A stretch of DNA of 36,003 nucleotides, from IMG/VR virus record IMGVR_UViG_3300007983_000002, positions 1 to 36,003 of that record; one strand, given 5' to 3'. The stretch is from a virus (lineage: Duplodnaviria; Caudoviricetes). Below are positions 1-36,003 of the stretch, one piece after another. The position numbers and the translations under genes are program-made. Below the pieces are notes generated by a model, which was not told the DNA's origin, did no database searches, and worked only from the letters and a program-made list of their open reading frames with translations. How positions within the stretch are numbered: the stretch's first letter is position 1; every line of letters starts with the position of its first letter.

Positions 1-123
1 GCGCCGGCCGCCGTCCGCAGCAAACAGCACGGCTTCACCAAAGCCCACTGGCTGCACGTTAATGCCGCCATTGGTTGAGTGTAGGTTTACCCCAACATCG
101 CCAGGAGAGAAGATAACCTGCCC
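1..123. repeat. 123-bp direct terminal repeat (left copy), circular assembly overlap
   Basis: Bases 1-123 are identical to 35881-36003. The repeat lies inside a coding gene that reads in frame across the junction. Confidence 0.95.
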
Positions 124-1491
124 GTCAGCGATGTACTCATACTCCAGGGCCCCCACCAGCAGAGACTTGTGCCCGTACACCCACTGGATTGGCGACCGGT
201 AGATCGCGGTGAACTGCACAGAGTCGTCAGGGTCTACTTCCGGGGGATCTGCTGAGGGGTCGCTAAATGCATTCCACTGCCCAACCTTGGTTGTCCACAC
301 GGTCTCAGATTCAGAGGCCAGGGGGTCGCCAGATAAAACGCGGAAGCTTTGAGACCCCGCCAAAACAAGACGGCCGTTGAATGACGTGCATGCCGCAGGG
401 TAATTATTCTCCTCCCACTCCGCGGGCGTGTTGGAAAACGTAATCGAGCTGAAGGTGTAAGCGCCGCTACCCGTGGCAAAAAACAGCTGCTGTGGCGCGT
501 GTTTTGGGTGAGTGAAAACAATCTCTTTGTTGGCATAAGGCGACTGCACGTACTGAACATCTTCCAGGTCGACAGCCTCATACGGGGTCGTAAGATCGAC
601 CTCGCCAAGCTCAGCAGATCCATTTACAAACAGCTGGATGTACCGGATATTGAATTGCGGATTGCTGTACTCGCGCTCTCCCTCCAGGGTCTGCGCCTCA
701 GCGCGAACACGAATATACAAAGTCCCTGTCCACCCGGTAGTGGGTAGGCTGATATTTTCCTCAACAGTAAACACCGAGCCTGTCTGCGGGAACTGAGCAT
801 GGGCGTATGACCGCTCAAACAATGGGCTCGAAAAATCCGCATTGGCAGAGACAGTGAACGTCAGCGTATAACCACCAAATCCTTCGGCCGGATTGCTGAA
901 GTATTGAGCCTCGTACCGCAACGTGGCGACACTGGTGGCCACCAACACCGCTGCCGTGCCAGTCATATCTACAACCGCATCTTCCCTGGTGGGGAACTTG
1001 TAGAGCCTGGGAACCAGCCGAGCGACGTTATTGGCCTCAATATAAAAACCCCCAAGAGGGCCCTCGCCATTGGCGCCGTCGTACTGCGGAGGATCAAAGA
1101 TCCAGTTGGTCTTTTCATTGAAGTTGAAGTTTTTGACTGTGTTGCGACGGAACAGGATCGTCCCGCCACCGCCTGATAGATCAACCTCAGAAAGATCGCC
1201 GGCCACAAAGTCATTGATGTTGACCAGCATCTTCACGTCTTCATCACCCAGGATCACCAGGGCTCGCTCATTGGCAGACGTCAGGTAGGGGATGATGCGG
1301 GTCTCTGGGTCAGTGAGCTCCAGCACATATCGAGATCCAGGAGTGCGCTGCGCTGAGCCTTGATTGGTCGGCCAGAAGTTCTGCATGAGCAAAACCGCGC
1401 TCTTATACTCCTCGGTGTTGGCCCTCATCAGCATCTTTGGCGATATCTCGCCGCTCTGGAATGACCGTTGGATATGCATGCGCTTTGTCAT
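1..1491 (-). CDS. Tail tubular protein B / nozzle (T7 gp12-like), 5' part; continues across the origin to 35023 (about 782 aa total)
   Basis: Manual translation from ATG 1491 (ATGA overlap with endolysin stop): MTKRMHIQRSFQSGEISPKML...QNFWPTNQGSAQRTPGSRY...TPYEAVDLEDVQYVQS...WEENNYPAACTSFNGRLVL. These are typical gp12-like motifs. In frame with ORF 35023..35937. Confidence 0.85.
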   Translation of the reverse strand, partial: MTKRMHIQRSFQSGEISPKMLMRANTEEYKSAVLLMQNFWPTNQGSAQRTPGSRYVLELTDPETRIIPYLTSANERALVILGDEDVKMLVNINDFVAGDLSEVDLSGGGGTILFRRNTVKNFNFNEKTNWIFDPPQYDGANGEGPLGGFYIEANNVARLVPRLYKFPTREDAVVDMTGTAAVLVATSVATLRYEAQYFSNPAEGFGGYTLTFTVSANADFSSPLFERSYAHAQFPQTGSVFTVEENISLPTTGWTGTLYIRVRAEAQTLEGEREYSNPQFNIRYIQLFVNGSAELGEVDLTTPYEAVDLEDVQYVQSPYANKEIVFTHPKHAPQQLFFATGSGAYTFSSITFSNTPAEWEENNYPAACTSFNGRLVLAGSQSFRVLSGDPLASESETVWTTKVGQWNAFSDPSADPPEVDPDDSVQFTAIYRSPIQWVYGHKSLLVGALEYEYIADGQVIFSPGDVGVNLHSTNGGINVQPVGFGEAVLFAADGGRR

Positions 1492-1805
1492 TTGTCGTCA
1501 AACTCCACATGAATGTGGGTGTCTTCCACCACAACATCCCATTTAGGGCCCAGTATGTCGCGTAGTCGCGCGGCCATTTCCTGCTTGATGTGATTGGAGA
1601 GCTGGGTGCCAGAGCCATCAGCCCAGGTGCGAATATCGAAAGCGAGCCCGGCGTAATGCTTTGAGCCCGGCTTGTGAACCCCGTCCAGAATGGAAGTGGC
1701 GGTGAACGGGTGCCCCATGTCATCAAGGGCCGTCTCACAGACCAGCATTGCCATCACTGTCTCAGGCTGAATGCCGTTAAAGTCGACGCCTTTCTTGATT
1801 CTCAT
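1488..1805 (-). CDS. Peptidase M15-like Zn endolysin
   Basis: SxHxxGxAxD (SKHYAGLAFD) and C-terminal HIH motifs of the M15/hedgehog-like peptidase fold. Confidence 0.8.
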   Translation of the reverse strand: MRIKKGVDFNGIQPETVMAMLVCETALDDMGHPFTATSILDGVHKPGSKHYAGLAFDIRTWADGSGTQLSNHIKQEMAARLRDILGPKWDVVVEDTHIHVEFDDK

Positions 1806-1811
1806 GGTTAC

Positions 1812-2210
1812 CTACTTTATGTGACTGTACGCCCTCAGTGCCCAATACGCGTACCAGCGTCTAAACCACCCGCAGCCCTCTGCTTTGAGTACGCGTCTGA
1901 AGTACACGTCAGCGGGCTTCTGTGTTGATGTTGGCAGCTGGCCTTTCTTGATCAGCCTACAAAGCGCGTCGTGGGCCAATGACGCGACAGCCATGTCAGG
2001 CGTATCGATAGCGCCCGATGCCATGTCCCACACAAACCCCGACTTAACCGTGAGCGTCCCGTCGTAAGACAGCGAACAGGCGTCAGTGACCGGGAACTCC
2101 AATACGGCGTCGTAGCCTTCTATCTGCGTGTAGAAGACCTCCTGCTCGAGTAGGACGTAGCGTTTATTCCCGACACGCTTGTAGTGTATAGACCTACTCT
2201 TCATCTGCAC
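1812..2210 (-). CDS. DUF1353-like protein
   Basis: GFVWDMAS...ASLAHDALC...AD..F...L...RRW..Y.ALR pattern; this family is common beside phage lysis genes. Confidence 0.7.
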   Translation of the reverse strand: MQMKSRSIHYKRVGNKRYVLLEQEVFYTQIEGYDAVLEFPVTDACSLSYDGTLTVKSGFVWDMASGAIDTPDMAVASLAHDALCRLIKKGQLPTSTQKPADVYFRRVLKAEGCGWFRRWYAYWALRAYSHIK

Positions 2211-2213
2211 CTA

Positions 2214-2531
2214 CTAAGAGCCCAAGACGCCGTCTGGTAATAGATTCAAAGACGTCAAAGCCACAGTAGCTATGACCCAAAAAATGCGCTCTTTAAAATG
2301 CCTTCCTTCCTTAGTTCCACTGGCAAGATCCGCTATTTTTTCGTCAATCAAACTGTCAACACGCGCTTGGAGGCGCGCCAACTGCTCGTTCTGAGAGCCT
2401 ATTCTTTCCTCTACCCGTGCGAGCGTCTGCATAGCCTCCATGAGACCATCTAGTTTAACTTCGATACGAGTAAGCCTTGCGTCGTCCACACGTCGCTCCA
2501 TATTAGAAAACACAATCTTTTCCGCCATCAT
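2214..2531 (-). CDS. Coiled-coil protein with C-terminal TM helix, possible holin-like
   Basis: Heptad RLTRIEVKLDGL... followed by hydrophobic IFWVIATVALTSL; adjacent to the endolysin. Confidence 0.45.
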   Translation of the reverse strand: MMAEKIVFSNMERRVDDARLTRIEVKLDGLMEAMQTLARVEERIGSQNEQLARLQARVDSLIDEKIADLASGTKEGRHFKERIFWVIATVALTSLNLLPDGVLGS

Positions 2532-2731
2532 GGCGGAGTCTCAATGGTCCCGCTCCAATAAGTTAGAGCAAAGTCAGAGATAGACCCCGAGGTGTACCCG
2601 TTTGAGACGTACATTTCCCGCATGTTCTCGTAGCCAAGGTCAGTCAGATACTCAGTACGCATGTCCGCGAGAGCGCCGGAATAACCAGCGTCCCGCAGAG
2701 CAGCGAACATCGTGTCGTTAATTTGGGCCAT
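2528..2731 (-). CDS. Hypothetical protein (67 aa)
   Basis: Translationally coupled ORF in the late operon. Confidence 0.6.
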   Translation of the reverse strand: MAQINDTMFAALRDAGYSGALADMRTEYLTDLGYENMREMYVSNGYTSGSISDFALTYWSGTIETPP

Positions 2732-3093
2732 TAAGAGCTGGCTTCAAACAACGGCGACGACAAAGTTACTTCCCAGCCCGAACCGGCGCCCTCTACGTTA
2801 ATCACGTACTCATTCACGCTGTTCTGCACGTAGTACGCATGCACACCGACAATGTTGGTATTGATCGCAGCCACCAGGGCAGAGATCGCTTCCTTGTTGT
2901 CAGTCGCGCCAGACGTTGCGGCAAGCACCGCCTCTGCAGCATTGACTTCGGTGCCTTCGGCGTCATCAACAGCAACGCTAACGCCGACATCCCATGCATC
3001 CGGGACTGTCAGGTTGCCATCCATTAAAAACTCAACCATGGCCCCGCGGACCTGATTACCCTGTGATTGCTTCAATGAAACTGAACGTGCCAT
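2731..3093 (-). CDS. Hypothetical, probable minor virion protein
   Basis: TAATG coupling on both sides; Ala/Val/Ser-rich; downstream of the capsid gene. Confidence 0.55.
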   Translation of the reverse strand: MARSVSLKQSQGNQVRGAMVEFLMDGNLTVPDAWDVGVSVAVDDAEGTEVNAAEAVLAATSGATDNKEAISALVAAINTNIVGVHAYYVQNSVNEYVINVEGAGSGWEVTLSSPLFEASS

Positions 3094-3482
3094 TACTTGG
3101 ACTCCTCAAGAAGGCGCTCAATGACCCTCTTATAAGTGCGGTGCAGGAAGTGGGATTTATCGCCAGTAAGCACCGCGCTATCGACGTAAAGGGAAACGAG
3201 CCCGACAGCATGACCAGTGGTCACAATGTCGGAATCGCTGCCATCCAATGACACAGAGAACACGGTATCGGACGTGTAGTCCGAAATATTGCTCTTTGCG
3301 AATCTGTACAAATGCTCGAGCGCACCGATGACTTCTTGCGGGTTCGCAACAGATACAGATGAGCCGATCTTGATAGCAACCTCATTGGCTCCCAGGGTAA
3401 AAGACCCGGTGCCTACGCGAGCTGCGGTTTTTGGACTAGACGCACCCAGTGCTACGTGCGTGTCTGCGGTCATTGTCATCAT
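3093..3482 (-). CDS. Hypothetical, probable capsid decoration or minor virion protein
   Basis: Strong AAGGAGGTG RBS; beta-rich composition; downstream of the capsid gene. Confidence 0.55.
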   Translation of the reverse strand: MMTMTADTHVALGASSPKTAARVGTGSFTLGANEVAIKIGSSVSVANPQEVIGALEHLYRFAKSNISDYTSDTVFSVSLDGSDSDIVTTGHAVGLVSLYVDSAVLTGDKSHFLHRTYKRVIERLLEESK

Positions 3483-3511
3483 TCACCTCCTTGGCTACTT
3501 CCGACAACTAC

Positions 3512-3793
3512 TTAACTGGGCGTTTCTGAGGAGCTCTCTTCTTCGCCAAAATCGACGCCCTCGGTGCCACTGTCTTCAGTGCCGGCGTCTTCCTGTGATG
3601 CGTCTACCTGCTTTGGCTTGCGCTTAGCGGCGGGTTTTTTCTTGGGCTTCTTGAGAGCCTTAATGCAATTGGCCACAGCTTGCTCGGGGAGCTTCAGAGC
3701 AATCGCGATTTTCTTCGCGCTCTCTTCGCCGGCCTCGAGATACTCGGCAATCGCTTTACGATCTGTTTGGTTTGTCCCTGTTTTTAATGGCAT
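3512..3793 (-). CDS. Hypothetical protein (HTH-like N-terminus, Lys-rich then acidic tail)
   Basis: First ORF after the capsid gene; SAKKIAIALKLPEQAVANCI resembles an HTH. Confidence 0.55.
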   Translation of the reverse strand: MPLKTGTNQTDRKAIAEYLEAGEESAKKIAIALKLPEQAVANCIKALKKPKKKPAAKRKPKQVDASQEDAGTEDSGTEGVDFGEEESSSETPS

Positions 3794-3813
3794 GTCTGTC
3801 TTCCTGTGTAGTT

Positions 3814-3838
3814 AGAAACGAGGCCCTTATGGGCCCCG
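3814..3838 (-). terminator. Putative weak intrinsic terminator after the major capsid gene
   Basis: Minus strand CGGGGCCC-ATAA-GGGCCTCG followed by TTTCT. Confidence 0.55.
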
Positions 3839-3856
3839 CCCTATACTACGCCTGAC

Positions 3857-4723
3857 TTAGCTGGTAGCCAATGTCAGTTTAACCAGCTGCTCGTCTTCAA
3901 CGCGGATCGCGCCGTAGATGGAGTTGGTGTAGATGCGCCATGCGAAGCTGATGCTTGGATCTTTATCAACTTCAGTCTGGATGTCCTGGTTCATCAGGAG
4001 TCCGATTGCATCGCGAGTCATCGCAAAGCAGTCAACGTCTGAGCCATCACCGGTAGGCGAGGTCAGGCGAGTAGACACAATCCAGGTGTAGCCCATCCAG
4101 GACTCGACATAACCCTTGGACGTCAGCGGCTTCAGCGCGTTGTAGTCACCGCTGGTTGCCTCTGTCAGCTGGAGCAACTTGCGAGCCTGCTCAGGAGAGA
4201 TCACGAAGACCTTATCCGTATCAGGGTCGATATCGTTGTTCATGAAGATCTCGCTGACAGCAGTCACTGCGTCAAACGTGATCAGGCCGGCAGATCCATC
4301 GATCGCCTGTGCAGCCGGGAAGGCTACGGAGTTGCCATCACCATCGCGCGAAGCACCAACAGCTGCAGAAATGATCTCGTCATCCTGGGCTCGACGCATC
4401 GCCATGCCCTGTGCTTTCGCATAGGTGCTGTTAGGGTCGATCAGGAGCTGGACCACGTCTTTCTTCTCGGTCACATCACCAGTGTGATATTCAACCGGAA
4501 TCGCCTTACGACGGCTGAAAGCAGTCTCGTCATCGGGAGTGGCAGTCTTGCGAGTGGTCTTCTGGGTGGCCGCGGTCGCAGCAACTCGCTCAAAGTTGTA
4601 GGCTTCTACAGACTCTGAAACTTCCTGGACGTAGGGACGAAGACGGTTGATGCCCTGCTGGGCCAGGTGCCGAACGGTGCGCTCGAACCCCTGTACATAT
4701 ACATTGTCAATTGTTGCGCTCAT
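3857..4723 (-). CDS. Major capsid protein
   Basis: 288 aa directly after the scaffold gene. N-terminal TIDNVYVQGFERTVRHLAQQ..RLR and C-terminal YGAIRVEDE are typical of BPP-1-like podovirus capsid proteins. Confidence 0.85.
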   Translation of the reverse strand: MSATIDNVYVQGFERTVRHLAQQGINRLRPYVQEVSESVEAYNFERVAATAATQKTTRKTATPDDETAFSRRKAIPVEYHTGDVTEKKDVVQLLIDPNSTYAKAQGMAMRRAQDDEIISAAVGASRDGDGNSVAFPAAQAIDGSAGLITFDAVTAVSEIFMNNDIDPDTDKVFVISPEQARKLLQLTEATSGDYNALKPLTSKGYVESWMGYTWIVSTRLTSPTGDGSDVDCFAMTRDAIGLLMNQDIQTEVDKDPSISFAWRIYTNSIYGAIRVEDEQLVKLTLATS

Positions 4724-4831
4724 GGGTAGGACCCTCCAAGTTGAGCGTTAATAAAAACTCATTCTCGAAGGCCTACCCGCAACCGGAACCTTTTATCAGA
4801 CTCGGACCAAATGGCTACCCGGTTGTCTGAT
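4724..4831 (-). promoter_or_regulatory. Structured 5' leader of the capsid gene
   Basis: Stem ATCAGAC/GTCTGAT (4795-4831), plus a long hairpin 4724-4778 pairing GGGTAGG/CCTACCC and CCTTC/GGAGG (the SD). Confidence 0.6.
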
Positions 4832-4837
4832 GGCTGA

Positions 4838-4866
4838 ATTTTATGCTTGCGTGATCAACAAAGCAA
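4838..4866 (-). promoter_or_regulatory. sigma70-like promoter for the capsid gene
   Basis: TTGCTT-N17-TAAAAT on the minus strand. Confidence 0.65.
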
Positions 4867-4874
4867 TAGGGTGC

Positions 4875-5747
4875 TCACGTCTGCATCATCCTCAACAATT
4901 CAATCTTCCGCTTACTCAGCCGCTGGAAGTCTGGATGCGAGGGATGCATCGGACGTCCGCCGTTCTCTTTGAACAGTCGATTCTCGATCTCAGAAAGCTG
5001 CGCCTCAGCTTCCGCCGGAGTCATCTTGCGATCGCCTCCATCGCTTTGCTGGTTAACGGTCGCGCCTTCTTCACCCAGCTGGGCCAGGCCGTGGAGCCAC
5101 CGGGCATCCGCCGCGGAGAACTCACCCTTCTCGAACGCCTGTTTAAACGCGTCCGGGGTGTCCTCATTGTTCGCCAGAAAGGCATTGATCTCGCCAACGC
5201 GGTCATCGTATGCCTGGCCCCACTCGGTTTTCAGCAGAGAGTGCTGCTCTTTGAAGTGATCCTCCCGCCGCTGCCGCTCCTCAGCGAGGGCACCCTGGCG
5301 CTCAGCAATATCCTTAGCGAATGCTTTTTGCGTCATTCCCAGGGCGTGAGCGCGAGCCTTCTCCCGGCCAAGAGTGTCAGCATCGAGCTCTACGCCTTCG
5401 GGGAGCGTGTAGTTTTCAGGGTCTGATGGACGGCCAAGCTTGTTAAGCACCATGCCCATCGCTTCATCGTCATCTTCCGGGGGCACCATGATCATGCCAG
5501 GAGCTCGCTCGAGCACTTTGCGCTGGAACTTGCCTACGTCTTCCTCGCCGGCCTCTGCGCTTGGGAGCCGGATTGAGTTGCCCAGGCTATCGGAGACGCC
5601 TTTGACCTCACTCTTCCAAGACTCAATATCTTTCGAGCCTTTGATGAACGGGGCATCCCGCAGCGCACTGCGAAGATCAGCCTCCGGTACCGTATCTACC
5701 CAGGTTTGACCGCTATCGCCGCCGCCTTCGTTATTGGTCTCTGACAT
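4875..5747 (-). CDS. Capsid assembly scaffolding protein
   Basis: Lies between portal and capsid genes; acidic and helical; LGRP..P..Y and LK.EWG..YD motifs. Confidence 0.75.
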   Translation of the reverse strand: MSETNNEGGGDSGQTWVDTVPEADLRSALRDAPFIKGSKDIESWKSEVKGVSDSLGNSIRLPSAEAGEEDVGKFQRKVLERAPGMIMVPPEDDDEAMGMVLNKLGRPSDPENYTLPEGVELDADTLGREKARAHALGMTQKAFAKDIAERQGALAEERQRREDHFKEQHSLLKTEWGQAYDDRVGEINAFLANNEDTPDAFKQAFEKGEFSAADARWLHGLAQLGEEGATVNQQSDGGDRKMTPAEAEAQLSEIENRLFKENGGRPMHPSHPDFQRLSKRKIELLRMMQT

Positions 5748-5979
5748 TTGTCACCTCTGATAATTCACGCAAATACGCCACCACGTCCCGCTGTCCAAGC
5801 CGGTAATACGTGTCATGCGGGTCTTCGCCTTTAAGAGATCCGCTCTCAAACGTCTGCGACATCAACCCAAATAACGCTTTGCCGCTGTCTGTATTGAGAG
5901 CCGACCGAACGATCTCCGCCTTCTCGCGGAGCCTTTCTTTCCACTGCTCTTCAGCTTCCTTCCTACTGTGTCTGGTCAC
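5731..5979 (-). CDS. Small conserved head-module protein (Bbp19-like)
   Basis: DSGKALF...DPHDTYYRLGQRDVV pattern; located between portal and scaffold. Confidence 0.6.
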   Translation of the reverse strand: MTRHSRKEAEEQWKERLREKAEIVRSALNTDSGKALFGLMSQTFESGSLKGEDPHDTYYRLGQRDVVAYLRELSEVTNVRDQ

Positions 5980-7621
5980 TCATTGCCTCCTGTGCCGCCT
6001 CTTCACCGGCAGCCACTTCTTGCACTGCCTTGCCTTGCTGCTCAGCCAACATTGCTTGCTCGGCTTGCTGTTGATTCTGTTTGCGCTCAGTGCGCTTTTT
6101 CTTCACCTCAATGTCGCTATGCATCAACGTGGCAGGGATGTTGAGATCCTCGCCATACTGCCGACCGACACCGACGTCATCGACCACGTCCAGAATATCC
6201 GGCAGGACTGCCGCCATGTTGCCCAGACCCATAGTCCATCGCTCAATCGCCGCAGCTTTGTCACTGTTCTGAGCTCGCACCAGCGACCCCATGTACTCAA
6301 TGTCCAGTTCAGCGTTGGCATCGATGACCTCTTGAGGCGGGGGAGGGATGACGCCATCACGCGACAGCATGCGGAACACTCGGGACACCAGGGGATCAAG
6401 CAGGTCAGACTGCAGCCGGCCCATGGTCGGACCCAATAATCGCTGCATCTGCTCGTATCGAATCTGAGCCTCGGTCGCCGTCATTGGCTGAGCCTGGGGG
6501 CTTGGGAATGTCAGTTGATCCATGAAGAAGTAGTTTCGAATAGCGTCCTGCAGCTGCTCCACCATCATATCCGAAACATTGATCTGACCACCGGTAAGCA
6601 GGGGCTTGATGCCTTCTACGCTTCGAACCACTGTCAGGCTGGCTGCGCTGACGTCCAGATCAGTAATCAGGGATCGCTCTTCGGCCATCATGGGAGGGTC
6701 AATCATTTTCTCACTGGAGATCATCTGCATTTCACGCGCCTGGTTCAGCGACAGCACGTCAGCCAAGGCGATCATCGCCGGGCTATTGCCCCACTCAGAA
6801 TCGGAAGTCTTGCGCCACCGGGGAGCAAACACCGGCATTTCGTAATAGCCGACCGGCTTGCCTATGGTCTCTTTGGTATCCTTGAGAATGTATCGGGCCT
6901 CATACGGGCGCCGGCTCCTGGCCACCTTCTTCGTTGGCGCCGTAACCTTGTTGCCGGTGGGGTAAACACACCAGATGACATCCAGGCGGTCAGTGCTGCC
7001 CTTCTCCTCCAGGGCCTTGATGCTCTCAGGGACGTTGTCACCAAACTTGGAGAGGATCTGCGTGGGCGTCCACTTGAGGTGACGAAAGAATCGCTCAATG
7101 TTTCCCCGAGCATTGCTCTCAAAATAGCCTTCTTTGATCGGGATTGAGTTGAACTCGAGGCCATTCCAGGTGTTCGCCGGGCCGCCTTCCTCCTCCAAGC
7201 ACAGGAACGCAGTGCCGAACCCGGCCACGTCCTGGTACGTCTCATTGACCTCGAGATTGAAGTTGGAGTCCTGCAGGGCAAAGAACACCTTCTTGCTGCC
7301 GTCCTCAAGCCACTCCTTGGCTGCTTTGTTCTTATTCAGCTTGGAGTCGCGGAACCGCATCAGAAACCACTGTGATGCCGGGCTGGTCAGAGCCCCGTGG
7401 AGGCTGGCTGCCAGCATCTGGTGCGCCATGATCGCCGTGGAGTCATAAGCATCGCGCTCCCGGAACCAGTCTACCGAGAGCTCATCACCGGTATTGTCGA
7501 AGAAGTCACCGCGGTAGGGGAGGATGTAATCAACGATAGCCTCCCACATGCGCTCGATATTGGTACGGTCAGAGCACAGCTTTGCGTACCTGGCCAACAG
7601 CTTCGTATTTAATTCGGACAT
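5963..7621 (-). CDS. Portal (head-tail connector, T7 gp8 family)
   Basis: YDSTA, LTSP...WF, DSNF, FGTA, WGNSPA and MTATE..R motifs. Start placed at ATG 7621 (MSELN) rather than the track start 7651. Confidence 0.9.
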   Translation of the reverse strand: MSELNTKLLARYAKLCSDRTNIERMWEAIVDYILPYRGDFFDNTGDELSVDWFRERDAYDSTAIMAHQMLAASLHGALTSPASQWFLMRFRDSKLNKNKAAKEWLEDGSKKVFFALQDSNFNLEVNETYQDVAGFGTAFLCLEEEGGPANTWNGLEFNSIPIKEGYFESNARGNIERFFRHLKWTPTQILSKFGDNVPESIKALEEKGSTDRLDVIWCVYPTGNKVTAPTKKVARSRRPYEARYILKDTKETIGKPVGYYEMPVFAPRWRKTSDSEWGNSPAMIALADVLSLNQAREMQMISSEKMIDPPMMAEERSLITDLDVSAASLTVVRSVEGIKPLLTGGQINVSDMMVEQLQDAIRNYFFMDQLTFPSPQAQPMTATEAQIRYEQMQRLLGPTMGRLQSDLLDPLVSRVFRMLSRDGVIPPPPQEVIDANAELDIEYMGSLVRAQNSDKAAAIERWTMGLGNMAAVLPDILDVVDDVGVGRQYGEDLNIPATLMHSDIEVKKKRTERKQNQQQAEQAMLAEQQGKAVQEVAAGEEAAQEAMSDQTQ

Positions 7622-7670
7622 TTCGGCGCACCAATCGATAAAATCGATCACATAGTAGCACCTTGATCGA

Positions 7671-9143
7671 CTAAAAAGACCGTTTTGTGGTGAATGCCTG
7701 ACGATTTATGCCGCTGATGGACATAATTGCGCTGCGTTCGGCGCACATTACTACCGCATCGCCCCTATCTGGCGACCGGCCCAGGCGCTTTACGATGTCT
7801 TCCTTGCCCTCGATCTTGATCCCGGTGGCCATCAGCTTGTACCTGGGGGCGCATAGATCGGCCAATAGCTTCTGATCGGGAGGTAGGCGCACCTGCTGAC
7901 CATTGGACGGGTTGAGAAGATCCCGCATGCGCCACCAGCACTCTGCGCGTTTGTTGAAAAACGACATGGTGCCCGACCAGTCCTTTTCGCTGCTCTTCCC
8001 TGCAAAGTTGACCGGCACACATCGCGCTGAGATCACCGCTTCGAGGTGGTCAACTACGGATGCACCGATGCCGATAGAGTCCACATGGATGGGGCAATCG
8101 TGCAGTCCTAGCCTTTCAATCACCTTCCCTGCCACCTTGGCGCCGGTATCCATTTCGTGGCCGGGCCAGGCCTCGAGCTCATGGAAGTGCCAGCCGGAGC
8201 GAGCGGAAAGTATCGTATCGTCTCGGCCGCCTCGCGATGGGTCCAGGCCAGCTGACGATATGTTGGTGTACTCCATGGGTTTCCAGCGATTCTGAGCCTG
8301 GCGCACCCACTCTGTGGGAATTACCTGGTACTCATCGTCATCCATGCCGGCGGTGAAGTCACCGTATAGCATCTGAGAGCGCAATGGCTCTGGGAGCGCC
8401 TGTAGGGTGGCCATGTAATCGGCGCCCAAATACTTATTGTCGGTCACCTTGGCGGGAATGAAGGTCCTGCTCTTTGGCGTGACCATTTCACCGTTGATCT
8501 CTACCGGATCACCGTTGGGCATTTCCTTATCGACGCCATCCACCGTAGTGAAGTAACGAAGCTCGCCAGGGGCCGCGCGATTGGGGTGTTGGGGATCAAG
8601 CCAGGGCGCAAACATTTCAATGATCCAGTAGCCGTCTGCACCGGTCGGTGGGTTGGAGCATAGGAGTACTCGAGTGCGCTGGCCTTTCACTGTGGTTCGT
8701 ACCCAGCCCATGAGGAATCGGACCTGGGAGTACAGCATGTTCGCGGCTTCATCGATAACTAATAGATCGCGAGCCCGGCCCTGGTACTTTGACTCGTCAC
8801 CCAGGTTGGGCGTAGATCCGAAGACTATCTTTCTGTTGACGCCGTCCCATGGCGGGATATTCCACTCGGGAGGCTGACCTCGCTGACCCTTTCTCCCTGG
8901 GTCAATGAGCTCTTCGATGTGATCGTAGACGCCGCCTAGCTGGGTGGACTCTCGTCTGACGAAGAGGGTTTGCAGATGACGGGTAATAGCCAGGCCCACA
9001 GCCAGGGATGTCTTACCCCCGCCAGCAGCACCGCCGTATAGAATCTCGTCCGCTTCACTGAAGTACGCAGCTTCCTGCGGTCCCTCCTGGGGATACCATG
9101 GGACTGAGTCGATGTACTGCTCTGCCTCATCAGCCGTTTCCAA
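7671..9143 (-). CDS. terL: Terminase large subunit
   Basis: Walker A YGGAAGGGKT, Walker B LLVIDEA, SNP coupling motif, nuclease motifs GLDPSRGGRD and SPDRGDA. Confidence 0.93.
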   Translation of the reverse strand: METADEAEQYIDSVPWYPQEGPQEAAYFSEADEILYGGAAGGGKTSLAVGLAITRHLQTLFVRRESTQLGGVYDHIEELIDPGRKGQRGQPPEWNIPPWDGVNRKIVFGSTPNLGDESKYQGRARDLLVIDEAANMLYSQVRFLMGWVRTTVKGQRTRVLLCSNPPTGADGYWIIEMFAPWLDPQHPNRAAPGELRYFTTVDGVDKEMPNGDPVEINGEMVTPKSRTFIPAKVTDNKYLGADYMATLQALPEPLRSQMLYGDFTAGMDDDEYQVIPTEWVRQAQNRWKPMEYTNISSAGLDPSRGGRDDTILSARSGWHFHELEAWPGHEMDTGAKVAGKVIERLGLHDCPIHVDSIGIGASVVDHLEAVISARCVPVNFAGKSSEKDWSGTMSFFNKRAECWWRMRDLLNPSNGQQVRLPPDQKLLADLCAPRYKLMATGIKIEGKEDIVKRLGRSPDRGDAVVMCAERSAIMSISGINRQAFTTKRSF

Positions 9144-9489
9144 GCTCGAACTCTGACTGATCAGCGTCTGCGATCGCCTTGGATGCGTAGTCGTACAGAT
9201 ACAGGATCAGATTGCAGTGCTGTGCAGCGCCTTGAATGCCACAGAAGTGAGGGATTGCCTTGAACTCCAGGTTGGCACAGCCGTCAAACTTGATGCTTCC
9301 TCGCGCGTAGAGCGTGGTATTGCATACGATCTCACGGGCGCCCTCCTCCCAGGAGTCCACCTCGTACACCATGAAGCTCCAGAAATGGCTTCCAAGCTCA
9401 AGAGTCTCGATCTCAAAGATAGGCACGTTGCCGTCATGTAGACGGACGCGCTGGCTCCCTACCAGGGGCTTGATGCCGAGCTCAACCAT
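9130..9489 (-). CDS. Hypothetical protein
   Basis: Overlaps both neighbours in the operon; no recognised motif. Confidence 0.55.
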   Translation of the reverse strand: MVELGIKPLVGSQRVRLHDGNVPIFEIETLELGSHFWSFMVYEVDSWEEGAREIVCNTTLYARGSIKFDGCANLEFKAIPHFCGIQGAAQHCNLILYLYDYASKAIADADQSEFELGNG

Positions 9490-9766
9490 TCGCTGCAGCC
9501 TGGAGGCGCTTGGTCTTTATCACGTCGCGCAACAGCTCTTCGCTCATTTGGTTGGTGTTGTGCGTCACGGTGCCAGAGTGCTCGAGATTCACGTTCTTGT
9601 CGATAAACCTGGAAGCGACTGTCATGGTGGCGAGGAAGTCTTTTTCGAATGCCTCAACCCATCGCGTTGACATCGGTTTTTTGCTGTCATCGATGATCTT
9701 CAGAGCTCGAAGTAAGCCGCCGCGGATAGCTGGGGTAAGGTCCGGTGATCCTTTTGGTCTGGCCAT
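9482..9766 (-). CDS. Putative terminase small subunit
   Basis: MARPKGS N-terminus and C-terminal EHSG...SEE.L are typical of TerS; lies upstream of TerL. Confidence 0.55.
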   Translation of the reverse strand: MARPKGSPDLTPAIRGGLLRALKIIDDSKKPMSTRWVEAFEKDFLATMTVASRFIDKNVNLEHSGTVTHNTNQMSEELLRDVIKTKRLQAAANG

Positions 9767-9771
9767 AATTT

Positions 9772-10233
9772 CTATTCCCTGTAACCCATTGATCCTATTA
9801 ACTTTAAGTTGGTGACCACTTTATCACGAACCAGCGGTTGTTTTGGTATCTCAATACCGGGGATATCGGTCACATCAATCTTGGCTTCGATGTCTGGATA
9901 GATTTTTTCTTTGCGCCAATTGACGTCCGGTCTGATGCGTATGCCGTGGTCTCTGGGGTCGAATTCTCTCCACTTGCTGGGCCTGACGAGCATGAAGGCA
10001 TCCATCACCACTATATCGGCAATGATGCGACCGTCATCAGTCTCAAAGAGCTCTACCTCAGCGACCTTTTTTCCGTCACCCAGGGCAATAATGTAGCCCT
10101 CATCGTGGGTAGCCCAGTCGTCATCGATGTCAGCCTGGAACACGCGGCCGAGAGACCCCATCTGGGCCTCGCGCTGAAGCTGATTGAGAGCGTGAGCTGC
10201 CCGGCGCCTGGACATTAATGCTGAGTTAATCAT
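9772..10233 (-). CDS. Hypothetical protein
   Basis: 153-aa ORF with AAGGAG RBS. Confidence 0.6.
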   Translation of the reverse strand: MINSALMSRRRAAHALNQLQREAQMGSLGRVFQADIDDDWATHDEGYIIALGDGKKVAEVELFETDDGRIIADIVVMDAFMLVRPSKWREFDPRDHGIRIRPDVNWRKEKIYPDIEAKIDVTDIPGIEIPKQPLVRDKVVTNLKLIGSMGYRE

Positions 10234-10321
10234 CGGAGCTCCTTGCGCTGAACCATACTGATACCGCGGCTATCACAATGATAGCGGGAACCATGATCTC
10301 TATGATTTGGTTATTGTCCAT
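10226..10321 (-). CDS. Small membrane peptide (31 aa)
   Basis: Manual translation MDNNQIIEIMVPAIIVIAAVSVWFSARSSDD; overlaps both neighbours. Confidence 0.5.
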   Translation of the reverse strand: MDNNQIIEIMVPAIIVIAAVSVWFSARSSDD

Positions 10322-10397
10322 AATAAGCATCCACCATTGCAATCAGCAGCCCGAAGGTCACCAGGGCTATTAGGGAGTGGGCGAAGGGTTCAGCCAT
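10311..10397 (-). CDS. Small membrane peptide (28 aa)
   Basis: Manual translation MAEPFAHSLIALVTFGLLIAMVDAYYGQ; GGAGG RBS. Confidence 0.55.
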   Translation of the reverse strand: MAEPFAHSLIALVTFGLLIAMVDAYYGQ

Positions 10398-10542
10398 CAC
10401 CAGCCTCCAGTGCTTTCTTGCCTTTCCGCTCGGCCTCAATGTACTCACTCGTTCTCCAGTATCCAGACACCAAAACCAGACCCTGACAGGGTGGCTTTGC
10501 GTATCGGTTATCGGCGTATTTTTTTACTGTGTTGTGATTCAT
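10390..10542 (-). CDS. Small hypothetical protein (50 aa)
   Basis: Manual translation MNHNTVKKYADNRYAKPPCQG...; TAATG-coupled to the upstream gene. Confidence 0.55.
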   Translation of the reverse strand: MNHNTVKKYADNRYAKPPCQGLVLVSGYWRTSEYIEAERKGKKALEAGDG

Positions 10543-10799
10543 TACTCACTCTCCTGTAGGACTTCTCCCAATCTATTTATATCGTCCAGCAGGTGCGGAA
10601 ACTGCCGCAGGGAATCTCGGTGAACGTCGTCCATCTGTCTCTCCTTTTCCTCAACAACGCGAGTAGCAGCCTCCCGCAGACTGGCGTTCTTTGCCTCTAG
10701 TTTGGCGATACGCCTTACCCCCATCCTCCACAAATTAACTAACTGCTCTGGGTGGAGAAGCACACCGTCTACCATGATTCCTTCAGGCTTAAGACTCAT
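10542..10799 (-). CDS. Hypothetical coiled-coil protein
   Basis: RIAKLEAKNASLREA heptads; coupled ORF. Confidence 0.6.
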   Translation of the reverse strand: MSLKPEGIMVDGVLLHPEQLVNLWRMGVRRIAKLEAKNASLREAATRVVEEKERQMDDVHRDSLRQFPHLLDDINRLGEVLQESE

Positions 10800-10882
10800 T
10801 CACTCTCTCCAATAAGGTGGCAACCAGAGCAGGCAGGGCACTCGTTGGAATGCCAAGTCGCAAAGTCCCTGTTGGCTGCCAT
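10796..10882 (-). CDS. Cys/His-rich micro-protein (28 aa)
   Basis: Manual translation MAANRDFATWHSNECPACSGCHLIGESE; ATGA overlap with the downstream gene. Confidence 0.45.
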   Translation of the reverse strand: MAANRDFATWHSNECPACSGCHLIGESE

Positions 10883-10885
10883 AAA

Positions 10886-11158
10886 CTATTGCTCTCTGGC
10901 TTCAAGCATGAAATCTGCGTAGATGTATGCGTGTTTAGCAGTGGCAGAAGGCGTCTCTCTTTCCCTATAGCCTGCCGCCAACATTCCCTGCAGGGCATCC
11001 ATGGCAATCTTGTCGCGCAGCTCGATGTTCTTTTGAGCCTGGGCCTCCCTGGTCATTCTTTCAACTATTTGCTCGCCAAGTGTTTTACCGCCCTCGGATT
11101 TTTTGATAATGCTTGGCTCTTCGCTTGAAAATGTCTTCGATTCGTCTGAGATATTCAT
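10886..11158 (-). CDS. Conserved small phage protein (LRDxxAxxAxQG...AYxxAD family)
   Basis: ELRDKIAMDALQGMLA...AYIYADFMLEAR motif; start placed at MNISD. Confidence 0.65.
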   Translation of the reverse strand: MNISDESKTFSSEEPSIIKKSEGGKTLGEQIVERMTREAQAQKNIELRDKIAMDALQGMLAAGYRERETPSATAKHAYIYADFMLEAREQ

Positions 11159-11606
11159 CGCTGTATTTCCTGACGCTGTTGTTGTTCTCCAAAGACTCAA
11201 CGCGCTCGACTCCAATTTTCTGTACCAGGGCTATCCGGTACTCGAGCAGGTTGCCAGACTTGCTGGTATTACACTGGGCGCAACTCGCATGCACATTCCA
11301 GCAGTTAAACCTGAGCTGCCCTGCAGCTGCCACGCTCCTATAATGCGAGGCGTTACGCCTACCTTTGTAGGGTGACTGGCCGCACGATATACACGGCTGG
11401 TGCATGTCCCTGGTTCTTATAAAAGAATTGAACGCATCCTGGGTCCTCTTCTTGAGATCCTGCTTTGTCGGGGCTTTCTTTTTTTCTGCCTTGCGTTTCT
11501 TTTTTGCCTTCACCTCGATGATGGCGCACCGTGGACTACAAGCTTTCTGGCCTATCTTGCGGACCTCAAACTCCACCGCGCACACAACACAGCGTTTGAT
11601 ATTCAA
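11085..11606 (-). CDS. ninG: NinG/Rap-like recombination endonuclease
   Basis: CxxC N-terminus; FNSFIRTRD..PCISCG; ASHYRS; LRF...NVHASCAQCN..KSGN. Confidence 0.85.
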   Translation of the reverse strand: MNIKRCVVCAVEFEVRKIGQKACSPRCAIIEVKAKKKRKAEKKKAPTKQDLKKRTQDAFNSFIRTRDMHQPCISCGQSPYKGRRNASHYRSVAAAGQLRFNCWNVHASCAQCNTSKSGNLLEYRIALVQKIGVERVESLENNNSVRKYSDEYLRRIEDIFKRRAKHYQKIRGR

Positions 11607-11719
11607 CCCTGTATCTCACCCGCCGTCATCGACAAGAGCCTGACCACAGTGTAGCCGACAAACGAAAAAACTATTGCCGAAAGCAACATTGCAAAAAATA
11701 GCAACAAGCCATCTTTCAT
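11603..11719 (-). CDS. Small membrane protein (38 aa)
   Basis: Manual translation MKDGLLLFFAMLLSAIVFSFVGYTVVRLLSMTAGEIQG; coupled at both ends. Confidence 0.55.
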   Translation of the reverse strand: MKDGLLLFFAMLLSAIVFSFVGYTVVRLLSMTAGEIQG

Positions 11720-12249
11720 TGCTCCACCACTCGGTAAACACCTACTTCACTGTTGCAGCAGGACGACACCTCAGTAATGCAGGGCACCCAAACTTTCCTG
11801 CCCCATGCTTCCTCAACCCCCCCTTCATCTGCCTCAACAACATCGCAGCCTTCCTTGCAGGATTCGCACAAAGTGATATCACATTCTGCATACTCACCAA
11901 TTAGGCCTATTTCACGTGAAACATCTTCCACCTCAGTCGGAGAAAGCAGCTCATCATCGACAACGTGCTCGCTAACAGCAGTCGCCAAGGGGATATCGTA
12001 CTCAGCGGCATCTTTAGATATCGCCTCCGCCGCCGCTTCCACAAAATCCTGATAAGCGGTTATCACCAGGTCCTGGATCGCCATGCGAGACTCAAAGCTG
12101 AGCTCCGCACCCATCACTAGCTGGTCAAGAAGAATGTAGCCTTCGGTGGTTTTACGAAAGGTATCACGCGCCTCGGTAAGAGCGCGCTCGCTGTAGTTTG
12201 CTTTGCCGGTAACGTATGCCTGGACAAACTCTGCTTGGAACTTATTCAT
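11716..12249 (-). CDS. Acidic hypothetical protein with C-terminal Zn-finger-like CxxC...CC
   Basis: GGAG RBS; CESC...EAWG...SSCC. Confidence 0.6.
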   Translation of the reverse strand: MNKFQAEFVQAYVTGKANYSERALTEARDTFRKTTEGYILLDQLVMGAELSFESRMAIQDLVITAYQDFVEAAAEAISKDAAEYDIPLATAVSEHVVDDELLSPTEVEDVSREIGLIGEYAECDITLCESCKEGCDVVEADEGGVEEAWGRKVWVPCITEVSSCCNSEVGVYRVVEQ

Positions 12250-12287
12250 GGTGTATCTCCGTCGCTGTTGTGATTTACAGTTTGAGC

Positions 12288-12485
12288 TTATGACTGCCCT
12301 TCATAATTAGTCATAATCTCAGCAATGATTTCGTCAGCACTGCATCCATCATGAAAAAGGTCGTATATCCAGCCTTCGTCAGCGCCAGGTATCCGCGCAA
12401 GCACAGACCCTTTAATTGCTTCGTATACCGCATCAACGTCTGCGCGGTTTTCGTTTTGGTAAGTCATTAACTGTGCGTCATTCAT
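12288..12485 (-). CDS. Hypothetical protein
   Basis: AGGAG RBS; 65 aa, acidic. Confidence 0.6.
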   Translation of the reverse strand: MNDAQLMTYQNENRADVDAVYEAIKGSVLARIPGADEGWIYDLFHDGCSADEIIAEIMTNYEGQS

Positions 12486-12546
12486 TTGTTTATCTCCTGT
12501 GTGATTCCGCTAGACTTTCGCGTTGAATTTGTCTTGGGGATTCATG

Positions 12547-12768
12547 CTAGTAAACCCCCTCTGACGGCTCGCCATCTTCGCCAGCTTGACCAGCAACAGG
12601 CTCGTCATCATTGCGTATGGCAAACATATTGCGCTGGTCGCAAAATCGTTGAGCAGCTGCTTTACTGTTGAAGCCGTCAACTTCGTTGCACCACTCTCCG
12701 TTTCTATACTCAGAAACCCTGTAGTCGCCATACTTTTGGTTTTGCTCAACTTTGTATTCTTCAATCAT
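12547..12768 (-). CDS. Hypothetical protein
   Basis: First gene after a leftward promoter; purine-rich RBS. Confidence 0.55.
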   Translation of the reverse strand: MIEEYKVEQNQKYGDYRVSEYRNGEWCNEVDGFNSKAAAQRFCDQRNMFAIRNDDEPVAGQAGEDGEPSEGVY

Positions 12769-12809
12769 ATCTCTATATCCCCTGCGTGATTTCGTATTAC
12801 TTGAGGCAC

Positions 12810-12851
12810 ACGATATAGAAGAAAAACACTTAACTCAACACTTTTTGTGAA
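12810..12851 (-). promoter_or_regulatory. Leftward sigma70-like promoter with conserved upstream box
   Basis: TTGAGT-N17-TATCGT, preceded by TTCACAAAAAGTG. Confidence 0.55.
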
Positions 12852-13229
12852 TTATATTTTAGTCACCAACGCTAAGATATCTTTCGCCTCTTCGACACTG
12901 CGTATCCTCGCGGTGTGAAAATCCCAGCCCACCATGTCGCTGATTGTTTTATACAGCTGCTTACGAGACATCCTGCGCTCCTGGCGCCAGATCGGGTCGA
13001 TAACGCGATGGATCTCGCTACGCAGCTGCCGGAGCTCTTTTGTTGGGATTGATCCAAGGGGCGCAGTCTTTACGTCCGAACGGTGGTGGCAGCCCACGTA
13101 ATTGCCGCAAGCGTCACACCTCCAAAACGGCACGGCCGCCAGGTCTTTCCGATGAGGATAGATTTCTGCCCCATCCGTAAGCCGGGCATCCACCAGGCCA
13201 TTACAGCCTATGCACATAATCTTCATCAT
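12852..13229 (-). CDS. Zinc-finger protein (DUF3268-like)
   Basis: CxxC...YPHR.DL...WRC..C..YVGCH...PLG...LR..R..H...DP.W. Confidence 0.75.
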   Translation of the reverse strand: MMKIMCIGCNGLVDARLTDGAEIYPHRKDLAAVPFWRCDACGNYVGCHHRSDVKTAPLGSIPTKELRQLRSEIHRVIDPIWRQERRMSRKQLYKTISDMVGWDFHTARIRSVEEAKDILALVTKI

Positions 13230-13393
13230 TTCCTGCCCCGCCTGAGAAGCATGTTTACTACGGCTGTAAAATAATCTGTTTCATAGTGAGTGTTTTTTGT
13301 CAGGGTATTTTTCTTCTCCTTTTTCTCCCTTCCATCTGCGATGGCTTGCGCCTTTCTCTCCTCAAATGTACCGCGATCTCTTGCTTGTCCCAT
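13226..13393 (-). CDS. Small basic hypothetical protein (55 aa)
   Basis: Manual translation MGQARDRGTFEERKAQA...; coupled at both ends. Confidence 0.6.
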   Translation of the reverse strand: MGQARDRGTFEERKAQAIADGREKKEKKNTLTKNTHYETDYFTAVVNMLLRRGRK

Positions 13394-13863
13394 CATTGAT
13401 TCTCCTGATCCATTAGTTGCTTGTACTCACCATCCTGCGGGTTATATAAAACAATCCCGCGACTTATTGCCCACTGCTCATGAAGACACATCGCGCCATA
13501 CCGCTCACCCTTATTGGCCCGGCGACCAGGTGCATCCCCGCCAGCCGACCAGGTCATGCGATGTCCGTTTTCATCGACCCCCAGGTACCGCCGGGTAAAG
13601 TACTCATGGGCATCTTCTGCACTGGGAGGCCGGCCATCATCCATCCGGTTGCCGTCAGCATCTTCAACGTAGATTCTAAGACCCTCATTCTCCATATACT
13701 TAGCGGTCTGGGTCATCCAAGCTCGCCAGATACGAGTCATGCCCCACTTGCCTATCGAAGGAGATTTGGTGGTTACTGAAAGGCTCGATTGATCTTTGAG
13801 CTCATCCTGCAGACGCTCCATAAGCTGGTGTAGGTTTGCTTTTGACACGATGAAATCTTTCAT
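13393..13863 (-). CDS. NinB/YbcN-like recombination-associated protein
   Basis: Size, W..WM...A, H..F...YLG and W....GI.L..P pattern, and nin-region context. Confidence 0.5.
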   Translation of the reverse strand: MKDFIVSKANLHQLMERLQDELKDQSSLSVTTKSPSIGKWGMTRIWRAWMTQTAKYMENEGLRIYVEDADGNRMDDGRPPSAEDAHEYFTRRYLGVDENGHRMTWSAGGDAPGRRANKGERYGAMCLHEQWAISRGIVLYNPQDGEYKQLMDQENQ

Positions 13864-13891
13864 TGCTGGTCGCCGTTATGATTGAAGGGCC

Positions 13892-13920
13892 ACAGTACTT
13901 CACTTTTTTTGTTGCGTCAA
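13892..13920 (-). promoter_or_regulatory. Leftward sigma70-like promoter in the divergent control region
   Basis: TTGACG-N17-TACTGT on the minus strand. Confidence 0.65.
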
Positions 13921-13963
13921 CTTACAAAGTGTGATCTGATTTGTTCGCCAACAACAGGAGGAA

Positions 13964-14173
13964 ATGGCGATGAAATTTTTAACACTGGACGGCGCACTGA
14001 AGCGTTACGGATCTAAGAAGGGTATCGCGCAAATGTGTAAGGTATCTCCGGCCGCGGTATCAAAAGCGTTTGATGACCGGGAGAACAACAACTACAAAAT
14101 CCGCATTGGTTCTGGATCGGTTGACCTGGTCAAAGAGCAGCCAAAGTGGAAAAAAATAAAGGGGAGGGCCTGA
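13964..14173 (+). CDS. Cro-like HTH regulator
   Basis: YGSKKGIAQMCKVSPAAVSKA HTH; first rightward gene; AGGAGG RBS. Confidence 0.7.
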   Translation: MAMKFLTLDGALKRYGSKKGIAQMCKVSPAAVSKAFDDRENNNYKIRIGSGSVDLVKEQPKWKKIKGRA

Positions 14174-14284
14174 TTAGGTGGCCGCCCCCAACCGTTGGAA
14201 GGGGGATCGGCCTTGACCCCAGGAGACCAGAGTCAAACGGCTTAACAAACAGCGACGAAAACTAAACCGCGGAGATACTTTACC

Positions 14285-14491
14285 ATGAGACCAGTAAGTC
14301 AGAAAGACATGATCATCGATAGTTTAAAAGATGGCCGAGTAATTACGCCGATTCATGCTCTAACTGAGTTTGGATGCTTCAGATTGGCAGCCAGGATCAG
14401 TGAGTTGAGAGCTGAGGGCTATCAAATTGCGACCGAGATTGTCGATAACGGTGACTCGAGATACGCAGCCTATTATTTAGAACAGGCATAA
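14285..14491 (+). CDS. Small winged-HTH protein
   Basis: ITPIHAL..FGCFRLAARISELR..G..I motif, a common phage HTH family. Confidence 0.75.
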   Translation: MRPVSQKDMIIDSLKDGRVITPIHALTEFGCFRLAARISELRAEGYQIATEIVDNGDSRYAAYYLEQA

Positions 14492-14522
14492 AAAAAGCCC
14501 ACGCCGGGGAGGTATGGGCTTT
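14489..14522 (-). terminator. Intrinsic terminator (strong on minus strand, possibly bidirectional)
   Basis: Minus strand AAAGCCCAT-loop-GTGGGCTTT continuing into a T-run. Confidence 0.7.
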
Positions 14523-14630
14523 CCAACCTTTGACAGCGGAGAGCGGTCAGGGTTAATCTCACAAGTGTTGGAGGGGCGTGGAGTCCCCTGCCAACGAAAC
14601 CAGAAGTATCAGCAGTACGTTCTGGAATCA
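14489..14630 (-). ncRNA. Putative ~140-nt antisense sRNA with four hairpins
   Basis: Bounded by a minus-strand promoter (14637-14665) and a U-tract terminator (14489-14522); four consecutive stem-loops. Confidence 0.55.
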
Positions 14631-14636
14631 GGCCCC

Positions 14637-14665
14637 ATTTTAATTTGATTCCCCCAGTACCGCAA
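14637..14665 (-). promoter_or_regulatory. Antisense sigma70-like promoter
   Basis: TTGCGG-N17-TAAAAT on the minus strand. Confidence 0.6.
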
Positions 14666-14693
14666 TACTTCTCAATATATCTGAGGAGATGTA

Positions 14694-15368
14694 ATGCGTC
14701 ACCCTGCAAACAATGCCACAACGTGGCTTAATTACATCTGGCAAAGCGATCTTTCGCCTACCCAGAAACTTATCTGCTGCTGTCTACGCAAGTACATGAA
14801 TGCCGAGCGCGAAATGGCATGGCCCAGCAAGGAAACTATCGCGAGAGAGTGTGGGCTCACATCTAGATGCGTGAGAAAAAACCTGCCAATAATTTGTGAG
14901 GCGGGCTATTTGATTGCCAATGGCGAGTCAAAATATGGCACGACTCGCTACGAGATATTGACCCCTGAACTAGATTCACCCCCTGAACGAGGTTCACCTC
15001 TCACCCTGAACGAGGTTCCTCCACCCCCTGAACGTCGTTCACCCGAATTAAACAATGAATTAAACAATGTAATTAAACAAATAAAGGGGTGGGATGAGTG
15101 GGTAAGCTATCGACGTGAGATTAAGAAAAAAATGACCCCTGCTACCATTAAAAAGCAGGTTAAGTTTTTGTCAGGCAGGACTCCTGAAGAGCAGCAGGCA
15201 ATAATCGACCAATCAATCACTAATGGCTGGACTGGCCTATTTGAGGTAAAGCATGAGAACAATGGACGAGATAATGGGGATGCAAGACGTCAGCGCCTTA
15301 GCGCAGCGGAGCGAGTTAAAGTTGCAGCAGAGGAGCGAGAGCGGGAGCGTCAACGGCGCGGTGTCTGA
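14694..15368 (+). CDS. Replication initiator (lambda O-like, N-terminal HTH)
   Basis: AWPSKETIARECGLTSRCVRK HTH; internal iterons; C-terminal W..YR..KK...IIDQSI.NGWTGLF. Confidence 0.8.
   Translation: MRHPANNATTWLNYIWQSDLSPTQKLICCCLRKYMNAEREMAWPSKETIARECGLTSRCVRKNLPIICEAGYLIANGESKYGTTRYEILTPELDSPPERGSPLTLNEVPPPPERRSPELNNELNNVIKQIKGWDEWVSYRREIKKKMTPATIKKQVKFLSGRTPEEQQAIIDQSITNGWTGLFEVKHENNGRDNGDARRQRLSAAERVKVAAEERERERQRRGV
14963..15080. repeat. Replication origin: four 18-bp iterons plus AT-rich repeats
   Basis: CCCTGAACnnnnTTCaCC at 14963, 14981, 15004 and 15026, followed by AATTAAACAA at 15046, 15058 and 15071. Confidence 0.8.
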
Positions 15369-15705
15369 ACGCTACACAGACCGCCTGTGGACCATTCTCG
15401 CTGGGCGTTATGGTCACAAGCTTACCTCTGCCTTTGGCGACACGCCACCGCCTGAGTGGTATCAGAACCTTGAAGGCCTAACACCCGAGCAGTGGAAGCG
15501 GGGCATTGAAAAGCTAAACGACAGCACAGAGGCCTGGCCTCCGTCTGCCCCTGAATTTAAGGGATGGTGCCTTGGGGACACCCAGGGCTGGGAGCACAGT
15601 CGCATTGAAGCTGCCAACAGGGATAAGGTGCTTGCACTGCCAGAGAAGACTTCTGATGAGATCAGGGCGGCGGGCATAGCGATGATGAAGGAGGCGCTAA
15701 TATGA
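15253..15705 (+). CDS. Replication protein P-like (helicase loader)
   Basis: W..L...YG......FG......W...L.GL......G......WPPS.PEF..WC; follows the O-like gene; GAGGT RBS. Confidence 0.65.
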   Translation: MRTMDEIMGMQDVSALAQRSELKLQQRSESGSVNGAVSERYTDRLWTILAGRYGHKLTSAFGDTPPPEWYQNLEGLTPEQWKRGIEKLNDSTEAWPPSAPEFKGWCLGDTQGWEHSRIEAANRDKVLALPEKTSDEIRAAGIAMMKEALI

Positions 15706-15971
15706 GCAGAACAGATCACTTCCCGCGCCTCAACATCCATTCGGGTTGGAAGGCTAATAAAGACTCCCTGGCCGGCAGGGAAACCGTTGAAGAGTTTGTT
15801 GCCAGGGGCGGGAAGATCGACAAGATACCGACCGGCCAGGGCATCAGTAACGAGGGGAAAGGAAATACCAGCCAGGATGGCATGGGAGACGTCCGACGAA
15901 GAAGCGTACTTGGCCGGAAGATTCGACAACAGGATCACGCGATAGGTAAATCGAAAGGGCGCCTGTCGTAA
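15702..15971 (+). CDS. Hypothetical protein
   Basis: ATGA-coupled; VEEFVARGGKI..IP motif seen in small phage proteins. Confidence 0.6.
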   Translation: MSRTDHFPRLNIHSGWKANKDSLAGRETVEEFVARGGKIDKIPTGQGISNEGKGNTSQDGMGDVRRRSVLGRKIRQQDHAIGKSKGRLS

Positions 15972-15993
15972 CAAGCTACACGTCGTGATTTAT

Positions 15994-16034
15994 TTCATAA
16001 AAAGTGTTGACGCCTGATCTAAAAGGAGTACTAT
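15994..16034 (+). promoter_or_regulatory. Rightward sigma70-like promoter with conserved upstream box
   Basis: TTGACG-N16-TACTAT, preceded by TTCATAAAAAGTG. Confidence 0.6.
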
Positions 16035-16070
16035 TCGTGTTGTTCAACACACAAGCAGCGGAGCAAAACA

Positions 16071-16370
16071 ATGGCGACAATTACCCAAGAGTACTATGTG
16101 TTAGCGCGACTTACTGAGAAAGGGACGCTTTCTTACGGCTTGTACCTTACTGACATGAAGGAGTACGACGATTACTTCTGCATCGGTAAAAAGAGTTTTG
16201 AGATTGCTGACGTGGATGAGGAAGAAGTAATACTGGAGATTTACAAAAACCTCAATCGCACCCGCTCCAAGCTGCTTCAATCTCCTGAAGAGCAGGTCAA
16301 CGATATCAACGACAAGATATCTGCTTTGGCGGCGCTTATTAAGGAGGTTGACAATGTTAACGCAGCGTAA
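16071..16370 (+). CDS. Hypothetical protein
   Basis: GGAG RBS; first gene after the promoter. Confidence 0.65.
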   Translation: MATITQEYYVLARLTEKGTLSYGLYLTDMKEYDDYFCIGKKSFEIADVDEEEVILEIYKNLNRTRSKLLQSPEEQVNDINDKISALAALIKEVDNVNAA

Positions 16371-16560
16371 TTCTGACGGCACGTTTTCATGCTTTGGTCG
16401 CGGACCTTTGAGGCCTATCGTTATCGACCTGCCTGATCGTGAGGAGGCTCGCAAAGAATATACAACAGAGCTCAAGCTTCAGATCAATGAAGAGTATGCA
16501 ATGTGCGAGGCGATGTCAGCGATGGCGCCTTCGGATGATTGCTGGGAGGATCTGGGGTGA
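16354..16560 (+). CDS. Hypothetical protein
   Basis: AAGGAGG RBS before ATG 16354. Confidence 0.6.
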   Translation: MLTQRNSDGTFSCFGRGPLRPIVIDLPDREEARKEYTTELKLQINEEYAMCEAMSAMAPSDDCWEDLG

Positions 16561-16697
16561 GCTTACTTCTATGTGCAGGTCTGGTGTTTTTTCTTTTATG
16601 GATTGAAGAGTCCAGTGCAGCCAGCTTCCTTTCTTTGATTGGCGGGGGCACGGTGATTTACTGGATGTTTGTTTCTTTGATGGAGATCATTTCGTAA
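16557..16697 (+). CDS. Small two-TM membrane protein (46 aa)
   Basis: Manual translation MSLLLCAGLVFFLLWIEESSAASFLSLIGGGTVIYWMFVSLMEIIS; GTGA and TAATG coupling. Confidence 0.55.
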   Translation: MSLLLCAGLVFFLLWIEESSAASFLSLIGGGTVIYWMFVSLMEIIS

Positions 16698-17239
16698 TGG
16701 ATGTTTCTGGATTACGCACCCCGCTAACTCAGGATGAAATTGAGTTTCGTGTGCAGTCAATCAACCGCGGCGGCTACGCCACAATGCTGGTTTACAAAAA
16801 CGCGCGGGTAGACATGGAGGTTCTTGACCGCGTCGTTGGTCCTACGAACTGGAAGCGCGAGCACCTCAACGGCAACCATAACTGCATTGTCTCTATATGG
16901 TGTCCCGATAAGAAAGCATGGGTCAGCAAAGAAGACACGGGCACAGAGTCTAATCAGGACGCCCAGAAAGGCCTCGCCAGTGATTCGTTTAAACGCGCTT
17001 GCACGAACTGGGGTATTGGTAGAGAGCTTTATGACTACCCTGAGATTTCAGTCAAGTTAAACGACAACGAGTGGGAAATTTTTAACAACAAGCCGAAGGC
17101 AACCTGGAATTTGAAGGTTAAAAACTGGCGATGGTTCACCAAATGGGAAAACAACAAGCTCGTTTTGTTGGCCGCCAGGGACGAGACAGGTGCTGTCCGA
17201 TTTAAATATAAAGTTGAAGGAGAGGCGCCAAGTGAATAG
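16697..17239 (+). CDS. Rad52/Sak-like single-strand annealing protein
   Basis: IEFRVQ, Y.NAR....LD.VVG..NW, K..SDSFKRA...WGIGR.LY motifs. Confidence 0.85.
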   Translation: MDVSGLRTPLTQDEIEFRVQSINRGGYATMLVYKNARVDMEVLDRVVGPTNWKREHLNGNHNCIVSIWCPDKKAWVSKEDTGTESNQDAQKGLASDSFKRACTNWGIGRELYDYPEISVKLNDNEWEIFNNKPKATWNLKVKNWRWFTKWENNKLVLLAARDETGAVRFKYKVEGEAPSE

Positions 17240-18200
17240 CGTTGAAAAAGAAATGAATCCATTGGCTGCTTACGATGAGGTGCGAGCCAAAATCAATGAA
17301 GTCAAAGAGCAGTGTGACTTTATTCCTGACGTTTCGACAGACGAAGGGTATGAGAAGTCCAAGCGTGTGTCTCTCGATATAGGGAAAATACTTTCCTCGC
17401 TGGAGAAAACGCGCAAAGAGCTCAAGGCAGACGCGCTGGCGTATGGCAGGAAGGTGGACGCTGAGGCTAAGTCTATCGAGGCAGAGCTCACAGAAATGCG
17501 AGATCCCCACAAGCTGGCTTACCAAGAGCTGGACCGCATGAAAAAGGAGCGCGAAACCAAACGAAAGCAGGAGCTCCAGGATCGCGTCGATTTTATATCT
17601 ATGCTGCCATCCAACATGGAGGACGCCAGCTCTGATGAAGTACAGGCCGCCCTTGACGATCTCCTGCAGGAAGAGTGCTTGGATTTCTATGAGTTTACCG
17701 AACAGGCGTTGAAGGCTCGCAATGCATCGCGCACTGCCTTGGCGGACATGGTTAACCGGAAAGTCAAAGAGGAAGCGGAGCGCAAAGAGTTTGAGCGACT
17801 TAAAGCTGAAGAGGCTGAGCGCAAACGCATTGAAAACGAAAAGCGTATTGCTGATGAGGCCCGGCTTGAGGCAGAACATGCTGCTCAGAAAGCTATTGAA
17901 GCCGAGCAGGAGAAAGCCAGGGAGGCCGAGAGAAAGCTTGAGCAGGAAAAAGAGCGAGCAGCTCTCCTTCACAAAAAGGCCGAGCAAGAAAAAGCCGAAG
18001 CTGAGCAACGTGCTATTGAAAAGCAAAGGCTGCAGGAGGCGGAAGAGGCTCGCAAAATTGCAGACAAAGAGCACGTTGCGTCAATCAATCGCGCTGCTGC
18101 TCAAGCGTTAATCGATGCGGGGCTTAGCAGTAACGATGCAAAGCGAGCGATTACGGCCATTGTTATGAACAAAGTGCCAAATGTAAAACTCACCTATTAG
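17232..18200 (+). CDS. Long coiled-coil phage protein
   Basis: E/K/R/A-rich heptads; between Sak and SSB; GTG start at 17232 after GAAGGAG. Confidence 0.7.
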   Translation: MNSVEKEMNPLAAYDEVRAKINEVKEQCDFIPDVSTDEGYEKSKRVSLDIGKILSSLEKTRKELKADALAYGRKVDAEAKSIEAELTEMRDPHKLAYQELDRMKKERETKRKQELQDRVDFISMLPSNMEDASSDEVQAALDDLLQEECLDFYEFTEQALKARNASRTALADMVNRKVKEEAERKEFERLKAEEAERKRIENEKRIADEARLEAEHAAQKAIEAEQEKAREAERKLEQEKERAALLHKKAEQEKAEAEQRAIEKQRLQEAEEARKIADKEHVASINRAAAQALIDAGLSSNDAKRAITAIVMNKVPNVKLTY

Positions 18201-18209
18201 GAAACAACT

Positions 18210-18680
18210 ATGAATAACTTCACATTTACGGGCCACTTGGGTGGTGACGCAGAGATTCGATATCTCCAGAACGGCACAGCGGTAACGTCGTTTGGTGTTG
18301 CTGCCACAGTGGGCTATGGAGAAAAGAAAAAAACGCAGTGGGTGCGCTGCGGGATGTTTGGCGACCGGGGTGTTGGTCTGGCGAGCTACCTGGTTAAGGG
18401 CCAGCTGGTCGCCGTGTCCGGGGAGGCGTCACTCAACACCTACCACAGCAAGGAGCTTGGAAAAGAAGTCAGTCAGCTGCAGTGTCGGGTAAATGATGTA
18501 TCGTTACTTGGCGGAAGGCCTCAACAAGGGCAAGACCAGGCTCCCCGGCAACAAGACCAGGCTCTTCAGCAGCAAAATCATTATCCTCCGCAAGGGGGTC
18601 AACAGGGTAATAATCAGGCCCAGAACCAGGGGGGGCAGCAGAATCAAAGTAAGTTTGAAGACGATGACATTCCTTTCTAG
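18210..18680 (+). CDS. ssb: Single-stranded DNA-binding protein
   Basis: OB fold G.LG.DAE.RY...YL.KG..V.VSG, Q/G-rich linker, DDDIPF tail. Confidence 0.95.
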   Translation: MNNFTFTGHLGGDAEIRYLQNGTAVTSFGVAATVGYGEKKKTQWVRCGMFGDRGVGLASYLVKGQLVAVSGEASLNTYHSKELGKEVSQLQCRVNDVSLLGGRPQQGQDQAPRQQDQALQQQNHYPPQGGQQGNNQAQNQGGQQNQSKFEDDDIPF

Positions 18681-18757
18681 GAAAAGCCATGGATGGATGA
18701 GCGCTGGTTTAAGATCCCAGATCCAGATAGCATTAGCGAGTTCATGAGTGAGGCTTT

Positions 18758-18791
18758 GGGCGGTGGGTGATAGTTGCCACCGCCCTTTTTT
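18758..18791 (+). terminator. Intrinsic terminator between the convergent early and late operons
   Basis: GGGCGGTGG-loop-CCACCGCCC followed by TTTTTT. Confidence 0.8.
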
Positions 18792-21700
18792 ATATCTGCG
18801 GAACGTACAGCTCGCCGCGGCCTGACACATTCTTCATGCCCTGCTCGCCAAGCATCTTCTCCTGCTCCGCCGTTGTTTTCCCTTTCAGCTGGTCTTTGTA
18901 TAGCCGCTGCAGGTTGGTCGGATTAAGAAGCTGCGCCTCTTCCCCGTACACCTCGGGGTCAAGATCCTGCTCCATCAGCCATTGGATGAATCGCGCTTTC
19001 CCGTTTTTGAGGCCGGTTGCCAGGGCTTTCTCCAGATAGGCTGCTTGCATTTTGCCAGGGCCAGCCGTCAGCTTTTCAAACTCCGGCTCTTCAATCAGCG
19101 CCTCAACCTGCTCCAGCCTCGCTTGCCCAACGATCTCAAGCATTTTGTCAAAGAGCTCAGTGCCTCCAGTCAGCTCGAGCAGATCCACCTTGATGCCGGT
19201 CTGAGACTCTAGGCCAATTTCCGAAGTGGGCTCTGACACAGCAACCCCGTTGGCGGCTAGGCGATCATTGGCATAACTCCAATCCCTGCCTTCAGACCCC
19301 ATCACTTTGCTCACCCGCACAGGCGACACAGAATTGTACATATACAGCGCCTCACCCCCGCCAGCGATAACCGGGGTGCCATCCCAATAGCGTCGTATCG
19401 CGCGGTTCTCCGTGCCTGGAAGACGGTAAGCCACTTCCTGGTTCAGCATTTCCCAGAAGTTATTTGACCGCGGTATGTACGGCGTCTCCTCTTTGCCGGT
19501 GGCGCCCTTCTCAAGCGACCGGAAGTCACGGAGCAGCGACGGGATAAAAGACCCGCCTTGCTGGGCGGCCCACGACTGGTAGTTAATACGCCCGGACATA
19601 AGGTCATTGATGTCGGCCAGGCCTTGGAGGTATGTGTTGTCTTTGAAGTGTGCCGCGGTCGCCAAAGCGGCACCAGCGAACAGATCCATGGCCTCCGCCT
19701 CGTCTTGCGCGTAAGCAATCTTATCCATGTAGTTCAGCATGCCGATCAGGGGGGTAGAAAATGGCTCCATGCCCCGCTGTATAGACACGTAGCTGTCGCC
19801 GGCACGGACGCTGACACCTTGCCACCCAGTGGACTCAAGCACCCTTCGCTGGTTCCGATCGCGAGCGGTATCGAAGCCGGGACCCTGCCCAGTTAATCGT
19901 CCGCTTGGGTCAATAGGTGTGCCGTCTTCGGTTGTCAGGTTCTCACCTTTGATCGCACCAGACTGGTACATGAAATAAAACATCGTCGCCAGGGCAGTAC
20001 CAAAAGCCATTTCCCCCAAGGCCTCATCTGCAGACGCGCCGCCTTTTGCTACCCGGTCGTAAAAGTCTTTCTGAATTGGCGCCAAAGGAGACAGCTTTAT
20101 TGACCGGTCAAAGATTGCGGTAGGCGTCCGAACAAAGGGGATGATTATCCTCATGGGAGGAAACGCCTGGCCGGCTTTAACGATAAAGTCAGCAGCCATC
20201 TTCAAGATCGGCGTCACCTCGTTATTGGTGAACGTCTGCTGCTCTGCATACTTGATCGCCTGGTCATGCATTTCCTTGGTGACATTGTTAAGCAGCTCGT
20301 TGGCCCGGTCGGCAGGAACATCCACCCCCTCCATGTACGCTTGCCTGGTCGCCTGCCCGTAGAGAGACTTGCGGTAGGCCATCGATTTAAAAAACTCGTC
20401 AGACGCCGTCAGAAGCCCGTAGCTGATCGACTCAACCACCCGCTGGGTAGCATCAAGTGTCTGAGGAATCCCTGCGAGGCGCAATTTCTCGCCGCCGGGG
20501 ATGAGCTGTTGCAGTGCGGTGCCCGTCAAAGGTGCGTTATCCACCGTCTCATCGATCTTTCTCGCGCCAAACGACGATGCATACTCACCGCCATTGGCAA
20601 AGGTGCCGTCTTTCCAAACCCGTGCTGCCATGCGGATGGCGTCACCAAAGCCCTCCATGAACGCGGTCGCCTCAGCCACAGCTTCAGCCATGTACACGCG
20701 GTCCTGGTTGCCGGTGATGGATGACCGAGCAAGGCCAATGAGCGCCTGGGTAGGCCTTACCGCCATGGTGCTGATCGCGCCGAAGTTGGTGTTGGATATG
20801 AAGTTGACCAGCTGGGTTTTGAAGCCGGTCAAAATTGCTGCGTTCCGGTAGTTAACCAGCGCAGACGCAAAATTCCTAAGCTTTGATACGCGCTGAATTT
20901 CTTTGATCGACTCACCCACGGTGCCGCCGGCCGCCTTCAGATCCAAAATCTGCTGCGCCATGATCATGGTCGGGCCGCCAGAGCTCGCCACGTCACCGCC
21001 GGCAGCATTACGGGACATCCCGGAGCCAGCCATTGACGCGATTTGAGATACGTCGCCGCTGTTCACTGTCTGCGCCACGATCTTCATGGAGTTGAGGGCG
21101 CGACCGGCCTCCCGGATCTTGCCCTGCATGTACTCTTGGATCATCACCATCTGGCCAGAAGTCTTCTCGAAGCTTAGTCGCTCCTCATCAGACGCTTGCC
21201 CTTTGACGATTTTCTCTGCCAGCTTTTCAACTCGCTCCGACATGGTCAGCAGAACCTGCCGGCCAGCCAGAAGCTGAGTGGCAGACAGGGCCGCGGGCTT
21301 TTCGGTCAGCACGTCTTTCAGTATCTCGACAGCCTCTCCGGCATCAACCCTGGCTTGAACCTCCTCCAGGGACTGCCGCGCTGCGGTAGGTATCATGGTT
21401 GCGCCAACCTCCAGCGCCTTGCCAATATCCTCCACGCTGTCCATGTAATCCAAGTTGACGTTGCGCTCCCAGGTTCTGGCCTCGAGCTCGTCAGACTTAA
21501 TGCCGGCTGCCTTCTCTGCGTACTGCTCCGGCGTCAAACCACCGCGGTCAGGCAAGTCAAACTCCGAAGGGGGCTCTGGGTCTGTCGCATTGTCCACAAT
21601 CTGGTCAACGTCATCCTTCGCCATGCCGCCAGCGGGGATGTCCTGGGGTGGCTCTGGCGACGGCCCCTGCTCCTGGGTTGTATTTATCACGGGGTCAGCA

Positions 21701-21933
21701 GGGACAGACTCTTCCATGCCTCCAAGGATTTCGTCTTCCAGCCCCTTTGGCTTTGCTCGCCGGCCCTCGTCTAGCAGCTGAGCTGTCTTTCGCTCACTGG
21801 TGACCTTGCCGCCCAGGCCCATGCTTTTAGAGATAAGTCGGCTGATGTTCCTGACGACGTTGTTGTTAGGCATGTCGTACTTGCCGCTGGTGATTGACCG
21901 GCCCAAGTTTTCGTCAATGCGGTTCTCATCCAT
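18790..21933 (-). CDS. Large internal virion (ejection) protein
   Basis: 1047 aa, helical; last gene of the ejection cluster; N.L.G..T...N, D..FK and PFVRTP motifs of podovirus core proteins. Confidence 0.7.
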   Translation of the reverse strand: MDENRIDENLGRSITSGKYDMPNNNVVRNISRLISKSMGLGGKVTSERKTAQLLDEGRRAKPKGLEDEILGGMEESVPADPVINTTQEQGPSPEPPQDIPAGGMAKDDVDQIVDNATDPEPPSEFDLPDRGGLTPEQYAEKAAGIKSDELEARTWERNVNLDYMDSVEDIGKALEVGATMIPTAARQSLEEVQARVDAGEAVEILKDVLTEKPAALSATQLLAGRQVLLTMSERVEKLAEKIVKGQASDEERLSFEKTSGQMVMIQEYMQGKIREAGRALNSMKIVAQTVNSGDVSQIASMAGSGMSRNAAGGDVASSGGPTMIMAQQILDLKAAGGTVGESIKEIQRVSKLRNFASALVNYRNAAILTGFKTQLVNFISNTNFGAISTMAVRPTQALIGLARSSITGNQDRVYMAEAVAEATAFMEGFGDAIRMAARVWKDGTFANGGEYASSFGARKIDETVDNAPLTGTALQQLIPGGEKLRLAGIPQTLDATQRVVESISYGLLTASDEFFKSMAYRKSLYGQATRQAYMEGVDVPADRANELLNNVTKEMHDQAIKYAEQQTFTNNEVTPILKMAADFIVKAGQAFPPMRIIIPFVRTPTAIFDRSIKLSPLAPIQKDFYDRVAKGGASADEALGEMAFGTALATMFYFMYQSGAIKGENLTTEDGTPIDPSGRLTGQGPGFDTARDRNQRRVLESTGWQGVSVRAGDSYVSIQRGMEPFSTPLIGMLNYMDKIAYAQDEAEAMDLFAGAALATAAHFKDNTYLQGLADINDLMSGRINYQSWAAQQGGSFIPSLLRDFRSLEKGATGKEETPYIPRSNNFWEMLNQEVAYRLPGTENRAIRRYWDGTPVIAGGGEALYMYNSVSPVRVSKVMGSEGRDWSYANDRLAANGVAVSEPTSEIGLESQTGIKVDLLELTGGTELFDKMLEIVGQARLEQVEALIEEPEFEKLTAGPGKMQAAYLEKALATGLKNGKARFIQWLMEQDLDPEVYGEEAQLLNPTNLQRLYKDQLKGKTTAEQEKMLGEQGMKNVSGRGELYVPQI

Positions 21934-24900
21934 CGGTATCGAGCTCCAGTTTGGGCGTGTAGTTGGGATCGTATTCCATGAAAACTACGTCAGGCTCGCC
22001 GTTATTAAAGTCTTTGAACGTCTCTGCGTCCCAGTTTTCTGGCGCGTAGTCGGGGTTCCAGGAGGATCTATTGACCTCCTTGAATCCGTTGATTCCATAA
22101 ATCTCAGGAAGAACAGTGTCGAATGCATCCAGCTTCCGGCCACCCTCCTGGACAGCCAGCTGAATCATCGAGTGGACATTGCCGCCGCCGCCGGAAAACA
22201 CCGAAACGATATCGCCGTCTTCTTTGATAGCGAACCCTGACCCGCCGTCTGGGGTGGTGAATAGGCGCATGTTGGCGTACTCCTCTGGGGAGTAGACATA
22301 CACAGCCGCACCGAACTTTGATCCCTGCTTATTGCGGGTAATCATGTCGGTGAAATCGACGGCCATTTCTTTGGGGTTGAGCTCATGAAGCGTAACGGCC
22401 GGCGCCTCAGTTGCTGCCATCAAATCACTGAACCGCGAAGACGGTTCGTGGACAGCTACTACGCCCCGAATTCCTCGAGCATTTCGAGGGCTTGGTTTTC
22501 CGTAAGCCCGTGCTTTGCCATTACCACCGAAACGAGGTCGCTTTTGAGCGAAGAGCTTGTACTTGAGGAGCTCTGCTCGCCTCTTTCCTTGAGGAGTTTT
22601 TCTGCCAGCTTCTTGTTGGGCTTCAGCTCCCCCTGGTCCTGATCGTGTTCCTGTTGTGCGTCCACGGCTATCCGCCTCCTTGATCGCTTTATCATCTACA
22701 CCCAGCTCGCTTGCCAGCTTAGCAGCGGCATTAGCGTAGTCGGGAGCCTCGTCATCTGCATAGCCTTCAGCAACGTCTTCAGCAGCTTTAGCCTTGTCAT
22801 ACAGTCTCTTCTCAGGGTACCACAACACAGCTTGTAAATCACTCATTGTGAGTTCTGGGTAATCTTTCTGGAGCTCCTTCAATGCCGGCTCCATCACCCC
22901 GCGAATTCTTGCCCTTTCTTTGCCGCCATTAGGCGCCTCCTTGTCGCCTTCGAGGTACTTCTTTAACCCGTTACCAGTCTTCCGAATTTCCTGGCCCAGC
23001 TCCGTGCGATTCATGATCTCGCGGTTTGCAGGAAGCATGCTGGCTTTCTGTATATCGGCAGCCATCTGTTTGGGGTTGTTGAGATTAAAGCGGACGCCAA
23101 GCGCCTGATACTCTTTCACCAGGTCCGGGTGTTTCGACTTAAACTCCTTTACCAAACTCTTCAGAGTCGCGCTCTTCTCCTTGACCATGTCGGGACGCGG
23201 CTCGATAAGTGTGCCGGTGAGGCGGCCCCATGAGCGCATAAACCACCGGTCGATAGTTAGCGCGTCGAACCGCCCGTTGAGGTTTGAGAAAAAACCGTTA
23301 CCTATCTTCGGTCCAAGAACCATCGAACCTCGGACAATGGCCTCTTTGGTTTCGCCGGCAAATGACGTACCAAAAATTCCCTCAAGCTGACGGATAGTCC
23401 ATTTCTGGTCCATGATTTCGGCCAGCATTTCTGGGCCAAACTCTTTCTCCAGCTTGTTGTAATCGCGCAATGACTTATTGATAGCTCCGGCCGCGGTACC
23501 GGTGCCGATGTCATCAGGCATTACGCCTGTTTCCTTCCACTGCCGGTAAGCCTTCTCTGCCAGCTGGAAATTCTTATCCACCTTCAACCCGTTAGATGTC
23601 ACGGCAAGCGCGTAAGTGAAGGCAAATTTTGCTCGTTTATCGGTCGAAATCTCAGGGTGGATCTCTGACAATATTTCCATGGCTGCGCCAACGGTTTTGT
23701 CATACCAGCCCACGGCGTTCGCGTTGCTTGCCATAGCGGTACGAGCGTCCTGGACCATCATGTCAGACAAAATTCGATTGTTGTCCGGATTATCTATGGC
23801 CAGGTTGTAGCCGGCTCGCTTCATCGACTCTTTTGCCAGTGCTTGCAACCCAAGCTTGAGCTCCCGGTTATTGGCAAACTGTGCAGATGAAGCAAAATCA
23901 AACGCATTCCGTAGGTTGGTGTGAGCATCCCAGTCAGGCGAAGAGCTGGCCAGCGGCAAACGCATGTTGGCGATGTCACCAACTGCACCAATTTGTCGGT
24001 ACATCTTGCCTTGCGGGACGCGCTTCCCGTTTTCCAGGAGCTTCCGGCCAACCCTCCTTCCTCCTGCGACCAAGACAGGAGCAACGACAGGTATCCCCGC
24101 GCCAACAGCAGCACCCACACCAGCGCCAACAGCCGCCGCTCCAGCAACCTCACCGGCATCGATTTCATCCTGCTCGCCGGCCTCGACCCTGACAGCCTGG
24201 CGGCCGGCGTTGTCAGCTGCAGTAAACCCGGCGCCCTCAAAAGAGCCACCCGCGGCGGCACCGGCTACCATTCCGGCTTTCCCGGCAGACTTCACCTGGG
24301 CCTCAGTGATCTCTTTGCCAATGGTTTCTTGCAGCACTCTCTTCATGCGCTGCTTGGCCACCTGTGCGCCGACACGGGCAGCAACAAAGCCGCCGCCCAG
24401 ACCAACATAAGTGGTTGGATCGCCCAGCAGTGAGAGTAGGCTGTTGCCCACGATAGACCAGTCAGTGTTCACTCGGTCGTAGGTGTCGATCATGCTGCTC
24501 AAAGCTTGGGCGTACTCAGGGCCATTGCTCATGGCGCTCATAAGATACGAGCCCATCGAAGAGGTGTTAACGCCAGGCAGGTCTACGTTGCCCATTTTCC
24601 AGTTGAAGCTGGACATCTCGTCCACATACCAGTCGATGAGATCCTGATCCGTACCCTGGAACGGGACACCATTATCAGTCTCATACACCAGTTTCGCCGC
24701 GTCAGCCCATCCTTCAACGCTGGGCAGGTCTTCCTTGTCTATGTCGGGCAATGGCTCTGGCGGCATGTCATCAAGATCGCCCTGGGTGAAATCCTGGCCC
24801 AGGTATGCCTCAACATCCCCCTGCATTCGAGCGGAGTTTGCAGATGACCAGGCGAGCTCGGCTTGCTGTTTCGGCACCCCAAGCATGTCGATCGACCGCA

Positions 24901-25480
24901 TGAAATCTAGCTTCGACAACCCTTCAGCCAGGATGCCGTTGGCGACCATGGTGATGCCGCGCAATGATTTCTCATCCAGGCCTTCTTGAGAATTAAACCC
25001 GCCCTTCCGTATTTCATCTACACCCTTACGGTAAGACTCTGCAGCTTCTTCGTTATCCCAGTCGCCGCGATTGAGCACACGGCGGCCGGTAGCCACATCA
25101 ACTCCGCGGACTGTGACCTTGTTGGGCTTGAGAAACTCATTGGATACGTCGCCGGCATTGCGCGTGATGCCTCGCTGCTGGTCTTGAAACGCCTGTTCTT
25201 TGAGGTCGTAGCGCGTGTTGACATCGCCAAGCGTCGGCAGGAAATCGTCATCCGTGGTCAGCTGGATATCTTTTTGCTGGTCACTCGGCGTGTCAGCAGC
25301 AATCGAATCCGCGTCGGTCATGCCCTGGTAGTCAGCGCCCATAGGAAGGTCGGGCACAGTGATGGATGCACGGGCTTCTTTTTTCTCGCGCTCGCGGCTA
25401 AGGTTTATCTCCTTCCCGGTCGCGGTGGCATTAAACCTATTACGAGCTCGCTCAAGCTCTTGGTCGCTAGTTAGTGCCAT
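21926..25480 (-). CDS. Multidomain (polyvalent) internal virion protein with HhH-glycosylase-like and GNAT-like domains
   Basis: Gly/Ala-zipper segment; GWY...AVTS...N...LGPKIG...TIDRWFMR...LQAVLW; C-terminal GDIVSVFS...AVQEGGRKLDAFD..LP.IY...GF. Start placed at MALTS (25480, GGAG RBS). Confidence 0.65.
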   Translation of the reverse strand: MALTSDQELERARNRFNATATGKEINLSREREKKEARASITVPDLPMGADYQGMTDADSIAADTPSDQQKDIQLTTDDDFLPTLGDVNTRYDLKEQAFQDQQRGITRNAGDVSNEFLKPNKVTVRGVDVATGRRVLNRGDWDNEEAAESYRKGVDEIRKGGFNSQEGLDEKSLRGITMVANGILAEGLSKLDFMRSIDMLGVPKQQAELAWSSANSARMQGDVEAYLGQDFTQGDLDDMPPEPLPDIDKEDLPSVEGWADAAKLVYETDNGVPFQGTDQDLIDWYVDEMSSFNWKMGNVDLPGVNTSSMGSYLMSAMSNGPEYAQALSSMIDTYDRVNTDWSIVGNSLLSLLGDPTTYVGLGGGFVAARVGAQVAKQRMKRVLQETIGKEITEAQVKSAGKAGMVAGAAAGGSFEGAGFTAADNAGRQAVRVEAGEQDEIDAGEVAGAAAVGAGVGAAVGAGIPVVAPVLVAGGRRVGRKLLENGKRVPQGKMYRQIGAVGDIANMRLPLASSSPDWDAHTNLRNAFDFASSAQFANNRELKLGLQALAKESMKRAGYNLAIDNPDNNRILSDMMVQDARTAMASNANAVGWYDKTVGAAMEILSEIHPEISTDKRAKFAFTYALAVTSNGLKVDKNFQLAEKAYRQWKETGVMPDDIGTGTAAGAINKSLRDYNKLEKEFGPEMLAEIMDQKWTIRQLEGIFGTSFAGETKEAIVRGSMVLGPKIGNGFFSNLNGRFDALTIDRWFMRSWGRLTGTLIEPRPDMVKEKSATLKSLVKEFKSKHPDLVKEYQALGVRFNLNNPKQMAADIQKASMLPANREIMNRTELGQEIRKTGNGLKKYLEGDKEAPNGGKERARIRGVMEPALKELQKDYPELTMSDLQAVLWYPEKRLYDKAKAAEDVAEGYADDEAPDYANAAAKLASELGVDDKAIKEADSRGRTTGTRSGPGGAEAQQEAGRKTPQGKRRAELLKYKLFAQKRPRFGGNGKARAYGKPSPRNARGIRGVVAVHEPSSRFSDLMAATEAPAVTLHELNPKEMAVDFTDMITRNKQGSKFGAAVYVYSPEEYANMRLFTTPDGGSGFAIKEDGDIVSVFSGGGGNVHSMIQLAVQEGGRKLDAFDTVLPEIYGINGFKEVNRSSWNPDYAPENWDAETFKDFNNGEPDVVFMEYDPNYTPKLELDTDG
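22459..22665 (-). CDS. Overprinted 68-aa protein nested out of frame in the polyvalent gene
   Basis: AAGGAGG (22675-22681) 9 nt before GTG 22665; amphipathic C-terminus LVSVVMAKHGLTENQALEMLEEFGA. Confidence 0.55.
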   Translation of the reverse strand: MDAQQEHDQDQGELKPNKKLAEKLLKERGEQSSSSTSSSLKSDLVSVVMAKHGLTENQALEMLEEFGA

Positions 25481-27146
25481 AGGTCTCTCCGTACTGGGTG
25501 CGCCACTTGTCAAAAGCGGTTGCTGACTCGTAGAGGTTGGTCAGCCTCTGCTTGTCTCTGTTGTCCAGATCGGCAAGACCTTCCAGCGCCGATATCTCTT
25601 CTTGGATCTTTCCGATGGTTGACGGCATGTCCACCCGGAACTCTCCGCCAGAGCTATAAACCACGTAGTCCTGGAAGTCATCGCTGACATTGAGAAGCTG
25701 GGCTTTGGCCGCTTCTTCCAGGTACCTGGGGAGCTGGTTTTTCTTCCATGGTTCCAGGTCTGCAGCGTTGCCGCCATTGGCTTTGATGTATTGATACAGT
25801 GACTCTTCAGCCTGGGCCAAACGCTCTCGCTGATCATTGGATGCAAACGCCGCAATAGCCGGACCCTCGCCTCCGAGAATCATATTTGAAACACTTCGCC
25901 TCGCCTGGACAAAGTCTGGATTGCTGAATGGCTCATCAGTGGCTTCATTCAGCGATGCTCTTAATGACTTGGCTTGCGCCGCATCAAAGCTGGCACCAAT
26001 GCCATCCAAGATCCTGGACTGCAAGGCGATGATTTCATCTTCAAAGTCACCCTCCTGGGCGCCAAACTTCAGCGCAGTGATGTCGCGCTCAAGGCTGTTG
26101 ATGACGCTCGGGTTGGTAAGGTCATCCCCACTACGACGCGCAGCCTCCATAGACCGGTAACGAGCCTCCAGGGAAAGGTAGTTGCTAAGGCCAACAGCGC
26201 GAGCGACCGAGTTAATCTCCTCCATACCGGCTCGGCCCTCGCTAACAGCGATGATGGCCTCAAGAGACAGTGCGTCCTGCTGTGCTTTCTTGGCATCTTT
26301 CATTGCTTTTTGCACAGCGTTGCGTCGGGTAACCGTAGAGTTAATCAGCTTCAGCTGCTCGCCAGCAGTGATATCCCCAGCCCACTCCGGGTCCATGATG
26401 TCTTCAACTATAGACTCGTAGTCATCAAGCGAGGTTGCCGCGGCCATCCTGCCAGACACTTCAAACTCTTTTTCAGCATAGTTAACTTTCCGAGTAAGAA
26501 CCTGCCTTTCGATGGGGTTGGCCTCGAACACTGAGCTGGACAACAGGTCTCGTGCTCGCTGTATTGACCCATCCTCTACAGCAAGCTCAATCTCTGCCTT
26601 TGTCCTGCCATACTCATACTTCGTTTCCATTTCACCAGCACGGACCCGAGCCTGGGCAGAAACCTGCTGAGCATTCTCGGCAGACGCGCGAGTCCACTGG
26701 CGTCGATACTCTGGGATTTCAATAATGTCCTGGTGTTTTTCCCTGGAGGCTTTCATCACCTCTTCGAGGCCGGTGGCATACCAGACGTGCGCCGGCAGCT
26801 GCTCTTCACCTCGGGCATCAAATTTGGACGTATCTACACCGGCAAACGTATCCGGGTCGTACCCTTTCTCTGTTGCCCAATTGGATAGCTCTTCTGCAGT
26901 TGCAGCAGGATTCTGTGCAGCAAACTTTTGAAAGTCACTGACGTCCTGCTGATAGCGAGAGTTGGCCTCAAGGGCAGAGTCCTCACCTTTTCGTTTGGCA
27001 ACGGCATTGGCGGTATTGGATGCAGCCCGAAACGCGGTGCTCACAATATTGGAACGCTGAGACGCCTCAAAGACTGCTTGCTGCGGCCCTGGTCCGAGTG
27101 AAAGCCTCGGGCCGCTTTGATATGTGATTTGCGGAAGCTTGGCCAC
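25467..27146 (-). CDS. Internal virion (ejection) protein, T7 gp15-like position
   Basis: Helical Ala/Glu-rich; MAKLPQITY N-terminus from GTG 27146; second gene of the ejection cluster. Confidence 0.6.
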   Translation of the reverse strand: MAKLPQITYQSGPRLSLGPGPQQAVFEASQRSNIVSTAFRAASNTANAVAKRKGEDSALEANSRYQQDVSDFQKFAAQNPAATAEELSNWATEKGYDPDTFAGVDTSKFDARGEEQLPAHVWYATGLEEVMKASREKHQDIIEIPEYRRQWTRASAENAQQVSAQARVRAGEMETKYEYGRTKAEIELAVEDGSIQRARDLLSSSVFEANPIERQVLTRKVNYAEKEFEVSGRMAAATSLDDYESIVEDIMDPEWAGDITAGEQLKLINSTVTRRNAVQKAMKDAKKAQQDALSLEAIIAVSEGRAGMEEINSVARAVGLSNYLSLEARYRSMEAARRSGDDLTNPSVINSLERDITALKFGAQEGDFEDEIIALQSRILDGIGASFDAAQAKSLRASLNEATDEPFSNPDFVQARRSVSNMILGGEGPAIAAFASNDQRERLAQAEESLYQYIKANGGNAADLEPWKKNQLPRYLEEAAKAQLLNVSDDFQDYVVYSSGGEFRVDMPSTIGKIQEEISALEGLADLDNRDKQRLTNLYESATAFDKWRTQYGETYGTN

Positions 27147-27150
27147 AATA

Positions 27151-27654
27151 CTACCCCTTTCCAAAGGCTGACGGATTCTTCCCGTAAGCAGTAGCGAGAG
27201 ACCCAAGCCCACCAATGGCAGAGCTTATGCCAGCGTTTTGAATTTGGTTGGCAGCCATGTCGCCACCCTTTAAAGCAATCTGCTGGTCGATCTTCGTTTT
27301 GGTTCGCTGCCAGCCAAGAGCAGACTCAAACTCGTTACTCATTGCGCTGATGTAGTCATCGGCAGTCCCTTCAAACAAAATATTAGACGCGCCCACACCA
27401 GCCCTGGCGGCGCCTACCGTCTGATTCATCTGCTTTCTCATCTGCATTAGGTCGCGCTGACCCTGCATCTTTATTCGGTTTGCCTGAGTCCTTGCAAGTT
27501 CTTTAGCGTCGTCCTCTCCACCGCCACCGAAGATCCCAGCGACCCCGCCAATAACGCCGCCAATAGCCGCGCCCCACGGGCCGCCAAACTGAGCGCCAAT
27601 AGCCGCTCCTTGAGCTGCGCCCCCAATGCCACCGCTTATTTGTGACTGTTCCAT
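27151..27654 (-). CDS. Small internal virion protein (T7 gp14-like)
   Basis: Glycine-zipper N-terminus GAAQGAAIGAQFGGPWGAAIGG; A...GAS....GT motif. Confidence 0.65.
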   Translation of the reverse strand: MEQSQISGGIGGAAQGAAIGAQFGGPWGAAIGGVIGGVAGIFGGGGEDDAKELARTQANRIKMQGQRDLMQMRKQMNQTVGAARAGVGASNILFEGTADDYISAMSNEFESALGWQRTKTKIDQQIALKGGDMAANQIQNAGISSAIGGLGSLATAYGKNPSAFGKG

Positions 27655-27658
27655 ACTG

Positions 27659-28252
27659 CTACCTTCGACGCGCGTCGATCAATGACGAGCTCTTGAGTTT
27701 GACGTTTTTCCCCTGCATCCCGTCCCTGGCTGCCGCCTGGCTCAGTTTAACGCCATAAAGGTTCCAATAGTCCGCCTGTAGGTTTCTATTTTCTGTGATC
27801 GGTATAGCAAGATCCGCGGCAAGACGGGTCGCCAGGGTTTGAACAAACATATTGCTGAAGAAACCGGTATCAACGACTCGCCTAACGCCTTTCATGTACA
27901 CGGTAGAGGCGTCACAGAGAATAAACCTACCCTCTCTCTCCCAGTGGACCGGCGTTTCGCATGCATCAGCGTGTACATAGAAAACCTGCAGCCATTCCTG
28001 TGGCATGGGATGAGCGAACAAATTTGAAAACGCATCCTTATTGTTGACTGTTGATATGTCTCTGGCCCGAGCGAACGACCAGTACCGGTCCTCAATGACT
28101 GCGTCACGCACAAACGGGTAATGGTCTCGGCAATGCTCAGCAGTTCTGGATGCCTCATCAATTGACGTGATTCTTTTGGTTCCAAGATACGACAGCGCCT
28201 GGTTACAGATGCTGGTCTCTGAAATCATCGACCGGTTTGTTTGAGTAGCCAT
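27659..28252 (-). CDS. Tail tubular protein A / adaptor (T7 gp11-like)
   Basis: ICNQAL..LG...I.S.DE....A..C...Y...RD.V.....W.FA and F...LA.RLA.DLA.PIT motifs. Confidence 0.85.
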   Translation of the reverse strand: MATQTNRSMISETSICNQALSYLGTKRITSIDEASRTAEHCRDHYPFVRDAVIEDRYWSFARARDISTVNNKDAFSNLFAHPMPQEWLQVFYVHADACETPVHWEREGRFILCDASTVYMKGVRRVVDTGFFSNMFVQTLATRLAADLAIPITENRNLQADYWNLYGVKLSQAAARDGMQGKNVKLKSSSLIDARRR

Positions 28253-28262
28253 GTTTAAACTC

Positions 28263-29789
28263 CTAGTTAGGCGACACTGTCAGGCCACCACAATACCCTG
28301 GCGGGGTGTAATCTTCGTTGTTTCGTCTCAATGCAAGGTACAGTTTTTCTACATCAAATTCTGTGGCGTCTCCACCTATAAAAGATGCGACCAACATCCT
28401 AGCTCGCGCTAAAACAAAGGCGTTATCTTCGCCCAGTGGCGCGGAGGGGTCCTTTAACCGACCGAACATGGGGGACCCCGGTATAAAATAGTTGCTAGAA
28501 AAAGCGTACACGGTCGTAGCTGGCATTGACAGTGTGGTGGTTGTAGGTCGCCCATCAACAATTCTCGAATACGTCCCACTGGCGTTTAGTGTTATGGCAA
28601 GGTCTTCGTATAGAGACCCTGTTCCGTTAAAGTCGTAGCCATCAGTTATGAATGGCGCAGACACGCTGATTTGGAATGTAAGTAAATTCCAGTTGGCAAA
28701 CATACTGTCGTCAAGGTCTATAGTTCCAAGTCCAATAGCCGTGGAGGGTCCCTCTGCCCGGTTATTAGCGACGGTGGTGGTACCAGCGCAAAGTACGTTA
28801 AAACTTATTGTTTTGGCGGAAACATCCACATTAAAACCGATTTCAGGAAGGATTAAACCCGACAGCACCTCATTCCCTAACGCATTTGTGAAAGGTATTT
28901 TGCAAGGCCGTGCGTAAAGAACTACACCCCCGCCATTTGATAGTGTTGATGATGAAGAGCTTAATTCTTTAAACACCAACGCGCCCGAAAAAGAGTTGCC
29001 GGCAGTAGTGCCGTCGGTTCCCAAAACCTCCAATACCGGCCACCCCCCGGACTGTATTATGTCTACACGTGCTACTTTTATGTTTTCTGTGCCCCCGCAG
29101 TCGTCTACGAAATTCAGCTGCGGGTCGGAGGTTGTAAATACCGAAGACTCACCGCCGCCCAATGTAGTGGTTTTATTAAAATCCAACGTCGAACCACCCA
29201 TGCTTACAGGAAAACCAAACAGCGTTCTTGCCTCTGCCGTAGTTGCAGCCGTTTCACTCACGTCCACAACAAACTCGCCTGATATGCCTCCAAACTGTGA
29301 CGACACGTAAGAGTCATACGCATCACATGCGTAAGGCAAGCACTCAGTAAGCACCGGCTCTGGCACGTCAGTGTCACCCGGTGTGACTTCTTCTATTTTT
29401 TCGCCCCTGCAGTCGCAAACCGTTCCTTCAATCTCCTGCAAGATGAAAGTGGCTTTGTCCATCGTGTACTCGAACTGTTCCGTAGGAAACGGGTTGCCGT
29501 CTGACACACTGAACGACGTCTCAATCGGTGTCTTGCGTCGGATGACAAGACTCGCGCCAGAAGACAACGGGGCCGCAAGCGTAATTGTGCCTTGGGCAAA
29601 GATAGGGTCACGGTACTCGCTAAACTTAATGCTGTAGTGGAAGCCGTTAGTCAGCAGTGTAAGAGTTCCATCCAAAGCCTGTTTAAACACTTGTATGGCT
29701 TCAAGGCCCGTGGACTCAATGAAGAACGGGTACTCGGTGTCTGACTCTCTCGCGTAAACCTCTTGAAAATATGCGCTATCGACGGTCAT
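28263..29789 (-). CDS. Tail fibre / receptor-binding protein with T7 gp17-like N-terminal anchor
   Basis: V.RKTP.......F....E...DK.T.I.QE anchor motif, then a variable beta-rich domain. Confidence 0.7.
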   Translation of the reverse strand: MTVDSAYFQEVYARESDTEYPFFIESTGLEAIQVFKQALDGTLTLLTNGFHYSIKFSEYRDPIFAQGTITLAAPLSSGASLVIRRKTPIETSFSVSDGNPFPTEQFEYTMDKATFILQEIEGTVCDCRGEKIEEVTPGDTDVPEPVLTECLPYACDAYDSYVSSQFGGISGEFVVDVSETAATTAEARTLFGFPVSMGGSTLDFNKTTTLGGGESSVFTTSDPQLNFVDDCGGTENIKVARVDIIQSGGWPVLEVLGTDGTTAGNSFSGALVFKELSSSSSTLSNGGGVVLYARPCKIPFTNALGNEVLSGLILPEIGFNVDVSAKTISFNVLCAGTTTVANNRAEGPSTAIGLGTIDLDDSMFANWNLLTFQISVSAPFITDGYDFNGTGSLYEDLAITLNASGTYSRIVDGRPTTTTLSMPATTVYAFSSNYFIPGSPMFGRLKDPSAPLGEDNAFVLARARMLVASFIGGDATEFDVEKLYLALRRNNEDYTPPGYCGGLTVSPN

Positions 29790-32700
29790 ATATCGTCTCC
29801 CGTGAACACGCAGCCTTCGGGTGGTTCATACGTGACTCTGTTGCGATTAAATGCGAGCTTAAAGTCTTCGTAAGTACCCACGGTCCCGTCGCCAAGCCCC
29901 CCTAGAGCCGCAGCGTGAACCGTGGTGTTATCGGCCCAAAAAAACACGTTACCTGGGTTGGCGCTTGGGGGAGTTGTAGGCCAATCCTGCTCGACAAGCC
30001 CCTGCACAGGCTCGTCGGCGGGTCTGACCGTAGTAAACGTCACGTCTACAGGGTCAAAGTCTGTCTCAAAATCCCCTAACTTAATGCTTCCAGAACAGGT
30101 GGCCCAAAACCCAGCCCTAGTACCAAAGGCGCCGCCTGTATATTGGACCCTTCGCACATTGCTGACGTTAGTAGAAACCTCAAAAGGCACCCACAAATCT
30201 GTGGGGTCAGGGAACACATCCTCTATAAGGAAATCTTTTACCCACGTGGGGTTGGTGTATTGATCAACCGGTTGCGGCCCGCTGAAGGGAAGCGTAGGCC
30301 AAAGAGTCTGGTATTCGGTGCTAGTCAACCCAAAGGCTGGGTCACGCGGGTCACCATCTAAAACTATGAATGTGGGGCCGACAAAGATCATAGTTACACG
30401 CACCGTGTCATACTCGCCGCTGCTGTCGGTGTCTATAAAAGATATAGAAAACTCGACCCTATCACGTAGAATCTGCCCATCGTTCCGCTCTAAATAATAG
30501 TACATGGCAAATTTAGTGCGTAGGCTGTTCAGCTGAGAAATTGTTCCCCCTAGCCGCTGCCCATACGGACCTATAATTGCACGTAGACTTTCGTTACCCG
30601 CAGTCGGCGGGTCGCGCTGCACTATAGGCCCGGCGACACCTCCTATTAGGTTGCCATTACTTAATCCCATGTATAAGTTTTGCGGGTTTGGGTCGCAAGA
30701 ATCTATAGGAGATTGATTCCCTTCTGGCAACGTTAACTGCACGTAACTGAATGCTGTAAATATCGGGCTTGCGCCAAACTTAAAACCCTCTGGCGCATCA
30801 GGGAACGGCCACACTTCTTCGCCCGACGTCAGATTGACCCAAGACGACTGAAAATTGATCTTTTGGTAGTAATCTTCTATCGCGCTGCATGAATAGGGTT
30901 CGCACTCAGGCCCAACAACGGTCGGGTCCAAAGGGTCGCCGGGTGTGGCCTCTTCAACAATCGCACCTCTACAATCGCAGATCGTGCCCTCCAATTCTTG
31001 GAGGATAAACGTCGCTTTATCCATCGTGTATTCAAACTGCTCAGTGGGGAACGGGTTGCCGTCCTGCACTTCAAAGCTAGTCTCGATGGGAGTCTTGCGA
31101 CCTATCTCGATCTTCTCCCCCGGCAGTAGCTTACGGTTCAGCTTGATGTACCCGCGTTTAAATATGGGGTCACGGTACGGGTCAAGGAACAGGTTGTACC
31201 GAAGATCGGTCTCTGTGTTCACGTCAACGACAGCAATGTCTGATTGCACAGTGCCGGTAAGGTCGGTTGCAATCACGTAGAACTGAGACCCGCTCAAAGC
31301 AATGGCATCAGCAATGCTGTCGTTAACCGTAAACGTGTAGCTCGCAGACGTAGCACCAGAAATAGCAACACCCTGCTTGTACCACTGGTAGGTGAGTGTC
31401 CCAGCACCAGCGGAGTTGCTGCTTGCCGCCACGGTAAGTGTAAACGCACTCCCGTAGTTTACCTCTACGCCTACAGGCTGGGTGTCGATCTGTGGACTTA
31501 CGTCCGTGACCGTCAGTGTTACCGTATTGGACTGTGCTGTGCCGTTGCTATCAGTGACTACTACATAAAACTGATCACCATCATTTGCTACGGCAGTGGT
31601 CGGTGTAAACGTCGCGGAAGTCTCGCCGCTTATTGCACTATCGTCTGAAGCGTCGTACCACTGGTAGGTAAGCGAACCCGCAGACGCGGTGGCTGCTACT
31701 GTGAATGTAGCCGTTTCAAGCTCATTGACTGTAGTGTTTACCGGCTGAGTGTCTATGACAGGAGCTAGATCGAGAACTGTCAACGTCACCGTATTCGATT
31801 GAGTGCTGTCGTTATCGTCCGTAACAATCACATAAAACTGATCACCGTCATCAGCAAGCACGGCAGTGAAGTCGAAGGTCGCCGCCGTCTCTCCACTGAT
31901 CGCACTATCGTCACTGGCGTCGTACCATTGATACGTCAGAGTTCCGCCGCTTGTGGTGGCTGCTACAGTAAACGTCGCCGTTGTATTTTCATCCACTGTA
32001 GCGTTAGTCGGTTGCGTGTCGATGGTTGGCCCAGTGATAACCTCGTTTACTGTGAGCGTGACGGTATCTGACTGCGTAGACCCATTGTCATCCGTAACGA
32101 TTACATAGAACTGGTCGCCATCATTTGCCAGGGCCGTGGTGAAGTCATACGTGGCGGCAGTCTCTCCGCTGATTGTGCTGTCATCGCTGGCGTCATACCA
32201 CTGGTAGGTAAGCGTTCCTGTTCCTGTGGCGGCTACTGTGAAACTGGCGTCATCGCCTTCATCAACCGTGTCATCGGTTGGCTGCGTATCGATAGTTGGG
32301 CCGGCGGGTGCGGCTGGCGGACCCTCAAGCGGGAGAGGACCGGTGGACGGCAAAAAGTTGCCGGGGTAGCGCGCAACGCCTTTTGTAACCCTAAAATCAT
32401 CTACCCAACCGTCCATGCTGTGGTCAGCGGTGTTTAGTTTTCCTATGTAAAAATCGCGAGCAGAGTAGTTAGTTATTGTGCCGCCAGTCCCTGACACAAG
32501 AAGGTTGCCGTCTATATGAATCCTACGTGTGCCCGACTCGTTGCTGACCGAGATGTGGTACCACTGGCCGGTAGTAAATCCGTGGTTTGTCGGAGCCACC
32601 ATCTCAGCCCCGAGTATGTCGCGCAAATATATCTTGCCGCCAAATACGAAGCACCACACATCGACGTTGCCGCCGGTGGAAGAACACTTAGACCACAAGG

Positions 32701-34333
32701 CATCAAAGTTAGGTGACCCAGTTAGCGTGTTGAAACGGTACCACCCCTCCACGGTCCAATCGCCTGACGAAAAATCAAAATCCGCATCGTAAGTAACACG
32801 AACATAGTCGGTGCTGTCGATTCTTAAAGAGGTATCACCGAACTTTTTCTGTGCGTCATCGAGGTCCGCACCAACTAGCGATATAGTTTTAGCTGCCGAA
32901 CTTTCGTCGGTGGTGGTGGTGGCCCCATCGGCGCCATCAAAAGGCAACAACAAAACGACGTCATCAAAGTAATCGTCGTAGGGGCCAGTCTGTGAATGAG
33001 CAACCAGAGGCGGTGTAAACGCGGCGGTGTATCGAGCAGCGCCTTTGGTAATGCGGAAATCGTCAAGGTGCCCGTTAAAATAGCCGCCAGTTAAAGCTCC
33101 GTTATAGTAATCGGCTCCAATACTATTGTTGGCAGCCATCGGCCAAGATGTCGCTAAAGCTGCCGACCCTTGAGAGACACCATCTAAATACAGCGTAACC
33201 GTACCCGATGACCTCACCATGGCTACGTGATACCAAGTATCTATCGCGACAGTCGCGCCAGAACCCGAAATTAGAAGGGCATTGCCTCCAAATATATTTA
33301 AGTGGCCACCCGTATCCACGTAAAAAATAAAACCATCAGATAAAAAATAGTCTTTGTTTTGGAATATCAGGTTATTTGATGCAATGGTGCTAACACGTAT
33401 CCACGCCTCAATGGTGAAGTCGCCTGTACCGAAATCTAAAGCTGCATCAACTGGAAGCTCGAGATAGTCGCCTGTGCCATCTAAAAGCAAAGACGCACCG
33501 CCGAACTTAGATTGAGCGGTATCTATCTGAGCGCCACCTACAGCGGTTACGGTGTTTCCTAATTCGCTTTCGTCAGTGAACGTAGTGCTGGCGTCTGCCC
33601 CGTCCATTGGGAGAAGCAGCGATACTTCGCTGAACCGTGGGTCGATAATCGGATGCGCTTCAGTAGGCGGTGTAAACGCGGCGGTGTATCTGGCGACGCC
33701 TGTAGTTATCCGTAGGTCATCTATACGACCCGTTACAGAAGCACTGTCAGCTTGACCGATAGTTAGCGGTATAGAAGTTAATGCCTGTGGGGTGCCAGAA
33801 TAGCTCCCTGTTGCAACAGAGACGCCGTCCAGCCATAACGTAACGGTTGTGCCCGATAACGTCATAGCTATGTGATGCCAAGTGTTTACAGACAGCAGAC
33901 TTGCTGCGCTATTTATAAACAACCCAGCGCCGTTGAAATAATAAAACGAAATAGAGCCGTCTGTTCTAGGGCCAAACGTCCAGTAATTTGTGCTACCCGC
34001 CGGTTCAACGTTGCCCACCATAGCGGGGTAGTCATTAGAGAAAGCGCTATATGACCAGTCAGCAAACGACGCAGCTCTAACCCAACACTCAATAGTGAAA
34101 TCTTGCTGCCACCATTTTATAAGTGCTGCGGGAGGAGACGATATACTGATGTAGTCGCCCGTTCCGTCAGACAGAAACGAAGACTCACCAAACTTCTTTT
34201 CGGCAGTGTCTAACTGGGCGTCACCCGCCACAGACAGAACGCGCTGACTTTTACTATAGTCAATAAAGTCTGTGCTGGCATCTGGCCCATCGAACGGAAG
34301 CTGAAGAGTAACGTAGTCGAAGAAATCAGACAT
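29786..34333 (-). CDS. Large tail fibre/adhesin: 3x LamG (ConA-like), 4x Ig-like, partial anchor domain, variable C-terminal domain
   Basis: Three LLLPFDG...KFG..S...DFTIE.W...W.H.A...DD.R.T.G.ARY repeats; four PTIDTQP...TFTVAA...LTYQWY...QFYV.VTD repeats; GGAGGTG RBS. Confidence 0.85.
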   Translation of the reverse strand: MSDFFDYVTLQLPFDGPDASTDFIDYSKSQRVLSVAGDAQLDTAEKKFGESSFLSDGTGDYISISSPPAALIKWWQQDFTIECWVRAASFADWSYSAFSNDYPAMVGNVEPAGSTNYWTFGPRTDGSISFYYFNGAGLFINSAASLLSVNTWHHIAMTLSGTTVTLWLDGVSVATGSYSGTPQALTSIPLTIGQADSASVTGRIDDLRITTGVARYTAAFTPPTEAHPIIDPRFSEVSLLLPMDGADASTTFTDESELGNTVTAVGGAQIDTAQSKFGGASLLLDGTGDYLELPVDAALDFGTGDFTIEAWIRVSTIASNNLIFQNKDYFLSDGFIFYVDTGGHLNIFGGNALLISGSGATVAIDTWYHVAMVRSSGTVTLYLDGVSQGSAALATSWPMAANNSIGADYYNGALTGGYFNGHLDDFRITKGAARYTAAFTPPLVAHSQTGPYDDYFDDVVLLLPFDGADGATTTTDESSAAKTISLVGADLDDAQKKFGDTSLRIDSTDYVRVTYDADFDFSSGDWTVEGWYRFNTLTGSPNFDALWSKCSSTGGNVDVWCFVFGGKIYLRDILGAEMVAPTNHGFTTGQWYHISVSNESGTRRIHIDGNLLVSGTGGTITNYSARDFYIGKLNTADHSMDGWVDDFRVTKGVARYPGNFLPSTGPLPLEGPPAAPAGPTIDTQPTDDTVDEGDDASFTVAATGTGTLTYQWYDASDDSTISGETAATYDFTTALANDGDQFYVIVTDDNGSTQSDTVTLTVNEVITGPTIDTQPTNATVDENTTATFTVAATTSGGTLTYQWYDASDDSAISGETAATFDFTAVLADDGDQFYVIVTDDNDSTQSNTVTLTVLDLAPVIDTQPVNTTVNELETATFTVAATASAGSLTYQWYDASDDSAISGETSATFTPTTAVANDGDQFYVVVTDSNGTAQSNTVTLTVTDVSPQIDTQPVGVEVNYGSAFTLTVAASSNSAGAGTLTYQWYKQGVAISGATSASYTFTVNDSIADAIALSGSQFYVIATDLTGTVQSDIAVVDVNTETDLRYNLFLDPYRDPIFKRGYIKLNRKLLPGEKIEIGRKTPIETSFEVQDGNPFPTEQFEYTMDKATFILQELEGTICDCRGAIVEEATPGDPLDPTVVGPECEPYSCSAIEDYYQKINFQSSWVNLTSGEEVWPFPDAPEGFKFGASPIFTAFSYVQLTLPEGNQSPIDSCDPNPQNLYMGLSNGNLIGGVAGPIVQRDPPTAGNESLRAIIGPYGQRLGGTISQLNSLRTKFAMYYYLERNDGQILRDRVEFSISFIDTDSSGEYDTVRVTMIFVGPTFIVLDGDPRDPAFGLTSTEYQTLWPTLPFSGPQPVDQYTNPTWVKDFLIEDVFPDPTDLWVPFEVSTNVSNVRRVQYTGGAFGTRAGFWATCSGSIKLGDFETDFDPVDVTFTTVRPADEPVQGLVEQDWPTTPPSANPGNVFFWADNTTVHAAALGGLGDGTVGTYEDFKLAFNRNRVTYEPPEGCVFTGDDI

Positions 34334-34493
34334 TGTCGAACACCTCCGCGTAAGGCACGGGGTATCGGCTACCGTCAGCCGTAATCACGAACACCTGTAT
34401 AGCTTCCACACCGATGCTTTCGATGTCGAAGTAGTGGATAAGCTCTTCGTTCTGTTCCTTGGTCTCGAATACCAGCTTGCTATCAACGGTCAT
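34326..34493 (-). CDS. 55-aa ORF matching the N-terminal part of a tail-fibre anchor domain
   Basis: Manual translation MTVDSKLVFETKEQNEELIHYFDIESIGVEAIQVFVITADGSRYPVPYAEVFDNV; aligns with the N-terminus of 28263..29789; ATGA-coupled. Confidence 0.7.
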   Translation of the reverse strand: MTVDSKLVFETKEQNEELIHYFDIESIGVEAIQVFVITADGSRYPVPYAEVFDNV

Positions 34494-35026
34494 GCTTCAT
34501 CCAGTCTCGCGGAACAGTCTTCGCCGGTCGTATCTATCTCGAGCATAATGGCGTACAGCTTCGCCACGGCAGCGTTAATATCTGCAGCGACGAACCCAAA
34601 GTAACCCGTGAAATTGTACGTCTGAGTAATTGGCGTCGTTACATCAACCTCACATTTGCGCTCTGCAATCTCCTGGCAAATAAGCGTTGCCTTATCGAGG
34701 GCATACTCAACAGACCGACCGACAAAAGAATCGACCTTCGGCATATCTACCGTCTGGTCTATAAGCGTGTTCCTTTCGATCCTTACACCGGTAGTGCCAG
34801 CAGAGTGAATCCTGGAAAACGTCACCGTCGCGTTGTCGAAAAGCCCGTACCGGGTGTCACCGAAGGTCTCTATCGTGTACTCGCTAACAGGAACAAGGTA
34901 TCGGCTGCCATCGATAAGCTCGTAAACTTCTACAGAATCGACAGATGAAAACGGGAAATCGGCACTGTATTTTCTGGCCGCGTTAAGCGTCTGATCGACT
35001 GGAGCGTAAGCAGTAGTTACCGTCAT
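34490..35026 (-). CDS. Stand-alone tail-fibre anchor/adaptor protein (T7 gp17 N-terminal-like)
   Basis: MTVTT start (ATGA overlap); FPF...V.V...IERNT...E.ALDKATLICQE. Confidence 0.7.
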   Translation of the reverse strand: MTVTTAYAPVDQTLNAARKYSADFPFSSVDSVEVYELIDGSRYLVPVSEYTIETFGDTRYGLFDNATVTFSRIHSAGTTGVRIERNTLIDQTVDMPKVDSFVGRSVEYALDKATLICQEIAERKCEVDVTTPITQTYNFTGYFGFVAADINAAVAKLYAIMLEIDTTGEDCSARLDEA

Positions 35027-36003
35027 ACGGAATTCTCCTTGAGCTCTGCGTAGAAACCAATGATCTCGCAAGCCAATGGCACCCGCTCCTCAATTCTTAC
35101 CACCTGGGTCGGGCTCCACTCGTCCGTATTTACGCTCAAGTCTTTATACTCATCGAGCACATTGGACGCGCCTACCGGGGATGACGGATCTCGGTCAGCA
35201 GGGCGCTCGTCGTTAATGATGGGCCTGGTTGACTCCAGGGTGCGTACAGAAAACTCGCTATACCGTGCCTTGGCGCCAGGATTGTTTTTCTCGGGTGGCA
35301 GGGTGTCCATGATCGATCGATGGGCTATTCCAACCTTGCAGCTGATTACAGCGTAAGGCAGCTCTATCTCCCCGCCAGTTACGCGGAAGAAGCCGATGTA
35401 CCCAAGGTTGCCGGTCGCCTGGACAATAAGCCCCTCGAGAGACTCCAGGCCCGTTATCGTTGTGGTGGCGGTATCGAAGCTGAACTTCAGCGTAGATTCC
35501 ATGTAATCCCAGCTGCTTTTATCGGAAAGGCCCGGCACCGCCTCGAGATAGTATTTTTTCAGAAAGTCTCCCTCGTTTTCGGCATCCTTGATGGTGCGCT
35601 CAACCACCATGTAGACAATATCGTTGCCGTCATCATCAGCGAGCGCAGTCAGATCCAGCACACGGCCTCCGGTGAGCAGGTATCGCGACCAACCCATGAT
35701 GTTGCCTTCGGAGTGGAAGATGGCGATGTAGCCGGCGTTTGTCAGGCACCAGCACATCTGATGCGGCGACCGGACGCGGACCATGCGCTTGATTCCAGAT
35801 TCAATGATGTCCGGGTTCAGTAAGCTCATGTCGGGAGCAACCCATCCACCGTCATCATCGTTAAATTTCATTTCTCGAAGGCGCCGGCCGCCGTCCGCAG
35901 CAAACAGCACGGCTTCACCAAAGCCCACTGGCTGCACGTTAATGCCGCCATTGGTTGAGTGTAGGTTTACCCCAACATCGCCAGGAGAGAAGATAACCTG
36001 CCC
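35023..36003 (-). CDS. Tail tubular protein B, 3' part (continuation of 1491..1)
   Basis: QP......LF....R.LRE..F....GW...DMS; GWSRY; L..LEG..V; in frame with the 5' part. Confidence 0.85.
   Translation of the reverse strand, partial: GQVIFSPGDVGVNLHSTNGGINVQPVGFGEAVLFAADGGRRLREMKFNDDDGGWVAPDMSLLNPDIIESGIKRMVRVRSPHQMCWCLTNAGYIAIFHSEGNIMGWSRYLLTGGRVLDLTALADDDGNDIVYMVVERTIKDAENEGDFLKKYYLEAVPGLSDKSSWDYMESTLKFSFDTATTTITGLESLEGLIVQATGNLGYIGFFRVTGGEIELPYAVISCKVGIAHRSIMDTLPPEKNNPGAKARYSEFSVRTLESTRPIINDERPADRDPSSPVGASNVLDEYKDLSVNTDEWSPTQVVRIEERVPLACEIIGFYAELKENSV
35881..36003. repeat. 123-bp direct terminal repeat (right copy)
   Basis: Identical to bases 1-123. Confidence 0.95.

Follow-up and report, generated by a model that had tools for sequence, protein, structure and literature searches.

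Small genes wholly embedded in another reading frame of a larger gene are known from the Rz/Rz1 spanins of lambda and from comS within srfAB of Bacillus subtilis, and Rz1 binds the product of the gene that contains it. The nested gene described here is built like the Rz/Rz1 pair. However, the spanins are membrane-fusion subunits and the target of ComS is unrelated, and neither represents a two-module partner of enzyme domains that are shuffled between proteins.

Phage polyvalent proteins are multidomain proteins encoded among late virion genes, in which GNAT domains (two families of them) and other enzyme domains are swapped between relatives, as is also the case for the protein that hosts our nested gene; nested partner genes are absent from the main text of that survey (Iyer et al. 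2017, PMC5512222). A precedent for a virion-borne phage enzyme with a cognate binding inhibitor is the MuF pair Apk2 and IapK, for which neutralization has been shown (PMC12226406). As in the present locus, an enzyme domain associated with the phage virion has a small cognate protein encoded beside it, and the model proposed below works likewise. However, in the MuF pair the toxin forms the C terminus and is followed by iapK as a gene of its own (PMC12226406), whereas here the nested gene is contained in its host gene and precedes the C-terminal GNAT, so that the partner would be encoded mid-gene and for two domains, with inhibition as a prediction. In the Rpn toxin-antitoxin system, too, one gene lies inside another and has its own start, and its small product blocks the large enzyme; RpnS, however, is described as an in-frame C-terminal piece of a bacterial defense protein (PMC10327210), whereas the protein considered here is out of frame, unrelated in sequence to its host protein and encoded by a phage. 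An HhH-fold enzyme and a GNAT are found in one phage locus in the thymidine hypermodification system of PaMx11 (gp46/gp48), but there as separate genes, in a pathway that is linked to replication and also includes a kinase and an oxidoreductase (PMC8989533), whereas here a single protein of the structural block combines the two domains, which are often found apart. The main texts of the open-access literature searched yielded no description of such nested partner genes. How, then, do phages make and package polyvalent enzymes whose activity would harm their own infection at a late stage?

Host gene and flanking domains

The window, by which we mean the whole stretch of DNA analyzed, is a complete virus record of 36,003 bases with direct terminal repeats that carries genes for a terminase, a head-tail connector (PF12236), a capsid protein (PF19821) and tail proteins. 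The host gene (P0001, Table 1) is part of a four-gene block located after the tail tubular genes, and two members of this block match internal virion protein PHROGs 6651 and 6056. Based on this gene order and the matches of its neighbors, the host gene product is likely an internal virion (ejection) protein, in agreement with the ejection protein proposed by the initial annotation. The start of a 1047-aa internal virion gene overlaps the end of the host gene by 8 nt (21933-21926, minus strand), and the region forms one giant gene in relatives such as Limnohabitans phage DC33, where the same two domains lie within one 3125-aa protein. Among 438 homologs of P0001, one is named a large polyvalent protein, and LPD and ART-PolyVal Pfam domains are present; the host gene itself has the features that define the polyvalent class, namely a location among virion genes and enzyme domains that are shuffled between relatives. 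No viral loci were retrieved in a search with the single host sequence, but an alignment-based search did find them.

The structure models and their alignments assign an HhH-GPD fold to the domain upstream of the nested ORF and a GNAT fold to the domain downstream, which bears out the glycosylase-like and GNAT-like flanks of the initial annotation. The top VIA-align match of the upstream domain is the Tm1821 8-oxoG glycosylase (Z 10.2, rmsd 4.5, 197 aligned), a Z value that for a helical model is middling on the scale of VIA-align itself. Further matches include NTHL1 (Z 8.9), EndoIII (7.9) and the amino acid:DNA transferase PaMx11 gp46 (7.1), and 15 of the best 16 rows are HhH-type glycosylases or their kin by title (Z 6.9-10.2). 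Foldseek with the upstream domain returned no HhH match. In EndoIII-type enzymes a catalytic Lys follows the hairpin and an Asp stands about 18 residues later; the candidate counterparts here, Lys725 (23308) and Asp744 (23251), are invariant in 31 sequences. This domain is also distantly related to DUF7178 (PF23802, E 0.03 in the window and 1.9e-9 in relative L181). For the two-domain model, nearly all top Foldseek rows are GNATs (probability 0.96-1.0, E 0.05 or weaker), and tblastn matches the downstream domain to Streptomyces phage genes annotated as acetyltransferases (E about 1e-7). PDB sequence searches with both domain profiles gave nothing meaningful.

Table 1 Features of the host gene and of the gene nested within it (window coordinates).
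Feature	Position	Strand	Basis or remark
Host gene, 1184-aa polyvalent protein (P0001)	21926..25480	-	N-terminal region, HhH-GPD-fold domain and GNAT-fold domain
HhH-GPD DNA-glycosylase-fold domain, host residues about 568-906	22763..23779	-	Model pLDDT 89; structural alignment
Shine-Dalgarno site AAGGAGG of nested gene	22675..22681	-	Sequence; 9-nt spacer to GTG
Nested gene, 68 sense codons	22459..22665	-	Host +1 frame; GTG start 22665-22663; TAG 22461-22459 at GNAT boundary
N-terminal module, codons 1 to about 30	22576..22665	-	Acidic DAQQEHD-type motif and short helix; tracks HhH domain
Host-frame helix, residues about 963-980	22541..22594	-	Structure model, pLDDT 79-93 (H453-470 in model numbering); shares bases with middle of nested gene
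C-terminal module, codons 43-68	22462..22539	-	Predicted helical hairpin ending in Gly-X; tracks GNAT domain
GNAT-fold acetyltransferase-like domain, host residues about 1008-1180	21941..22459	-	Foldseek, tblastn, phrog_2563

Conservation of the nested frame

The Shine-Dalgarno (SD) site, the spacer, the GTG start and the 68-aa ORF in another frame of the same strand were all found in the sequence as originally reported (Table 1), and a second TAG directly follows the stop codon of the ORF. The minus strand of the window contains AAGGAGG five times, and no equally long match was present among the 13 long genes checked. An alternative 78-aa ORF from an upstream ATG at 22695 was rejected, as this ATG has no SD-like site and the relatives begin at the GTG position in the alignment. 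Elsewhere in the host gene, a second AAGGAGG-led +1 ORF of 76 codons with a TTG start lies directly before the HhH domain (24051-23821, minus strand), and the 13 long genes of the window contain 6 further SD-led nested ORF candidates. No second copy of the nested family exists elsewhere in this genome.

Host residues 939-1007, which the nested ORF overlaps, consist of R, G, K and P to 54%, as compared with 27% for the whole host protein. The skewed composition that the initial annotation attributed to a linker is thus present, but the stretch is not a pure linker, given the confidently modeled helix listed in Table 1 and the conservation of several host residues, by which the overlapped host frame is also seen to be constrained.

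For comparison with relatives, 163 loci with the upstream domain were fetched, one was dropped as identical to the window (L084), the window was added, and the set was reduced to 80 loci at <90% identity. Both domains are present in 40 of these, including the window, and the remaining 40 are referred to as other loci; the counts of modules given further below use 41 and 39, with L157 counted as GNAT-linked. The core of the +1 frame is free of stop codons in 40/40 GNAT-linked loci versus 6/40 for the +2 frame, and the corresponding counts in the other loci are 32/40 and 6/40. Random synonymous recoding of the host codons predicts an open +1 frame in 16/40 loci, a comparison that carries no p-value as the loci are related, and for the window alone the chance of an open +1 frame given the host amino acids is 0.38. 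A start codon is found in the expected slot in 40/40 GNAT-linked and 38/40 other loci. Moreover, an SD-led +1 start occupies one 57-nt slot in 69/80 loci, as compared with 0/80 for the +2 frame and 3-21/80 for five control slots, and 41 loci share one spacing from SD site to start. The out-of-frame ORF and its ribosome-binding site are thus conserved among homologs, as the initial annotation had asked to be checked.

Substitution rates computed for 17 independent pairs change their pattern across the locus. At host codon positions 1/2/3 the rates are 0.04/0.016/0.188 upstream of the nested span and 0.127/0.085/0.284 downstream of it, as opposed to 0.18/0.105/0.069 over the first 18 nested codons and 0.127/0.083/0.10 over the last 24; within the span, substitutions move to the third codon position of the nested frame. 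Nested Gln4 is invariant (37/37) with both Gln codons in use, such that its third base is free, and nested Thr55, Ala59 and Gly67 are nearly invariant above variable host residues. The codon-position rates, together with column entropies, indicate that purifying selection acts in the nested frame, and the selection on the other frame that was suspected at the outset is borne out by these rates and by 40 open frames where 16 are expected. On these sequence comparisons, the nested ORF is very probably a real gene. It could be argued that the ORF is no gene and a mere shadow of host protein composition, since the host amino acids leave the +1 frame open by chance in about 40% of loci and the ESM Atlas recognition score of the nested protein is under its mark; this reading is hardly credible given that 40/40 frames are open, that an SD site leads the starts, that the codon-position rates are inverted, and that nested residues are invariant where the host residues vary. 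In four of six sequencing runs with matches, the contig pieces obtained measure only 66-370 nt, and a single one, from an RNA library, covers the nested start; these pieces say nothing about expression.

A further possibility is that the nested ORF serves translation control, either by shifting ribosomes into or out of the host frame or by coupling that restarts a free GNAT. The nested stop does lie at the GNAT boundary in nearly all loci, and 16/40 loci contain a slippery-type heptamer at some point of the span. However, residue-level conservation with free third bases and a dedicated SD site at fixed spacing point to a protein product, which makes a control element very improbable; restart coupling in particular was rejected, as a host-frame start codon stands near the nested stop in only 1/39 loci.

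A word search with the single sequence of the small protein retrieved no homolog, an ESM Atlas search returned no match, and the family has no Pfam, PHROG, PADLOC or PDB match, the profile scans of Pfam and PDB giving scattered weak hits only. As called proteins, 6 homologs were found by phmmer and 50 by profile search. Homologs P0142-P0176, of 59-68 aa, have no Ser-rich middle, and their two modules are joined almost directly. The copy of the nested gene in the DC33 record is unannotated.

Two modules and two domains

The two halves of the nested protein differ in their distribution. The N-terminal motif (median net charge -4 over 14 residues) is present in 39/41 GNAT-linked loci and 34/39 other loci, with 0/80 in control frames. 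The C-terminal hairpin is present in 39/41 GNAT-linked loci versus 0/39 other loci, the former count being partly circular, as training of the hairpin profile used the GNAT-linked loci. On the HhH tree, 5 changes of the GNAT label are seen; where sister loci have lost the GNAT (L034; L011, L022, L104 and L106), they keep the front half without the hairpin, in some of them as an ORF of 25-41 codons. A DNA pattern scan with the hairpin only gave 42 loci, 26 of them true, and all of the true hits (26/26) are nested in the +1 frame directly before a GNAT. These hits stand behind close or distant HhH domains with differing N-halves, four of them with a distant HhH only, and the N-modules are wholly different among distant HhH subfamilies.

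Scans anchored on the GNAT give a similar picture. A viral scan yielded 80 loci, reduced to 47 representatives on contigs partly shared with the earlier set; a +1 ORF at the boundary is present in 44 of them and, by eye, in one more (L243), and the last two are a contig edge and a true absence (L281). The nested ORF is barely more than the hairpin in L243 and L253, and L243 is without an HhH domain. From bacterial genome contigs, 28 of 41 loci were kept on the basis of a strong GNAT match and at least 100 host codons upstream. A +1 ORF of at least 30 codons ends at the domain boundary in 26/28 of these fused GNATs, and a +2 ORF in 0/28. In 23/28 no HhH match is found, and the GNAT is instead preceded by LPD23/peptidase, ART-PolyVal, GGDEF or unknown domains. 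Among these 23 loci, 9 score at least 9 bits on the hairpin profile, frames 0 and +2 reaching at most 2.7, and the rest are divergent by eye.

There are exceptions. A stop precedes the hairpin in L008/L210, no qualifying nested ORF exists in L303 and L317, and the N-motif is lost in L039. A natural negative is provided by L281 (1852-3500), in which an N-terminal region homologous to that of the window (E 1e-16) is joined straight to the GNAT without an HhH domain, and in which neither a nested ORF nor a nearby hairpin match was found. In actinobacterial phages and prophages, GNAT genes that stand alone (L165, L319-L325) gave no hairpin match in six frames, as one would predict were a partner required by the late, packaged form only. 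In several of these loci, a short intergenic repeat element is visible ahead of the stand-alone gene.

Loci with an ART-like domain after the HhH domain (a weak match, E 0.024) carry a different nested C-part, and there the +1 pattern is again observed (0.191/0.099/0.156, 15 pairs). Several related arrangements were noted in passing. At L014:6334-6705 and in about 35 related loci, a nested ORF of 122-144 codons over a weakly ART-like host domain has its own conserved C-part under +1 selection. Two tandem +1 ORFs, each ending in a hairpin (17.9 and 12.2 bits), precede one GNAT at L296:2480-2920, and the paralogous L299 has one. Gene 4 of Microbacterium phage UtzChips, annotated as a minor capsid protein, contains an unannotated 47-codon +1 ORF over an R/G-rich linker before the same GNAT family (L164:2460-2603), which ends hairpin-like and scores only 1 bit.

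The domain-by-domain tracking of the two halves is, as tested here by sequence comparison, a new observation. The initial annotation drew on the known placement of small immunity proteins right after a toxic domain. The co-variation of partner and enzyme domain is upheld, but the picture of a single partner of the upstream domain is too simple, as the C-terminal half goes with the downstream GNAT and the host frame beneath it is constrained too. Linkage is a confounder here, because co-travel of a module with its neighboring domain is also expected from linkage alone, the more so since the DNA of the hairpin doubles as the code for a conserved extension of the GNAT in the host frame.

Linkage is central to an alternative hypothesis in which the nested genes encode independent small phage proteins, for example anti-defense or host-takeover peptides, that were overprinted in tolerant linkers and hitch-hike with the neighboring domain. 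With its acidic N-motif, such a peptide could act on a host enzyme as a DNA mimic of the Ugi kind, and the 50 homologs called as separate proteins, some of them without the Ser-rich middle, would fit such a role. However, no unlinked copy was seen, with 26/26 motif hits before a GNAT and the hairpin in 0/39 GNAT-less loci, and expression from a late structural mRNA would better suit a role toward the products of the phage itself. We consider independent peptides improbable.

Predicted complex and proposed mechanism

Does the nested protein bind the domains that it tracks? When co-folded with the two-domain unit, the peptide scored 0.46 (runs 0.46, 0.64 and 0.29) versus 0.00 for the best of 3 controls. 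At 0.60 or below, where only 18 of the 157 solved pairs but both of the passing mismatches lie, a positive score is wrong more often than it is right, unless the pairing was already likely on other grounds. The mark itself was reached by 116/157 solved and 2/215 mismatched pairs in calibration. The runs agree in at least 58% of contacts, and the pLDDT of the partner is at least 48. The co-folding proposed by the initial annotation was thus weakly positive, on the two-domain unit. Since the front half stays with the first domain and the back half with the second across relatives, the nested protein likely binds both enzymes, and taken together with the co-fold we regard it as probably a binding partner of the flanking domains.

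What such binding would achieve is a separate question. The partner might be no inhibitor at all and instead act as a folding or assembly chaperone, as an adaptor for a packaging- or ejection-competent state, or as a coupler of both domains into one DNA-modifying unit. Module tracking and the co-fold are explained equally well in this way, and the PaMx11 enzyme gp46, an HhH-fold amino acid:DNA transferase that shares one DNA-modification pathway with a GNAT, is among the fold hits of the upstream domain at Z 7.1 (PMC8989533). However, true glycosylases outrank gp46, and stand-alone GNATs manage without the peptide. Moreover, HhH and GNAT form no obligate pathway, because the GNAT occurs behind many unrelated domains and the HhH domain before many others. 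A chaperone or adaptor appears less likely than an inhibitor.

The reading that we favor, with the case for and against it about evenly poised, is that of a bipartite inhibitor that would hold the HhH and GNAT domains inactive until injection. In this model the small protein would be expressed late, together with the big protein and from the same mRNA; its front half would bind the glycosylase-fold domain and its back half the acetyltransferase-fold domain, and the bound enzymes would be inactive while the big protein is made and packaged. The inhibitor would then be lost at packaging or when the big protein unfolds to pass the tail, with the result that the enzymes would become active in the next cell alone, where they may target host DNA or defense proteins. 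The coding sequence of each half borders its own domain, and recombination within the linker would therefore carry an enzyme and its partner along together and fuse halves into new bipartite proteins.

Implications for polyvalent proteins

We hypothesize, tentatively and with more doubt than for the inhibitor itself, that polyvalent proteins carry a hidden second code, in which the inhibitor module of each packaged enzyme would lie out of frame at the edge of that enzyme; the modules would shuffle with the enzymes and fuse into multi-target inhibitors, and the window would hold a fused glycosylase-plus-acetyltransferase inhibitor. A nested partner that tracks its domains offers a direct test, namely each domain with and without the peptide, and DC33, which carries the same nested gene, provides a cultured system. 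The nested genes represent a widespread gene family missed by standard annotation and, if the model is true, unannotated genes of this kind would open up a large new supply of enzyme inhibitors and hold the key to the cloning and assay of the domains of phage polyvalent proteins.
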